Below, piece by piece: positions 1 through 64,000 of a DNA stretch of 64,000 bases. The translations under genes and the position numbers were made by a program. The notes beneath the pieces are model-generated. The model was not told the origin of the DNA, did not search any database, and worked only from the letters and a program-made list of their open reading frames with translations. Within the stretch, counting starts at the first letter, position 1, and the number at the start of each line of letters is the position of its first letter. Origin of the DNA: Candidatus Dojkabacteria bacterium (GTDB lineage Bacteria > Patescibacteriota > Dojkabacteria > SC72); NCBI GenBank assembly GCA_041678505.1, contig JBAYOB010000001.1, positions 1,667 to 65,666 on the forward strand, in the 5' to 3' direction.

Positions 1-1112
1 ATAAAGAGCAAGTCCAAGAATATGAGGACTTTCAAATAAGTATAAATAATTCATCTTACGATAAGCCTAAGGATGCTAAGGGCGGAAGCAACGAAGAATA
101 CTATGAAACTCCTCAAGAACTTGGACAGTATTTTATAAAAGAAGGACTTAATACTGTTGTTATGTCTCATATGCATAAATGTCCTCCCAAAACAGACCCC
201 AATAGTGTTCACCTATACAAACTCTGTCTAAAAGAATTAAATATTTGTGAAAAAGGAAAATGGCGTAAAGATCCTACAGGAACACATAAATACGGAACCT
301 TAAAAAATCCAATAGTAGTTGAAACAGTGGATAAGGATGGGCTAGGAGAGGTTATACACTTAATCTTAAATGGAAATAATCTTACACAGTGTGTAGGAGA
401 TTCTGCAGGTGATGGTGGAGTTAACTGTTACAGTATTGAAGGAAACAACATCGCTATTACTCTAAATTCAGAAGAACAGAATATTATTTCAGGAGAGTAT
501 AGATTAGATGTAAAATGGGAAGATGGAGAAGGAATTGGTGGGAGTAATTGTGAATTAAGTAGTGAATTTAACATTTCAGAAGAACCTCTTCCTTCGGATT
601 GCGGAACTAATACAGGTTTAGTATTTGAAGCTACAGAAACAGATTGGCCTGAGGGAGGTACTTTCTGTTCTGTAGGAGATCCTAATCCTGTAAACCCCAT
701 ATTTCCAGCTTTAGGTATGACGACAGAGTGGGAGTGTGAAGGTACTTCTGGAAGTGTAGGCTGTTCTGCTTCTAGATTAAAACCAGTATCACCACCTCCT
801 GTAGTAGTAGAAGATCCAGAACCACCACCTCCATCTCCTGTAGTAGTGGAGGAACCAACAGAGACACCTCAAGCTCCTGTTGTAGCTCAAAGAACCCCTG
901 AGACAGGTATACTTGATGATATAGGGAGACCCGTATTAATGGGAAGTTCACTACTAGTCTTAGGAGTAACTTGGTCATGGATAGGTAGAGGTATGCTTAC
1001 TTCCATTACTTTCTTAGATAGGTTGTACAAAAAGACAGTAATAGGTGTTAAGGATGTTAAAGGAGATAATAGGAAAAAGAAATTTGAAAAGAGGGTAGGA
1101 AAAAGAATATAG
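1..1112 (+). CDS. Secreted/cell-surface protein, 5'-partial (the reading frame is open from the window start). It has a Pro-rich linker (PPPVVVEDPEPPPPSPVVVEEPTETPQAP) and a C-terminal sortase-like sorting signal: TPETG, then a hydrophobic segment, then a basic tail.
   Basis: The frame containing the 162..1112 ORF has no stop back to nt 3. The C-terminus reads '...QRTPETGILDDIGRPVLMGSSLLVLGVTWSWIGRG...KKKFEKRVGKRI'. This gives an LPXTG-like motif, a TM helix and a positively charged tail. Confidence 0.55.
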   Translation, partial: KEQVQEYEDFQISINNSSYDKPKDAKGGSNEEYYETPQELGQYFIKEGLNTVVMSHMHKCPPKTDPNSVHLYKLCLKELNICEKGKWRKDPTGTHKYGTLKNPIVVETVDKDGLGEVIHLILNGNNLTQCVGDSAGDGGVNCYSIEGNNIAITLNSEEQNIISGEYRLDVKWEDGEGIGGSNCELSSEFNISEEPLPSDCGTNTGLVFEATETDWPEGGTFCSVGDPNPVNPIFPALGMTTEWECEGTSGSVGCSASRLKPVSPPPVVVEDPEPPPPSPVVVEEPTETPQAPVVAQRTPETGILDDIGRPVLMGSSLLVLGVTWSWIGRGMLTSITFLDRLYKKTVIGVKDVKGDNRKKKFEKRVGKRI

Positions 1113-1151
1113 AGTGTGATATAATCACCGAGATATACATTATTTTATGAT

Positions 1152-1358
1152 ATGCATATGGCAGTTATTGTACATTCTAATGAAAATATAGATAGTGCTC
1201 TTAAAAGACTTCATAGAGAGGTTCTAAGAGAGAAAATATTAGAAACACATAGAAACAAACAGTACAGAATTAAGAAAGCTGATCTGGAAATACAGAAAAG
1301 AAGAGAGTGGGCTAAGCAGAAAAGACGAAGAAGGACAGCAGCAAGAAGAGAGAAGTAA
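1152..1358 (+). CDS. rpsU: 30S ribosomal protein S21
   Basis: 68 aa with a basic C-terminus (KRREWAKQKRRRRTAARREK) and N-terminus 'AVIVHSNENIDSALKRLHREV'. This matches the S21 pattern (V..NE..D.ALRRFKR). Confidence 0.85.
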   Translation: MHMAVIVHSNENIDSALKRLHREVLREKILETHRNKQYRIKKADLEIQKRREWAKQKRRRRTAARREK

Positions 1359-1375
1359 ATTTTCATATATACACA

Positions 1376-1819
1376 ATGTCTTTAGTAGATACAATACGAA
1401 AAGATATGTTCCAAGCCTCTAAAGAGTGCAATACTCTCAGGTCAGATATATTAAAAATGGCTCTAGCAGAGATAAAGAATGAGCAGATAGCATCTCAGAA
1501 AGAGTTAGAAGAAAAAGATATTGAAAAAATATTAAGAAAAGAAGTTAAGAAGATTCAAGATTCCATAGAACAGTATGAAAAGATGCAAAGAAAAGACCTT
1601 GTTGAGAAGGAAAGAATACAGTTGGGAGTGTTAAATGAATATCTTCCAGAGCTTTTAGGTGAAGAAGAATTAACAAAAATAGTAAAAGAGAAGGTTAATG
1701 AGATGGATGCTAAGAGTATGCAAGATATGGGTAGAGTAATGGGAGCAGTTATGAAAGAATTAGAAGGAAAAGCGGATGGAAATACAGTTAAGACAATAGT
1801 TCAAGAACTCCTTTCTTAG
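1376..1819 (+). CDS. yqeY: GatB/YqeY domain protein
   Basis: 147 aa. The N-terminus 'MSLVDTIRKDMFQASKE...LRSDILKMALAEIKN' matches the YqeY family. It sits immediately downstream of rpsU, which is a conserved pairing. Confidence 0.8.
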   Translation: MSLVDTIRKDMFQASKECNTLRSDILKMALAEIKNEQIASQKELEEKDIEKILRKEVKKIQDSIEQYEKMQRKDLVEKERIQLGVLNEYLPELLGEEELTKIVKEKVNEMDAKSMQDMGRVMGAVMKELEGKADGNTVKTIVQELLS

Positions 1820-1821
1820 AG

Positions 1822-2256
1822 ATGGAACTCGATATATACGGTTGGAATATATTAAAGAAACATCTTCCTGAGGTATCTTTTTCCAAAGGTGTCCTGTTAA
1901 ATACTCTTAAGAAAGAGTTTTCTTCTTACAAAGTGGATAGCCTTAATATTGTTTTTACTAGCAAAGATCATATTAGGAAATTAAATAGAGAATTTAGAAA
2001 GAAAAACAGTTCGACAGATGTGCTCTCTTTTTTAATAAATGAGAAACCTTTAGAGGGAGAAGTTTACATATGTTTAGAGTGTATTTTGAATAGTAACGAA
2101 AAAGAGGTTTTAAGATTAGTGGTACATGGATTTTTACATATAGTAGGATATCATCACGATAGATATTTTGATGAAGATTCAAAGGAAAAAGAGGAAATGT
2201 TTGTAATACAAGAGGAAATATTAGAGAATATATACAGAACTCTTAAGAAGAAGTGA
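1822..2256 (+). CDS. ybeY: Endoribonuclease YbeY (rRNA maturation factor)
   Basis: The metal-binding motif 'HGFLHIVGYHHD' matches the H..H.LGYDH signature. The ORF ends with TGA. Confidence 0.85.
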   Translation: MELDIYGWNILKKHLPEVSFSKGVLLNTLKKEFSSYKVDSLNIVFTSKDHIRKLNREFRKKNSSTDVLSFLINEKPLEGEVYICLECILNSNEKEVLRLVVHGFLHIVGYHHDRYFDEDSKEKEEMFVIQEEILENIYRTLKKK

Positions 2257-2531
2257 TATTGATGAAAAATATATTTAAAAATAGAATCTTTTGGATATTA
2301 CTATCTGTTCTAATCACAGCCTTAATCTTTTTTACTATGTATCAACTACTAACAACTAAAACAGATGAAGTAGAGAATGATTGTACGGTTCCCTCTACAG
2401 CTTGTGAGGAGATGGATTTACTACAATCATGCCCTGATGACACTGTTTGTAGAGAAATGCTTGTAGGGTGGCACTCTGCTGATGCTGATTGCCCTACATA
2501 CAAAGTACTTTGTTTTGAAATAATAGAATAA
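2253..2531 (+). CDS. Small predicted secreted/membrane-anchored Cys-rich protein (6 Cys), hypothetical
   Basis: An N-terminal hydrophobic helix (IFWILLSVLITALIFFTMY) is followed by a Cys-rich ~55-aa segment. It overlaps the ybeY stop and sits between ybeY and pth. A GTG start at 2253 or ATG at 2262 is possible. Confidence 0.4.
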   Translation: MILMKNIFKNRIFWILLSVLITALIFFTMYQLLTTKTDEVENDCTVPSTACEEMDLLQSCPDDTVCREMLVGWHSADADCPTYKVLCFEIIE

Positions 2532-2532
2532 T

Positions 2533-3096
2533 ATGAAATTAATAGTAGGATTAGGAAATCCTGGAGAGAAATATCACAGTAGTAGACATAATGTAGGCTT
2601 TCTTTTCTTAGATGCTTTAAGAGAGGAATTACTTTGGCAAGGAGATTACAGTGTTACTGATTGGAAAGAGGAGAAAACATTTAATTCTAAGCTTTGTCTA
2701 CTCAAGAAAGGCTCTGAGGTAATAGCAATATTGCAAAAGCCCTTAACATATATGAATAGATCAGGAGCTGCAGTAGTAAAAGTAGTGAAGAAATTTAATA
2801 TAGAGGATTTTGGAGAAAATCTAATACTGATACATGATGATTTAGACTTATCACTAGGAAAGTTTAAAATTCAGGCAGGAAAAGCACCACTAAGCCACAA
2901 TGGGGTAAGAAGTGTGGAAGAGAGAGTAGGTACAAAAGAGTTTAAAAGAATTAGAATAGGGATTGAGAATAGAGGGGGTGTAGATATTACAGGTGAGGAT
3001 TATGTGTTAATGAGGTTTCTTGATTCTGAAAAGGAAATAGTAGATGAGATCATTCAAGAGGCTGTATCAATAATACTGCCAGACATGCTAGTATAG
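2533..3096 (+). CDS. pth: Peptidyl-tRNA hydrolase
   Basis: The N-terminus 'MKLIVGLGNPGEKYHSSRHNVGF' is the canonical Pth signature. Confidence 0.9.
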   Translation: MKLIVGLGNPGEKYHSSRHNVGFLFLDALREELLWQGDYSVTDWKEEKTFNSKLCLLKKGSEVIAILQKPLTYMNRSGAAVVKVVKKFNIEDFGENLILIHDDLDLSLGKFKIQAGKAPLSHNGVRSVEERVGTKEFKRIRIGIENRGGVDITGEDYVLMRFLDSEKEIVDEIIQEAVSIILPDMLV

Positions 3097-4356
3097 CTAT
3101 CTTTGAACATATGTTTTTTCAAAGAGACCTTTGTAATTCTGAGAAGCTTCCTCTAGGGTGTGAGTATGTAAATATGTATCATCTTCTAACACAGTAGCTA
3201 GCGTAGTACCCCCTAGGGTAATGCCTAGATTTAAGATGCCGTTACTGTCATCAGTTAAGAAAAATATCTTTCCAGCTTCTAACTCAGGAGATTGACCCAG
3301 ATCTATCTCCATTAACATATTGTTTCCTTTTAAATAGTCAAAGAGTAACTCTGTATAGTCATATTCATAACTGTATGAGATGAAACCATCTCTCTTAATA
3401 GCGTAATCTCTTAAAACAGGACCAATAGGTAGGTTAATGTTGTAATATGCCTGAGATACTACTCTGTATGAGTCATGTGCTCCAAATCTGTATTTTAACC
3501 TTGTAGAAAGATCCTTAGAATCTTTACTACTAGCCCATTTCTTAGAGTTAATAATATCAAGAGTACTAGCTAGAAGATCTTCTGCTTTTGCTTGTGTAAT
3601 ATTATTCTTCCCAATATTTCCAATATCCATATCTAGAGTATCTTTTAAAGTATCATAATCAGCATCATACTGAATTTTTCCATCTTGGTTGTACATGTAG
3701 CTACGATTGTATGTATTAAGTAATACATATATTGAGAAAGGAAAGAGTAGGGTTGTAATTACTACAAAGGACTTTGTTAGTGTATTAATAAAGCGATTTT
3801 CTTTCAAGAATGTTCTGTACAGCACTAAAGTGAATATTGAAATGAAGATTAATTCTAAGAAGAAAATAGGGCTTAGGAAATATCCAGAAAAGAGACTTGG
3901 CTCTAGTATCCGAAAGAGCAATGTAAACTTAGAATCAGTAAGAGGGTAGAAAAGCATAATCTTAGTAACTAAAGTATCCGCAAGGAGATGTCCCATTGTA
4001 GCAATGAGGAAGGTATCTACCAAAATATGTAAGAACTCTCTGTTGAGTGTTTTCCCGGTCCTCTTGTTTAAAAGAGTATGGATAGGGTTAACAAGAATTT
4101 TAAGTAGTATCCATATGACTATGTAGAAGATGGGAGTATGTGAGATAAAATCATGATGCATGAAAGTTGGTATATTGAGCATAGAGTATACAAAAAGATC
4201 AAAATCAGGAAGTATTCCAAAGAAGAAACTAGCTAAAGCAATTAATATATGCTCATTACTGTTAAGTTTCTTGATCTTCTTTTTCTGTATTATCTCATTT
4301 GCAAGAAATGAGATAGGTCCGTGTGCTAAATACATACTATTTCCCCCTATTATCAA
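3097..4356 (-). CDS. Polytopic membrane protein with a C-terminal soluble domain. It may be a DUF457/YdjM-like membrane-bound metal-dependent hydrolase.
   Basis: It has multiple hydrophobic helices and His/Asp-rich short motifs (LAHGPI, LPDFDLF, HHDFISHTP, MGHLLAD). There is no firm family assignment. Confidence 0.35.
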   Translation of the reverse strand: MIIGGNSMYLAHGPISFLANEIIQKKKIKKLNSNEHILIALASFFFGILPDFDLFVYSMLNIPTFMHHDFISHTPIFYIVIWILLKILVNPIHTLLNKRTGKTLNREFLHILVDTFLIATMGHLLADTLVTKIMLFYPLTDSKFTLLFRILEPSLFSGYFLSPIFFLELIFISIFTLVLYRTFLKENRFINTLTKSFVVITTLLFPFSIYVLLNTYNRSYMYNQDGKIQYDADYDTLKDTLDMDIGNIGKNNITQAKAEDLLASTLDIINSKKWASSKDSKDLSTRLKYRFGAHDSYRVVSQAYYNINLPIGPVLRDYAIKRDGFISYSYEYDYTELLFDYLKGNNMLMEIDLGQSPELEAGKIFFLTDDSNGILNLGITLGGTTLATVLEDDTYLHTHTLEEASQNYKGLFEKTYVQR

Positions 4357-4404
4357 ATATTTAGGATATTATACATACTTTAAGCTAATTGATAAAATGG
4401 GCGT

Positions 4405-6828
4405 GTGGAAAATATACAGATAAAAAACTCATTACTAATGTCTCTTGCGAAGAGGTATGGTGGTAAAAAGAAAGAGATAGAGAGAGTATTAAAAGTGACA
4501 GGAGTGGATTTGGAGTATTACGAACTGGTTTGTGAACTATTAGGAGTACTTCTTGGGAAAGTTGTATGGCTAATGCTGGGAGATGATGAGCATCAAGAAG
4601 GGGAAGATAGTGTAATGATAAAGAAAGGTTCTCTTTTTAATCTTAACTCTCTTCTTAATATCGGCTATGAGAGGGTAGAGAGAGTGTGGAATGAGGGTGA
4701 GATATCTGTCTTAGGAGACGTTATCTTAATATGGCCCTTTAGTATGAATAATCTAATTCGTATTAGTCTTTCAGGGGATGATATAGAGGGGATTTCGGTG
4801 GTAGAGGTGGAGAGTAGAAAGAGGGTAAAAGATATAGAGGGAAGGACTCTTCTTGGTAAAAACAGTAAATTGTTAGTGGGTAATGAAGAGTCTTCTGGAA
4901 GTGTAAAGGTAAGAATGGTTGAAGATATTGAGAGACAAGAGAATTTAATTAATTTAGGTTTAAGAAACATCCCTAATGTTCAAGAGTATACTTCTAGAAA
5001 AGCGATTTTAGAAATAGTGAGGAATTTTAAAAGTAGGGGATATGATATTTGGTATTTGAGCAATAGTATAGAGAAATATGACCTATTAGTAGAGAAAGAG
5101 CTGAAAGAAAGTATTAGTGAGATATTTTCTGTAAATACTCCTTTAGAGAAAAGTCTTAAGAAGGGTTTTGTCTCTAGTGAGGCAAAGGTATTGTTACTGA
5201 CAGATTTAGAGGTATTAGGGCAGATAGATCTTTCAATATATGAAGAGAGAAATATTAAAATGGATCCAGGTAGTGTAGAGATTTTAAAGAAACTTGTACC
5301 AGGAGATTATGTTGTTCATGAAGATCATGGTATTGGCAGATTTGTTGATGTTGTCAGGAAAGAGAAGGGCTCATATATTGAAATTGCATATGCTGGTAAA
5401 GATAGGTTGTACATCCCTCTTACTGCATCTGAAAAGATTACCAAATTTATAGGTGTAGGAAGGGAGAGACCAACTTTAACAGGTTTGGGTAGTGGTGTTT
5501 GGAAAAGAATCTCTAAGAAAGTGAAGAAGGAAGTAGAGAATATTGCTAGAGAACTTTTACAACTTTATGCTTTAAGAGAAACATCAAAAACAGAAATTTT
5601 ACTTAAAGATGAAGATGCTTTAGGAGAACTGAATACATTCGTTAAACAGTTTGAATTTGATGATACGGATGATCAAGTATTGAGTACAGAGCATATTGTT
5701 AATGATTTTCAAAATAGCAAACCTATGGATAGGTTACTTGTAGGGGATGTAGGTTATGGTAAGACAGAAATAGCCTCTAGGGCAATGTTTGTGGCAGTTA
5801 ATTCAGGGTATCAAGTAGCCCTGTTAGCACCCACGACGATATTAGTGGAGCAACATAGGTCTGTACTAATGGAAAGGTTTAAAAACTATCCTTTTGTTAT
5901 AGAATCTCTCTCTAGATTTTCATCTGAAAAGAAGAAGGAGCAAGTTTTAAGAGATCTTAAAAAAGGAAGTATTGACATTGTAGTAGGTACGCATTCTTTG
6001 TTAAGTGAGGGTGTTGTTTTTAAGAATTTAGGATTACTGATAGTAGATGAGGAACAGAAATTTGGGGTAAAACAGAAGGAAAATATTAAATCGAAAAGAA
6101 TAGATACAAATGTACTCTCGTTAACAGCCACCCCAATCCCTAGAACTTTGAATATGGCATTGATGGGTATAAGGGATATATCTGTACTTGCTACACCTCC
6201 TTTAGGTCGGAAAGAGGTAATCAATTACTTTGGGAAATTTGATTGGAACACTGTTAAGGATGCAGTAGCCAAAGAATTAAAAAGAAATGGCCAGGTGTAT
6301 TATCTACATAATAGAGTCAATACTATTGAATACTCATACTCTAGACTGGTTAATATGTTCCCGCATGCGAATATTGCAATAGCGCATGGACAGATGAGTG
6401 TTCAAAGATTATCTAGTACTATGAAAAAGTTTGTTAATGAAGAAATAGATATTTTAGTATGTACCACAATTATAGAAAACGGTTTGGATATCCCTTCTGT
6501 TAATACATTAATAATAGATGATGCTACGATGTTAGGTCTCTCTCAGATGTATCAGATCAGGGGTAGGATAGGGAGGTCAGAGAGACAAGGGTATGCATAT
6601 TTTCTTTTTGAAAATCTGAGGGGAAATGCACAACTAAGACTTGAAGCACTAAGAGAGTCACAAGAGCTGGGTTCAGGTTTCTTACTCTCAAACAAAGATT
6701 TAGAGATTAGAGGTGCAGGAGACATACTTGGGAAAAACCAGTCTGGCACTATAAATTCGGTGGGCTATGGTCTTTACTCTGTTATGCTTAAGGATGCAAT
6801 TGAGAAACTTAAAAATATGAATAAATAA
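4405..6828 (+). CDS. mfd: Transcription-repair coupling factor (Mfd), short form
   Basis: Three motifs support the call: the RNAP-interaction/CarD-like motif 'GDYVVHEDHGIGRF', helicase motif I 'GDVGYGKTEIA', and 'DEEQKFGV' plus 'RGRIGRS'. At 807 aa it is about 340 aa shorter than E. coli Mfd. Confidence 0.8.
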   Translation: MENIQIKNSLLMSLAKRYGGKKKEIERVLKVTGVDLEYYELVCELLGVLLGKVVWLMLGDDEHQEGEDSVMIKKGSLFNLNSLLNIGYERVERVWNEGEISVLGDVILIWPFSMNNLIRISLSGDDIEGISVVEVESRKRVKDIEGRTLLGKNSKLLVGNEESSGSVKVRMVEDIERQENLINLGLRNIPNVQEYTSRKAILEIVRNFKSRGYDIWYLSNSIEKYDLLVEKELKESISEIFSVNTPLEKSLKKGFVSSEAKVLLLTDLEVLGQIDLSIYEERNIKMDPGSVEILKKLVPGDYVVHEDHGIGRFVDVVRKEKGSYIEIAYAGKDRLYIPLTASEKITKFIGVGRERPTLTGLGSGVWKRISKKVKKEVENIARELLQLYALRETSKTEILLKDEDALGELNTFVKQFEFDDTDDQVLSTEHIVNDFQNSKPMDRLLVGDVGYGKTEIASRAMFVAVNSGYQVALLAPTTILVEQHRSVLMERFKNYPFVIESLSRFSSEKKKEQVLRDLKKGSIDIVVGTHSLLSEGVVFKNLGLLIVDEEQKFGVKQKENIKSKRIDTNVLSLTATPIPRTLNMALMGIRDISVLATPPLGRKEVINYFGKFDWNTVKDAVAKELKRNGQVYYLHNRVNTIEYSYSRLVNMFPHANIAIAHGQMSVQRLSSTMKKFVNEEIDILVCTTIIENGLDIPSVNTLIIDDATMLGLSQMYQIRGRIGRSERQGYAYFLFENLRGNAQLRLEALRESQELGSGFLLSNKDLEIRGAGDILGKNQSGTINSVGYGLYSVMLKDAIEKLKNMNK

Positions 6829-6869
6829 TTTTCACTTGGCAAGTCTTAATCTTTGTCCTAGTATGTATC

Positions 6870-8423
6870 ATGCTTTCAGTTCTCTATCGAAAATACAGAG
6901 CGAGTAACTTTGATGAGTTAAAAGGTCAAGATCACATTACAAAGTTACTCAAAAATGCAGTTAAAACTAAACAGATAGCACAGGCCTATCTTTTTGTAGG
7001 TTCCAGAGGTACTGGAAAGACATCAACTGCAAGGATACTAGCAAAAGCAGTTAATTGTAAGAAGATAAAATCTAATGGTAATCCATGTAACGAGTGTGAG
7101 TTTTGTGTAAGTATAACAACAGGAAGGTTTTTGGATTTAATAGAGATAGATGCCGCTTCAAACAGAGGGATAGATCAAATTAGAGAATTGAAAGAGAAGA
7201 TAGAATTCTCTCCATCAGAGGGAAAGTACAAAGTATATATCATTGATGAAGTCCATATGTTAACAACGGAGGCTTTTAATGCTCTTCTTAAGACATTGGA
7301 AGAGCCACCTCCTCATGTCATATTCATCCTGGCAACTACTGATGTACATAAATTACCACCTACAATCCTTTCTAGGTGTCAAAGGTATGATTTTAGACTT
7401 GGTACAGATGAGGAGATAGCAGCTTTAATTACTGAAATTTGCAAGAAGGAGAAAATTAAAATAGAGCAAGGAGCTCTAAGTATAGTGGTTCAGAATGCTA
7501 AAGGTAGTTATAGAGATGCTCTTTCAATATTGGATGTAATATATACAGGTCAAGATGAGAAGATTAATGAAATAACTACAGAGGAGGCAAGAAAGATTCT
7601 TGGTTTGCCCGAGAAGGACAGTGTAATTTTGCTTCTTAAAAGTTTAACTAAGGGAGATGGGGGTAAATCTCTTGATATTATAGGTAGTTTGGAGAAGAAA
7701 GGTGTTAATCTTCAACAGTTTACAAATTACACTTTAGATATTCTAAGAGAGATATTGATTAGCAAGATAAAAGGGAAAATAGAAAAGGAGTATGATTTTG
7801 TAAAAGATGTAGATATGAAGGTGATTTATAAATTAATTAATCTGTTTCTAAATGCTGAGAATAGGATAAGGTATGCGAATAATCAGGCATTGGTTTTAGA
7901 GATGATTATTCCAGAAATGATGAAAGCAGATGTGGGAAAGGATATAGAAATTGTGAATAGGGATGTTAAAAAAAGGATAGAGGATACAAAGCAGAAGGAA
8001 GATGATAAAAAAAGTATAGATTCTGAAGAATTAGTAGATAGTAAAGATGTATCTGTTAAGGAAATTAATAAGAAATGGGATGAATTTATTAATGAAATCA
8101 AACCTTTTAATAGTCATCTTTATGCATTTTTAGGAGGAGCTAATGTTAAAAATTTTGATAAGGGGACTCTGTATTTAGAGGTACCTTTTAAATTTCATGG
8201 AGAGAGAATAGAGATTCCAAAGAGTAGGAATGCCATATCAGAGACATTTAAAAAAGTGTATGGAACTACCTGTAAGGTATCTTGTATAGTTAATTCATCG
8301 ATGAAATCAAAGAATAAATCAGAGCCCGAGTTTGTTTTAAGGAATTTGCCAATAATAAAGGATAAGAAGAAAGAGAAGAAAGATGTGGGAATAAATGTAG
8401 AGGCGATATTTGAGGGTATGTAG
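6870..8423 (+). CDS. dnaX: DNA polymerase III subunit gamma/tau
   Basis: The N-terminus 'KYRASNFDELKGQDHI...AYLFVGSRGTGKTSTARILAKAVNC' carries the AAA+ clamp-loader Walker A and a zinc module (CNECEFC). Confidence 0.9.
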   Translation: MLSVLYRKYRASNFDELKGQDHITKLLKNAVKTKQIAQAYLFVGSRGTGKTSTARILAKAVNCKKIKSNGNPCNECEFCVSITTGRFLDLIEIDAASNRGIDQIRELKEKIEFSPSEGKYKVYIIDEVHMLTTEAFNALLKTLEEPPPHVIFILATTDVHKLPPTILSRCQRYDFRLGTDEEIAALITEICKKEKIKIEQGALSIVVQNAKGSYRDALSILDVIYTGQDEKINEITTEEARKILGLPEKDSVILLLKSLTKGDGGKSLDIIGSLEKKGVNLQQFTNYTLDILREILISKIKGKIEKEYDFVKDVDMKVIYKLINLFLNAENRIRYANNQALVLEMIIPEMMKADVGKDIEIVNRDVKKRIEDTKQKEDDKKSIDSEELVDSKDVSVKEINKKWDEFINEIKPFNSHLYAFLGGANVKNFDKGTLYLEVPFKFHGERIEIPKSRNAISETFKKVYGTTCKVSCIVNSSMKSKNKSEPEFVLRNLPIIKDKKKEKKDVGINVEAIFEGM

Positions 8424-8478
8424 TAATTCCAATTTAAGATATAATATTCATCATTACTTAATTTTTGTTGGTATTAAT

Positions 8479-8772
8479 ATGATAAATCCAGTAGAGATTG
8501 TTAAGATGCAGAGTGAGGCTAAGAAGCTTCAAAAGAAATTAAGAGAGAGGAAGATAAAAGGAGAATCTAAAAATGGAATGATCACCATATATATGAATGG
8601 TGCACAGGAGTTTGAGGATATACATATAGATGAGGAGTATCTTTCTCCTGATATGGAGGATGCTCTAAAGAAGGGGTTAAAAGAAGCATTTAAGGATTAT
8701 CACAAGAAATTACAGAAAGAGATGGTTCAAGATATGGATATGGATCAATTAAAGAATATGTTTAGTAAATAA
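8479..8772 (+). CDS. ybaB: Nucleoid-associated protein YbaB/EbfC
   Basis: The start was re-set to ATG 8479 (MINPVEIVKMQSEAKKLQKKL...). This is the typical position between dnaX and recR. The 8410 start is rejected as an overprediction. Confidence 0.8.
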   Translation: MINPVEIVKMQSEAKKLQKKLRERKIKGESKNGMITIYMNGAQEFEDIHIDEEYLSPDMEDALKKGLKEAFKDYHKKLQKEMVQDMDMDQLKNMFSK

Positions 8773-8776
8773 TAAT

Positions 8777-9409
8777 ATGTCTGTATTACCCTCTAGTGTA
8801 GAACAAGTTATTAATGAGTTTAGTAGGTTGCCAGGAGTTGGTCCTAAATCTGCCTCTAGAATGGTTTATCACTATCTTAGATCTCCAAATGGAGATGCAA
8901 CTAAGTTAGCATCAGCATTGGAAGAGATGGACAGGACTGTTAAAAATTGTAAGAGTTGTTTTAATGTTACAGATAAAGAAGAGTGTTCTATATGTTCTAG
9001 TCAATTAAGAAAAAAAGATAAACTATGTGTAGTAGAGGAGCCTTTGGATGTAGTAGCTTTTGAGAATTCTGGTGTATATGATGGTTTGTATTTTGTTTTA
9101 GGTGGTGTTATATCACCAGCAGAGGGTATAGGGGAGGAGGAGTTGAGGTTTAAGGAATTAAAAAACAGAGTAAAGGAGTTACTGGAGAATATAGATAAGG
9201 GTTCTTCTTTGGAGATTATTATTGCAACAAATCCTAGTCTAGAGGGAGAAGCCACTTCCAGCTATATCATTGATCTTTTTAAAGAGTATCTTAAAGAGAA
9301 AAGGATTAAAATAACTAGGTTAGCAATGGGTCTTCCTACGGGTGCTGATTTAGAGTATGCAGATAGATTAACTTTAAAGAGAGCGTTAGAAGGTAGAACT
9401 GATATATAG
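8777..9409 (+). CDS. recR: Recombination protein RecR
   Basis: It has an HhH motif 'LPGVGPKSASRMVYHYL', a C4 zinc finger (CKSC...CSIC) and a Toprim-like C-terminus. Confidence 0.9.
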   Translation: MSVLPSSVEQVINEFSRLPGVGPKSASRMVYHYLRSPNGDATKLASALEEMDRTVKNCKSCFNVTDKEECSICSSQLRKKDKLCVVEEPLDVVAFENSGVYDGLYFVLGGVISPAEGIGEEELRFKELKNRVKELLENIDKGSSLEIIIATNPSLEGEATSSYIIDLFKEYLKEKRIKITRLAMGLPTGADLEYADRLTLKRALEGRTDI

Positions 9410-9582
9410 CATTGTTTAGCCCTATAGTAAATGGTATAATGTAGTACATTGAATATATGTATTCAATGATAAATCTGCTCTTTAAAAAGGTTCTACTAAC
9501 AACTCCATACTATTTCTTGTAGAATCCAATCTACCCTTTATAGACCTAGAGGTTAGTTTGGGTTCTACAGAAAGGAGCTAAA

Positions 9583-9960
9583 ATGGCAACATTTGTTGGA
9601 ATAACAGTGCTGGCAATAATTACCAACACTGTACAGGTGTCAAGGGCGAAAAGATTTTCTTTTCGCCAAATAATGTCAGGAATGCAAATTTGTACCTGTT
9701 TTGTAGTCCTCTTGGCCTTTTTAACAAAAGGCAACACTCCGTCTTTTCAGTTTTGGAGCACATTAGCCTTCTTTTTGATAGGAGTAGGAGAAGGAATAGA
9801 AATAGGTAGTACACTAAAAAACGTACGAATAGAAGGGAAAGATAAAAAGAGAGAAATAATTATAGCATTGAATAATGCTATTGCTGTTTTTCTTCCTGTT
9901 GTTCTTTTTCTTGTTTCTTTATCTCTCATTACTAAGTATATTCCACCTTTTCTCAAATGA
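9583..9960 (+). CDS. Small integral membrane protein, hypothetical
   Basis: A good RBS (aaaggagctaaaATG) precedes a 125-aa protein with 3-4 hydrophobic helices. Confidence 0.45.
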   Translation: MATFVGITVLAIITNTVQVSRAKRFSFRQIMSGMQICTCFVVLLAFLTKGNTPSFQFWSTLAFFLIGVGEGIEIGSTLKNVRIEGKDKKREIIIALNNAIAVFLPVVLFLVSLSLITKYIPPFLK

Positions 9961-9982
9961 GTATTTAAGAGTAGAACCCGAA

Positions 9983-10035
9983 AAGGGGAGGCAATATATT
10001 ACACCACCTGGTGTATAGTACAATTGTCTCCCCTT
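9983..10035. terminator. Long imperfect inverted repeat/stem-loop. The 13-bp arms are aaggggaggcaat and attgtctcccctt, with an internal hairpin. It may be a bidirectional terminator: the T-tract lies on the minus-strand side only.
   Basis: The palindrome sits directly downstream of the 9583..9960 CDS. On the + strand it is followed by an A-run, not a U-run. Confidence 0.35.
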
Positions 10036-10099
10036 AAAAACCCTCTAAATAAAAATTTCCATATAAAATAGCAATAATCATAATTACAGTGTAAAATAA

Positions 10100-11554
10100 G
10101 TGATTATGAGACTATACAGCACACTAGATAAGAAGATAGTAGATATCCAACCTCTTCAAAAAGGACAAATATCCATATATAACTGTGGACCTACAGTATA
10201 TTCAAGGATGCAAATAGGGAATATCAGGGCATATGTAAATTGGGATATATTACATAGAGCACTTGTATATCTAGGATATGACGTTAAAAGGGTGATGAAT
10301 ATTACTGATGTAGGGCATATGACATCAGATGATGATTACGGAAGTGATTTTGGAGAGGATAAGCTAGATATCCAATCACAAAAGGAGGGTGTTCAACCAA
10401 TAGATATAGCAAATAAGTATATTGATACCGTTGTAGAAGACTTTAGAGCATTAAATATACTTACACCAAATGGAGAGTTGTTTCCCAAAGATTTAACATA
10501 CAAAGATGTTCAAAACCATGGATTTACTAGAGCTACTGAATATATAGATGAAATGATAGAAATTATCAAAAAAATAGAGAAGAACGGATATACATACGAG
10601 ACAGAACAAGCACTCTACTTTGATGTTACTAAAATAGAGGACTATAATATATTTACAGGACAATCACTTGAAGAGAAAGAGATAGGGGTAAGAGAAGAAG
10701 TAGAGGTAGATTCTAAGAAAAGACATCCTGCTGATTTTGTACTTTGGATGAAAAAGACAGGAAAATATGCAAATCACCTTATGAATTGGGATTCTCCTTG
10801 GGGAGTAGGGTTTCCAGGTTGGCACATCGAATGTAGTGCTATGGGAGTAGCTTTGTTAGGAGAGAATTTTGATATACATACAGGTGGAGTAGATCACATT
10901 CCAGTACATCATACAAATGAAAGAGCTCAGAATATAGGAGCTTTTGGGCATCCAGTTGTAAATTACTGGATACATAATGAGTGGGTAGTAAACAGAGATG
11001 AAAGTAAAATATCTAAAAGTAAAGGGGCTACACTGTATCTTCCAAATCTAGTAGATATGGGTTTTGACCCTATGGATATTAGATACTATCTCCTTTCTAT
11101 TAACTACAGAACTAGAATTCAGTTCTCGCTTGATGCTTTAAAAGGTGCTAAAAATGCTAGATTAGCTGTTGTGAGAAGGGTGGGTGAGTTAGGTACTAAG
11201 AAAGGTAGTCTAATACCTGAATATATAGATAGATTTAAAGAAGCTTTAAGAGATAATTTAAATATGTCAAAAGCAGTAGCGATATTAAATGAACTCCTTA
11301 AGCTAGATGGCCCTAAGGAGGATATATTGGCTACTGTATTAGATTTAGATAGGGTATTAGGATTAGATTTAGATAGGGCTATTGTAGAAAAAGATAGTGC
11401 CGTAGATAGTGAGGTAGAAAAGTTGCTAAATTTGAGAGAAAAAGCAAAATTGGCAAAGAACTATCAGGCATCTGATAGATTGAGAGATGAAATATTGAAA
11501 TTAGGATATATAGTTAAGGATACTTTACAGGGGCAGAAAGTAGAGAAGGTGTAA
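10100..11554 (+). CDS. cysS: Cysteinyl-tRNA synthetase
   Basis: The call rests on '[20 protein letters not shown]' and the KMSKS-type motif 'KISKSKG'. The ORF track puts the first codon at a GTG at 10100; an ATG at 10106 is an alternative start. Confidence 0.9.
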
Positions 11555-11555
11555 A

Positions 11556-12434
11556 ATGGCTCACAAAACATTATCAATACAATTAAATCAAAGCGAGGTA
11601 GAGAGAGTAAGGGAAGTACTTTTGAGTAATGACTGGTCTGAGGATCCAATCGTTAATGAGTATGTTAATTTAAGGATGAAGAGTAAGAAAGGTTCTGTAT
11701 GTACTCTGTACACTAGTATGAAGGTTGTATTCCAAGGTAATGAGGATTTCTCAAGGATAGTAGAGGATATTAAGAGAAAAGAGGATGTAATACCTAGGTT
11801 AGGAGTAGATGAGGTGGGAAAAGGAGACTATTTTGGACCACTGGTAATCGTAGCCTGTTTTGTTAACAATGAGTTCTTAAAGAAATATAATACGTTAGGA
11901 ATAGGTGATTCCAAAGACTTCTCAGATAGTAAGATAGAAAGGATGTATGAGAGCTTAAAAAGTTACAAGCACTATTACACATCCACCATATACCCTGGGG
12001 AGTATAATGAGTTGTATGGACAATATGGAAATGTAGCTGTGCTTTTAGCAAAGCAACACTCTAAGGTAATTGAGATGGGATTAAAAGATTTAAAACAGAA
12101 AAAGATAGATTGTAAAAGAGTAGTGGTAGATCAATTTTCATCTAAAAAAACTCGTATTACAGATGAATTAGGTCCTTTAGCATTGAGCGAAGAGGTGGAG
12201 TTTGTACAGTTCCATAAAGGAGAATCAGATATTGCCATAGCAAGTGCCTCTATTTTAGCTAGAGGTATCTTTTTGAGAGAGATGGATAAAATGAAGAAAG
12301 AGTATTACTTTGATTTTCCAAAAGGAGCATCTAATGTCATTACCTCTGCTAAAGAGTTTGTTAAGAAATACGGTGTAGACGAGCTAGAAAAGGTTGCAAA
12401 GGTTAGCTTTAAAACAACAAAAAGGGTTATTTAG
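11556..12434 (+). CDS. rnhC: Ribonuclease HIII (RNase HII-family catalytic domain with an N-terminal extension)
   Basis: The catalytic motif is 'GVDEVGKGDYFGPLVIVACFV', preceded by an ~80-aa N-terminal domain. At 292 aa it is typical of RNase HIII. Confidence 0.7.
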   Translation: MAHKTLSIQLNQSEVERVREVLLSNDWSEDPIVNEYVNLRMKSKKGSVCTLYTSMKVVFQGNEDFSRIVEDIKRKEDVIPRLGVDEVGKGDYFGPLVIVACFVNNEFLKKYNTLGIGDSKDFSDSKIERMYESLKSYKHYYTSTIYPGEYNELYGQYGNVAVLLAKQHSKVIEMGLKDLKQKKIDCKRVVVDQFSSKKTRITDELGPLALSEEVEFVQFHKGESDIAIASASILARGIFLREMDKMKKEYYFDFPKGASNVITSAKEFVKKYGVDELEKVAKVSFKTTKRVI

Positions 12435-13347
12435 ATTTTTTCTTTCTCTTTTTACCTCTGTTCTCTGTAAATGATTTAAGAAGTATTACGGCTAGTAATA
12501 TTGTAGCTCCTACAATTAGAGGTAAAATATAGTTAGGTTTCTGTTCAACCTCAAGTATTATGAAGTTTTCATCAATTCCATTGTAAAATCTTCCAATAGC
12601 TCTTTTGGTAGCAAATAGATCAGAAATATGGATAAATTCAACCTCAAGCTCTTCCTCTGTCATCTCTCCTGGGTACAGTTTTTCTTCTTCGTTATTTATC
12701 TTAATATATACAGGAGGATATTTACTATCTTCGTTAAATACCTGGATTTCCCCCATGGGAGAAAGTACGTAATTTGTAATGTTTTGATACAGATATTTAA
12801 CCTTCATAGGTCTTAGAAAAGGTATTCCTCTTTGTGTAATATCTAGATTAATTTGAGCAAAATCAGTGGATATACCAAAGACAGAATTCTCAGGATCAGC
12901 TATATGTAAGACAACTAAATGAGAAAGAGTATCTATTACACCTATGGGGGTGGATTCAGGTAGAAAGATATCTTCTTCTTGCTGTTGTAGCAAAATTAGA
13001 TTGAAATAGGTGCCAGGTTCCATATTTTGTGGTGGTATTATTTCAAAATCAAATACAGCAGTTTCATCTGATTTAACGGTAAAGATCTCTTTATCTACTC
13101 TTACAAATATTTCGCCACCCTCTTTTATCTCAACTTCTTTAGGGTCAAAAGAGTAGGGGATAGGGGTAATTTTAATGTCTTTCTTACCTTCATTTCTGAA
13201 AGAAAATTGTTCTTTTGTCCGTTCTTGGTTTGATATTAAAATCTCTGTTTTGTAAGGAAAGACCCTATTTGCATATGCTTTAGTACAGAAAGGCTGTATT
13301 AAAAACAGAACAAAAAATATTGTAAAAAAAACTCTCTTGTAATTCAT
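12427..13347 (-). CDS. Cell-surface protein with an N-terminal signal peptide and a C-terminal TM anchor plus basic tail (KKRKKKSK). It is a paralog of the 13357..14388 product.
   Basis: The signal peptide is 'FFTIFFVLFLIQPFCTKAYA'. The C-terminus reads 'YILPLIVGATILLAVILLKSF...RGKKRKKKSK'. It shares the motif 'SPMGEIQVFN' with 'TPMGDILLTN' in the neighbouring gene. Confidence 0.5.
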   Translation of the reverse strand: MNYKRVFFTIFFVLFLIQPFCTKAYANRVFPYKTEILISNQERTKEQFSFRNEGKKDIKITPIPYSFDPKEVEIKEGGEIFVRVDKEIFTVKSDETAVFDFEIIPPQNMEPGTYFNLILLQQQEEDIFLPESTPIGVIDTLSHLVVLHIADPENSVFGISTDFAQINLDITQRGIPFLRPMKVKYLYQNITNYVLSPMGEIQVFNEDSKYPPVYIKINNEEEKLYPGEMTEEELEVEFIHISDLFATKRAIGRFYNGIDENFIILEVEQKPNYILPLIVGATILLAVILLKSFTENRGKKRKKKSK

Positions 13348-13356
13348 TCGTGTAGA

Positions 13357-14388
13357 TTATTTAGGTAAGTATTCTTTTCTCTCCTCTTTCTTTCTCTTTC
13401 TTCTGTTAACCCATATGATGATGATAACAGTGATAACAAGTATTGCTATCAAGATATATTTCCAAGGTAACACCCAGAAAGAGGTTTCTGCTGTTAGAGG
13501 AGCAAAACCTGGTTGAGAAGCACGATAGGTTAACATTAAATCTGCTTTTATCGGACCTAGAATAAGTTTACGATCGGTAGTTAAGAAAGAACCGTAGTCC
13601 CAATCTGTCTCATATATACCCGTATTTTCTCTTAAGATACTCTGTCTAGCTGCATTAAATGTAATTGTTCCTACCTGTTGATTAAATATATTTGTTAGTA
13701 AGATATCTCCCATTGGAGTGATATGGGTATCTCCAATATTATTTAATTTTGTCTCAAACTTGATATTAGGAAATTCATAAAAGTTTCTATCTGTTTCAAA
13801 GCTTATTAATTCAGCTCTCTCTACAAATTCATCTCCTATTTTAATTAAGATAGGAGTTCCAGAGCCAAGTACAGTGAATGCTGCAGTACCAATGTTTTCA
13901 TATTCTGTTTCAGAGAGGAAAGCAATAATTACATAGTACTCTCCTTTGGTAGCACCTAAAGGAACATCTATACTGTAGAATATTTTTTCGTTTTTGTTTG
14001 GAACTAAGTCTATCTCTTCTCTACTAACTGTAACCCAGGAGGAAGCAGAGTAGAGTGTTCTTTCTTCTTCAGATTCTGTAAGCATAATGGCAGTACCAGG
14101 TTGGTTTTGTACTTGTCTAAAGCCTCTAATAACAACGTGATATTTAGTAGATTTCTCAGACAGATTCCATATTACTATCTCTCCTTCATGTCTATCTCCT
14201 GGCTGTAATTGTAATTTCTCTGATGCAGGTGCTCTTCCAATGGTGAGTGGATACTGTGCAAAGAGAAGAGTTTTAAAAAAAGACAGAAAAAGGACTACTG
14301 TCAGTAGTGATACAAGGGTTGTTTTTTTACTTAACCATGGGACAGGGTGTAGTTTTTCTTTTTTCATAATTAATAATAGCCACCACAA
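13357..14388 (-). CDS. Cell-surface protein with a signal peptide and a C-terminal TM anchor plus basic tail. It is a paralog of the 12427..13347 product.
   Basis: It has an N-terminal hydrophobic signal. The C-terminus reads 'WVLPWKYILIAILVITVIIIIWVNRRKRKKEERK'. Confidence 0.5.
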   Translation of the reverse strand: MWWLLLIMKKEKLHPVPWLSKKTTLVSLLTVVLFLSFFKTLLFAQYPLTIGRAPASEKLQLQPGDRHEGEIVIWNLSEKSTKYHVVIRGFRQVQNQPGTAIMLTESEEERTLYSASSWVTVSREEIDLVPNKNEKIFYSIDVPLGATKGEYYVIIAFLSETEYENIGTAAFTVLGSGTPILIKIGDEFVERAELISFETDRNFYEFPNIKFETKLNNIGDTHITPMGDILLTNIFNQQVGTITFNAARQSILRENTGIYETDWDYGSFLTTDRKLILGPIKADLMLTYRASQPGFAPLTAETSFWVLPWKYILIAILVITVIIIIWVNRRKRKKEERKEYLPK

Positions 14389-15530
14389 ACAAATGTAACA
14401 GTTTCTTCATATTGTCCTGGGACGGCAGAAGCCCCAGCTCTAGCTCCGTATGTAATGGTAGAGGTTGATAGGGCAGATTGGTCTGACTCTTTGTAAAGCA
14501 AGAGTTGCGCACCAGTAAGACCACTAACACCTAAGGTACCAAATTGTCCAACAGTTCCAGCAGCAAATTTACTTACAACAGTTCCCGAACCTCCTGGAGT
14601 TGGAGAAGATGCAGTTAGACCAAAACCTTCCACACCGAAACCCGTTAACGCTATAGTATTACCTCCAGGATTTGAAGTTATTAGATAGTCATTTGTCCCT
14701 GGAGTGTCATCATGGAAGAGACCGGAATCTGATCCATTGCCTTGACCATATACAACCCAGTAGTAACCCTCAGTATTGGCCGTTTGTATTGTTATATTAT
14801 GATTTCCTGTAACATAGGGTCCTGTTGGATACATTGTACCTAGGTCTACAGTATTGTTACTGATAGCACAGGTAACAGATGGGATTTCTTCAACTTCTGC
14901 AGTTATGGTAACCTGGTCTTCTTCTAGAAGTTTAAATCTAAATATACCAAAATCTAAATTATTACCCTGTTCTAATTCAACGAGGATAGGAGAGTAATCA
15001 GAGGTTTCATTTCCTGTCCCCAGTCTTCCCTCACCACTTTTGTTAGATAACTTAACACCATAACTAGTAGCTGTTTGTAATGCAGTAATACCAGTAATCA
15101 CAATCTTATCAGGATCATTAGGAGTAGAACTACCTTGAGAACAGCTAGCTGAAAGTGTGCCTGGTAGAGCTGTAGTTATGGACCAATCAGAACCTGCACC
15201 TGGAGCATCCGCTGCTGAAGAAGTTACACCTGCTGCAGTTAAACCACCTGCATTTCTACACCATTCCCCATTCTGATCATCGGGGAAATATATAGTTATA
15301 GTACCACCAGTAGCGAAAGCTTGGTTAGTACGAAATTCAAGTACAAATTCTACTTCATTTCCTGCAGTACCGTCTAAATCTGCTTCCATCCTACTTGTGT
15401 AGAAGTACAGAGCTTGAAATCTCCCACGAGCAGCAAAACTTTTAAAAGAAGGCAAGAGAAAAGATACTGTCAGTATACTCAAAACAAAGACAAGAACAGA
15501 GATAAATAACCTCTTTTTATTATTTTCCAT
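14370..15530 (-). CDS. Secreted Gly/Thr/Ser-rich protein, hypothetical. It is a paralog-like partner of the 15597..16802 product.
   Basis: It has the signal peptide 'LFISVLVFVLSILTVSFLLPSFKSFAA'. The composition is low-complexity G/T/S-rich and the C-terminus ends ...CGGYY. Confidence 0.5.
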   Translation of the reverse strand: MENNKKRLFISVLVFVLSILTVSFLLPSFKSFAARGRFQALYFYTSRMEADLDGTAGNEVEFVLEFRTNQAFATGGTITIYFPDDQNGEWCRNAGGLTAAGVTSSAADAPGAGSDWSITTALPGTLSASCSQGSSTPNDPDKIVITGITALQTATSYGVKLSNKSGEGRLGTGNETSDYSPILVELEQGNNLDFGIFRFKLLEEDQVTITAEVEEIPSVTCAISNNTVDLGTMYPTGPYVTGNHNITIQTANTEGYYWVVYGQGNGSDSGLFHDDTPGTNDYLITSNPGGNTIALTGFGVEGFGLTASSPTPGGSGTVVSKFAAGTVGQFGTLGVSGLTGAQLLLYKESDQSALSTSTITYGARAGASAVPGQYEETVTFVCGGYY

Positions 15531-15596
15531 AACGAAAAGGCAGCATCTTTCAATTTAGTTGGTTAAAATGTACATGTAATATAATTTTTTGTCAAG

Positions 15597-16802
15597 CTAA
15601 TATCTGCCTACAGCAACCATAGTTATTTTCTCACCGTAATCATCTGCAGCACTCCTACTAACCCCTGCTCTTGCTTTCACATACATTCCCATTCGCCCAT
15701 TATTTATTGGTCCATCTGCATCATACATTCTAATTGCATTAGTTGATACTTTACCAACAGTATTACCACTTCCTGTGTAGCTTGTACTAGCTGTTATTTC
15801 TCCTAGGTATGAAGATATTTGATAATTAATATAATAATTTTGAAGACCAAATCCTTCTGTACCGAAAGAATCTAAATCTTTATCATCTGATTCTATTAAT
15901 TCAGTAGTTGTTGGACTGTATAATCCTCCATTTTCACCTGAGTGTATTATTGCAGCCCCTCCTGTTGCAGATGATATTAAGTCTAGCCATATTAAGCTAG
16001 GAGCAGTAACTGCGGGTGCAGATGGAAGGAGAGAGTGGTCTCCAATGAAGGAGATAATATATGGAGGCTGACTCTCTGCACTGTATCCCGTATCTGATGC
16101 AATATCTATATCAAAGAACAGAAACCCTATACCGGTCCTTGCAGAAGACACTATACTAAAATCTGATTGTGTAAAATCTCCATGAAGTGCAGTTATACGT
16201 AGGAAATACTCTGTATCAGAGTTTAAGTTTTTAATATTAAAGTCTTCATCTTCCCAGTATTGTTGCGTTCTAAAATCATTAATATCACAACTACTCAATA
16301 TTTTAGGTCTGAATGTAGAGCCATCTATACATCTAACATCAGAAATGAAATCATCTTCAGATATTTGAATCATGTAGAGAGTGTCAAAAGGGTTCTGTTG
16401 TTCTTCTATCTCAAATCTAGCCTTGTCATAGCATCCTCCAGGACCACATATCGCTACCATACCACCTCCTGTTAATTCTTGAGGTCCAGACACACAATCA
16501 GTAGTACCATCAGTATCAGTCTCAAAACATCTGATACCAGGCTGTGCTGCTCTAAATCTAGCTGATGGATCCTGATCTAATCTGTAATTAGCAGAATATA
16601 CTCTAGGATCTGCAGATATTCTCCCAATTGTAGATAGTATGGAGTATTCAGAAGATTCCAATATACCACCACCGCCTCCAGTAGAAACACCAATCATCTT
16701 AAAGTTAGGAGACTCTAATTCGTTACTTAGCACTACACCTGTAGATACCAAGAGTAGGGAGAGCATAAATATGGATACTTTTAATATGTTGGCAGTTTTC
16801 AT
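15597..16802 (-). CDS. Secreted protein, hypothetical
   Basis: It has the signal peptide 'ILKVSIFMLSLLLVSTGVVLS'. It is Gly-rich with several Cys pairs and ends ...AVGRY. Confidence 0.5.
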   Translation of the reverse strand: MKTANILKVSIFMLSLLLVSTGVVLSNELESPNFKMIGVSTGGGGGILESSEYSILSTIGRISADPRVYSANYRLDQDPSARFRAAQPGIRCFETDTDGTTDCVSGPQELTGGGMVAICGPGGCYDKARFEIEEQQNPFDTLYMIQISEDDFISDVRCIDGSTFRPKILSSCDINDFRTQQYWEDEDFNIKNLNSDTEYFLRITALHGDFTQSDFSIVSSARTGIGFLFFDIDIASDTGYSAESQPPYIISFIGDHSLLPSAPAVTAPSLIWLDLISSATGGAAIIHSGENGGLYSPTTTELIESDDKDLDSFGTEGFGLQNYYINYQISSYLGEITASTSYTGSGNTVGKVSTNAIRMYDADGPINNGRMGMYVKARAGVSRSAADDYGEKITMVAVGRY

Positions 16803-16864
16803 ATGTGCAATGATATTGTAAATTATATTAGTTAGTCAAATTTTGATATAATTCTACTGCTTTT

Positions 16865-16951
16865 GGAGAGGTGCCAGAGCGGTCGAATGGGACGGTCTTG
16901 AAAACCGTTGTACAGGTTCCTGTACCGAGGGTTCGAATCCCTCCCTCTCCG
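16865..16951 (+). tRNA. tRNA-Ser (anticodon TGA), with a long variable arm
   Basis: The acceptor GGAGAGG pairs with CCTCTCC. The anticodon stem ACGGT/ACCGT flanks the loop CTTGAAA, giving anticodon UGA. A long variable arm TGTACAGGTTCCTGTAC and a T-arm GGTTCGAATCC follow. It closely resembles E. coli tRNA-Ser(UGA). Confidence 0.85.
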
Positions 16952-16985
16952 TAGTATTAATCTATATAAATTAAAAGTTCTTTTT

Positions 16986-17894
16986 ATGGATAAGAAAATA
17001 TCTCTTTTAGTGTTAGCAGCAGGTATGGGTAGTAGGTATGGAGGGTTAAAACAGATGGAAGGTTTCGGTCCGAATGAGGAGACAATAATAGATTACTCTA
17101 TATATGATGCTATAAAAGCGGGTATTGAAAAGTTTGTCTTCATAATAAGAGAGGAGATGGAGGATGATTTTAAGGAGCTGTTTGTGAAGAAGTATGAGAA
17201 GAGAATCGATATACAGTATATTTTCCAAAGTTTAGATATGGTTCCTGATTGGTACAAGGTAAATCCTGAAAGAGTTAAACCTTTAGGTACAGGACATGCT
17301 CTGTTAGTGGCAAAAGATATAATTAAAGAACCTTTCCTAGTAATTAATGGAGATGATTTCTATGGTAATCACTCTTTTAAAGTATCAGCTGATTTCCTAA
17401 AAAAGGAGTGCACAGAGGAATTGTATGCAATTACTACATACAGGTTAGAAAATGTATTAAGTGAACACGGTACTGTAAAGAGAGGAATATGTAAGGCAGA
17501 GGATAACTATTTAAAAGAGATAGATGAAACTTTTGAAATAGCCAGAGAGAAAGATGGAAAGATTACTGGAAAAAGTTGGAATGGAGATAGGGTGAGGTTG
17601 AGAGATAATGATTTGGTTTCAATGAATATGTTCTGTTTACATCATACTATTTTTGATTCTCTGGAAAGGAGATTTGAGGCTTTCCTAAAGGATAATGAAG
17701 ATGAGTTAGAAGGAGAGTTTCTGCTTTCAATGATACTAAGTAATATGATTAATGATGGTGAGGTTAAATTTAAAGTACTTGAGGCTTTAGATGAATGGTT
17801 TGGTGTTACATATCCAGAGGATGGTCCAGTAGTAAGAGAGAAGATAAAGGATTTAGTTGAAAAATCGGTGTATCCATCTAATCTAGAAATTTAG
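16986..17894 (+). CDS. Sugar-phosphate nucleotidyltransferase (NTP-transferase fold)
   Basis: The N-terminal motif 'LLVLAAGMGSRYGG' matches the LAAG.G.R nucleotidyltransferase signature. The start was re-set to 16986 to avoid overlapping the tRNA. Confidence 0.6.
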   Translation: MDKKISLLVLAAGMGSRYGGLKQMEGFGPNEETIIDYSIYDAIKAGIEKFVFIIREEMEDDFKELFVKKYEKRIDIQYIFQSLDMVPDWYKVNPERVKPLGTGHALLVAKDIIKEPFLVINGDDFYGNHSFKVSADFLKKECTEELYAITTYRLENVLSEHGTVKRGICKAEDNYLKEIDETFEIAREKDGKITGKSWNGDRVRLRDNDLVSMNMFCLHHTIFDSLERRFEAFLKDNEDELEGEFLLSMILSNMINDGEVKFKVLEALDEWFGVTYPEDGPVVREKIKDLVEKSVYPSNLEI

Positions 17895-17930
17895 ATGTTA
17901 CTTGTAAAGCATAAGATAGCAGTATAGAAT

Positions 17931-19571
17931 GTGTTGATTATGAAAAAAATAAAGAAAAAAGATAGTTTTGACAGTAAAAACCCTTACAAGCCAAAAGACA
18001 GAGAGGGTGGGTTTCCTTCTGATATGCCGTATTTCCAAAGAAGGTTCTTTGAAACCTTACCGGGTATATTTACTTGGACACTACTTCTCTTACCTGTAAT
18101 ATTTGCACTGTTAAGGTGGAATATTGCTTTGGTAATATACATATCATTCTTGGTCGCATATTGGCTCTTTAGAACAATCAAGTTTGTTGTAGGGATATAT
18201 TTTGGTGTTAAAAGAATGGAGAAAGAGAAGAAAATAGATTGGGTAGGAGAGATAGAAAAATTAAATTCAGATAAGTTAGCAGATTTAAGATATATCTATC
18301 TTTGTCCTGTGTATGGAGAAAGTATGGATATCTTAGATCCATCTTTTAAAGCTTGGTCAAAGAGTGACATTGGTCCAGAAAAGATTGATGTTGTTATGGC
18401 TATTGAAGAAGCAAAAAAGGATTTACAGGTGAAGAATTTTAATGTGTTAAAGAAGAAATATGGGAGTAAGTTTGGTAGTATGAGATACTATGTCCATCCA
18501 TCAGGAATACCAGGAGAAATAGTTGGTGTTAAGGGAGCAAATATTAACTATGCTGCAAGGGAGTTGGTAAAGGATTTGGAAAAAGAAGGTAAAGATATAT
18601 CTAACTATTTAGTTGCAACATGTGATTCAGATTTAAGGCCCCATCCCAAGTATCTTTCTGCTATTACATACAGGTATTTGACGGCTGAGGAGCCTTTAAA
18701 CACCTTTTATGCATCTGCTGTACACTCATTTAACAATAATATTTGGAATGTACCTCCAATAATTAGGACTCAATCCAATATGTTGACTTTGGTAGTCCTT
18801 CATTTCTGGGCTATTGATAAGACAATCAAAATACCATTTACAGGAGAAACAGTGTACAGGAAAGATACTTTCTCTTCATATGTTGTAAATCTGAAAACTT
18901 TGAAAGAAATAGAGTTTTGGGATCCAGAGATCCCCAATGACGATACAGCTTTTTACTGGAATTCTGCATTAAGAAGTAAAGGGAAATTTAAGAGTCAGGA
19001 AGTATATATTCCAACATATAATGACGCTGTAGAAAACAAGACCTTTATAAAATCACACATATCTTTTTACAAACAGCAGTACAGATGGGGTTGGGGTATT
19101 ATTAACTTCCCAATATCACTTGCAGTTCTCTCCCATGATAAAGAGAATTTCCCTGTTCACAGGAAAATACTTCTTGCAAAAATGATGGTAGAGTACCTAT
19201 GGTTCCTAACCGTTGTCTTTGTTCTTACCTTTGGTCTTAATATAATGGGATGGTTAAATCCTACATATCAATACACAGTATTTTCATATAATCTCCCTCG
19301 AATCCTTAGCTATATTTTTTCCTTAATAATGCTTTCTAATGTTGGAATAGTGATATCTAGAAGGAAAATAACTCCTGTCCCAAAAGATTGGAAGTGGTGG
19401 AGGCATGTATTAGATTTCTTCGAGACATTTTTAATAGCACTAAATATGATTACATTCTCATTTATTCCATATATGCAAGCTATTACTGAGATGATGTTGG
19501 GAAGAAGTAAGTTCAGGCGTAATTTTTATGTTACAGAGAAGGTTAGGATAGAGAAAGAGGAGAACAAGTAA
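17931..19571 (+). CDS. Membrane-embedded processive family-2 glycosyltransferase (cellulose/chitin/hyaluronan-synthase-like)
   Basis: It has the DxD-type motif 'ATCDSDLRP' and the QxxRW signature 'QQYRWGWG'. It has 2 N-terminal and several C-terminal TM helices. Confidence 0.65.
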   Translation: MLIMKKIKKKDSFDSKNPYKPKDREGGFPSDMPYFQRRFFETLPGIFTWTLLLLPVIFALLRWNIALVIYISFLVAYWLFRTIKFVVGIYFGVKRMEKEKKIDWVGEIEKLNSDKLADLRYIYLCPVYGESMDILDPSFKAWSKSDIGPEKIDVVMAIEEAKKDLQVKNFNVLKKKYGSKFGSMRYYVHPSGIPGEIVGVKGANINYAARELVKDLEKEGKDISNYLVATCDSDLRPHPKYLSAITYRYLTAEEPLNTFYASAVHSFNNNIWNVPPIIRTQSNMLTLVVLHFWAIDKTIKIPFTGETVYRKDTFSSYVVNLKTLKEIEFWDPEIPNDDTAFYWNSALRSKGKFKSQEVYIPTYNDAVENKTFIKSHISFYKQQYRWGWGIINFPISLAVLSHDKENFPVHRKILLAKMMVEYLWFLTVVFVLTFGLNIMGWLNPTYQYTVFSYNLPRILSYIFSLIMLSNVGIVISRRKITPVPKDWKWWRHVLDFFETFLIALNMITFSFIPYMQAITEMMLGRSKFRRNFYVTEKVRIEKEENK

Positions 19572-19637
19572 AATTAATCTAGATTTAATAATTACTTAGT
19601 AGAATATCAATATATAATTTTAGTTGGTATTCTTACT

Positions 19638-20747
19638 ATGTTTTTTCTAATAATTTTCTTTTTACTTTTGTTGTCAGTAACTCCTGTTAAGGCAGATATG
19701 TTTTGTACAACCTATGATGGTGCTTTAAATGCTTTTGCTCAAACAGTGTCATTGTCAATATCAAAGCTACCTGCACAGGATGATATAGAGTATGAGGTTA
19801 CAGATGTACTTGGTTCTTCAACAGATTATGTGTTTGAGAATTATACAATTTATGATTTAACCAGTGATAATGAGCACCAACATAGATATCCGCAAGTGTT
19901 AGATAGAGTAGAGGTTCCTCCTAATACGGATGTCGATCTGGCATATTTCTATAGAAATCGTACTGGACACGATGTCAGAATATTTAAAATAGGTATGTTT
20001 TTTAGTAAAGAAGATATAGGAGATGGTGATTGGACAGGCGTATTAGATATTGAAGAATCAGGATTACCGTGGGATATGATTAATCTTCTTTACCAAGGGA
20101 AAATGCTGTATAGAGAAGGGTTCTACAAAGAGTATCAAGGGTTAGGTATTGTACCAAAAGATATGTTCAGTGCTTTTGTACTTGATACTTTGAAAGTTTC
20201 AGATCCTCTGTCTATTAAAGATTTGAAATATGAGAAAAATGGAGAACTTTTAGATTTTTCAATTACTGTGGTTAATAGTGGTAATCAAGATTTAAATAAT
20301 TTGGAATTAAAACATGAGGGCATTATTAAAGAATTTTCCATATCAGCAAAAGATGAAATCTCTCTCCAGTACAGTGTGAGTAATACTGAAAGTATCTTTA
20401 AAGAAGGTCTTTTTAAAATATATAATCCTAATAGTCGGACAGAGTGTATAATACCAGGGAATGATCATTCTAGTACAAACAGGATGAGTGTAGCGACAGT
20501 ATTTACTCTTAGAGAGCAAGGATGGGTACACGGTGCATATAAATTGCCTGAGGAACGGAGTTTCTGTATTACGAGAATACCGTACACACGTGTACATAGA
20601 TTCTCAGAGCATCAAGAAGAAAAAGAGAGTGATGCTATAGAAGATGGTGTAAAACAGGAAGAAGATGAAGTACTGAGTGAAGTGTTGGGGGTAGTAAGTG
20701 AGAGTAGAGATATTCTTACACTACCCAAAACAGGTAAAATATATTAG
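19638..20747 (+). CDS. Secreted protein with a signal peptide and the C-terminal motif LPKTG at the extreme C-terminus (…TLPKTGKIY*)
   Basis: The signal peptide is 'MFFLIIFFLLLLSVTPVKA'. LPKTG lies 3 residues from the stop and no hydrophobic anchor follows it. Confidence 0.55.
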   Translation: MFFLIIFFLLLLSVTPVKADMFCTTYDGALNAFAQTVSLSISKLPAQDDIEYEVTDVLGSSTDYVFENYTIYDLTSDNEHQHRYPQVLDRVEVPPNTDVDLAYFYRNRTGHDVRIFKIGMFFSKEDIGDGDWTGVLDIEESGLPWDMINLLYQGKMLYREGFYKEYQGLGIVPKDMFSAFVLDTLKVSDPLSIKDLKYEKNGELLDFSITVVNSGNQDLNNLELKHEGIIKEFSISAKDEISLQYSVSNTESIFKEGLFKIYNPNSRTECIIPGNDHSSTNRMSVATVFTLREQGWVHGAYKLPEERSFCITRIPYTRVHRFSEHQEEKESDAIEDGVKQEEDEVLSEVLGVVSESRDILTLPKTGKIY

Positions 20748-20756
20748 GATTGTAAT

Positions 20757-22181
20757 ATGAAAGTTAAGATAGTAATACCGGAATATGTACAAACAGTTGC
20801 CAGAATACTTACCAAGGAAGGTTTTGACTGCTATTTGGTAGGAGGTGCACTAAGAGATGTTGTATTAGGAAAGGAACCACATGATTATGATTTGGCGACA
20901 AGTGCCTTACCTGATGAAATGTTAAATATATTCCCTAAGTCCATATCTACAGGAGCTAAATTTGGTACCGTTATTGTACTTGTGCAGGATAGGTATAAAG
21001 AGACACATGAAGTGGAGGTGACAACCTTTAGAAGTGAGTCTGGATACATTGATGGTAGATGGCCAAATAACGTTAAATTTGTAGATGAGATAGATATGGA
21101 TTTGGGAAGAAGGGATTTTACCTTTAATGCTATGGCAATGGATCTCTCAAAGATGGATATGGATGGATCAGAGGATGAAAAGGAAGGAGAAATATATGAT
21201 CCTTTTGATGGGGTAGGAGATATTGAGAGGAAACTGGTAAGAGCTGTAGGTACACCTTTAGAAAGGTTTAAAGAGGATGGATTAAGAGCCTTTAAGGCGT
21301 GTAGGGTAGCATCACAACTGGGCTTTGAGATAGAGAAGGAAACATTTGAAGCCATTAAGGCTTCTATACCGATAGCGTCCAAAGTATCTATGGAAAGGAT
21401 TAGAGACGAATTTATGAAAATGATTTTAGACTCTCCGAAACCATCAGTAGGGATAGAATTAATGAGACAAACAGGTCTTTTAAATATATTTATACCAGAA
21501 CTTTTGGAAGGGGTAGGTGTGGAACAGAAACTTTTCCATGCTCATGATGTATATTGGCATACTCTTAAAACTTGTGATGCTGCACATGATAGTGTCAAAT
21601 TAGCTGCTCTTCTTCATGATGTTGCCAAACCTAGAACAGATATGGGCGATGGTCATTTCTATGGACATGACAGGATGGGTGCTGATTTGGCAGAAAAAAT
21701 AATGAAAAGGATGAAATTTCCTCGATCAGAAATAGAGAGAGTAAAGATATTGATAAAGAATCATATGTTTTACTTTCCTCATGTTAAAGAAGATATGACA
21801 GAAGAAGAAAAAGAGAATATTGAGTCACACAGGTGGTCTGATGCTGCTGTTAGGAGATTTATACAAAGAGTGGGAGAAGAAAATATCGATGATCTATTTA
21901 AATTAAGAATGGCAGATGCCTTGTCTAATCCAGCTACTGTCTTTAAACCTGAAGAAATAACACTGTTACAAAAAAGGATATCTGAAGTGAGAGAGCAAGA
22001 TATGGCCCTTAAGGTTACAGATTTAGATGTTTCAGGAGAAGATTTAATGAAACTGGGTATTGAGAAAGGACCTAAGTTAGGAATAATACTGAATGAATTG
22101 TTAGATATGGTGGTAGAAGATCCATTACTTAATAGTAAGGAGAAATTACTAGAGAAAGCAAAAGAGTTAGCAAAAATGTAA
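20757..22181 (+). CDS. cca: CCA-adding tRNA nucleotidyltransferase with HD domain
   Basis: It has the polymerase-beta-type motif 'LVGGALRDVVLGKEPHDYDLAT'. A downstream HD motif (HD...HMFYFPH) is also present. Confidence 0.8.
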   Translation: MKVKIVIPEYVQTVARILTKEGFDCYLVGGALRDVVLGKEPHDYDLATSALPDEMLNIFPKSISTGAKFGTVIVLVQDRYKETHEVEVTTFRSESGYIDGRWPNNVKFVDEIDMDLGRRDFTFNAMAMDLSKMDMDGSEDEKEGEIYDPFDGVGDIERKLVRAVGTPLERFKEDGLRAFKACRVASQLGFEIEKETFEAIKASIPIASKVSMERIRDEFMKMILDSPKPSVGIELMRQTGLLNIFIPELLEGVGVEQKLFHAHDVYWHTLKTCDAAHDSVKLAALLHDVAKPRTDMGDGHFYGHDRMGADLAEKIMKRMKFPRSEIERVKILIKNHMFYFPHVKEDMTEEEKENIESHRWSDAAVRRFIQRVGEENIDDLFKLRMADALSNPATVFKPEEITLLQKRISEVREQDMALKVTDLDVSGEDLMKLGIEKGPKLGIILNELLDMVVEDPLLNSKEKLLEKAKELAKM

Positions 22182-22247
22182 TATCTCTTGTCATCCATAC
22201 CCTCTATCTACTATCATGTATAAATTACCTAAAGAAAAACTGTCTAC

Positions 22248-23654
22248 ATGCGAATACAATTTTTAGGAGGTGCAAAATCAGTAACAGGTTCATGCTTTTT
22301 CATTGAAACCGATGGAATTAAAGCTCTTGTAGATTGTGGAGCTTTTCAAGGACCTGGTGATATAGAGAAAGGAAATTATGAGCCTTTTCCTTTTAATCCA
22401 GCAGATATAGATGTGATATTTTTAACTCATGCACACTATGATCATAGTGGTAGGATACCAATTTTAGTAAAACAGGGTTTTAAAGGAAGAATAATATGTA
22501 CACAACCAACTAGAGATTTAACCAAAATAATACTTTTAGATTCTGCTAATTTACAAAAAGAGGAGTATGAAAGATGGATTGCTAAGCCGAAAGGAAAGAA
22601 GGATGAAGAAGAGGAAAGATTTGTAAAACCTCTTTTTACAGAAGAGGATGTAGAGGAAAGTATGAAATATTTTGAAGTATATCCGTACGGCAATTCAGTA
22701 AATGTAAACAAATCATGTGAGTTTAGAATGAGAGACGCTGGACATATATTAGGATCTTCAATATTTGAGCTTTGGTTAAAAAATGAAGTAGGAAGGTTGA
22801 GAAAAGTGGTTTTTTCAGGAGATTTGGGACAACCAGGAGCTAGAATAGTTAACGATCCTGATTTAATAAGGGAGGCTGATTATGTGATCTGTGAGTCTAC
22901 ATATGGAAATAGACTACATAAGGATAGAAATGAAACAGTATTGGAGCTTCTTGCTGCAATTAAGAGTGCCCAAGAGACTAAGGGAAACATATTAATACCT
23001 TCATTTGCAATAGAAAGAACTCAAGAATTGCTGTATGAAATTAATCTTTTTGTAGAGAACAAACTCATTACAGATCTTCCCGTATATTTAGATAGCCCTA
23101 TGGCCTCAAAAGCTACAGAGATTTTTAGACAGTATCCTAATTTCTATGATGATGATGCTAGAAGATTGCTTAAAAAGGGAGATGACCCTTTTGAGTTTCC
23201 AGGATTACATAAGATAGAGTCTGTGGAAGAATCAATGAGATTGGCAAGTAAGAAAGGAATCGCAATTATTGCAGGTAGTGGGATGTGTACAGGAGGAAGA
23301 ATAGTACATCATTTAAAGAATAATATTGAAGATCCAACAACCCATATCATCATTGTAGGCTATCAAGTGAAAGGAACTTTGGGTAGAAAAATAGTTGATA
23401 GAGAACCTGTAGTAACAATAATGGGGGAGCAATACAAGAATAATGCTAAAGTACATTCTTTAGGAGCTTTCTCTGCACATGGAGATCAAAGAGATTTAAG
23501 ATATTGGTTAAGGAGTTTTGGCCATGCACCAAGAAAAATATTCTTAGTTCATGGAGACGAAGAGGTAATAAATGCTTTTAAAAGTAATTTAAGAGAGCAT
23601 TTTAGAACTGAAATAGTAGCTCCTAATCAGGGAGATAGTTTTAAATTAGACTAA
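22248..23654 (+). CDS. Beta-CASP family metallo-beta-lactamase-fold ribonuclease (RNase J/CPSF-like)
   Basis: It has the MBL motif 'THAHYDHSG' and a C-terminal RNA-metabolising MBL/beta-CASP pattern. At 468 aa it lacks an RNase J C-terminal domain. Confidence 0.65.
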   Translation: MRIQFLGGAKSVTGSCFFIETDGIKALVDCGAFQGPGDIEKGNYEPFPFNPADIDVIFLTHAHYDHSGRIPILVKQGFKGRIICTQPTRDLTKIILLDSANLQKEEYERWIAKPKGKKDEEEERFVKPLFTEEDVEESMKYFEVYPYGNSVNVNKSCEFRMRDAGHILGSSIFELWLKNEVGRLRKVVFSGDLGQPGARIVNDPDLIREADYVICESTYGNRLHKDRNETVLELLAAIKSAQETKGNILIPSFAIERTQELLYEINLFVENKLITDLPVYLDSPMASKATEIFRQYPNFYDDDARRLLKKGDDPFEFPGLHKIESVEESMRLASKKGIAIIAGSGMCTGGRIVHHLKNNIEDPTTHIIIVGYQVKGTLGRKIVDREPVVTIMGEQYKNNAKVHSLGAFSAHGDQRDLRYWLRSFGHAPRKIFLVHGDEEVINAFKSNLREHFRTEIVAPNQGDSFKLD

Positions 23655-23659
23655 AAAAA

Positions 23660-24610
23660 ATGATCGAGAAATATAGTGAGATAAAAAAAATATATGATGA
23701 TATAAAAAATTTGAACATTCAGGGAGCCACCAATGTTGCAATTGCGACCTTAGAAGGAATGAAGATGTATATCAATGTTAGTAATGAAAAAGAAAAGGAG
23801 CTGTTTTACAAAGAGTTGATAAAAGTAGGTAGAGAACTTTCTTTAGCCAGAGATAATGAACCAATGGCTAAAAATGGTGTAACATTTGTTGAATACTCTT
23901 TCGGACAGCTATATTCTGATTTACCAGAATTAAATACCATGAAACGAGAAGTAGATAAGCTGTGTGATCAGTTTTTGGACATGGTTGCCAAATCTAAGAA
24001 AGATTTACTAGAGAAATCCAGTAATTTCTTTGGTAATTTTACCAAAGTGTTTACACATTGCCACTCCTCAACTGCTGAGTCATTAATTATATCAATGAGC
24101 AAAGAAAAGAAGAATTTTAAAGCTGTGTGTACAGAAACAAGGCCAAAGTTACAGGGAAGGATAACTGCACAAAATCTCTTAAATGGAGGTGTGGATACAA
24201 CATTAATAGCAGATAGTGCAGCAGAGTCATTTATTATTGGAAGAGGTAGTGTTCCTGTAGAAATACTTTTCATAGGGTGTGATATGATAACTTCAGGAGG
24301 TCATACAGTTAACAAGATAGGGAGCTGGGGAATAGGGATGGCTGCCCACTATGCAGACAAGCCTATGTATGTTGTAACTCCTATCCTCAAGATGGATCCA
24401 GATTCATATATACATAATCTAAAGATAGAGATTAGAGAGTCTTCAGAGCTTTGGGAGAATGCTCCTGTCGGTTTACATATGTATAATCCTGCATTTGAAA
24501 TAGTAGATAGTAAGTTAATAACGGGATATGTCACGGAACTAGGCATTATTAGACCTAATGATATTGAGAAAGTTGCCTTACAAGCATATCCTTGGATAAT
24601 ACAAAAATAA
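23660..24610 (+). CDS. Ribose-1,5-bisphosphate isomerase (eIF-2B alpha/beta/delta-like, e2b2 family)
   Basis: Three motifs match archaeal R15P isomerase: 'THCHSSTAE', 'CTETRPKLQGRITAQ' and 'NPAFEIV'. Confidence 0.75.
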   Translation: MIEKYSEIKKIYDDIKNLNIQGATNVAIATLEGMKMYINVSNEKEKELFYKELIKVGRELSLARDNEPMAKNGVTFVEYSFGQLYSDLPELNTMKREVDKLCDQFLDMVAKSKKDLLEKSSNFFGNFTKVFTHCHSSTAESLIISMSKEKKNFKAVCTETRPKLQGRITAQNLLNGGVDTTLIADSAAESFIIGRGSVPVEILFIGCDMITSGGHTVNKIGSWGIGMAAHYADKPMYVVTPILKMDPDSYIHNLKIEIRESSELWENAPVGLHMYNPAFEIVDSKLITGYVTELGIIRPNDIEKVALQAYPWIIQK

Positions 24611-24628
24611 ATTAAAAAGTACAAAATT

Positions 24629-26140
24629 ATGGCGTTCTACTTGAGAAGTAAAAACTTAGATCTTGGTAAAGATAATGATTTTAATATTGTATTAAACAGA
24701 AAAGATGCTGAGAGATTAGGTGTTAGGGAAGGGGAAATAGCGTTGATTGGAGTAGGAGAGGTTGAATTGTATGCAAATGTTCTAGAAACAGATACTGAGG
24801 TTGCAGAAGGAGAGGTGGGTCTTTTTGAAGAGATCTGGAAGGAATACAATATGAAAAATGGCTATTCTATCTTTGTTGATATTCCAAGGCCAAGCGAATC
24901 TTTAGATATCATTAGTAAAAAGCTTTTAGGACGAGATTTAAGTGAAAAAGATCTTGAAATTATTATGAAAGATATAGGGGAGGGGAAATTAAGAGAGGTA
25001 GAGATAGCTTTCTTTATCTCTACTTTTTTTAATCCAGGATTTAATGATAACGAGATATATTGGATGACAAAAGGTATGGCTAATTCCGGAGATATTCTCT
25101 CTTTTAAAGGTATCAGAGAAAACGGAAATATTGTTGTAGATAAGCACTCAATAGGGGGGGTAGCTGGCAAGGCAATAACTCCTACTCTTGTTCCCATATT
25201 AGTAGCTGGAGGTTTAATAGTACCAAATAGCTCTAGTAGAGCTATTACATCTCCTGCAGGTACATCAGATATTTTAGAGGTAGTAATGCCTGTAACTTTA
25301 GCAAAAGAGAAAGTAATAGAGGTAGTTAAACAAACAGGGGGCTGTATGTTCTGGGGAGGCTCTTTAGATCTCTCTCCCGCAGATGATGTAATTATTAATG
25401 TAGAGAGATCTTTGAAGATACAGGAATTTCAAAAGGTCTTAGTTAGTATTGTTGCTAAAAAAATCTCTATGGGAATAACACATATATTGATAGATTTACC
25501 ATACGGTAAGGGTTCAAAGGTAGAAAGAGTAGATGATGTGAATATGTTAGAGAGAGAATTTAAGAAACTGTTTAAAAAATTTAACATAGAATGTGAAACC
25601 ATGAGAAGACCAATACGTAGCTTAGATGCAAGAAGTGTTGGTCCTAACTTAGAGATTAGAGAGGCCTTAAGAATACTAGAAAGAGATGAGAGGAGAAGTA
25701 GGGAGGTGGAGAAGATAGTGATAGAGATGGCGACCAGACTATTTGAGATGACTAAAAAGGTAAAGAGAGGGGAGGGTAAAAAACTTGCTCGTGAAATATT
25801 AGATTCTGGGAAAGCCTTGGACAAATTCTGGGAAATAGCTTTTGCACAAGGTGCTACTAGGAAGATACAAGCTTCAGATATTAGACCAGCTACTTTACAG
25901 TACGATCTTCTTTCTGACAGAGATGGAATTGTAAAGAGTATAAATAATGTAGAATTGGTTGTTGTATCAAGAGCTTTAGGAAATCCTAAAATAAAAGAGG
26001 CGGGTATCTATGTATATAAAACAACAGATGAAGAGGTTAAAAAAGGAGATAAGTTACTAACGATTTATGCAACTACAGAGTCAAGACTGGAAAGTGGTAG
26101 AGGGTTATTAGATATAGACAAACTTTATACTTTTAAATAG
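24629..26140 (+). CDS. AMP phosphorylase (thymidine-phosphorylase family, DeoA-like)
   Basis: It carries 'DKHSIGGVAGK', 'SSRAITSPAGTSD' and 'CMFWGGSLDLSPADD'. The N-terminal domain 'MAFYLRSKNLDLGKDNDFNIVLNRKDAERLGV' parallels archaeal AMPpase. Confidence 0.8.
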   Translation: MAFYLRSKNLDLGKDNDFNIVLNRKDAERLGVREGEIALIGVGEVELYANVLETDTEVAEGEVGLFEEIWKEYNMKNGYSIFVDIPRPSESLDIISKKLLGRDLSEKDLEIIMKDIGEGKLREVEIAFFISTFFNPGFNDNEIYWMTKGMANSGDILSFKGIRENGNIVVDKHSIGGVAGKAITPTLVPILVAGGLIVPNSSSRAITSPAGTSDILEVVMPVTLAKEKVIEVVKQTGGCMFWGGSLDLSPADDVIINVERSLKIQEFQKVLVSIVAKKISMGITHILIDLPYGKGSKVERVDDVNMLEREFKKLFKKFNIECETMRRPIRSLDARSVGPNLEIREALRILERDERRSREVEKIVIEMATRLFEMTKKVKRGEGKKLAREILDSGKALDKFWEIAFAQGATRKIQASDIRPATLQYDLLSDRDGIVKSINNVELVVVSRALGNPKIKEAGIYVYKTTDEEVKKGDKLLTIYATTESRLESGRGLLDIDKLYTFK

Positions 26141-27986
26141 TATGTTTTTTCTTCTTCTTTTCTCTAAGCTTTTTGTATATGTAAATAGAGAAAGAGATTA
26201 ATCCTATTAATAATCCAAATACAATTAAAATAGGTAAAGTTACAATGATAGCTTTCCCTAATGTTGTTGTTTTGAGTATGGTATCTCCAAGTACAGAGAT
26301 TTGCGAGAAAGAATTTTCTGGGATTTTATCCTTGTCAATTAAATCAGTATAGGAGTTGAAGTCTTTAAAATTAGGTTCATCTTCTACACCGTAAACTTTT
26401 ACAAGTAAACCTTCTGTAGTAAGTTCTTGTATATTATTTGCAGAATATATCTTTATATTAGACAGAGATTCATCATTAAAAACCTCCCATAAAACCCTAT
26501 CCACCATCTGCCCAATTTTCATGTTCTTACTTTCAAAACTTGGATCTACAGATAGCCAACCGTACTCAGGAACCCAAACCTGTACCCACTGATGTCTAAC
26601 TTGATCCTGTGTACTTGTAATATTGGTCAGATTAGCATATCCAATTGCAGCTCTAGAAGGAATACCCTGTGCCCTAAGAAGAGCAATCATTAAATCAGCA
26701 TACTCCATACATACAGAAGGACCTCCTAAAAATGCTTCCAGTGCACCAATACGTTCATTCTCGGATGTCGCTTTTGCTGAATCATACTCTAAGACTTCAT
26801 TGACAAAAGAGTAATTAGCTTTAATAATATCCATAAGAGTTTCTTTCTCCTTTGCTAGAATTTCTGCTTCTTTTTTAATTGTTTTGTCATTGCTCTGCCA
26901 ATATTTTGTAGATACAAGATACCTACTTAAATGCTTTGTCTTTTTAACATCCCCTAGATAGTCACTAAAAGAGATATCAAGTAATTCTTTGTCCTCTTCC
27001 CATTCATCTTGTTCAACAACAATATATCCGTTAATCTTAATCTTGCTTTCTTTGTTTGCAGGCACTTCAAAAAGAGCAAGAATATTCCCTTCTGTATCTT
27101 TGTGTAAACTTTTAGGTAAAGGTTTTACAGTTTCAAAAAAAACTTTCTGATTAGTTTCTGAAAACTCCCTAGGCAGAGATACTTCATATATATTTGTAGA
27201 AAGAGCTTCAAAATGTTTTGAGTAGCTCTCAGGTATGAGGTTATCTGTTTTTAAAGTTTGATACTCTAATTCAAATCTGTAAATAACAGAGGTTCCAAAC
27301 TCCAAATAGGGCGAGTTACCAATCCTATCTGTTTGAGAAAAAGTATAAAGAGTCTTCCCATTACTTTCGCTCTTTGTAAATGATGGGAAAGCTTTTGCTA
27401 AAGGTTCAATACTATCATCTACTACCATACTTAGTTGGTAATTAAACTTTGTTACTGTTCCACTTTGTTCATCTTTTTGTTCAAACACAGTATCTCTGGG
27501 AAGAGATGTACCAATAATGTTAACAAATTTACCTACCTTAACAACATAATCATGAGTTTTGTATGAAAAAACCATCTTGTACGGTGCAGATGATGTAGTA
27601 GCTCTTTCATTTGGAATAGTTACATAGATGCCTTCACCATGTTCTTTCTCTTCAAGAGAGTAATCCAAACTGTTACCCTTATCATCTTTTACAGAAATGC
27701 TTTTAGTCTTAAATAGGCGCTCTTTAGTAATATGTTCCTCAGATGCAGTAGCTATATCTGGAATATGAAAGATTTTTTCTCCAGCAGCAGGGAAGTAGAA
27801 GTCACTATTTTTAACAGTCCTAATATATTCTGTAGAGACAGTGACGTAATCTTTTCCAGTTGTGTATGATATTTCAGTTTTTGTTTCTACAAAAAAATCT
27901 TCGTCTGAAGCAAAAGTACTGTCTACAAAGAAAAAGACAGACAGTATTGAGATTAGTATAGAAAGTGTTAGTACGGATTTCTTCAT
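26133..27986 (-). CDS. Transglutaminase-like cysteine protease-fold protein, membrane-anchored (signal peptide; C-terminal TM + KKKKK tail)
   Basis: The transglutaminase core is 'GGPSVCMEYADLMIALLRAQGIPSRAAIGY' with a downstream His/Asp. The C-terminus reads 'IIVTLPILIVFGLLIGLISFSIYIYKKLREKKKKK'. Confidence 0.65.
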   Translation of the reverse strand: MKKSVLTLSILISILSVFFFVDSTFASDEDFFVETKTEISYTTGKDYVTVSTEYIRTVKNSDFYFPAAGEKIFHIPDIATASEEHITKERLFKTKSISVKDDKGNSLDYSLEEKEHGEGIYVTIPNERATTSSAPYKMVFSYKTHDYVVKVGKFVNIIGTSLPRDTVFEQKDEQSGTVTKFNYQLSMVVDDSIEPLAKAFPSFTKSESNGKTLYTFSQTDRIGNSPYLEFGTSVIYRFELEYQTLKTDNLIPESYSKHFEALSTNIYEVSLPREFSETNQKVFFETVKPLPKSLHKDTEGNILALFEVPANKESKIKINGYIVVEQDEWEEDKELLDISFSDYLGDVKKTKHLSRYLVSTKYWQSNDKTIKKEAEILAKEKETLMDIIKANYSFVNEVLEYDSAKATSENERIGALEAFLGGPSVCMEYADLMIALLRAQGIPSRAAIGYANLTNITSTQDQVRHQWVQVWVPEYGWLSVDPSFESKNMKIGQMVDRVLWEVFNDESLSNIKIYSANNIQELTTEGLLVKVYGVEDEPNFKDFNSYTDLIDKDKIPENSFSQISVLGDTILKTTTLGKAIIVTLPILIVFGLLIGLISFSIYIYKKLREKKKKKHTI

Positions 27987-28060
27987 TATTTATTGGCAGT
28001 TAGGTGATCTTATCTATATAGTATATATCATATTTATCTCCATTATTATATAATCCCTTT

Positions 28061-29167
28061 ATGTCAATTAAACAATCACATTCATTCTCATTGGGTATAG
28101 TAGGGCTACCTAATGTAGGGAAGTCAACAATATTTAATGTTTTAACAAAGATGTCTGTATCTGCAGAGAATTTCCCTTTCTGTACTATAGATAAGAATGT
28201 AGGTGTGGTAGAAATACCAGATGAGAGGTTAGAGAGATTATCTAAGCATTTAAAAGCAGAGAAAACTGTTCCATCTGCTATGAAGTTTGTAGATATTGCT
28301 GGCTTGGTCAAAGGAGCTTCTCAAGGAGAGGGTTTAGGGAATCAGTTTCTCTCTCATATTAGGGAGGTTGATGTAATTATGTATGTACTGAGGGCTTTTA
28401 AAAGTGAAAAAATAGTGCATGTATATGATAGAGTAGATCCAATTGATGATTTTGAAATAATCCAGTCGGAATTAATATTAAAGGATATTGAGAGTGTGGA
28501 GAAGAGGTTAGTAAATGTTAAAAAAGAGGAGAGAGTAGGGAAAGAGAAAGCTCAAAGAGAGAGAGAACTTCTAGAGAAAGTTTTAAAAAGGTTAAATGAG
28601 GGTACTTCCATTATTGACATGAACCTATCTAAAGATGAAGGTGATTTAATTCATGACTTATGGTTACTAACTAGTAAGAAGAGGTTCTTTGTATTAAATA
28701 GTAAGGTAGGTTTAGATGATAAAAGGTTGAGTGAATACAAGAGTCGATTAGAAAAAGCGACAAAAGGTACTGTTTTAATAGTGGATGTTAAATTACTCTC
28801 GGAGATGGTAGATATGAGTGAAGATAAGAGGAAGGAATATATTAGTATGCTAGATAGTGTTCCTACAACGATAGAGGAGGTTTTGAAATTTGCTTTCAAA
28901 GTATTAAATCTAATTACTTTCTATACGGGCTCTTCAAAGGAGTGTAATGCTTGGAGTATTGTAGACGGAAGTACAGTAAAGGAGGCTGCTGGTGTTATAC
29001 ATTCAGATTTAGAGAAAGGTTTTGTAACTGCAGATGTTGTAAATGTAGAACAGATGATGAAGGTTGGAGGATGGGTAGAGGCTAAAAATCATGGTATAAT
29101 AAGGAATGTTGGGAAGGAATATGTTGTAGAGGATGGAGATTATATAGTGGTTTTAGCAAATAAATAG
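28061..29167 (+). CDS. ychF: Ribosome-binding ATPase YchF
   Basis: It has the Walker A 'LGIVGLPNVGKSTIFN' and, at 368 aa, a C-terminal TGS-like domain (…VVEDGDYIVV). Confidence 0.85.
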   Translation: MSIKQSHSFSLGIVGLPNVGKSTIFNVLTKMSVSAENFPFCTIDKNVGVVEIPDERLERLSKHLKAEKTVPSAMKFVDIAGLVKGASQGEGLGNQFLSHIREVDVIMYVLRAFKSEKIVHVYDRVDPIDDFEIIQSELILKDIESVEKRLVNVKKEERVGKEKAQRERELLEKVLKRLNEGTSIIDMNLSKDEGDLIHDLWLLTSKKRFFVLNSKVGLDDKRLSEYKSRLEKATKGTVLIVDVKLLSEMVDMSEDKRKEYISMLDSVPTTIEEVLKFAFKVLNLITFYTGSSKECNAWSIVDGSTVKEAAGVIHSDLEKGFVTADVVNVEQMMKVGGWVEAKNHGIIRNVGKEYVVEDGDYIVVLANK

Positions 29168-29217
29168 TGTGTATATACTGCCTTAGATACTTTATATTGT
29201 GTATTTTTTACTAAGTT

Positions 29218-31608
29218 ATGTTTAGTAAGTTTGAAACAGGATTTATAGATAAAGAAATTACAACACCGCAGGATGGGGAAAGTCCTGTGTTAAGAATGTG
29301 GGTTGAAGCCAATGATTTTACTACTGAAGTTGTACCTGTAAATAAAGAGGTTTGGGAGGAGAAAAAAGAGGAAGGGGAAATACTGGAAGAAGAATACAAT
29401 GTGTTACATATCCCGGAATCATTATCACTATTGGATATGGGGGAGTTGATAGGTGCAATAGATAAAGATACATACCGAGATAATCCAGAGTTATCAGAGC
29501 AGGGAATAGATGAAATAGTTAAGTTAGGAGACACATTTGAGAAGGCAGCAAAGTATATCTCTCAATATTCAGCAGGACTAAGGGAGGGCAAGGATATATC
29601 AGAAGAGCTTTCTGACAAATTTTCCAAATACGGCTTATTACTTAAACAGAGTGTGGGAGAAGTTGAAGAATCTAATCAGTCTGTAGCCTTAACAGAGAAA
29701 GATAAACAGATATTGGATAGATGGTTTTTAGGAGAGGAAATATACAGTAAAATAATAAACAGATTGGGTAGTAATCCCAGTTTGGAAGTGATAGAACAAG
29801 AGAGGGTAAGATATTTCCGGGGCTATTTTAAAGCTTTAGCAAGAGAAGGGTGTAAAGACAACAATTATTTTAGAAAGGAGAGCCTAGGAGGTGTGATTGC
29901 TAATATACATGAAAAAACAGAAGAAGGGATAACAAAAGAAATAAGGAAACCAGATAAAATACTGTTTGAAACTATATGGAGGAGGGGAATGGAGCAATTA
30001 AAGAGAAATATGTTAACACCTAGAGAATATAGGGAAAGTATACAGAAGGACAAATTATATCTTTATAATTATTTGAAAATTCCTCAATTGAGAAAACAGT
30101 TAAAATCGGTAAGGAAAAGAGGAAATATTGAAAGGATCTCTAATAAAGAATTAGAGATTGCTGGGAAAATATACAAAGTTATTAGCAAAGACCATAGATA
30201 TCTAAAAGGTGTAAATAGTCCTTCAAAGATAGTAAATGGAGATTTTTTAGATTGCCTAGGTAGTGCATTACTGGGTTCTGCTTTACTAGATGAGATTGGA
30301 ATAAAATACTATTTCGTTACAACAGATGGTCACATAATGACATTTCTGAGGACAACAGATCAGAAATTATATTATCAGGATTTTACACCTAAAAAATGGT
30401 TTTCAAATTGGTGGTTGAATCATATGATTTTTGAACTTAAAAATCTTAGAGTTGAAAATGACAAAGATATTTTATCAAAGATAGAAGAACAGAATTTTGT
30501 TAAAGTATATTCTGACAATTATGAAAAAGAGTTGTTTATATGGAAATCAAAGGATATTGCTATTGACAGTTTGTTTTATAGTGTTGGCAATGAGTGGCAA
30601 AAAAAACAAACAGACTTACATGAAGATGAAAAAGCAAAAATAAATGTAGATTTTTTTAAAAAGTTAGCAGAATTTAATGAGTATGACCCTTTTATCTTTC
30701 TTTCTCTTGGAAATGCTCATCTATCTTTAAGGCAATATAAAGATGCGGAAAAGTTCTATAAAAAAGCAATAGAACTCGATCCTTTTAGTAGTCGTGCAAA
30801 TACTTCTTTAGGTGCTGTTTATGTTGGGTTAAATAAATATAGGGATGCAATAGATGCGTATAGAAGAGCGGTAGAATTAGATCGGAAGGATATTAATGCG
30901 GTTTTGGGATTGGGGGAAGCATACTGCATTGAGGGTCGGTATGATGAAGCAGAGAAAGTATACAAGAGGGGAATAAAGCACAACCCAGAAAACACTTTGC
31001 TCTCTCGAGATTTAGGTAATTTATATTGTGATTTAAAGAGATATGATGAAGCAGAGAAAATATACAAGGAAGCAATAAAGCACAATCCAGAAAACGCATC
31101 TCTCCTTCAAAGTTTAGGTGATTTATATCGTAATTTAGAGAGATATGAAGAAGCAGAAAAAGCATATAAGAAGGGAATAGAATTTAACCCCAAGAGTGCT
31201 TTACTTTACGGATTTTTAGGGCATTTGTATTGTAAATTAAAAAGATATGATGAAGCAGAAGAAACATATAAGGAAGGATTAAAATTTAATCCTGAAAAAG
31301 GTTTTCTTTACATATGTTTAGGAGATATGTATTGCATATTAAAAAGATATAAAGAAGCAGAAGAAGTATACAAGGAAGGGATAAAACATGATTCAAAAGA
31401 GGGGTATCTTTATTATCATTTGGGAGGGATATATTACACATTAAGAAGATATGAAGAAGCCGAAAAGATTCTTAAGGAGGGAATAAAGAACAGTTCTGAA
31501 AACACTTCTCTTTACAGGGGATTGAGGGATTTATATTACAAGTTGTACAGATATGAGGAGGCAGATGAGATAAAGGAGAAACTCAAACTATTGTCTAAGA
31601 GTAAATAG
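29218..31608 (+). CDS. TPR-repeat protein. An unknown ~490-aa N-terminal domain is followed by about 9 tandem TPR units.
   Basis: It has repeated 34-aa units of the form 'RYDEAEKIYKEAIKHNPEN..L...LGDLY'. Confidence 0.7.
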   Translation: MFSKFETGFIDKEITTPQDGESPVLRMWVEANDFTTEVVPVNKEVWEEKKEEGEILEEEYNVLHIPESLSLLDMGELIGAIDKDTYRDNPELSEQGIDEIVKLGDTFEKAAKYISQYSAGLREGKDISEELSDKFSKYGLLLKQSVGEVEESNQSVALTEKDKQILDRWFLGEEIYSKIINRLGSNPSLEVIEQERVRYFRGYFKALAREGCKDNNYFRKESLGGVIANIHEKTEEGITKEIRKPDKILFETIWRRGMEQLKRNMLTPREYRESIQKDKLYLYNYLKIPQLRKQLKSVRKRGNIERISNKELEIAGKIYKVISKDHRYLKGVNSPSKIVNGDFLDCLGSALLGSALLDEIGIKYYFVTTDGHIMTFLRTTDQKLYYQDFTPKKWFSNWWLNHMIFELKNLRVENDKDILSKIEEQNFVKVYSDNYEKELFIWKSKDIAIDSLFYSVGNEWQKKQTDLHEDEKAKINVDFFKKLAEFNEYDPFIFLSLGNAHLSLRQYKDAEKFYKKAIELDPFSSRANTSLGAVYVGLNKYRDAIDAYRRAVELDRKDINAVLGLGEAYCIEGRYDEAEKVYKRGIKHNPENTLLSRDLGNLYCDLKRYDEAEKIYKEAIKHNPENASLLQSLGDLYRNLERYEEAEKAYKKGIEFNPKSALLYGFLGHLYCKLKRYDEAEETYKEGLKFNPEKGFLYICLGDMYCILKRYKEAEEVYKEGIKHDSKEGYLYYHLGGIYYTLRRYEEAEKILKEGIKNSSENTSLYRGLRDLYYKLYRYEEADEIKEKLKLLSKSK
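30690..31570 (+). repeat. Tandem array of near-identical 102-bp (34-aa) TPR-encoding repeats inside the CDS
   Basis: Repeated nucleotide strings (e.g. 'agatatgatgaagcagagaaaatatacaag', 'gcaataaagcacaatccagaaaac') recur at ~102-bp spacing. Confidence 0.6.
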
Positions 31609-31737
31609 CCTATTGAAATACTTTTGCGAAGTAAGGTAGAATGGAGATGGGAATTAGTGAGTTAATAATGATGTTGTTTTACTTTCTTTTTTCTGTTAAA
31701 ATCCTTCTCGTTAACGATAATTTTAATTAATTGTTTA

Positions 31738-32094
31738 ATGGTTGTTAAAAAAGAAAAGAAACTAAAAGTTTATGAAATGATGGTAGCTTTAAAACCTTTG
31801 CTACCAGATGATTTAAGAAAAGAAATACACAAAGAATTTGTAGGTATGGTAGAAAAAGAGAAAGGAGAGATTTTAGATGTAGATGTATGGGGTAAAAGAT
31901 ATTTGGCATATGAAATAGATGGGCATAATGAAGGGTATTACATAATATATAGCTTTAAAGCATTCCCTGATAATATAGCGGAAATGAAAAGACAGTTAGA
32001 GCTAAGGCAGGAGATATTACGTTTCATGATTGTAGAGATAGAAGATGCTAGTACAATAGGGAAAAGTATAAAAAAGAAAGAAATAAATATTTAA
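31738..32094 (+). CDS. rpsF: 30S ribosomal protein S6
   Basis: The 'KVYEMMVALKPLL...' pattern matches the S6 N-terminus (RHYEIVFMVHP..). It sits in the conserved rpsF-ssb-rpsR arrangement. Confidence 0.8.
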   Translation: MVVKKEKKLKVYEMMVALKPLLPDDLRKEIHKEFVGMVEKEKGEILDVDVWGKRYLAYEIDGHNEGYYIIYSFKAFPDNIAEMKRQLELRQEILRFMIVEIEDASTIGKSIKKKEINI

Positions 32095-32154
32095 TAGAAA
32101 TTTAATAATTAGAGGGTATAGTTAAAGGTAAGTTAAATTATTATATATATAAAA

Positions 32155-32631
32155 ATGGCAGCAAGATCTTTAAATAAAGTTCTTTTAATAGGGAACTTAA
32201 CAAGAGATCCAGAGATGAGATATACAAACTCTGGAACTCCAGTAGTCACATTTGGAATGGCTACAAACAAATCTTGGAAAGATTCTGAGGGTGATACTAA
32301 AGAATTAGCAGAATTCCATAATTTAGTTGCATGGAATAAAATAGCTGAGATTTGTCAGCAATTACTTGCAAAGGGAATGAAAGTTTACATAGAGGGTTCT
32401 TTAAATACAAGATCCTGGGAAGGAGAGGATGGTGTTACAAGATACAAGACGGAGATTAGAGTAGATAATATGATTTTGTTAGATAGCAGAGGAAAAGATG
32501 GAGTAGGTTTGGATGATACAGAGATGCCAGAAGGAAAGAAGAAAGAATCCGAAGAAGAGGAACCTGAGAGGGAAGAGCCTGAAGATGAATCACAAGGAGA
32601 AGATCCTTTAGAGGATGATCTCCCATTTTAA
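32155..32631 (+). CDS. ssb: Single-stranded DNA-binding protein
   Basis: The OB-fold N-terminus is 'LNKVLLIGNLTRDPEMRYTNSGTPVVTFGMATN'. An acidic tail ends ...EDDLPF. Confidence 0.9.
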   Translation: MAARSLNKVLLIGNLTRDPEMRYTNSGTPVVTFGMATNKSWKDSEGDTKELAEFHNLVAWNKIAEICQQLLAKGMKVYIEGSLNTRSWEGEDGVTRYKTEIRVDNMILLDSRGKDGVGLDDTEMPEGKKKESEEEEPEREEPEDESQGEDPLEDDLPF

Positions 32632-32650
32632 TTTCAGAACTGTTTAAAAT

Positions 32651-32998
32651 ATGTCAGAGAAAAAGAAGGATTTAGAAGAAACAAAGAAACCTACATTAGA
32701 GGATGTTTTTGATGATTCTAATATAACTGAAGATGAAGATGTTGATGATGCAGTATCCAGAAAGAAATACAGAAAAAGAAGGAAACCACAACAGAATCTT
32801 AAATGTAGTTTCTGCGAGACAGGTGTGAAGGATATATCTTACAAAGATGTTTACCAGCTTAAAAAATATACTTCCGTTAGAGGAAAGATAATCTCTACAG
32901 AGAAATCTGGCATATGTCATAAGCATCAGAGAAATCTTAAAAGAGCAATTAAAAGAGCTAGATTTATGGCTCTTCTACCTTACTCTCTTAAAGATTAG
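32651..32998 (+). CDS. rpsR: 30S ribosomal protein S18 (with an acidic N-terminal extension)
   Basis: The S18 core is 'YKDVYQLKKYTSVRGKIISTEKSGICHKHQRNLKRAIKRARFMALLPY'. Confidence 0.85.
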   Translation: MSEKKKDLEETKKPTLEDVFDDSNITEDEDVDDAVSRKKYRKRRKPQQNLKCSFCETGVKDISYKDVYQLKKYTSVRGKIISTEKSGICHKHQRNLKRAIKRARFMALLPYSLKD

Positions 32999-33028
32999 TA
33001 TAGAATAACAAGGCAATTGTATGAAGAA

Positions 33029-33050
33029 GGGATAGTAATATCCCTTTTTT
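33029..33050 (+). terminator. Rho-independent terminator after rpsR
   Basis: The stem GGGATA pairs with TATCCC around the loop GTAA, followed by TTTTTT. Confidence 0.6.
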
Positions 33051-33089
33051 GTTGAAAAGCAACTCTCTTTTAAGTAATATATTAGGGTA

Positions 33090-34442
33090 ATGCAAAATCT
33101 GTCCATATTACAAAAAAATGCATATCTAAGTGTAATAATTAAGGATAATGGTGTCTGGGCACATCTAGCCTATACTGATTTTAATGCAGGAAGAGAGTAT
33201 ATACTATCTGATTTTACAGATTTAACACCGCTAAGATACAGATTAGATGATGATCTGTTTTCTAAACAGTTTTGGTTTGATTACTTTACTAATTTGGAAA
33301 AGGTATTTAATTGGGATTTGTTAAATAGGAGTAAAAGCTCTCCTTTTGTTACTCTAAATTTTGAAAAAGAAGGGGTAGGGATATCTGGAATTAGGATGCA
33401 GATAGATGATAATCAGAAGTTTTTTGATAGGATATTTTCATCAGTTAGAGATTTTTCGAAAGATATTGCTTTAAGAGTGGTAGATGATTTGTATGTACAG
33501 AAGGTTCTAGAAGGTTTCATCAAGAGGACAGAATACAGTGATTTGATGTATGTAGATATGGATCTTTTAGATTTTTCTGTATTTAGAGTTAGAAAGGTAT
33601 ATGATAGGAAAAACAAAAGAGATGATGTGGTCTTTTCAAAAGCAAAGATAAACTGGAAAGATGAACTTTCAATAATAGATTCAATAATGGATTCTAGATT
33701 TAAAGCTTTTCTAGCTACAGAATTAAGTGCCAAAGAGATACTAAACTATTGGAGCAATTTTGTTTTAAACAGAGTGCTTTTTTCAGAAGATCCTAATATA
33801 GTAGATATTTTAAGGTCATACTGCACTATTCAGAATCACTCCATATACAGGGATAATGGCGAGAAAATAGAAAACTTTGGTCTCTCAAAAGATGAGTCAG
33901 CACTAATTGTGTCAGGATATGTCCCAAGGGTGTTAGGAGAAACCAAGACTTTACTTTCCTTAATAGATGGGCTTGAGTTGAATGGGAATTTTGATTGTTA
34001 CTGGGATCTTGATATGAAAACTCTCTGTTATGGAAGAAGTTTTGCAGAAGGGAGTGGTTCAGAAGATATAATTCTGACAAGAAAAGAGCTTTTTTCTCTT
34101 GCCACTAAAGTGTTAATACCGTATACAAATATAGAGAAAAAGAACAAGATGGTATTTTCAGGAAGTATTGAATCTTTAGGTATGGGCAGGAGTGAATTTT
34201 TCACTCTTTCTTCTGAGTTTACCTTTGTTCAACTTCCTCAACATACTGAGAAGTTAATTGTAGAGGGAGAGTTTAAAAATGGAGTGTATTTGCAACCAAA
34301 GAATCAAAAAAACATAGGGTTAGTTTCAAAACCTGGAATAAGGAAATACAACTCATTGTTAATAGATGCAAGGGTTAGACCTATTGTCTACGGCCCTGAT
34401 AGCTATTCTAACAAACTTAAATTACAGAAATGGATAAAATGA
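33090..34442 (+). CDS. Hypothetical cytoplasmic protein (450 aa), no recognisable family
   Basis: It is a long ORF with coding-like composition and no TM segments. Its stop overlaps the next gene's start. Confidence 0.5.
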   Translation: MQNLSILQKNAYLSVIIKDNGVWAHLAYTDFNAGREYILSDFTDLTPLRYRLDDDLFSKQFWFDYFTNLEKVFNWDLLNRSKSSPFVTLNFEKEGVGISGIRMQIDDNQKFFDRIFSSVRDFSKDIALRVVDDLYVQKVLEGFIKRTEYSDLMYVDMDLLDFSVFRVRKVYDRKNKRDDVVFSKAKINWKDELSIIDSIMDSRFKAFLATELSAKEILNYWSNFVLNRVLFSEDPNIVDILRSYCTIQNHSIYRDNGEKIENFGLSKDESALIVSGYVPRVLGETKTLLSLIDGLELNGNFDCYWDLDMKTLCYGRSFAEGSGSEDIILTRKELFSLATKVLIPYTNIEKKNKMVFSGSIESLGMGRSEFFTLSSEFTFVQLPQHTEKLIVEGEFKNGVYLQPKNQKNIGLVSKPGIRKYNSLLIDARVRPIVYGPDSYSNKLKLQKWIK

Positions 34443-35473
34443 TAGTAAGACATAGAATTTTTGAGAAATATGAAGATTACAAGTTTAATATTCCATATAA
34501 ATCGGGAGATATGCCTCTGTTAGATAAAGGACAGAAGGTAAAAGAGGGTACTGAAATTATGAGGAAGAGAGGAAGTACTATTAAATACTCTTTTTATCTC
34601 CCTGAACAGATAGGTGTATCCATTTCAGAGATAGGAAAGAGTCTTAACTGTATTGATGGAGAATTGGTAAGTGAGGGAGATGTATTGGCTGAGAAAGTGG
34701 TGATGAAAGGACTTAATGTTAGGAAACTAATCTCTCCTGCTCAGGGCGTAGTAGACCTTTCGAGGATAGAGAAGGGATATTTAGGACTATTGGGAGAGGA
34801 GAGTGAAGTAATAGTAAAAAGCACATTCAATGGATTAGTAGAGGGTATAAATCCAGTAGAGGGTATAAATATAGTTTCAGATGCTTTTGCCTTAGACATA
34901 TTAGCAATTGCAGATTTACCTATAAAAGATGATATAGAGAATAAAAAAGTGATAGGAGAGTTCTTAGTTCTAGGAGATGGTAAAGATCTTCTTTTAAATG
35001 TAAAGGATCTAAATTGTGAGGATAAGATAGTTTTTGCAGGTAAGTATCTACATCCTGACTTAATGTACAATCTTTTTGAGAAAGGAGCTTCTTTCATTCT
35101 TACATATTCAATGGAGTATGAAGATTTTAGAAAACGAGGGCTTCCTGTTGGTGTGGTCGGAGGTTTTGGAGAGATATATTCGGGTAAGAAAATCCTAGAG
35201 TTAATCGCCTCTATGGAAGGGAAATTTGCAGTGGTGGATTATTCAGAGAGTCAAATATTTTTTGTAACAGGTAGTACAGCATATCAAACAAAAGAGGACC
35301 TTTTTGTTAAGTCCGCTGTTGGTAGTCAAGTAATATCACGCGCTCTCTCTAATTATGGAATGTTAGGGAAAATCATATCTGTAGAAGAATATAATCTTTA
35401 TGTAAATGTAGAGTGGGAGACAGGACATAAATCTATGGTGAATATGGGTAGCCTAGAATTTGTCTCTTTTTAG
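34430..35473 (+). CDS. Hypothetical cytoplasmic protein (347 aa), no recognisable family
   Basis: A 13-bp overlap with the upstream ORF suggests translational coupling. It has no TM segments. Confidence 0.5.
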   Translation: MDKMIVRHRIFEKYEDYKFNIPYKSGDMPLLDKGQKVKEGTEIMRKRGSTIKYSFYLPEQIGVSISEIGKSLNCIDGELVSEGDVLAEKVVMKGLNVRKLISPAQGVVDLSRIEKGYLGLLGEESEVIVKSTFNGLVEGINPVEGINIVSDAFALDILAIADLPIKDDIENKKVIGEFLVLGDGKDLLLNVKDLNCEDKIVFAGKYLHPDLMYNLFEKGASFILTYSMEYEDFRKRGLPVGVVGGFGEIYSGKKILELIASMEGKFAVVDYSESQIFFVTGSTAYQTKEDLFVKSAVGSQVISRALSNYGMLGKIISVEEYNLYVNVEWETGHKSMVNMGSLEFVSF

Positions 35474-35512
35474 AGTATAATATTTAGATGTTTAATTGAG
35501 TAGAAAAAGAGT

Positions 35513-36736
35513 ATGCAACAAGAAAGTAAACAGAAGAGATTAAGTAGAATATTAGGACTAGGAATTCTTTTAGTTTTGGTGTTTTCAGGAGGTTTAATTG
35601 TAGGAAGGACGGTAGATAAAGATATTAATCTTCCTTACTTAAAAGCATCTAGAGATTTAGATATGACACTTTTTTGGGACGTTTTAGATATAACAAAAGG
35701 ATCCTATGTAGACGTAGAAGATATAGATGATCAAGAGCTTGTTTACGGAGCTATTAAAGGGATGGTAAATTCAATTGGAGATCCCGCTACTGTATTTTTA
35801 ACTCCAGTAGAGACAGAGGAATTTGAACTAGTAAGTGAAGGGAAATATTTTGAAGGTATTGGTGCGGAGTTGGGATATGAAAACAGTCAGATTATTGTAG
35901 TATCGCCCTTGGAGGGCTCTCCAGCCAAAGAGGCAGGCATTAGGCGGGGAGATTACATATTAAAGGTAGATGATTATGAATTGACAGTAAATGACACAGT
36001 ATATGATGCAGTAGCAAAGATTAGAGGGGAGGCAGGTACTAAAGTAACATTAACAGTACTACATCTAGGAGAGAGTGAACTTAAGGAGATAACTATTACT
36101 AGAAAAGAGATAACGGTTCCTAGTATAACATTGGAGTATGTAGGAGATAATGATGAGATTGCTCATCTTAAAGTAGGGAGATTTACAGAGGCAACTTACT
36201 TGGAATGGGTAAAGAAGTGGAGAGAGCAGGTAGAAAAAATTAAAGCCTCAGGGGTAAGTAAAATGATATTAGATTTAAGAGGTAATCCAGGAGGTTTTTT
36301 TGATGCGGCAATATATGCAGCCGATGATTTTCTTGGTGAAGGTTTTGTAATCTCTAAACAGAGTGATTCAAAGGGTAATATCAAAGATTTTAAATCCTCA
36401 AAGGATGGAATATTAGAAGATATCGAAGTAATAGTGCTGGTAAATTCAGGTAGTGCTTCTGCATCCGAGATTCTTGCAGGTGCTTTGCAACATTCAAGTA
36501 GAGCTCAGATATTGGGAGAAACAACTTTTGGTAAGGGGACAGCGCAGAAGACATTAGATTTAAAAGGAGGATCTTCACTACATGTAACTATTTTAAAATG
36601 GCTACTTCCTGATGGAACTCAGATAGAAAGAGATAACTCGGTTGTCCCAGATATAGAGGTTGAGCTTACAAATGAGGATTTTGTAAAAGGAATAGACCCT
36701 CAGCTTGAGAAAGCTGTTGAGATTTTATCTAACTAA
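35513..36736 (+). CDS. ctpA: Carboxyl-terminal processing protease (S41 family) with PDZ domain
   Basis: It has the PDZ motif 'GIRRGDYILKVDD', the S41 motif 'LDLRGNPGG' and 'SGSASASEILAGALQ'. An N-terminal TM helix is present. Confidence 0.85.
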   Translation: MQQESKQKRLSRILGLGILLVLVFSGGLIVGRTVDKDINLPYLKASRDLDMTLFWDVLDITKGSYVDVEDIDDQELVYGAIKGMVNSIGDPATVFLTPVETEEFELVSEGKYFEGIGAELGYENSQIIVVSPLEGSPAKEAGIRRGDYILKVDDYELTVNDTVYDAVAKIRGEAGTKVTLTVLHLGESELKEITITRKEITVPSITLEYVGDNDEIAHLKVGRFTEATYLEWVKKWREQVEKIKASGVSKMILDLRGNPGGFFDAAIYAADDFLGEGFVISKQSDSKGNIKDFKSSKDGILEDIEVIVLVNSGSASASEILAGALQHSSRAQILGETTFGKGTAQKTLDLKGGSSLHVTILKWLLPDGTQIERDNSVVPDIEVELTNEDFVKGIDPQLEKAVEILSN

Positions 36737-36754
36737 GTTTTTACTAAATTTAAT

Positions 36755-37927
36755 ATGAAAAAACAAAAAGAGGTAAAGAAGGTAAAAAAAGAGAATAAAA
36801 AATCGAAAAAATATTTTCATATTGCTCTTGCTTTAATCTTCATAGTTGTCTTAAACACTGTAGTTATACTTGCAACAGGATATGTAATGCTTAAGTATTC
36901 CTCCAATGTTCGAGAGTATGTTTCATCTCTATTTCATCCAACAGGAACAAAAGTAGAGGAAAGAAAGATTGTAGTTACAGAGGGAGAAAGTAATCTTATC
37001 AATGTAATCGAAAACTCTACACATTCGGTGGTTAGCATAGCCATTTCTACTCTTTCTTTGTCATCAGAGCAGGGATTAGTTGATACCCAGAGTAATATAG
37101 GGACGGGGTTTGTGGTGGATAGTGATGGTATCATTATTACAAACCAACATGTTGTTTCAGACAGTAATGCAGATTACAAGGTTGTTACGCAGGAGGGAGA
37201 TGAATGTGACGTTATTGAGATATTAAGAGATGACTTGAATGACATTGCTTTGATTCGGGTTGATACTCAAGGAAAAGAACTCCCAGCTTTGGTATTAGGT
37301 GATTCAGATTCACTTTTAGTAGGGCAGGATGTAGTGGCGATAGGGACTCCTTTAGGAAAGTTAGCAGGAAGTGCTACTAAAGGGATAGTAAGTGGACTAA
37401 GTAGATCTGTGACTGCGGGGGTAAGTTGGTTTGGAAGTACAGCAAGGACATATGAAGATGTTATTCAAACGGATGCAGCAGTTAATCCTGGTAATTCAGG
37501 AGGTCCTTTACTTAATCTTCAAGGAGAAGTAGTGGGAATCAACTTTGCTACCACAGCAGATGCGGATAATATCTCTTTTGCAATTCCAATAAACAAAGTA
37601 AAAAGCAGGCTCGAAGAGTATAGAACATTTGGTAAATTTATTAGGCCATATCTTGGAGTTACATATCAGATGATCTCAGAGTATGAAGCTTTCTATTACT
37701 CTAATGTTGTTCCGGGAGCGTTAGTTTTAAGAGTTGATCCAACATCTCCAGCATTTCAAGCAGGACTGCAAAGAGGAGATATATTAACAAAATTTGGAGA
37801 CAAGGAAGTAGATAGATACTTGGGAGATATAATACAAGAGTTCGAAGTAGAGCAAGAGGTTCAGATAGAGTTGTTTAGAGAAGGTAGTATCAAAACAGTT
37901 ACAGTTGTATTAGGAGAAATGGATTAA
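36755..37927 (+). CDS. htrA: HtrA/DegP-family trypsin-like serine protease with C-terminal PDZ
   Basis: The catalytic triad context is 'ITNQHVV', 'DIALIRVD' and 'NPGNSGGPLLNLQGEVVGIN'. The PDZ motif is 'LQRGDILTKFGD'. Confidence 0.85.
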   Translation: MKKQKEVKKVKKENKKSKKYFHIALALIFIVVLNTVVILATGYVMLKYSSNVREYVSSLFHPTGTKVEERKIVVTEGESNLINVIENSTHSVVSIAISTLSLSSEQGLVDTQSNIGTGFVVDSDGIIITNQHVVSDSNADYKVVTQEGDECDVIEILRDDLNDIALIRVDTQGKELPALVLGDSDSLLVGQDVVAIGTPLGKLAGSATKGIVSGLSRSVTAGVSWFGSTARTYEDVIQTDAAVNPGNSGGPLLNLQGEVVGINFATTADADNISFAIPINKVKSRLEEYRTFGKFIRPYLGVTYQMISEYEAFYYSNVVPGALVLRVDPTSPAFQAGLQRGDILTKFGDKEVDRYLGDIIQEFEVEQEVQIELFREGSIKTVTVVLGEMD

Positions 37928-38716
37928 AACAAATCTTTCCATATCTCTAAAATCCTTAATTATTTGATATCTTCTGTCTTTTAGAAGCTCTGTTAGTTTA
38001 TCTCTTGTACTGGGGTCTATTTCTATGAGTAAAACAACTTTCTTTTTAGGACTCTTCTTTCTATCTAACTGTTTAAATAGGTTTTTGTAATATTTTAAAC
38101 CATCGACTCCTCCATCTAATGCAGATTTGGGTTCGTAACCTTTTACACTTCTATCTAGTTTTTTATACATAGATTTGGGTATATATGGCAGGTTGGATAT
38201 GATGAAAGTATCTTCAGTTATGTTGACATTGGAAACCAAGTTTTGCCTTAAGAAAAGTATTTTTTCGTTAGTTTTGTGTAACAGAGAATTTCTCTTAGCA
38301 ATTTCTAAAGCCTTTTTACTTATATCTATTCCTATGAATTTGTACTTATTTCTCCTACATGAAGTTTTAGCTAAGAAAATAATTATACATCCTGAGCCTG
38401 TTCCCACGTCTATGATATTGGTGAAGTTCTTATTTACCTCTAAAAAGTCTTTTGCAATGGTGACTAGTTGCTCTGTTTCCACTCTAGGGATTAGTACATC
38501 TCTGTTTACGATGAAGGGGAGGCCTAAAAACTCTGCTTCTCCTTTTATGTACTCCCAAGGTTCACTTTCTTCTATTCTTTTTAATATTGTTTCTAAGGAG
38601 ATCTTCTCTTTCTTTGAAAAATCTAAAATTTCTCTAGAAATCCTCGATATGTCGTAATAGCCATTTTCCTTTAGAATTTGTTGAATTCTGTAAAGAACTT
38701 TCAATTCACTATTCAC
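37910..38716 (-). CDS. prmC: Release-factor glutamine N5-methyltransferase PrmC/HemK
   Basis: It has the SAM motif 'IIDVGTGSGCI' and the NPPY-type motif 'NLPYIP'. It lies immediately downstream of prfA. Confidence 0.8.
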   Translation of the reverse strand: MNSELKVLYRIQQILKENGYYDISRISREILDFSKKEKISLETILKRIEESEPWEYIKGEAEFLGLPFIVNRDVLIPRVETEQLVTIAKDFLEVNKNFTNIIDVGTGSGCIIIFLAKTSCRRNKYKFIGIDISKKALEIAKRNSLLHKTNEKILFLRQNLVSNVNITEDTFIISNLPYIPKSMYKKLDRSVKGYEPKSALDGGVDGLKYYKNLFKQLDRKKSPKKKVVLLIEIDPSTRDKLTELLKDRRYQIIKDFRDMERFVLIHFS

Positions 38717-39824
38717 TTTGTTCTTCTTCTTTTAATAATTGATTCATTATCCCATCTCTTGTCTCTTTTATTACTTCTTCTAGATTACCATTTATTATAG
38801 AATCGACATCAAACCAAGATTTTTTAATCCTATGATCAGTTATGCGACTTTGAGGGAAGTTGTATGTCCTTATCTTCTCAGATCTCATAGCAGAACCAAT
38901 TAATTTAGATCTCATACTTCCTCTCTTAGCACTTTCTTCCTGAATTTTTTTGTCATACAATCTTGCTCTGAGTATGGTCATAGCTTTCTCTTTGTTTTGT
39001 GCTTGGAATTTAGTTTCTTGACAACTAACAGAGATTTTACTTGGAATATGAGTAATTCTAACAGCTGAATCAGTCTTGTTTACGCTCTGTCCTCCAGCAC
39101 CAGAAGATCTCATCACCTCAATATTTAGATCTTCAGGATTAATCTGTACATCAATCTCTTTTGCTTCAGGTAAGACGGCAACGGAGGCTGTAGATGTATG
39201 TATCCTGCCAGATGATTCAGTAGTAGGTACTCTTTGTACTCTGTGAACACCACTTTCATATTTAAGCTCTCCATACACATTTTTACCCTCTATTTGAGCT
39301 ATAACCTCCTTGTAACCTCCAGACTCTGATATGCTTGTTTCAACTAAGTTAACTATCCATCCTTTTTTAGATGCATAGTTCTTGTACATACGGAAAAGGT
39401 CTGCAGCAAAAAGAGAAGCTTCTTCTCCACCAGCACCAGCCCTGATCTCTAAAACAGTTGATCTGCTGTCATCCTCTCCAGAGAATTTTTTGGAAATCTT
39501 CATCTTTTGAATATGTTTGTCTAGTTTCTCTATTTCATCCATCAAGATATTTATCTCTTCCTGTGCCATCTCTTTTATCTCATGGTCACTCTCTGTTTCT
39601 AAGAGTTCTTGTGCGTTCTTTAAATCCTTTATACTTTTTAATATCTGAGCTGTATTTGAGGATAATTCAGAGTAGTAGGAGAGTTCGCTACTAATCTGGG
39701 ACATATTATCACTATTTTCTTTGTAATCAGAGAGCTTACTTTCTAACTCTTTCACTTTCTCCTGTGCACTGTTCTTACTGTATTTTTTCTCTAAAGCAAT
39801 AATATCCATAGTGGATGATATCAT
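38709..39824 (-). CDS. prfA: Peptide chain release factor 1
   Basis: It has the GGQ motif 'SGAGGQSVNKTDSAVRITHIP' and a PxT-type tripeptide in 'RVPTTESSGRIHTS'. Confidence 0.85.
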   Translation of the reverse strand: MISSTMDIIALEKKYSKNSAQEKVKELESKLSDYKENSDNMSQISSELSYYSELSSNTAQILKSIKDLKNAQELLETESDHEIKEMAQEEINILMDEIEKLDKHIQKMKISKKFSGEDDSRSTVLEIRAGAGGEEASLFAADLFRMYKNYASKKGWIVNLVETSISESGGYKEVIAQIEGKNVYGELKYESGVHRVQRVPTTESSGRIHTSTASVAVLPEAKEIDVQINPEDLNIEVMRSSGAGGQSVNKTDSAVRITHIPSKISVSCQETKFQAQNKEKAMTILRARLYDKKIQEESAKRGSMRSKLIGSAMRSEKIRTYNFPQSRITDHRIKKSWFDVDSIINGNLEEVIKETRDGIMNQLLKEEEQSE

Positions 39825-39847
39825 TTTAAAATATTAATGGGAATTTG

Positions 39848-40183
39848 CTATCTACTAATCTTTGCGTTTTCAAGCATATCTTTAAGAGTAAGGGTAGAGG
39901 AGGGTTGACTCTCCATTTTATGAGTTTTCTCTCTTCTCTTCTCCATTTTTTCTCTTTTAGATTTGTAAGAAAGACCTTTTGATTTCTCTACTCTATCAGT
40001 ATATTTCTTAACAAGATTATCAGTATCAACTATTTTTTGCTCTCCTGTGTAGAAAGGATGACATTTAGAACATATTTCAACATTAATCTCATCTGAATCC
40101 AGGGTGGAGCCTGTAACAAAAGAATTACCACAAGAGCAGGTGATTTTTACAGTGTTGTATTTTGGGTGTATGTCCTTTTTCAT
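39848..40183 (-). CDS. rpmE: 50S ribosomal protein L31 with a ~40-aa basic C-terminal extension
   Basis: The N-terminus '[22 protein letters not shown]...[10 protein letters not shown]' is the L31 zinc-ribbon core. Confidence 0.8.
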
Positions 40184-40268
40184 AACGACAGTGATTATAT
40201 CAGAAGGATATGGAGCTGTCTACAAGGGATTCTTGCACTAACTTTAATTAAGATGGTATATTGTATTT

Positions 40269-40490
40269 ATGCAATATCCTAAAAAATTACAGAACAGAAT
40301 AAGGAGGACGGAGGGTCAAGTTACTGCTGTTAGGAAAATGATTGTAAATGGAGAAACTGATGAAAAGGTTATGATTCAACTACAGGCATGCATATCCTCT
40401 TTGGAGAGTCTAAAAACAGAACTTATCAAGCAGCAAATGAAAGAATCTATGGTTTCTGATGTTAAAAAATCTTTAGGACTAGAGGATTAG
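40269..40490 (+). CDS. CsoR/RcnR/FrmR-family (DUF156) metal/stress-sensing transcriptional repressor-like protein
   Basis: The segment 'LQNRIRRTEGQVTAVRKMIVNGETDEKVMIQLQACISSLESL' matches the family core (L.RI.GQV..V.RM...C.D....A). The first conserved Cys is absent. Confidence 0.55.
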   Translation: MQYPKKLQNRIRRTEGQVTAVRKMIVNGETDEKVMIQLQACISSLESLKTELIKQQMKESMVSDVKKSLGLED

Positions 40491-40579
40491 AGAAAAGAAT
40501 ACTGCCCAATTAGAGAATTTGCTATACTAGAAACACTAGGTTCTTGATATGAGTGTACTAATTTAAAAAGAAAAACAAA

Positions 40580-41227
40580 ATGAAGATAAAAAAAGTAGGG
40601 TGGGTTAGTTTTTTGTTAAATGGAGATGATATAACGGCTCTTACAGATCCGCTTGAACTCTTGAAAGCACAGAAGAATTTCCCAAAAACTAAAACAGATG
40701 TATGTCTTTTTACAAATTATGAAAAAGATATTAAAGAGAGTATTTTAAAGGATAACGGTATAGATAGTAAAATAGTAGGTGAGAAGAGAGAGAATGTAAT
40801 GGAGATAAATCTTCCTGGAGAATATGAGATAGGGGGATTAATGATTAGGAGAGGGATAGGAGAAGATTTTTTTGTAATAGATGAGGGTACTCTTCGAATA
40901 GTGTATATGGGGGATACAGATAATAGTTTTGATCCAGAGAAGGTTTCTAACTTAGGGGATGTTGATGTGTTAATCATTCCTGTTGGTGATGGCGTTGATT
41001 ATATGGATTTTGATAAAATAGAGAAGGTTATTTCTAATACGGACCCAGCAATATTAATACCTTGTGCATATCGAGAAGAATTTAAAGGGAATAGTAATTT
41101 AAAAACAAAAGATGAGTTTATAAAGCATTTTGGTTTTGCTAATGTTAGAGATGAGAACTATCTGAAAGTTGATAAAAGAAAAGTGGAATTAGATCAACAG
41201 AGTGTGGAAGTTGTATTTTTACAATAA
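40580..41227 (+). CDS. Degenerate MBL-fold (UPF0173-like) protein lacking the HxHxDH motif, hypothetical
   Basis: The N-terminus 'MKIKKVGWVSFLLNGDDITALTDP' parallels UPF0173 'MKITYLGHSAFLIE...IDPF'. The His ligands are replaced. Confidence 0.3.
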   Translation: MKIKKVGWVSFLLNGDDITALTDPLELLKAQKNFPKTKTDVCLFTNYEKDIKESILKDNGIDSKIVGEKRENVMEINLPGEYEIGGLMIRRGIGEDFFVIDEGTLRIVYMGDTDNSFDPEKVSNLGDVDVLIIPVGDGVDYMDFDKIEKVISNTDPAILIPCAYREEFKGNSNLKTKDEFIKHFGFANVRDENYLKVDKRKVELDQQSVEVVFLQ

Positions 41228-41233
41228 TTTAAT

Positions 41234-42553
41234 ATGGCGGAAATAAAAAAAATACCACCACAAAATATAGAGGTAGAGCAATCTTTACTATCCTGTATGT
41301 TGATGGATAAAGATGCAATTATAGCTGTATCAGGTTGGCTTTTACCCGAGCATTTTTATGATGACAGACATGTTTTAATATACTCAAGTATTTTAGAACT
41401 TTTTAATGAAGGTCTTCCTGTAGATTTAATTACACTAACAGATAATCTTAAAAAGAAGAAGAAATTAACAGGGATAGGGGGAAGAGCCTACTTAGCAGAT
41501 TTGGCTACAATGGTTGCTACTTCTGCACATGCAGAGGAGTATGGTGAGATTATAAAAGAGAGTGCTACTAGAAGAGGTCTTATAAGTGCAGCAAGGCATA
41601 TTACTGAGTTTGCTTTTAATGAATCAACTAGTATAGATGAGGTAATAGATAAATCAGAGAAACAGGTTTTTGAAGTTGCACAGGCGGGTACAAAAGCAAA
41701 CTTTGTTCATATTAAGGATTTGCTAAAAGATGCCTATGAGAGGGCAGAGAGGGCAGATAAAGATGAGGCATATTTAGGAGTATCTACAGGTTTCAAAGAC
41801 CTAGATGATCTTCTTGGTGGTTTCCAAAAGTCAGATCTTGTTATACTTGCAGCTAGACCATCTGTAGGGAAAACAGCATTAGCATTAGATATGATGAGAC
41901 ATGCTGCTTTGGTAGAGGGGAAAACGGTTGCTTTCTTCTCTCTTGAAATGTCCAAGACACAGATTATGGATAGGTTGTTGGGTATGCAGTCAGGCATCCC
42001 ATTTTGGGAAATTAGAACTGGAAGACTGAGTGATAAAAAGTTTATGAAATTAGCAGATACAATGGGAGAGCTGGCCGATGCAAATATATATGTAGATGAT
42101 CAAGCGGGACAGCATATCAACGCACTAAGAACAAAGGCAAGAAGACTTGCAATAGAGAGAGGGGTAGATATTATTTTCGTAGACTATCTTCAATTAATGC
42201 ATGGCAATAGTAAGGAGAGTAGGACATTAGAAGTTGGAGAGATATCTCAAGGTTTAAAGAATATAGCAAAAGAGTTAGATATCCCAGTGGTAGGGATATC
42301 TCAACTATCTCGTGCTATTGAACAGAGACAGAGTAGGAGACCTCAACTATCTGATTTGCGAGAGTCTGGTTCTATAGAACAGGATGCGGATGTAGTTATG
42401 TTTGTTGACAGAGAAGAGGCATGGAATCCCGATACTGAGGAGAAAGGCTTAGGTGAATTAATTGTTGCAAAGCATAGAAATGGTCCTACAGGTGTTGTTA
42501 AGTTGGCTTTCATAAATGAGATTGCCAGTTTTAGGAATTTGTATAAAAAGTAG
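41234..42553 (+). CDS. dnaB: Replicative DNA helicase DnaB
   Basis: The N-terminal motif is 'IEVEQSLLSCMLMD'. The Walker A is 'ARPSVGKTALAL'. The RecA-like C-terminal domain is present. Confidence 0.9.
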   Translation: MAEIKKIPPQNIEVEQSLLSCMLMDKDAIIAVSGWLLPEHFYDDRHVLIYSSILELFNEGLPVDLITLTDNLKKKKKLTGIGGRAYLADLATMVATSAHAEEYGEIIKESATRRGLISAARHITEFAFNESTSIDEVIDKSEKQVFEVAQAGTKANFVHIKDLLKDAYERAERADKDEAYLGVSTGFKDLDDLLGGFQKSDLVILAARPSVGKTALALDMMRHAALVEGKTVAFFSLEMSKTQIMDRLLGMQSGIPFWEIRTGRLSDKKFMKLADTMGELADANIYVDDQAGQHINALRTKARRLAIERGVDIIFVDYLQLMHGNSKESRTLEVGEISQGLKNIAKELDIPVVGISQLSRAIEQRQSRRPQLSDLRESGSIEQDADVVMFVDREEAWNPDTEEKGLGELIVAKHRNGPTGVVKLAFINEIASFRNLYKK

Positions 42554-42611
42554 GGTCTAGTCCTCATAAAGGCTTTTTTGTATAATTACACCAAGACTTA
42601 ATTATAGATTA

Positions 42612-42695
42612 GGTCGAGTGGTGGAATCGGCAGACACGCGGGACTCAAAATCCCGTGCTAGCAATAGCGTGAGGGTTCAACTCCCTCCTCGACCA
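42612..42695 (+). tRNA. tRNA-Leu (anticodon CAA), with a long variable arm
   Basis: The acceptor GGTCGAG pairs with CTCGACC. The anticodon stem GGGA/TCCC flanks the loop CTCAAAA, giving anticodon CAA. The T-arm is GGTTCAACTCC. The architecture matches E. coli tRNA-Leu(CAA). Confidence 0.8.
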
Positions 42696-42720
42696 TATAT
42701 ATACTTTTTAAAAATATATT

Positions 42721-43440
42721 ATGGAAGACTTTATTCTTAATTTACTTGAAAGTATTGGTAATATAGACTTTACTTTCATATGGGAGATATTCCTTTATTC
42801 ATTAATTGTATTCTGGGTAGTTGTCCTCTATTGGGTATGGCTTGATTCAGGAGAGAGAACTTCTAACAAAACAGTTAAATTTTCATATGTACTTTTAGTT
42901 GCAGTATTGAATATAGTTGGGTTGATAATATATTTGATCATTAGACCTACACAAACAATAGAAGAGATCTATTGGAGTGATTTAGAAAGAAGGTATTTAA
43001 AATATGAGACAGCAGAATTAGGAGATTGTACAAAATGTGGAAGACAGCTGTTCCCAGGTTTTAACTTTTGTCCACATTGTAGAGAAACAATTAAAATTAA
43101 ATGTCCTAATTGTAAAGTAAATATAGATAAAAGGAGTAAATTTTGTCCATTTTGTGGTACCTTGATAGAGCAAAGGGTAAGTCCTGAACAAGAGTCTCCA
43201 TCAAAAGAAGTTATGGAACAACAGATTCAAGCTGTTAGGGAAGAGGCTACACAGGTAGTAGAGTCTAAAGGTACTAAATATACTACAAAGAAAAGCTTTG
43301 TTGTTAAAATAGGTGAGTCTATTATAGGAGGGTACAAAATCATAGGGCGAAAACTGAAAAATTTAAGTAAGAAGAAACCTAAAAGAGATAAGAAAAGTAA
43401 AAAAGAAAAGAGTAAATCTGAAAACGAGAAAGAGGAATAG
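42721..43440 (+). CDS. Membrane protein with a double zinc-ribbon (CxxC x4) and a lysine-rich C-terminal tail
   Basis: It has 2 TM helices followed by 'CTKCGRQLFPGFNFCPHC...CPNCKVNIDKRSKFCPFCG'. Confidence 0.5.
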   Translation: MEDFILNLLESIGNIDFTFIWEIFLYSLIVFWVVVLYWVWLDSGERTSNKTVKFSYVLLVAVLNIVGLIIYLIIRPTQTIEEIYWSDLERRYLKYETAELGDCTKCGRQLFPGFNFCPHCRETIKIKCPNCKVNIDKRSKFCPFCGTLIEQRVSPEQESPSKEVMEQQIQAVREEATQVVESKGTKYTTKKSFVVKIGESIIGGYKIIGRKLKNLSKKKPKRDKKSKKEKSKSENEKEE

Positions 43441-43503
43441 AATATTTTCTGAGAAATACAGATTTGTGTTATCATTATTTATGTAATTTTAATCTAACGA
43501 TTT

Positions 43504-44340
43504 GTGTATCGGGCTTTTATAAGTAACCTTGAAAAGATACTGTTAGGGATTAATCCTTTAATACTGTTTTTATTAGTTGTTTTTATAGGATTATTTGTCT
43601 TCTGGAGAGGCTGTATATCAACAAGGAAAAACAACTCCTCTATTTTTGATACCTTCTTACTTTCTTTGTTCTCTGGAGTAATTTTTGGCAGAATCTCCTT
43701 TATAATAAATAATTCTGCCTCTTACATATCTAAAATATGGTACTGGCTCCCTTATGAGAAATATGGAGATGAGATTTATCTTTTTAGATTACTACCATGG
43801 AGGTTCTTTAGAGTATGGGACTGGGGCATAGATATCTTCTCTATGAGTATTGGTTTCCTGATAATGACATCTGTCTGGTCTCTGTTTGTTAAAAAGTGGA
43901 AATGGAGTGATATCTTTACAACAATTTTCTTTACAGTACAAGTGATGTTAGGGATAGCTTTTTTGATACTAGGAGGATCTAGTTCAAATGAATCATGGAT
44001 GTTAGAAGGTTTACTTATGCTTCTGATGCCTTTGATTCTACTTTTTCTCAAAAATTCAACAAAAGTTATTAACAAGAAGAAAAAATTTGATAAAGCGGCT
44101 ATGGTACTTGATGTTTTCTTCATATTACTTAGTACACTGTATATCTCTCATACCTATCTAACAATGGATATCTCTAAGATAGAGAGAGGTGGTGTCATAT
44201 TCTTTATCCTCTGGGCTGTTTTAGGCACATTTTTTTACATATTGGATTCTAGAAAGGACTATGTAACTATAGAGAAAGTTTCATCAGTAAGAGAAATATC
44301 TCCAATAGAGATGAACCATCCAATAAAATTACCTAAATAA
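43504..44340 (+). CDS. lgt: Prolipoprotein diacylglyceryl transferase-like membrane protein
   Basis: 'LFSGVIFGRISF' and 'LFRLLPWRFFRVWDWGIDIFSMSIGFLIM' parallel the Lgt segments 'FLGGRIGY' and 'LYLFRVWDGGMSFHGGLIG'. Confidence 0.5.
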   Translation: MYRAFISNLEKILLGINPLILFLLVVFIGLFVFWRGCISTRKNNSSIFDTFLLSLFSGVIFGRISFIINNSASYISKIWYWLPYEKYGDEIYLFRLLPWRFFRVWDWGIDIFSMSIGFLIMTSVWSLFVKKWKWSDIFTTIFFTVQVMLGIAFLILGGSSSNESWMLEGLLMLLMPLILLFLKNSTKVINKKKKFDKAAMVLDVFFILLSTLYISHTYLTMDISKIERGGVIFFILWAVLGTFFYILDSRKDYVTIEKVSSVREISPIEMNHPIKLPK

Positions 44341-44344
44341 AAAT

Positions 44345-45313
44345 ATGGAAGAAAGGGTAGGGAAAAGATTAGATCTGTTTCTATCAGAATATTTGAAAGG
44401 AAAGGGGTATTCTGTTTTCTCTAGAGCTTTTTTACAAGAAAACTGGGGTAAATTAATTTCTGTTAATAACTCTTTTCCTAAGCCTTCATACAGATTGAAG
44501 ATAGATGATAAGGTGGTAGTAAATTGGGAAAAAATCAAAAGATTAGAGAGCAGTTTAGATAGAAGTGAGAATATTCTAGGAGAAGAGGGTGATTTAGATA
44601 TACTGTTTGAAGAAGATAGTTTTTTGATAGTAGATAAGCCAAAGGGTATAGTTATCCATCCAGGAATTGGTAATCTATCAAATACTTTGGCAAATAAGGT
44701 TAGAGGATATCTTGAAACTAAAGGAGAGTATGAGAAAGATTTAAAAAGAGCAGGTTTAGTACATAGGTTAGATAAGGGGGTGTCAGGAGTTATGGTTTTT
44801 GCAAAAACATCTGCTATGCAAGAAAATCTACAAGAACAGTTTGAATCACATAGGACAAAAAAAATATATCTGGCACAAGTAAGATACAAACAACTAACTC
44901 CTGATTTTCAAAATCTAATACCAGCGGAGAAATTAGATATATATAATGAGATAGAGAGATTAGAGAGTAAAAACTTTGTTTTTAATTCTGAATGGCACAA
45001 GGTGGAGGGATATATAGGGAGAAGTGATAGAAATAGAATAAAGATGCTTTTTAAAAGATATAAGAGTAAAGGAGCTAGAGATTCAATCTCATATATCAAA
45101 CCAATATCTCAAGATCAACTTTTAATATCAATAGAAACAGGTAGGATGCATCAAATAAGGGCTACATTAGAATATATGGGAATATACATAGTAGGCGATA
45201 CTTTGTATCAAAAAAGTAAAGGAAAAGAGATCCCAGATAAAATAGAATTAAGGTCGATATTTCTCTCATTTTTTGATTTAAATGGGGAATATTTTTCAAT
45301 ATGTAAAATATAG
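44345..45313 (+). CDS. rluD: RluA-family 23S rRNA pseudouridine synthase (RluD-like) with an N-terminal S4 domain
   Basis: The catalytic motif is 'LVHRLDKGVSGVMVFAKT'. Confidence 0.8.
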   Translation: MEERVGKRLDLFLSEYLKGKGYSVFSRAFLQENWGKLISVNNSFPKPSYRLKIDDKVVVNWEKIKRLESSLDRSENILGEEGDLDILFEEDSFLIVDKPKGIVIHPGIGNLSNTLANKVRGYLETKGEYEKDLKRAGLVHRLDKGVSGVMVFAKTSAMQENLQEQFESHRTKKIYLAQVRYKQLTPDFQNLIPAEKLDIYNEIERLESKNFVFNSEWHKVEGYIGRSDRNRIKMLFKRYKSKGARDSISYIKPISQDQLLISIETGRMHQIRATLEYMGIYIVGDTLYQKSKGKEIPDKIELRSIFLSFFDLNGEYFSICKI

Positions 45314-45318
45314 TTAAG

Positions 45319-46512
45319 ATGAAGAGAAGAAGAAACGTTAAAAGGAAAAAAAAGAATAAGATTGATATAAAGGCTATAATTTTACCTCTTTTATTAATAG
45401 GTTTAATTATCTATATAATATATTTCCTAATGCTGTTTTTTGGCATAGAGACAGTTGATTCTGTTGCAGAGAATATCGCCTCATATACAATCCTATCTCA
45501 AGAAAAAGGTGATGTAGAAAAAACTATGTTCCTCTTTGAGAAAGAGGTAGAGGATTTAAGGAGGATTTCTGATATATATGTACTCTTGCAGAATAAAAAT
45601 AGAGGAATCTCTTTATTAATCTATGTCCCTGGAAGTATATATTTTGAAGGATTAGAAGAAGAATTTGGTAACCCTATCTCTATCTCCTCTCTTAGATATG
45701 CAGGAGATTTTCTACAGGAGGATAGGGGAGTGGAGTATGCTCTGTGGCAATTGAGTGAGATACTTGGTTTTAAGGTACAAAACTATATTTGGATAACTAC
45801 AGAGGCATATGAAAAAATACTTGAAATTTATGGTGAACCAAGTCTTCTTAAAGAGAAGGATAAATTAGCATATCATCCATCTGTTAATAAAGAGCTTACG
45901 GATTCTTTTTTCCAACTAAGCACTTTCTCTTCAAATGTTTCTGCTACGGATACATTCTTAAAGATACGTCAGATAAAAGAATTAGATGGGCAAATATTTT
46001 CTAATCTTTCATTTTTCAATGTGATGCAAAGGTTAAGTTCTTTTAAAAAAGAAGTGGAAAATACAGAGGCATATGCTTTGGATATTAGTAGATCCAATTT
46101 TTCCACGGAAAAATTTTCAGAGAATGGAGGTGTAGTTTCAAGTATGAATATAAAGGAGTACGATAAGGTATTGAGAAACTATGTTTTCAAAATGATAGAC
46201 AAAGAATTAGAGAAGGAAAGAGTTAGAGTAGAGGTATACAATGGGACAGATGTTGCTGGGAGGGCTCTGATTTATTCAAGAAAAATACAGAATAGTGGCT
46301 GTGATGTTGTAAGGTTTGGAAATGCGCCTGTTGGACATGAGAGAACCCAAATATATATATCAGATAAAAATCAGTTTAAAAATTCTCTAAAAGTCATATC
46401 GGATGTGCTTTTAGGAAGATTTGAAATGTTAGAGGAGAGACCTTCTTTTATGACAACAGGAGATATTGTAATAATATTAGGTGATGATATTGCTCATACA
46501 GAGATATTTTAG
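45319..46512 (+). CDS. LytR-CpsA-Psr (LCP)-like membrane-anchored protein with a LytR_C-type C-terminal domain
   Basis: An N-terminal TM helix is followed by a degenerate LCP-like core. The C-terminal segment 'RVEVYNGTDVAGRALIYSRKIQNSGCDVVRFGNAP' resembles LytR_C. Confidence 0.4.
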   Translation: MKRRRNVKRKKKNKIDIKAIILPLLLIGLIIYIIYFLMLFFGIETVDSVAENIASYTILSQEKGDVEKTMFLFEKEVEDLRRISDIYVLLQNKNRGISLLIYVPGSIYFEGLEEEFGNPISISSLRYAGDFLQEDRGVEYALWQLSEILGFKVQNYIWITTEAYEKILEIYGEPSLLKEKDKLAYHPSVNKELTDSFFQLSTFSSNVSATDTFLKIRQIKELDGQIFSNLSFFNVMQRLSSFKKEVENTEAYALDISRSNFSTEKFSENGGVVSSMNIKEYDKVLRNYVFKMIDKELEKERVRVEVYNGTDVAGRALIYSRKIQNSGCDVVRFGNAPVGHERTQIYISDKNQFKNSLKVISDVLLGRFEMLEERPSFMTTGDIVIILGDDIAHTEIF

Positions 46513-46521
46513 TTAAGATAG

Positions 46522-48975
46522 TTGCTTAAAAACTTTCTTTCTATTAGAATTCTTACTATGATAATGATAATTGCTGTCCTAATACTGTTGATTCTTTCCC
46601 TTCTTTTTATCGTTTTAATACTTATAATTAGTGGTAAAAAAAAGAGTGATGAAGAGTATTACGAAGAGGTGCGAAACCCTTTCATTATGCAGATTTTAGT
46701 CCCCAGAGAGAATGAAAAAGCATCTTTAGCTGCAGAGCAGATGTTTGCATCCATACATGGAATTCTAGAAGATTATCAAAAGTGCCCAGATGTAGTAAGT
46801 TTTGAGATAGCATCTTCAGAAGAGCATGGTATAAAATTCTATGTTGTAGCATCAGAGCATCTTTCTAGGTTCATTGAAGGACAAATATATGCTCAGTATC
46901 CTAATGCGGATATAAAGTATGTTAATGACTATACCAAAAGAGAGAATGAAGAGAATGTTTTTGTTACGACAGGAGAAATAGAGATGGAGAAAGACTACAT
47001 TTTCCCAATCAAGACTTTTATGAGTTTTGAGGTGGATCCATTAGCGGCGATAACAGGAGCTCTTTCAGAGTTAAATAGAGGTGAGGAGGCTTGGCTTCAA
47101 ATAATTGTAAGGCCAGTATCAAACTATTGGCAAGAGAAAGCTAAGAAATATATTACAGCAATAGAGGAAGGAAAGAACCCTTATGCGAATACCTTCTGGG
47201 ATTTTGTTTCTTCTCTTTTTAAGGGAATAGGTAGTGCTTTAGCAGAAAGCCCTACAAGTAAAGTACAGAAGGAAATAGTGAAACTTTCTCCAGGACAGGA
47301 GGAAGAATTAAAAGAGATAGAAAAGAAGATGCTTAAGGTTGGTTTTGAGTTTAGAATTAGAGTGGTAACAAAGGCGGATACTCAATTAAGGTCAGAGCAA
47401 ATATTAAGAGATATGGTGGCTAGTTTCAAACAGTTTACAACAGCCCATCTAAATAATTTTGTACATATAGTGCCAGAGAAATCAGGTAAGGAGATATATG
47501 AAGATTATCTTAAAAGACATATTTCTCAGGAGGAGTTTGATATATTAAATATTGAAGAGTTAGCCTCTCTATACCACTTACCCAACATTTCAGTTGAAAC
47601 CCCTAATATTGCATGGAGTAGGGCAAAGAAGTTAGAACCTCCTATGAATTTACCCAAGAGTACTGAAGATGAGGTTACAGTATTTGGAGAAACGGATTAT
47701 CGTGATATTAAAGTAGAATTTGGTTTGAAAAAGAAGGATAGACAAAGACATTTCTATCTTCTTGGTAAAACGGGAACAGGAAAATCTACGCTATTTAAAA
47801 ATATGTTCATATCGGATGTTTTAGCTGGAGAAGGAGCCTGTTTTGTAGATCCTCACGGTGATACGGTTGAGGAGCTACTAGACTACATTCCTCCTAACAG
47901 GATTGATGATGTAGTATATTTCAATCCTACTGATGTAGAAAACCCAGTAGGATTCAATCTCTTAGAACTTAAGGATAAGTCTCAAAGAGATCTGATAGCA
48001 GATGGAGTGGTGGAGGTGTTTAAGAAACAGTTTGGAGACTCTTGGGGGCCTAGGCTGCAATATATCCTCACAAATACTGTTTCTACTGCACTAGAAGCAC
48101 AAGGGACGACTCTCTTAGCTATCATTAGGTTATTAACAGATAGTAATTACAGGAAGTTCATATTAAAACAGGTCGATGATCCAATCCTATACAAATTTTG
48201 GACAGAAGAATATGCTCAAATGGCACAGAATAGCCGTTTAATAACAGAAGCTATTTCTCCTATCCAAAATAAGGTGGGAAGATTCATATCCTCTGCTGTT
48301 ATTCGAAACATTATTGGTCAGATTAAATCAACGGTGAATTTAAGAGAAATAATGGATAACCAGAAAATACTACTTGTCAATTTAGCACAAGGTAAGTTAG
48401 GAGAAGAGACAGCTTCACTACTTGGGGGTATGGTAATAACTAGGTTACAGGCAACTGCTATGGAGAGAGTTGATATCGCAATGGATGACAGAAAAGATTT
48501 TTTCCTGTATGTAGATGAGTTTCAGAATTTTGCTACAGAATCTTTTGCTAAAATTCTTTCAGAAGCTAGAAAGTACAAACTAGATTTAACTATGACCAAC
48601 CAATATATTGATCAGATACCACTACCTGTTAGGCAATCCATATTTGGTAATGTAGGAACAATTGGCTCTTTTGTAGTAAGTCCTGCAGATGCTGCCATAT
48701 TAGAAAAAGAGTTTGCTCCGATGGTATCTGCTGATGATTTAGTTTCATTAGATGCTTGGGCAATGTATGTTAAATTGTGTATAGATGGGATGACATCTGT
48801 TCCTTTTAGTGCCAAATCACTACCGATTAGATATCATAAGTTTGCATTAAAAGATGATGTTGTTAGTAGGTCTAGAGAGAAATATGGAACAGAAAGAGAG
48901 GTAATTGAAGGGAAAATTAAGAAATGGAGCAATCAAAAATACAGTGATAAGGGGAATAGGTCTATAGAGAAGTAA
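46522..48975 (+). CDS. Membrane-anchored TraG/TraD/VirD4-family (type IV coupling protein-like) P-loop ATPase
   Basis: It has an N-terminal TM helix, the Walker A 'LLGKTGTGKSTL', the TraG/VirD4-type motif 'FVDPHGD' and a Walker B-like 'LYVDEFQNF'. Confidence 0.55.
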   Translation: MLKNFLSIRILTMIMIIAVLILLILSLLFIVLILIISGKKKSDEEYYEEVRNPFIMQILVPRENEKASLAAEQMFASIHGILEDYQKCPDVVSFEIASSEEHGIKFYVVASEHLSRFIEGQIYAQYPNADIKYVNDYTKRENEENVFVTTGEIEMEKDYIFPIKTFMSFEVDPLAAITGALSELNRGEEAWLQIIVRPVSNYWQEKAKKYITAIEEGKNPYANTFWDFVSSLFKGIGSALAESPTSKVQKEIVKLSPGQEEELKEIEKKMLKVGFEFRIRVVTKADTQLRSEQILRDMVASFKQFTTAHLNNFVHIVPEKSGKEIYEDYLKRHISQEEFDILNIEELASLYHLPNISVETPNIAWSRAKKLEPPMNLPKSTEDEVTVFGETDYRDIKVEFGLKKKDRQRHFYLLGKTGTGKSTLFKNMFISDVLAGEGACFVDPHGDTVEELLDYIPPNRIDDVVYFNPTDVENPVGFNLLELKDKSQRDLIADGVVEVFKKQFGDSWGPRLQYILTNTVSTALEAQGTTLLAIIRLLTDSNYRKFILKQVDDPILYKFWTEEYAQMAQNSRLITEAISPIQNKVGRFISSAVIRNIIGQIKSTVNLREIMDNQKILLVNLAQGKLGEETASLLGGMVITRLQATAMERVDIAMDDRKDFFLYVDEFQNFATESFAKILSEARKYKLDLTMTNQYIDQIPLPVRQSIFGNVGTIGSFVVSPADAAILEKEFAPMVSADDLVSLDAWAMYVKLCIDGMTSVPFSAKSLPIRYHKFALKDDVVSRSREKYGTEREVIEGKIKKWSNQKYSDKGNRSIEK

Positions 48976-49011
48976 ACAAGTTTTTTCTAAATATCCGAAT
49001 ATGATAGAATA

Positions 49012-49800
49012 GTGATTATGGCAGGGCATTCGAAATGGTCTACAATTAAACATAAAAAGGCGATAACTGATGCTAAGAAAGGAAAAGTCTTTTCTAAAAT
49101 ATCTACACAGATAACACATGCTGCAAAAGAGGGTGGAGGAGATCCTAATATGAATCCTTCTTTAAGAATGTATATGGATAAAGCAAAAGAGGTTGGCTTT
49201 CCTGCAAACAATATTGAAAAAGCGATACAAAAAGGTACAGGAGAGGGTTCTGAGGCGGTAATATATGATAATTCCTCATATGAAGGTTTTGGCCCTAGTA
49301 ATATTCAAATAATTGTTGATACATTAACTGACAACAAAAATAGAACAGTGGCAGAACTAAGAAGACTTTTTGAAGATGTAGGAGGTAATATGAGCAGTGA
49401 GGGTAGTGTGTCTTGGAATTTTGATGTAAAAGGTTTGATTATAATTAAATGTGGTCATATGGAAAAAGGAGATAAATTTGGAGAAGGAGATGTATTTGTA
49501 AGTGATGATGTAGAAGAAGTAATGCTTAGTATTATGGATTTAAAGGGAGTTTTAGACATTGTGGAGATTGATTTAAATGGTGTTAAAGGGTTAGAAATAT
49601 ATACAGAGTATGATAAATTGGCAAGTGTAAGAGATGGTATAGGTAATATGAATTATATTATTAAAGAGGCAGAGTTGATTAAAGAGGCTAATACTAAAGA
49701 AAGTCTCGATGGGGAGGAGTTAGAAAAAGTCAAAGAGGCTCTAGATAGGTTGGATGAGCATGACGATGTACAAAGTGTATGGAGTAATTTAAAGTTGTAA
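49012..49800 (+). CDS. yebC: YebC/PmpR-family transcriptional regulator
   Basis: 'MAGHSKWSTIKHKKAITDAKKGKVFSKIS' is the signature N-terminus. The likely start is 49018. Confidence 0.85.
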   Translation: MIMAGHSKWSTIKHKKAITDAKKGKVFSKISTQITHAAKEGGGDPNMNPSLRMYMDKAKEVGFPANNIEKAIQKGTGEGSEAVIYDNSSYEGFGPSNIQIIVDTLTDNKNRTVAELRRLFEDVGGNMSSEGSVSWNFDVKGLIIIKCGHMEKGDKFGEGDVFVSDDVEEVMLSIMDLKGVLDIVEIDLNGVKGLEIYTEYDKLASVRDGIGNMNYIIKEAELIKEANTKESLDGEELEKVKEALDRLDEHDDVQSVWSNLKL

Positions 49801-49861
49801 AAAGAGAGGCAATATAGTATTATTATAAGGACAAGAATTTATCTGTAACAATTATGTAATT

Positions 49862-50488
49862 ATGTCTGTAGAAACGCCATCTTCTCTAATAGAACAAAAT
49901 AGCCTTGAGAAATCTGTTCAAGAGAAAGTACTCGGAAGAATAGGACCTATCTTAAGAGCGGAAGAATTACTCCTTCATTATCGGGAAGGTGCTACGGAGT
50001 TTGATTTTGAAGATGGGATATTTATAATAGGTGAGGAAAAACAAGTAGAAATTTTGAAATATATAGATGCTATGTGTTATGTTGGACCATATGAGATTGC
50101 AATGATTGATGTAGTGCCTTTTTATGCACCAAACGAGGAAGGAAGACAAGACATATTGGTTTCTGCTCTTTTAACAGAAGTGCTTCCTTTTAAAAATAAA
50201 GATATCTTTGAATTACATTCAGATATTGATGTTCTTATTACCTGTGATTCGAGAGAAGCCCTTGTTGAAATTGCAAAAAGATTAATGGGAAACGCAATGT
50301 ATGAAAGCCTTTTAAACCCTTTTCCTTATGCGATTTCAATTTCAGATGAAGATGGGACGGAAAAAGTTGAAATACACCATCTCTTAAGATATGTAGGAGA
50401 ATATCCTGAGATTGCAAAAACTAGTAAGATATTTCGGGAAAGAGGAATAACAGGACCATATAGTGGAACTTTCCATTTAAGAGAGTAA
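49862..50488 (+). CDS. Hypothetical protein (208 aa)
   Basis: It is a long ORF with no recognisable motifs, inserted between yebC and ruvC. Confidence 0.4.
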   Translation: MSVETPSSLIEQNSLEKSVQEKVLGRIGPILRAEELLLHYREGATEFDFEDGIFIIGEEKQVEILKYIDAMCYVGPYEIAMIDVVPFYAPNEEGRQDILVSALLTEVLPFKNKDIFELHSDIDVLITCDSREALVEIAKRLMGNAMYESLLNPFPYAISISDEDGTEKVEIHHLLRYVGEYPEIAKTSKIFRERGITGPYSGTFHLRE

Positions 50489-50515
50489 TCTCCCCTGTTT
50501 ATGTTACAATATCAT

Positions 50516-50980
50516 ATGCGAATATTAGGAATAGACCCTGGTTTGGCTACTACAGGATGGGCAATTGTAGATTTTGATAAGAATGGAGATCCGGAAGTAA
50601 TAGATTACGGTTGTATATCTACAGAGAAAGGATTGCCTGTATCTACTCGTCTTTTAGAGATATTCAATGATATGCAGGAATTAATAGAGACATTTAAGCC
50701 AGATTTAGCAGGAGTTGAGACATTAATATTTTACAATAATGCGAAAACTGCTATGAATGTGGGTGAGGCAAGGGGAGTTGTGAGGGTGGTCTTAGAACAA
50801 AACAGTATCCCTGTAAAGGAATTTACACCTTTACAAGTTAAGAGTGCTGTAACAGGTTATGGAAAGGCTGAAAAGAAGCAAGTACAGGAAAATGTCAAAA
50901 TGTTGTGTAACTTAGATGAGATTCCTAAACCTGATGATGCTGCAGATGCAATAGCTATTGCTATAGCCTCATCTTCATGA
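50516..50980 (+). CDS. ruvC: Holliday junction resolvase RuvC
   Basis: 'MRILGIDPGLATTGWAIVD' matches the RuvC N-terminus. The start was re-set to 50516. Confidence 0.85.
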   Translation: MRILGIDPGLATTGWAIVDFDKNGDPEVIDYGCISTEKGLPVSTRLLEIFNDMQELIETFKPDLAGVETLIFYNNAKTAMNVGEARGVVRVVLEQNSIPVKEFTPLQVKSAVTGYGKAEKKQVQENVKMLCNLDEIPKPDDAADAIAIAIASSS

Positions 50981-51030
50981 TTTTCTAATGTGTTTAATCC
51001 TTCCTACCTTAAATCCTGTATAATATATAT

Positions 51031-51612
51031 ATGATCTCATATATAACGGGTATCGTATTAAAAAGTAATATATCTAAAAACTCGTATGTAGATATATTAA
51101 CAGATAGTGGGATAGGGTATAGGGTAAACATTCCTAATTCATATACTCCTTTATCTAAAGGAGAGAAATACTCACTATTTACCTATTTACATGTAAGAGA
51201 GGATACTCAAACTCTTTTTGGTTTTGAAAAAGAAGAGGAAAGAGATTTCTTTGAACAGATAATTTCAGTATCGGGGATAGGTCCTAAGACAGGGCTGGCA
51301 ATCCTTTCAACATATTCTAAGAGTAAACTAGAAGATATTATATTAAAGGGTGACTCTAAGGCTTTAAGTAAGGCCCCAGGTTTAGGAAGTAAGGGTGCAC
51401 AAAAGATAATATTGGAACTGAGAGGGAAGATAGATTTTGATGAAAAAGAGAGTAAGGAAGAAGAAATAATTAAGGAGCTAAAGGAGGTATTAAAGGCATT
51501 AGGTTTTTCAGGAGAACAGTTGAAAGAGAAGGTAACTATTGGAGAAAAGATATTATCAAAGAAGAAACAAATTAGTATAGAAGAACTTATTAAGGAGGTA
51601 TTAAACAAATGA
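51031..51612 (+). CDS. ruvA: Holliday junction branch-migration protein RuvA
   Basis: It has the N-terminal OB domain segment 'GIGYRVNIP' and HhH motifs 'ISVSGIGPKTGLAILS'. Confidence 0.85.
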   Translation: MISYITGIVLKSNISKNSYVDILTDSGIGYRVNIPNSYTPLSKGEKYSLFTYLHVREDTQTLFGFEKEEERDFFEQIISVSGIGPKTGLAILSTYSKSKLEDIILKGDSKALSKAPGLGSKGAQKIILELRGKIDFDEKESKEEEIIKELKEVLKALGFSGEQLKEKVTIGEKILSKKKQISIEELIKEVLNK

Positions 51613-52637
51613 TAAAGTCTACGGTAGATAAGAAAAAAACAGAGAAGAAAAAAGGAAAAGTTGTAGATTCTACATCTACAATTCCAGAATTAGAACAAAA
51701 AATTAGACCAAGTAAGTTAGATGAAATAATAGGGAGGAAAACAGAGAAAGAAACACTAGAAATGATGATAAATTCAGCTCAGAAAAGAAATGAGGTGATA
51801 GATCATATACTTTTCTATGGTCCTCCTGGTTTAGGGAAAACTACTTTTGCTATTGCAATAGCAAATGAAATAGGGGCATCTATTAAGATAACATCAGGAC
51901 CAGCAGTGGAGCGACAGGGAGATTTAGCTGCAATAGTAACGGGGTTAAAAGCTAATGATGTTCTTTTTATAGATGAAATACATAGATTGTCTAAGGTGGT
52001 GGAGGAGGTTCTTTATCCTGTTATGGAAGATAGGGTTTTAGACATTATAATGGGGAAAGGTCCTTCTGCTAAGACAATACGGTTGACACTAGAACCGTTT
52101 ACTTTGATAGGGGCTACAACTCAAATTGGGAAAATTAGTTCTCCTATGCGAGATAGATTCGGTTTAATACAGCGACTAGATTTCTTTTCCCAATCAGATT
52201 TAGTTTCTATTCTTGAGCGTGCTAGTAAATTGTGGGATATTAAGGCGGAAAAGGATGCTTTGAAGATGTTAGCTAATTGTTCTAGAGGAACGGCTAGGGT
52301 AGGGCTTAGATTGTTAAGAAGGACAAGGGATTATGCAGATAAAAAGAAATCAAGCACCATTACAGAAGAGATAGTAATTAAAACGATGCAACTTTTAGGA
52401 GTAGATCTTCAAGGTCTGGAGGAGATAGATAGAACAATACTTAGGACTATGTTAAATAATTTTGCAGGAGGACCTATCGGTCTTTCTACTTTAGCAGCAT
52501 CTATCTCTGAGGATGAAGTTACTTTAGCTGATGTACATGAACCCTATCTCATGAAGTGTGGCTACATTAAAAGAACATCTAGGGGTAGAGTATTAACAAC
52601 GAAAGGTCTAAAATATATAGAATCTGTAGATGGATAA
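51609..52637 (+). CDS. ruvB: Holliday junction ATP-dependent helicase RuvB
   Basis: It has the AAA+ Walker A 'LFYGPPGLGKTTFA' and a Walker B 'VLFIDEIHRL'. It overlaps ruvA by 4 bp. Confidence 0.9.
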   Translation: MIKSTVDKKKTEKKKGKVVDSTSTIPELEQKIRPSKLDEIIGRKTEKETLEMMINSAQKRNEVIDHILFYGPPGLGKTTFAIAIANEIGASIKITSGPAVERQGDLAAIVTGLKANDVLFIDEIHRLSKVVEEVLYPVMEDRVLDIIMGKGPSAKTIRLTLEPFTLIGATTQIGKISSPMRDRFGLIQRLDFFSQSDLVSILERASKLWDIKAEKDALKMLANCSRGTARVGLRLLRRTRDYADKKKSSTITEEIVIKTMQLLGVDLQGLEEIDRTILRTMLNNFAGGPIGLSTLAASISEDEVTLADVHEPYLMKCGYIKRTSRGRVLTTKGLKYIESVDG

Positions 52638-53451
52638 AATTGGTAGGAATATAGATGAGGAAAAGAGAGGTAAACTTCTAGTTCTTGCAGCTTTTATCTC
52701 TATTGCTATCTTTGTCACTAAGATTACTCAAGCACAGGCTCAGATTGTAGTATGGAGAGTGTATCTTAATGCAGCAATATATTTCTTAATTGCATTCGTT
52801 GGATTAATTTGGGCATTTGGATTTCAGATTAAGAAAAAGTCTATACTATTTATTCTTCTTCCCTCCTTTTATGTCTTTTCTCAAGCTCTGTTTATAGAGT
52901 TTTTCTTTTTCCAGAAGTTTAGTCGTATTTATGAAGCCATTATACTTCTTCTGTTAATATTTTTGGCCTTTTTAGGTAACTATGTTTCATTCTTAATGGC
53001 CAATGTTTTAAATGTAGATCTGTTTAAAAAAATACCTCTTGCACAGGTAGGTAGAACCTCTTCCTATCTGGTTTCTCTTCTAATGATGTATTTTTTTACT
53101 TTTAGTTTCCTAGTTAGTGGCTTCCCGCTGTATATTTTACTTCCTCTTCTGTTACTATCATATATTTTTGTTGTTTCTGTTCATTACTCTAATATTGGCC
53201 TAGAGGGTAGGGAGCTTTTAAGAAAAAGTATATTAACAATATTAATATCATTTACTCTTTTTCTAGGGATATTCCTAACAGGAGATGCTCATGAAGTTGT
53301 TGCTGCTATACCTGTTCTTGGTTATTTCTTTACAGTAGGGGTAGTTAGTAGAGAGAGAGTTGTTCACAGTAAAGCTAAAGGGATCTATTTGTATGCAATC
53401 ATTTTAGTAATAATGTTCCTTTTTGCAGTATTTTTAAATATTCGCAATTAG
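52630..53451 (+). CDS. Polytopic membrane protein, hypothetical
   Basis: It has about 7 hydrophobic helices and overlaps the ruvB stop. Confidence 0.4.
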   Translation: MDKIGRNIDEEKRGKLLVLAAFISIAIFVTKITQAQAQIVVWRVYLNAAIYFLIAFVGLIWAFGFQIKKKSILFILLPSFYVFSQALFIEFFFFQKFSRIYEAIILLLLIFLAFLGNYVSFLMANVLNVDLFKKIPLAQVGRTSSYLVSLLMMYFFTFSFLVSGFPLYILLPLLLLSYIFVVSVHYSNIGLEGRELLRKSILTILISFTLFLGIFLTGDAHEVVAAIPVLGYFFTVGVVSRERVVHSKAKGIYLYAIILVIMFLFAVFLNIRN

Positions 53452-53920
53452 AGAAATATGTGTGTTGTTTCATGAGAGTAGGGGGAGGGCACCTTGGAGC
53501 CCATAGTATCCGATGGCCTGTAGTAATCGGTGTGGATAAGGTTCTGCTAAATAAATCTTAGATGAAAATAAAAGAGACAGTATAGTAGAAGTATATCTTT
53601 TTAACGAATTTATATTCTTCTTGTATTTAATCATTTTAAATAATGGGGTTACTTCTTCTCCCCTTTACGATAATATGTTACAATACCAAATATGGCAATC
53701 GAGTATAATCATCCTTATATGCGGTGATGTACTCTGGGGCTTTGGAGGAGACTCTCTAAGATCTAATTTAAGATATTTAAATTAAATGAGATATATGATC
53801 AACCACACTTACCACAATTCAATCCTGTATTACTCTCTCTCATTCATATGTTCCTCATCAGCTTTTCAAAAAATAGTCCCCTACTCTGGTTGTTTAAATT
53901 TTAATTTGATATAAAGAGAT

Positions 53921-55285
53921 ATGGACAATTTCCCTAAATTAGAAGATCAAGATGACTTCTTACTCTACCTTCAGAATAATAATTACAGCATACAGAGCAT
54001 TCATAACTATGCACGTGATCTTTGTATATTTGCTACCTTTCTGTATTTCAGGAATGTAAAGTTTAAGAATATTACTAAGAGAGATATAAGTACGTTTAAA
54101 GGATACTTAGTTGCAGGAGAACATTTAAAAGATTTGGATAGATTTAGAGGTCAATACAGAAGAAAGATTGATACAGCAAGGGTTCAGAAGGACGAAGCTC
54201 TCAGAGGCGATCTAAGGCATGTTGAAATTCAAAGTGATACAGTTACACCTTTTGAAGAGGATGAAAAGTCGGTGAAACATGAGGAGAAGTTTGAAAGCAA
54301 ATTTTTGACTGATGTTTACAGTAAGGTCTATGGAAGTCTTGGGAAATTTTCTAAACCGTTGAATAGTTCAGCTAGGAAAAATAATGGATTGGATCCAAGG
54401 AGTATAAATAGGATGTTATCTGCTTTGAGATCTTTTTTAAGATTCAGAATATCTTGGGATTTGGATGTTCCAATTCCTCCAGATGCAATTGATATGATGA
54501 AAGCAGAAAAAAGGACAAAGAAGGTTGCTGATTTAGAAGAGCTTGTTAAATTAATTGAATCACCAATGCTTTTTGAGAGAGATGAAAGGGTGGCTTTAAG
54601 AAATAGGTGTATGCTAGAGATGTTAATTTCAACAGGTATGAGGATATCAGAGTTGATCTCTTTGGATTTGGAACAGATTAATGAAGATGGTAAATTATAT
54701 ATTATTGGTAAAGGTAAGAAAGAAAGATCTGTGTTTTTAACATCAAGGAGTTTGGATTGGTTAAATAAATATTTAGTGGTTAGGTTAAAATATGCATTTT
54801 TGGATAGGAGTAAAGATGAACAACCAGTAGAAATGAATGGGATTTTTGATGAAAATTATAGTGAAAAAGACCGTGAAACATCTGAGGTTTCTAACTTAAA
54901 TTTAGAAATTTTTGATAAAGGGAATAGGAAATATATAGGGCTGGTTGAAAAGTATAGGAAAAGTGGTCTGTTAAGTAAGTTTGATTCCCCTGCCCTATTT
55001 ATTCCTTTCTCAGGTGTTAGAGCTAAAAAACCTAATTCAAGATTATCTACAAACTATTTACAAGAAAGAATTGCTGTGTATAGAAGGAAGTTAGGTATAC
55101 AGATACCTACCTCTGCTCATAGCTTAAGGCATGGTTTTGCTACCTACTTGGCAGAACAAGGAGCTAGTCCAGTGGCGCTACAACTGTTGTTAGGTCATGA
55201 GAGTTTAAATACTACTACAAGGTATGTCCATGCAAGTGAGAAATTTGCAGAGGAAACTGTTAGAAAGAATCATCCATTGAAATAA
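53921..55285 (+). CDS. Tyrosine-type site-specific recombinase/integrase (XerC/D-like catalytic domain; 454 aa with insertions)
   Basis: Three catalytic motifs are present: box I 'LRNRCMLEMLISTGMRISEL', box II 'SAHSLRHGFAT' and the Tyr motif 'LLGHESLNTTTRYVH'. Confidence 0.8.
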   Translation: MDNFPKLEDQDDFLLYLQNNNYSIQSIHNYARDLCIFATFLYFRNVKFKNITKRDISTFKGYLVAGEHLKDLDRFRGQYRRKIDTARVQKDEALRGDLRHVEIQSDTVTPFEEDEKSVKHEEKFESKFLTDVYSKVYGSLGKFSKPLNSSARKNNGLDPRSINRMLSALRSFLRFRISWDLDVPIPPDAIDMMKAEKRTKKVADLEELVKLIESPMLFERDERVALRNRCMLEMLISTGMRISELISLDLEQINEDGKLYIIGKGKKERSVFLTSRSLDWLNKYLVVRLKYAFLDRSKDEQPVEMNGIFDENYSEKDRETSEVSNLNLEIFDKGNRKYIGLVEKYRKSGLLSKFDSPALFIPFSGVRAKKPNSRLSTNYLQERIAVYRRKLGIQIPTSAHSLRHGFATYLAEQGASPVALQLLLGHESLNTTTRYVHASEKFAEETVRKNHPLK

Positions 55286-55302
55286 CAAGAAAATCCAATT
55301 TT

Positions 55303-58300
55303 CTAATTTGCATCATTAATGATAGAGTAGAATGCATGTAGAATGTATGTTAGTTTTTCTCCCTCTTCATGTTGTTCTGTGGTACTAGTAGTATTTAAGT
55401 CCGGATGAGCTCTTTTTAGTATATTGATATATACCTTACGCCAATCTTTAAACTGTGATCTCTGTTTTCTAATTAAAAAGATTTTTTCCGCTTCAGTAAG
55501 AGATGAAGGGCCATTATCTAGTAGTTTTGCAAGAATCTGTATGGGCAAATTCCTTACTGTTTCAAGAAAATTATATGACTGCTGTTCAATAGGGTCTGAA
55601 GAGTCTTTATTAAATCCCCAAAATGGGTCATATTTCTGTTCTGGTTGTTCATGTTCAGACTGTTCAGAGGATGCCGAGTCTCCATCTGTAAAGTTTCCTT
55701 TATATCTGAGATATTCCTGTATTATTGGAATTTTACTAATATAGTTTTCGTACATGTCTACATAAAGCCCGTTCCTTAGTCCAGGATTTCCATATCCTTC
55801 TGCTTGTGATTCGTATTCGAATGCTGGAGTTATTAAATCTCCTCCTTTAATCCAATTTCTATGCAGTCCAGTAGAAGTAATATTTCCTTCTTCATGAATT
55901 CCTCCTATCCAAACTCTACCTTTTGTATCCTTGTAGAGCGTGTATCTTAAAGAATTATCGTTAGAGGGATAGACTTCAACTGTAACTTCACCACCATAAA
56001 AAAGGCTCCTTTGACTCCATGTGTCAATGAGATTGGAATAGTTAGGAGACTCTTCTTCGGTAAGTACTAATTCTTCTGGAGGTACTTTTTCATTTGAGCC
56101 TGTTGTATAAGGGAAGTTCTTGAGTTCTCTAGGGTTTTCGTTTATCTCTTGATAATAAGAGTACTTCTCAGATTCCGTGTTATTTACCTGATTGTATTTT
56201 GTTCCTAGTCTTGCAGTACCGGCAAAAACGAATTCAGCATCATCTATTGCTAGAATAGAATTTTCATCCTTTGTTATCTCTGATAAGGCTTTACTTATTG
56301 GAATTGGAAGCCCAAGGCTTTCTTCACTCCATCCCTTACCATACCATCCAATAGAACTGTTATCATTTGGGTCAAGACTGTAGTAAGGCAATAGTCTCCA
56401 TGTGGCAGAAGAGTTGCTAAGATAATAAGATCTTGCATAAACCTTATCTTCCTGTTCTACATATGCTACAACAGCCAAGCGGTTACCCATAATTCTGTAT
56501 GCTGATGAGGATAACCATATTACAGAGTTTTCCATGTTTATTCTGTATTTTGGTGATAAACCTTTCTCTCTTAATATCTCTGCAGTTAAGGTTTTTCCCT
56601 GATATAGATCACCTTCTATTATTACTTTGTCTAATATTCTCTCTGCGTCATCACTTTCCAATGTATGGATACCATAAGCTATTTCACCTTGTGTAAAAGG
56701 AGAATCCTCCAAAACTTGTTCTGGAGTGCTACTTTGATACGATTGCTCAGAAGATGTAATTTCTTCATCAAGAGGTATATTTCCTACAAAAGAACCCGCC
56801 TCTTCTTCTTTTATACGTAGAATTCTTTGAGCTAACACTCTACTAGTTATTATTTCTCTTTCCTCTATAGGTTTCATTGTGCCCCACTCTACCCAAGTAC
56901 TGTTTTCCTTAATACCAGATTGTACTTTTTGGAATCCACCATTATTGCCATGAGGGAAAAGGTTTATTCTTCTTCTACCTCTTTGTCCGTCGGCAGAAGA
57001 GATATTATCTAGTACATTTGTAAGTACTTCTATTTTAGTGTCATTTTCTTGAGAAAGAAGTGTATCAACTAGGTCCTCTATCTCAATTGGTTGGCTATCC
57101 ATAAACCATCCTAAATTAGTAAGTGTAAAAGAGTGATTACCCATTATAAATATCTGTCCGTTAGGCATAAATTTATAGTTCTTATCTGTATAATCTTTTC
57201 CAAAAACCTGTGTAATAAGTATTTCTCTAGTGTATTCTTCAAGTAGAGGGTCTACAGGCTCAGGTTTGGGGATTTCAACATTTAATTCAGGTATAGATAA
57301 AATAGTTTCTCTAATAATTCTTCCTTCTTTAGCTGGGAAAAGAGATGCTATAGCTAAAGATGAAGTAATACCTAATGTGTTTAGTGTAAGATTGGGAGTA
57401 GTATCCACCAATGTTGTTAGGTCTATAGAATCTACAGTGGCTTCAAAATTAAAATTAATTCCAGGGGAACTTTGGGTTATCGTTTGTCCAGGGGATGAAG
57501 CAGGGAAATTAACAGGTAGCCCATTGTTAAGTTGTTGTAACCATCTCATTACTGTGGGAGAATTTGTTATTTCAAATTGTTCAGCAGGTTGTACAGGATT
57601 GTTTAGTCCAAATTCAGTTCTAATATTTGCATCATTAATATTATGCCCCCCTCCATCTCTATACAAAAAATTTTGTAACTCATGTTTTTCTCCCTGCATG
57701 TTAGGGTTGTACTCTTTTGCTACGGTGAGGATCTTATCGAGCAAGGATGGCACAGAATCTCCTGTCTCTACCTTAATAATGGAAGAGCTTGGTGTCCCTT
57801 CTGTGACAGAAATAGATTCAGATCCAGGGATACTAGATAGTTGTGCAAGGTTAATATTGTGTGCAGTACCGTTAATCTGAACAACAGTATCTCCGTTAGC
57901 TTGTATGTTTGAGATAGACATAGATGCTGTGGAACCATCACTCATTGATGCTTTCAATGCACCGGTCAATTGTGATTGATTCATAATGGAAAGGTTCCCA
58001 CTACTGTCGGAGTGAATTATTCCTACTACTTCTCCCTGTTGTCCTACTATTGTTCCCATTATTCCTGTATTTGAACCTGTAAACTCAGAAACAGATACTT
58101 TCCCAAAGCCAGGGTTTTGAATTTCAAAAAGTTTTTCAGCCCCAACAGTGTTCTTAGCATAGAATTCATTAGTATTAGGGACATGTACTAAATCAGCAGC
58201 CCCATCTCCATCTAGATCGATTAGATTTACATCTCTCCCTGTGTGGTCTTTGTATTGGGACACATTTGCATTTTGATTATTTAATGCATTTCTATACTGA

Positions 58301-59943
58301 TCTCGTACTAAGTTTTGATTCTTTTGAATTTCTATTTGCCCTACTCCCGAATGGATTAATTTCCCAGCAGCAATAGATGTAAATGTTAAGTTTGCAAGAG
58401 TATTTCCTGTTTTGATCCCTAATGTCTTGTTGACTAAATCAAAGTAGGTGCTTCTTTCATTAGAAAGTAGGTTCTCTACATCAGTTGCTTCCAAACTTAC
58501 AAATTTGGTTATTATCTCTACTGCAAGTTTTTTCCTGTCATCTTCAGCACTGTTGTTCCATGCCTCAGATGTTAAATTGATAAGCTCTTCATTATCAAGG
58601 GTATCTATAAAGCTTTCGATATTAATACCTATAATTTCCTCCATAGGGTATTCCTGAGTACTTGTTGGTAAATCACGAAAACCTATATTAGTTATATCTA
58701 CTTCCTTTCTGATGTCGTTTCCTTGATTATCTTTTTCTGTATAATGTACATATTTATATTTAGGATCACCTGTTTGTTTATATAGATAGTTAAGTGCGGC
58801 TATAGCTGTTTTCTGAGCTGTTTTTACTTCATCTGGAGATAAATTGGGATCTTGTATGTCGCTAATAACTTTACTGATATCTATACCCTCTCTCTTAACA
58901 TACCCTAAATTTTTAAGTTTGTTATATCTTCTCTGTTCAAAGGAATTCAAATACGAATCTAATAGTTCTTGTTGCTTTTTATTTAAATCACTTTCTAGTT
59001 TTGCTTGCATCCCAATTTCTATTGCAGTAGAACCTACTACCATAGCGATAGGTAATGCTGGTCCTACACCGGGTATTAAAGCAGGAAGTAACATTCCAGC
59101 ACCTCCCTTCATAAGACCTGATACCGCAAGACCTGTAGCTACTCCTTTTAAAAACCCCTTATCTTTTATCAATTCAGAAACAGTTTTCCCTTGTTCTTTA
59201 GCTGATATTTTCATTCCTTCATAGACTTTATATGCAGTGTAACCACCAAGCCCTAACATTATGGCTCCAGCTCCTATGGCCCCTGCAGGTCCTAGGGTTG
59301 CTATGGCTAAGCCTGTTCCTTTTGCTACTGCAAGAGAACCAGCTACAGATATTCCTATTTGGGATACTAAACCCTTCCATCTCTGTCCTGAAAACATTCT
59401 CTTAATAGTTGCAAAATATCCATTATTTGTTTTACCAGCCTCTTCGATTTCTTTCTTTTCTTCTTGCGAAAGAGGAACTAGAGCATTTGCTCTTTCTACG
59501 ATGACCGTATTTATTTGTTCTGTTTGATTGGATATATCTTGTTCAGGAGTGTCTTGTTGCTCCTCCATAGGTCTAGGATCTCCGGTCAAAGCAATATCTA
59601 CAGCACTTCTTATTAAATTAGAGTCAGAACTTTCCTCTGGTATAGCTGTGTTTGTTTCATCAGGAGTATCTTGTTGCCCCTCCATGGGTCTAGGACCTCC
59701 GGCCATAGCAATATCTATAGCACTTCTTATTAAATTAGGGTCAGAACTTTCCTCTGGTATAGCTGTGTTTGTTTCATCAGGAGTATCTTGTTGCTCCTCC
59801 ATAGGTCTAGGACCTCCGGCCATAGCAATATCTACAGCACTTCTTATCAAATTAGAATCAGAGCTTTCCTCTGGTATAGGTGTAGAGATATTTCCTTCAG
59901 AAGGAGTCTCGTCTTCTCTACTGTTTCCTATTTCTGGGTCCAT
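55303..59943 (-). CDS. Giant (1546 aa) repeat-containing membrane-associated protein, hypothetical. It has N-terminal tandem 39-aa repeats, Gly/Ala-rich hydrophobic helices and a C-terminal J-domain-like segment.
   Basis: It is an uninterrupted ORF. The N-terminus carries three copies of the 'NTAIPEESSD.NLIRSA.DIAMAGGPRPME.QQDTPDET' repeat. Hydrophobic stretches include 'GISVAGSLAVAKGTGLAIATLGPAGAIGAGAIMLGLGG'. The C-terminus reads 'YINILKRAHPDLN...EKLTYILHAFYSI', which contains an HPD motif. Confidence 0.55.
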   Translation of the reverse strand: MDPEIGNSREDETPSEGNISTPIPEESSDSNLIRSAVDIAMAGGPRPMEEQQDTPDETNTAIPEESSDPNLIRSAIDIAMAGGPRPMEGQQDTPDETNTAIPEESSDSNLIRSAVDIALTGDPRPMEEQQDTPEQDISNQTEQINTVIVERANALVPLSQEEKKEIEEAGKTNNGYFATIKRMFSGQRWKGLVSQIGISVAGSLAVAKGTGLAIATLGPAGAIGAGAIMLGLGGYTAYKVYEGMKISAKEQGKTVSELIKDKGFLKGVATGLAVSGLMKGGAGMLLPALIPGVGPALPIAMVVGSTAIEIGMQAKLESDLNKKQQELLDSYLNSFEQRRYNKLKNLGYVKREGIDISKVISDIQDPNLSPDEVKTAQKTAIAALNYLYKQTGDPKYKYVHYTEKDNQGNDIRKEVDITNIGFRDLPTSTQEYPMEEIIGINIESFIDTLDNEELINLTSEAWNNSAEDDRKKLAVEIITKFVSLEATDVENLLSNERSTYFDLVNKTLGIKTGNTLANLTFTSIAAGKLIHSGVGQIEIQKNQNLVRDQYRNALNNQNANVSQYKDHTGRDVNLIDLDGDGAADLVHVPNTNEFYAKNTVGAEKLFEIQNPGFGKVSVSEFTGSNTGIMGTIVGQQGEVVGIIHSDSSGNLSIMNQSQLTGALKASMSDGSTASMSISNIQANGDTVVQINGTAHNINLAQLSSIPGSESISVTEGTPSSSIIKVETGDSVPSLLDKILTVAKEYNPNMQGEKHELQNFLYRDGGGHNINDANIRTEFGLNNPVQPAEQFEITNSPTVMRWLQQLNNGLPVNFPASSPGQTITQSSPGINFNFEATVDSIDLTTLVDTTPNLTLNTLGITSSLAIASLFPAKEGRIIRETILSIPELNVEIPKPEPVDPLLEEYTREILITQVFGKDYTDKNYKFMPNGQIFIMGNHSFTLTNLGWFMDSQPIEIEDLVDTLLSQENDTKIEVLTNVLDNISSADGQRGRRRINLFPHGNNGGFQKVQSGIKENSTWVEWGTMKPIEEREIITSRVLAQRILRIKEEEAGSFVGNIPLDEEITSSEQSYQSSTPEQVLEDSPFTQGEIAYGIHTLESDDAERILDKVIIEGDLYQGKTLTAEILREKGLSPKYRINMENSVIWLSSSAYRIMGNRLAVVAYVEQEDKVYARSYYLSNSSATWRLLPYYSLDPNDNSSIGWYGKGWSEESLGLPIPISKALSEITKDENSILAIDDAEFVFAGTARLGTKYNQVNNTESEKYSYYQEINENPRELKNFPYTTGSNEKVPPEELVLTEEESPNYSNLIDTWSQRSLFYGGEVTVEVYPSNDNSLRYTLYKDTKGRVWIGGIHEEGNITSTGLHRNWIKGGDLITPAFEYESQAEGYGNPGLRNGLYVDMYENYISKIPIIQEYLRYKGNFTDGDSASSEQSEHEQPEQKYDPFWGFNKDSSDPIEQQSYNFLETVRNLPIQILAKLLDNGPSSLTEAEKIFLIRKQRSQFKDWRKVYINILKRAHPDLNTTSTTEQHEEGEKLTYILHAFYSIINDAN
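59543..59893. repeat. Three tandem, near-identical 117-bp direct repeats encoding the N-terminal 39-aa repeats of the giant protein
   Basis: Copies start at 59543, 59660 and 59777 ('tcaggagt.tcttgttgc.cctccat.ggtctagga.ctccgg...'). Only a few substitutions separate the copies. Confidence 0.8.
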
Positions 59944-59965
59944 TACTTAAAAATCATAAATTATA

Positions 59966-60442
59966 TTATTCCCCATTAATAATTCTATCTACCCCTTCAT
60001 AATCTCCAGCTTCAAGTAACTCTTTTGCCTTATCAATCTCTTGTTCAGATAATTGCGATATTTTAATATGTAAGTCTTTTGTATTTACTATCTCTTCTAG
60101 TGTGTCTTTTATCAACGAATCCATTATTTCAGAGTTTATAGTTTCCAAATCTTTATTTGTCTTATTTAATAGAAATTTATTCAATACAAGCAGTTGTTGC
60201 GCACTATTTGCTCCAGAATCAACAAAATCTTTCCATTTGCTAAATTCTTCATCATTCATTAAGGCACTTATTTTTGCTAATGTTTGCTTAATACTTGTAG
60301 TAGACAAGCTAAAAACGAGAGTTTCTATCTGTTCATCATTGAAACCTAGATTTTGAAGATTGCTGGTGAAAGTCTTTAACTTTTCCTCTAGAAGGTCACT
60401 ATCTTGTACGAGAGAAGATAGACTTTGTTGGGCAGAATCCAT
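59966..60442 (-). CDS. Small acidic, predicted all-helical protein (158 aa), hypothetical. It lies 22 bp upstream of the giant ORF and is co-directional with it.
   Basis: It is an ORF with coding-like composition and is rich in D/E/L/K with no TM segment. Confidence 0.45.
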   Translation of the reverse strand: MDSAQQSLSSLVQDSDLLEEKLKTFTSNLQNLGFNDEQIETLVFSLSTTSIKQTLAKISALMNDEEFSKWKDFVDSGANSAQQLLVLNKFLLNKTNKDLETINSEIMDSLIKDTLEEIVNTKDLHIKISQLSEQEIDKAKELLEAGDYEGVDRIINGE

Positions 60443-60546
60443 ACATTACTTTTACCAAATTATACGTAAACATATAGTAGTAATTAAAAAGGGAAAAGTC
60501 AATAAAAACATATTAAAATGATGACTAACATACTCTTAAAAACACA

Positions 60547-62559
60547 CTACTGTTTTCCAATAGCTTTGAAAGAGGTGTTCAACACATTTTCTTTCTTAAC
60601 GACATTAAATCTTACTATTTCTTGAATAGCTTCAAAACCATGTTTAAACCATCTCATCTTTTTACCCTCTTGCTCTGTTCTTGGATTATAGTAAATATCT
60701 AGTTCTTTAACATTAAGTTTCTTTTTATTTACTTTTCTGTAACTTGCAAATTTAGCGGTAGATTCAGGTTCTAAACCAAAGTTTGTAGTAGATACTAAAG
60801 AAGAGAAAACATCTCTTACAATATCCCCTCTACCCATCTTGTAACAGGTCTCCATATCTTTTACTCTAAAACCTTTTGAGAAAGTAAATAGATTAGAAAC
60901 AGTAGTAACAAACTTGTTTCCTAAAAGATGAGTTTTGTTTATAAAGGTATTACCTTTGTTAAATCTGTTACCGTATATTAAATCGGTGTATGGTTGAGTG
61001 ATAAAGATATCTACAAATCTTGCCAAGTCATTAGGTTTGTATTCTAAGTCAGCATCCTGTACTACTACGAGGTCTCCCGTACTATGTAATACTCCATGTT
61101 TAACTGTCTGAGATTTTCCTAAGTTCTCATGGTTATGTAAAAGTTTATATTCAGAATCATTACTATTTGCTCTCTTTACAAAAGATTTTACTAATTCAGC
61201 TGTACTATCAGTAGATTTATCATTAACTATTATTATCTCTTTTGTAATACCGTTGGATAGTTCAATGTCATTAACCTTTTTAAGAAGTTTAAGTATAGTG
61301 TTCTCCTCATTGTAAACAGGTATGACGATTGAAAGTTTACTTATATTCTCAGCGTAAAGATGATCATAGAAGATGTTTTCATAATATTTATTAACCATAG
61401 CTTTGTTAGAGAAATTCTCTTTTGTTAATATTGCAATACTATTATGCATATCTTTCTTTTTACTATCCTCTATTGCCATAGCTAATCTCCTAGACATATC
61501 GGCAGCATTTCCTCTAACAAAGATATATTTTTCTGTTCCTGTCGTTCTTGCTATTTCTCTGTTACTTGGTGCATTAGAAAGAACAGGAATATTACCAAAA
61601 GCACAAGCTTCTAAAATACCTAAAGCTAATCCTTCGCTTAGAGAGCTGTTAACATAGATTTTAGATTTTCTCAGAAGTCTAAAAAGATCCTCCTGCTTTA
61701 TAAATTTGGGGATAATCTCAATATTCTTAGGAAGATTTTTGTATTTCTTTAATGATTTACCCTCACCAATTAATACAAATTTCCAATCTGGATATCTTTT
61801 GGCAATCTTTCTGTATCCTCTTAAAGCAGTACTAGGATCCTTTACCTCTATCCATTTAGCTGCCCACACAACGATATTTTCTTTCTTTCCTGAATCATTC
61901 CTTATCTCTTTAGAATCATGCCCGTTGTATATCACATCTATAGCATCTCTCTCAATATTAAATGTTTTTGATGCCCATTTTCTTCCTGTTTCTGATACAG
62001 TTATTACATTTTCTGCAAATTTAGGAACAAACTTAAATATATTCCCATCTGCCCATTTTGCTAATTCTGTTGTAAATTTAGTACTAAAGAATGCATTTCC
62101 TGCATTATGCTCAATAACGGTATATTTATGACCTAGTACTATACAAAGTAATGCAGCAATAATGCTACTTGTTACATGTCTACTATGGATAATTACCTTT
62201 GCGTTGGTGTTCTTTCTTAAAAGATTGAAAAGATGTATTGTAAATCCAATGCCAAATATAGGGTATGTGCCATTAAAGATGTTTTTAACTTTAAAACTAT
62301 TTAATTCGAAACCATCTATAGTTGTTCTATATTTCTTGTCAGAACCGAATACTGATATACAACTAAGGCCTTTTTTCTGTAATCCTGATACAAGATTGTA
62401 AGCCATGTTCTCCAATCCCCCTACCCTAGGATAGAAGAAATGAGAGATTGATATCAAATCATATTTATTTTTCTGTTTTTTATCAAAAATCTTCATAGAA
62501 ATGGTGTCTTTAAAGTATTTTATATAATCTAACAGTACTACATTATACCACAAAAACAC
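60547..62559 (-). CDS. Bifunctional glycosyltransferase: an N-terminal GT4 (GT-B) domain fused to a C-terminal GT2 (DPM1-like, GT-A) domain
   Basis: The GT4 motifs are 'ISHFFYPRVGGLENMAYNL' and 'SLSEGLALGILEACAFGNIPV'. The GT2 motifs are 'LSIVIPVYNEEN', 'IIIVNDKSTDST' and 'VVVQDADLEY'. The likely true start is ATG 62496 (MKIFDKK). Confidence 0.7.
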   Translation of the reverse strand: MFLWYNVVLLDYIKYFKDTISMKIFDKKQKNKYDLISISHFFYPRVGGLENMAYNLVSGLQKKGLSCISVFGSDKKYRTTIDGFELNSFKVKNIFNGTYPIFGIGFTIHLFNLLRKNTNAKVIIHSRHVTSSIIAALLCIVLGHKYTVIEHNAGNAFFSTKFTTELAKWADGNIFKFVPKFAENVITVSETGRKWASKTFNIERDAIDVIYNGHDSKEIRNDSGKKENIVVWAAKWIEVKDPSTALRGYRKIAKRYPDWKFVLIGEGKSLKKYKNLPKNIEIIPKFIKQEDLFRLLRKSKIYVNSSLSEGLALGILEACAFGNIPVLSNAPSNREIARTTGTEKYIFVRGNAADMSRRLAMAIEDSKKKDMHNSIAILTKENFSNKAMVNKYYENIFYDHLYAENISKLSIVIPVYNEENTILKLLKKVNDIELSNGITKEIIIVNDKSTDSTAELVKSFVKRANSNDSEYKLLHNHENLGKSQTVKHGVLHSTGDLVVVQDADLEYKPNDLARFVDIFITQPYTDLIYGNRFNKGNTFINKTHLLGNKFVTTVSNLFTFSKGFRVKDMETCYKMGRGDIVRDVFSSLVSTTNFGLEPESTAKFASYRKVNKKKLNVKELDIYYNPRTEQEGKKMRWFKHGFEAIQEIVRFNVVKKENVLNTSFKAIGKQ

Positions 62560-62583
62560 CCCATAGTAAATCTCGCCCTAAGG

Positions 62584-63987
62584 CTAGTTAGGTACGACTA
62601 AAAGTCTGAAATTGCTGTCTAAATACACAATTTCATACCCTTTTGAAAGGAGAAATAAACCTAATTCCTCAATATCAGGTATTCCATAATTATTATTTAT
62701 CTCATACTCATACATAGAGTTTAGCCAAGGAATATTATCTTGGTTCACATATCTCTTTTTTGAGTAGATTCTGCTAGAAAGAAGGATACACAGGTTGTTC
62801 CTTTTAATATCTCCTGCGATTAAGAGTTCTTCATATGTTCTTTCTTTTGGTGAATTTACAAACTCTACAAGTGCTTCTCTTGTTTTTAGCTCCTGATAAT
62901 GTCCTCCAGCAGTTTGATAATCTGTATAGCTTGCTACTATTAATTGGGTATATGGATCAGAAACTATTTGACAATCATATTTGTTGTTTTTTAAATGCAT
63001 AACTATCCCATTATCATCATTTGAAATAGCAGATATTTTACCCGTATTTTGAGTATAGAAAAGGTTGTATTTTTGTGAGTTTAGGAGATAGAAAGGGAGA
63101 GAAGAGGTAAAGAGAATAGAAAGGATAGTTATAGCAAGTATTTTGTTTGTTCTTAAGTCTAAGAGAAGTAAACATATGAGTAATATCATAAAGACAGTAC
63201 TTCCAAGTAAAAACTTGTTTGCATATGTAGGGCCTAAAAAGAAAAGAGATAGAGATACTGATATGTAAAAAATTGCGAATAAAGAGATGTTTCCTTTGTC
63301 CTTTTTCTTAAAGATAAAATATACAGCTGCAATAATTAGTGGTATTAAAAGAGGACCGTACTGTGTGGCTAGGAACTTTAAGTTATCAGGGAAATAATAG
63401 TTACTTAGATACCCTATCTGCTCTATATCTTGAATTTGTAGTAACTTTTCAATACTAAATCCTCTTAAGTTGGCAAAAAAAGTAATAATTACACTTAAAA
63501 AGGATAGTAGTGTAAATGTTTTAGCTAATCCGAAGTTTTTAGGTTTGCTGTGTGGATTGAATACAGTAATAGAAATTATTGAAAGTGCAGTGAAGAGAGG
63601 ACCGAATATGAAGTGTGTAGATATTAATATTGGTGTAACTAGGAGGACCTTTTTCCAGTTTAAGTTTTTTTCTAAAAGAATATTTAAGAAAAGGAAAAAT
63701 GTAAGTGTTTGAGGAAGAATGAAGTTAAAAGAGTGTGCGCCTATTTCAAATACAAAAATAGCTGATAATGATGCTAAAAAGGAGATTGTTTTGTCTTTAA
63801 TATGTCTGTTTAAGAAGAGAGAGATAAGTAATGAGGAAACAGCAATAAAGGCAATGTTTAAGGATACTTCTGCTATTCCAATATTTAGGTTTGATCCTAC
63901 TGTATGTACTGTTTGGATGGTGTGGTAATATGTCGTATATCCAAGTTTTTTAAACAAAGAGGAACATTGGTTTGGTGTTATACACAA
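62584..63987 (-). CDS. Polytopic membrane protein (~9 TM) with a C-terminal soluble domain. It may be a GT-C-type glycosyltransferase or polymerase/ligase-like. Its 5' end may extend beyond the window.
   Basis: It has many hydrophobic helices. The frame is still open at the window edge and the apparent start codon is TTG. Confidence 0.35.
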   Translation of the reverse strand: MCITPNQCSSLFKKLGYTTYYHTIQTVHTVGSNLNIGIAEVSLNIAFIAVSSLLISLFLNRHIKDKTISFLASLSAIFVFEIGAHSFNFILPQTLTFFLFLNILLEKNLNWKKVLLVTPILISTHFIFGPLFTALSIISITVFNPHSKPKNFGLAKTFTLLSFLSVIITFFANLRGFSIEKLLQIQDIEQIGYLSNYYFPDNLKFLATQYGPLLIPLIIAAVYFIFKKKDKGNISLFAIFYISVSLSLFFLGPTYANKFLLGSTVFMILLICLLLLDLRTNKILAITILSILFTSSLPFYLLNSQKYNLFYTQNTGKISAISNDDNGIVMHLKNNKYDCQIVSDPYTQLIVASYTDYQTAGGHYQELKTREALVEFVNSPKERTYEELLIAGDIKRNNLCILLSSRIYSKKRYVNQDNIPWLNSMYEYEINNNYGIPDIEELGLFLLSKGYEIVYLDSNFRLLVVPN

Positions 63988-64000
63988 ATTGCCATCTGTC

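Follow-up and report, generated by a model that had tools for sequence, protein, structure and literature searches.

Membrane-anchored J-proteins such as E. coli DjlA combine hydrophobic N-proximal segments with a C-terminal helical hairpin that contains an HPD tripeptide. Exported giant proteins are represented by the RTX adhesins, which are acidic, free of cysteine, and bind calcium. Phage tape-measure proteins are very long, carry Gly-rich and weakly hydrophobic segments, and have a gene for a small acidic assembly chaperone upstream. [quoted passage not shown]

The locus compared here with these systems belongs to a Candidatus Dojkabacteria (CPR) chromosome and is carried on a 697-kb contig; "the window" denotes the whole stretch of 64,000 nucleotides that was analyzed. 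It encodes a giant protein, identical (100%) to the NCBI MAG protein WCY00_00285 of Candidatus Dojkabacteria, and a small acidic partner. Dojkabacteria genomes are well under 1 Mb in size, and the maintenance of a 4-6 kb gene together with its small partner at the same position in every locus examined argues for an important lineage-specific role. The initial annotation regarded the giant protein as membrane-embedded and potentially able to recruit Hsp70 through a J-like C-terminal domain.

Organization and conservation of the cassette

Both genes lie on the minus strand, as initially described: the giant protein is encoded by a single uninterrupted ORF of 1546 codons (pI 4.6, no cysteine), and the 158-aa partner (pI 4.4; 30 Asp and Glu versus 15 Lys and Arg) by an ORF located 22 bp upstream (Table 1). 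The window and all seven further Dojkabacteria loci that were examined share the same order, with the partner gene immediately upstream of the giant gene at a distance of 13-24 bp; this adjacency is kept even where the identity of the giant core falls to 31-39%; the partner identity remains 45-77%. Moreover, no terminator-like site was found between the two genes, and a promoter-like site precedes the partner gene, although the latter is weak evidence, as the number of such sites across the region is not above shuffle expectation. These observations support the earlier proposal of a two-gene operon, and the two genes are probably co-transcribed.

Table 1. Positions of the cassette features and flanking genes in the window
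Feature	Position	Strand	Remarks
Tyrosine recombinase gene	53921..55285		Pfam Phage_integrase, E=1e-31
Giant modular protein gene	55303..59943	minus	Single uninterrupted ATG-started ORF, 1546 aa
Acidic linker and unique helical tail	55306..55692	minus	
J-like helix-HPD-helix	55306..55503	minus	Residues ~1481-1546
HPD tripeptide	55399..55407	minus	Residues 1513-1515
Tail module A	55693..56682	minus	Residues ~1088-1417
Conserved family core	56734..59541	minus	Residues 135-1070
DxDxDG-type motif	58177..58221	minus	IDLDGDGAADLVHVP; residues 575-589; FG-GAP-like, single copy
Hairpin 2	59008..59157	minus	Residues 263-312; Gly/Pro-rich hydrophobic; invariant LPALxPGVGPxLP
Hairpin 1	59230..59373	minus	Residues 191-238; Gly/Ala-rich hydrophobic; invariant Lys208 and Gly-Pro turn
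Three tandem 39-aa repeats (variable N-terminal head)	59533..59883	minus	Residues 21-137; Tandem Repeats Finder and translation
Partner gene	59966..60442	minus	158-aa acidic protein; ORF 22 bp upstream of the giant gene
Promoter-like site	60474..60502	minus	TTGACT-17-TACTAT, upstream of the partner gene; consensus scan only
Glycosyltransferase gene	60547..62559		GT4+GT2 fusion

The flanks also proved to be as annotated, with a tyrosine recombinase gene on one side and a gene for a GT4+GT2 fusion glycosyltransferase on the other. The best models for the recombinase are XerD (166 bits) and XerC (162 bits), both under their equivalog cutoffs, and its gene is syntenic with ruvB/ruvA in those relatives whose contigs reach that far. 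Since the recombinase is Xer-like and syntenic with ruvAB, its presence is no evidence of mobility; the core genes mfd, dnaX, cysS, and dnaB also lie in the window, and a reading of the locus as a prophage or integrative element is ruled out by synteny and gene content. Glycosyltransferase genes neighbor the cassette in all loci, and in L001 and L012 sortase and VanY genes also lie within a few genes of it. Wherever the contig is readable, the cassette occupies a fixed chromosomal position. The scanned GTDB representative genomes contain no relative of the giant core or of the partner, and a metagenome scan with the partner yielded one further locus (L011), whose contig stops within the giant gene. 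Judged from these sequence comparisons, the cassette is Dojkabacteria-specific and chromosomally fixed.

The partner family comprises 51 clusters, nearly all of 158-162 aa, and all its named members are from Dojkabacteria. The partner has no TM-like segment, and neither it nor the giant protein has a signal peptide. Both families avoid cysteine: there is none in 8081 residues of the partner family and 10 in ~17,400 residues of the giant family, compared with 0.69% in the other ORFs of the window, which amounts to an about 12-fold depletion. In some Gram-positive bacteria, exported proteins are known to exclude cysteine (PMC2823432). However, the signal-peptide proteins of the window are only mildly depleted of cysteine; therefore, the avoidance of cysteine cannot serve here as a calibrated marker of export.

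Modular architecture of the giant protein

The giant protein consists of a variable, repeat-bearing head, a conserved core of ~935 aa, and swappable tails; head and tail modules are exchanged among relatives, while the core is constant. Only 18 representatives of the core are present among 1.84 billion proteins. The three near-identical N-terminal repeats that had been reported (residues 21-59, 60-98, and 99-137) were recovered both by translation and by Tandem Repeats Finder (59543..59883; period 117, 2.9 copies, 92% matches, no indels, score 598). The giant and partner genes are nucleotide-identical in L014 (an ENA megahit contig) and L015 (a JGI contig); thus, the three-copy repeat is not the quirk of one assembly. 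This head repeat occurs in no homolog, and other family members have different head repeats. The core body (~750 aa) is multi-domain; in the predicted structure, it consists of a number of globular, beta-rich domains and not of a single long helix.

The two Gly/Ala-rich hydrophobic stretches that had been taken for membrane helices are indeed present and form two hairpins. Nevertheless, the description of the protein as membrane-embedded is uncertain because the hydrophobicity of these segments is marginal: on a crude Hessa scale, they sum to +2.8 to +6.3 kcal/mol, compared with -4 to +2 kcal/mol for the helices of neighboring membrane proteins. The segments also carry invariant Lys and Pro residues. 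In this, they are unlike Sec-type anchors and resemble hairpins that are chaperoned prior to insertion, such as the transmembrane domains of T6SS prePAAR effectors with their Eag chaperones. In the sequences, Lys/Arg-rich flanks are found on both sides of each hairpin and also before the hairpin of tail module C (see below), which, according to the positive-inside rule, fits a cytoplasmic placement of all soluble parts.

The calcium-binding-like motif noted earlier is located in the core, and four homologs retain D576, D578, D580, G581, D584, and L585 without change. All Pfam matches of this region are sub-threshold (TcdB_toxin_midN, 16.2 bits, cutoff 24.8; FG-GAP_3, 14 bits, cutoff 26.9), and the match to FG-GAP amounts to 9.5 bits. 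A search for an FG-GAP or integrin-type beta-propeller revealed this single motif and no significant blade matches.

Family members differ in which of the tail modules A, B, and C they carry on the one shared core. Module A (~330 aa), which is also found in 44 separate, smaller Patescibacteria protein clusters and in many unrelated architectures, is modeled with a pLDDT above 90 and has no PDB neighbor. Neither a signal peptide nor a TM segment is present in the separate module A proteins, and no conserved neighbor genes were found for them. The near-invariant residues of the module are SNS, K, C/D, and E; in the window protein, the near-invariant cysteine is replaced by Tyr. Module C contains a hairpin, and most relatives possess this extra C-terminal hairpin. 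Five loci (L001, L008, L009, L012, and L013) have a third small acidic gene (140-149 aa) after the giant gene; tails were compared for three of the five, and in all three the tail proved to be module C. In the window and in L002, where the tail is module A, this gene is missing. The third-gene product looks soluble and lacks an export signal. As hhalign probabilities were 0.4% and 0.1%, respectively, the third gene was rejected as a paralog of the partner, and so was a relationship between the unique tail of the window protein and the C-terminal extension of the separate module A proteins.

The earlier statement that no known family can be assigned has been upheld. Scans of the whole giant protein, five core and three C-terminal pieces, 11 relatives, and six module A proteins against Pfam, NCBIfam, PHROGs, and PADLOC gave nothing above threshold, and neither sequence nor profile searches of the PDB, run with the giant protein, tail, partner, module A, and core, yielded anything significant. 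In particular, no PADLOC anti-phage model matched the giant protein, the partner, the third gene, or module A below E=0.02; there was no PHROG match at E<=0.1, and the neighbors are xer, ruvAB, and glycosyltransferase genes; no Pfam match linked the partner or the giant protein to Eag or prePAAR proteins; and no Pfam or NCBIfam domain for polymorphic-toxin trafficking (LXG, PAAR, RHS, CdiA, and similar) or for a toxin was detected in 15 family members and six module A proteins. A LysM-like reading of residues ~720-810, made by eye, was dropped for lack of Pfam support. A search of the literature on giant proteins of Dojkabacteria and Patescibacteria found nothing on this family.

The J-like C-terminal end

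The J-domain proposed in the initial annotation stands in one respect, as the HPD tripeptide lies between predicted helices. AlphaFold2 places it in the loop between helices 1484-1512 and 1524-1545 (pLDDT 41-57), but the tail model is of low confidence (pLDDT 41-70) and merges helices I and II into a single one. DnaJ (PF00226) is the sole Pfam match of the 82-aa tail; however, its score of 13.7 bits (E=0.069) is half the gathering score of 27.8 bits taken as the criterion for a J-domain. DnaJ is not listed for the full giant protein at E<=1, and an NCBIfam search with the tail gave no match. J-domains are on top in a PDB phmmer search with the tail and account for four of the eight best matches, but only at E~0.8-1; one of the alignments covers helix II, HPD, and helix III. 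A Foldseek search with the low-confidence model retrieved the J-domain of DNAJB6b in eighth place (E=1.5, probability 0.08), and the spacing between a helix-I-like IFLI motif and HPD is one that we take to match that of E. coli DnaJ. On the other hand, hhalign of the tail with a hand-entered J-domain alignment gave a probability of 12.5%, 63 of 3000 shuffles with HPD fixed (2%) scored as well as the real tail, and when all six frames of the window were scanned with a home-made J profile, the giant ORF came second without significance (E=2.8).

Moreover, the helix-HPD-helix tail is absent from all homologs (P0002, P0003, P0004, and P0049-P0054), which have other C-terminal modules; HPD and its flanking helices, on whose conservation the proposal was to be judged, are not conserved in them. 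As the tail is confined to this genome, Hsp70 recruitment cannot be the function of the family. The end of the giant protein bears only a weak, genome-specific resemblance to J-domains, below threshold in every test, which does not establish one; it may be a degenerate J-domain that lies outside the conserved function of the family. The J-domain annotation is attractive but weak and should not be propagated.

Possible functions of the cassette

The best, though tentative, explanation at present (a probability of about 35%) is that the giant protein belongs to the envelope or the host interface and is escorted by a chaperone before it inserts into a membrane. The partner, which we infer to be its dedicated escort or chaperone, would maintain the giant protein in a soluble or export-competent state; the hairpins would insert post-translationally into a membrane, either that of the own envelope or that of the host; and the giant protein would act outside the cytoplasm, at the envelope or host-contact interface, with its variable ends giving lineage-specific interactions. 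This explanation is consistent with the adjacency of the two genes in the window and seven other loci with no terminator between them, the swapping of heads and tails on a constant core, the third gene found together with module C in the loci compared, the weak hydrophobicity of hairpins with invariant Lys and Pro, the cysteine depletion, the invariant DxDxDG, and the envelope genes nearby. It is at odds, however, with the absence of signal peptides and of any detected secretion-system domain or known chaperone family, with hairpin flanks that fit cytoplasmic soluble parts, and with separate module A proteins devoid of signal peptides and TM segments. Cysteine avoidance is uncalibrated as an export marker here, and the fixed chromosomal position is unlike that of typical polymorphic effector loci. 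Several of these points suit the main rival, a cytoplasm-facing scaffold, in which the hairpins, together with the C-terminal hairpin of relatives, anchor the giant protein on the inner face of its own membrane, and the cytoplasmic head, body, and tail organize with the partner envelope glycosylation, division, or another lineage-specific process; in this genome, the J-like tail could by analogy draw DnaK to the membrane in the manner of DjlA. Signal peptides are absent, the hydrophobic segments are even in number and positively flanked, the partner, third-gene product, and separate module A proteins look soluble and lack export signals, and the position is fixed by glycosyltransferase genes (all loci) and by ruvAB/xer (where contigs reach); the weak J-domain resemblance fits as well. 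Against such a scaffold, which is only slightly less probable than the best explanation, stand the extreme cysteine avoidance of giant protein and partner, the invariant calcium-type loop, the fast swapping of modules and the tandem repeats at both ends, hydrophobic segments too weak for standard TM anchors, and J-domain evidence that is sub-threshold and limited to one genome.

A further reading, about as probable as the scaffold when the evidence of the preceding section is taken together, regards the last ~65 residues as a genuine J-domain and the recruitment of Hsp70, either the cell's own or that of a host, as a key activity of this particular protein. Polymorphic toxins typically combine a conserved N-terminal region with C-terminal modules that vary, as is the case here, and the head, hairpins, and core might be a delivery region for interchangeable toxins, with the upstream acidic protein as secretion chaperone or adaptor and the downstream acidic gene encoding the cognate immunity protein. 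That gene occurs with module C but not with module A tails, module A occurs in many unrelated architectures, and Gly-rich hairpins with a small upstream protein recall Eag-chaperoned prePAAR effectors (PMC7773334). Yet no LXG, PAAR, RHS, WXG, known toxin, or immunity domain was found, divergent relatives keep the same chromosomal position, the window and L002 lack a downstream gene able to confer immunity, module C is a membrane hairpin rather than enzyme-like, and the near-invariant cysteine of module A is lost in the window protein, which makes this reading quite improbable. More speculative still, and very improbable, is a Dojkabacteria host-contact device, in which the cysteine-free giant protein, escorted by its chaperone, would be exported by a non-Sec route and place its glycine-rich hairpins in the host membrane, building or anchoring a conduit that functions like a tape-measure protein or translocon. 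Within the host, its interchangeable ends would be active; in this genome, these would comprise a mimic of a J-domain, able to hijack the Hsp70 of the host, and an enzyme-like domain of orphan fold common to Patescibacteria.

No part of the cassette matches a described family or solved fold, the confidently modeled ~330-aa Patescibacteria-wide domain included. Little has been described of the ways in which CPR bacteria attach to hosts, feed from them, or organize their envelopes against them. A cysteine-free giant protein that is conserved and diversifies fast, together with partners resembling chaperones, offers a concrete candidate for such a role.

Comparison with described systems

Like DjlA, the giant protein has N-proximal hydrophobic segments and an HPD-containing helical hairpin at its extreme C-terminus; however, it is about six times larger, its J profile match is far below threshold, and the tail occurs in no relative. 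It shares with tape-measure proteins its great length, Gly-rich weakly hydrophobic segments, and a preceding gene for a small acidic protein, but differs in its conserved synteny, its predicted beta-rich body, and the absence of PHROG matches and nearby phage genes. RTX adhesins resemble it in size, pI (~4.6), near-absence of cysteine, an Asp-rich calcium-type loop, tandem repeats, and the lack of an N-terminal signal peptide; in contrast to them, it contains internal hydrophobic hairpins, has a single DxDxDG instead of an array of RTX nonapeptides, and is not accompanied by an adjacent ABC exporter.

We know of no T6SS in Patescibacteria. The Dojkabacteria cassette differs from the Eag/prePAAR system in lacking prePAAR, PAAR, Rhs, DUF1795, a T6SS, and a recognized toxin domain, as well as in its fixed chromosomal locus. 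Nevertheless, the two are alike in that a small protein gene lies directly upstream of a gene for a large modular protein (PMC7773334), in that the large protein has one or two N-proximal Gly-rich hydrophobic hairpins and variable C-terminal modules, and in that a small downstream gene goes with some tail types.

A conserved two-gene cassette

The giant gene and the gene of its acidic partner (pI 4.4) were both found as the initial annotation had read them, and they belong to a cassette that recurs in other Dojkabacteria. In all seven loci compared (L001, L002, L003, L008, L009, L012, and L013), a partner gene encoding 158-160 aa lies 13-24 bp upstream of a giant homolog of 1691-2028 aa. Partner identity is 45-77%, including at loci whose giant cores share only 31-39%. 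As the 22-bp gap contains no terminator-like site and the partner gene is preceded by a promoter-like one, the pair is probably, as suggested earlier, a two-gene operon. The partner family comprises 51 clusters by profile search, nearly all of 158-162 aa, and every named cluster is from Dojkabacteria. The giant family is narrow; a core profile retrieved only 18 hits, nearly all large, from 1.84 billion representative proteins, and neither core nor partner was found among GTDB species representatives.

In five loci, a third gene encoding a small acidic protein (140-149 aa; three sequences aligned as A6) follows the giant gene; neither the window nor L002 has it. Tails were compared for three of these five loci (L001, L008, and L009), and in each the giant tail is module C. 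By hhalign, the third gene and the partner are unrelated.

Coordinates of the cassette, its parts, and its neighbors (window positions unless residues or another locus are named)
Feature	Position	Strand	Description
Giant ORF	55303..59943	minus	1546 aa, ATG start, uninterrupted
Partner ORF	59966..60442	minus	158 aa, 22 bp upstream of giant ORF
Gly/Ala-rich hydrophobic stretches	giant residues 191-238 and 263-312		
IDLDGDGAADLVHVP motif	giant residues 575-589		
Module A	55693..56682	minus	giant residues ~1088-1417
HPD tripeptide	giant residues 1513-1515		
Third gene	L001 15305-15727; L008 8911-9360; L009 13105-13545; L012 14730-15176; L013 14630-15070		downstream of giant gene
TrwB_AAD_bind protein	46522..48975	plus	817 aa, N-terminal TM segment, E=1.9e-7
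Membrane protein	52630..53451	plus	273 aa, ~9 TM, cysteine-free, no Pfam/NCBIfam match
Xer-like recombinase	53921..55285	plus	454 aa; XerC/XerD models match in three separate stretches
GT4+GT2 fusion glycosyltransferase	60547..62559	minus	other flank of cassette
~8-TM protein	62584..63987	minus	467 aa, adjoins glycosyltransferase, no Pfam match

Modular architecture of the giant protein

Alignment of four homologs and all-against-all BLAST of protein ends divide the giant protein into a variable head, a conserved core (residues 135-1070), and exchangeable tails. The three 39-aa head repeats noted previously occupy residues 21-137; Tandem Repeats Finder detects the 117-bp unit at 59543..59883 (2.9 copies, 92% matches, no indels). 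Because both genes are identical at the nucleotide level in an ENA megahit contig and a JGI contig, the three-copy repeat is reproducible across assemblies, which speaks against an artefact of one assembly. These repeats are limited to the window genome; other heads are different and longer, and at least those of the homologs P0002 and P0003 appear to hold an internal duplication of ~100 aa.

Tail module A is shared by the window protein and P0002, module B by P0002 and P0003, and module C, with a further hydrophobic hairpin, by P0004 and P0050-P0054. Homologs of module A also form 44 clusters of smaller proteins (309-773 aa), which differ in their extra regions and lie in scattered genomic contexts; where a cluster is named, as few are, the label is Patescibacteria or simply 'bacterium'. 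A near-invariant Cys of this family ('FMFCKD..GRVWIGG', P0005-P0048), retained in P0002, is replaced by Tyr in the window protein ('YTLYKD'), a copy that may lack activity if this Cys is catalytic. In many of the separate module A proteins (P0005-P0041), the C-terminus is a conserved extension of ~65 aa ('SFAELYQAIEQ.GGLQG...ITRTGGLR.RV'; e.g., P0006 residues ~660-734) that has no Pfam match. Kinship of this extension with the window tail was rejected (hhalign probability 0.1%).

The two Gly/Ala-rich hydrophobic stretches were located as described, and their region retains many small residues, Lys208, Lys266, Lys279, and a Pro-rich 'LPALxPGVGPxLP' segment as invariant in the homolog alignment. 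The score of the best 19-residue windows, by a crude Hessa scale that ignores position, is +2.8 to +6.3 kcal/mol, compared with -4 to +2 kcal/mol for helices of two neighboring multi-pass proteins. The segments look like marginal hairpins rather than standard anchors and, given these scores and an AF2 pLDDT of 22-51 over the region, that the giant protein is membrane-embedded is something we can only infer.

Scans of Pfam, NCBIfam, PHROG, and PADLOC with the giant protein, pieces of it, and eleven relatives returned no match at threshold; the same holds for the partner, the module A proteins, and the third gene, and PDB sequence and profile searches were empty. No part of the cassette fits a known family or fold, in agreement with the initial annotation. 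The DLDGDG motif is present in a single copy, and FG-GAP and TcdB_midN matches are only sub-threshold, which does not favor a beta-propeller. The Dojkabacteria and Patescibacteria literature, as searched, contains no description of the cassette; the families and the cassette are previously undescribed.

The HPD-containing tail

The HPD tripeptide is present at the C-terminus, and the J-domain formerly read around it is doubtful. In its favor, AF2 places HPD between two helices, four of the top eight PDB phmmer matches are J-domains (E 0.8-1.3), one of these alignments spans helix II, HPD, and helix III, and Foldseek ranks the DNAJB6b J-domain eighth (E=1.5). DnaJ is the only Pfam match of the isolated 82-aa tail, but at 13.7 bits (E=0.069) it falls below the cutoff of 27.8. 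An NCBIfam scan for a J-domain found nothing, hhalign against a J-domain alignment gave a probability of 12.5%, and a home-made J profile scored the tail at 8.4 bits, a score reached by 63 of 3000 HPD-fixed shuffles. When all six frames of the window were scanned, the giant ORF came second with an insignificant score. The AF2 model of the tail has a pLDDT of 41-70, which also counts against a J-domain. Because the HPD tail occurs in no other family member, there is no way to demonstrate that it is conserved, and it cannot be the family's defining feature. The evidence against a J-domain is stronger than the evidence for it, all of which is weak; a working J-domain is unlikely, and the idea of Hsp70 recruitment is weak.

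Chromosomal setting

The window is ordinary chromosome, containing mfd, dnaX, cysS, dnaB, two tRNAs, and ruvA/ruvB, the latter identified by synteny conserved with relatives. The cassette is indeed flanked by a tyrosine recombinase and a glycosyltransferase. The recombinase was dismissed as a sign of a mobile element: XerD and XerC are its best-matching models, and in relatives it keeps its position beside the conserved 273-aa membrane protein and ruvB/ruvA. Its three separate model matches imply that an insertion of ~100 aa separates the N-terminal SAM-like part from the catalytic domain. It is preceded by a 470-bp stretch (53452..53920) without any ORF of at least 60 aa. The gene of the 273-aa protein has an 8-bp overlap with the ruvB stop. 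Relatives in which this region was read keep the protein between ruvB and the locus end that carries the giant gene, among them L009 and L013, where xer is absent.

From its listed GTG start, the glycosyltransferase has 670 aa versus 647-649 aa in relatives; its true start is therefore probably an internal ATG ('MKIFDKK'). In L013, a glycosyltransferase cluster upstream of the cassette includes a 962-aa protein with a weak GT-C_AftD match. The 817-aa window protein resembles a type IV secretion coupling protein, and its counterpart is found at the equivalent syntenic position in both L001 and L009, there with DUF8128 too. This coupling-protein-like candidate might have a part in any export of the giant protein.

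Possible roles of the cassette

Two lines of evidence point in opposite directions, one to an exported and the other to a cytoplasm-facing protein. The giant protein has no Cys in 1546 residues, eleven members of its family 10 in ~17,400, and the 51 partner clusters none in 8081 (counted in P0002-P0004, P0049-P0056, and P0063-P0113). At the 0.69% Cys of other window ORFs, ~10.6 would be expected in the giant protein (Poisson P of zero ~2e-5). In some Gram-positive bacteria, exported proteins have been documented to exclude cysteine (PMC2823432). The avoidance is striking, yet it is no calibrated export marker in this window because signal-peptide proteins here are only mildly depleted (about 0.47%).

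We rank first, at a probability of about 0.35, a chaperone-escorted, membrane-inserting envelope or host-interface protein. The giant protein would be exported, face the envelope or host, and insert into the membrane after translation. This reading is consistent with the near-total Cys avoidance, the invariant Ca-type loop, the diversification and tandem repeats of the ends, the envelope genes nearby, and the pairing of hairpins of weak hydrophobicity with a small acidic protein that is encoded upstream and tightly conserved. Its Cys avoidance, loop, and diversifying ends tell against a cytoplasm-facing scaffold held by the hairpins, which we place second and consider rather unlikely. Such a scaffold would account for the absence of signal peptides, the fixed chromosomal position, the soluble appearance of the partners and separate module A proteins, and the positively charged hairpin flanks: as read by eye, these are Lys/Arg-rich on both sides, so that under the positive-inside rule all soluble parts would be cytoplasmic. 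A true polymorphic toxin locus, third, is quite improbable, and the rest of the probability goes to no named reading. The J-domain question is separate from all three readings.

The cassette is a well-conserved, sizeable investment within a reduced genome and holds an orphan fold, module A, found across Patescibacteria. The exported, chaperone-escorted protein that we favor would resemble, in its logic, Eag-chaperoned prePAAR effectors (PMC7773334) and tape-measure proteins with their chaperones, although the cassette has none of the defining features of either system.
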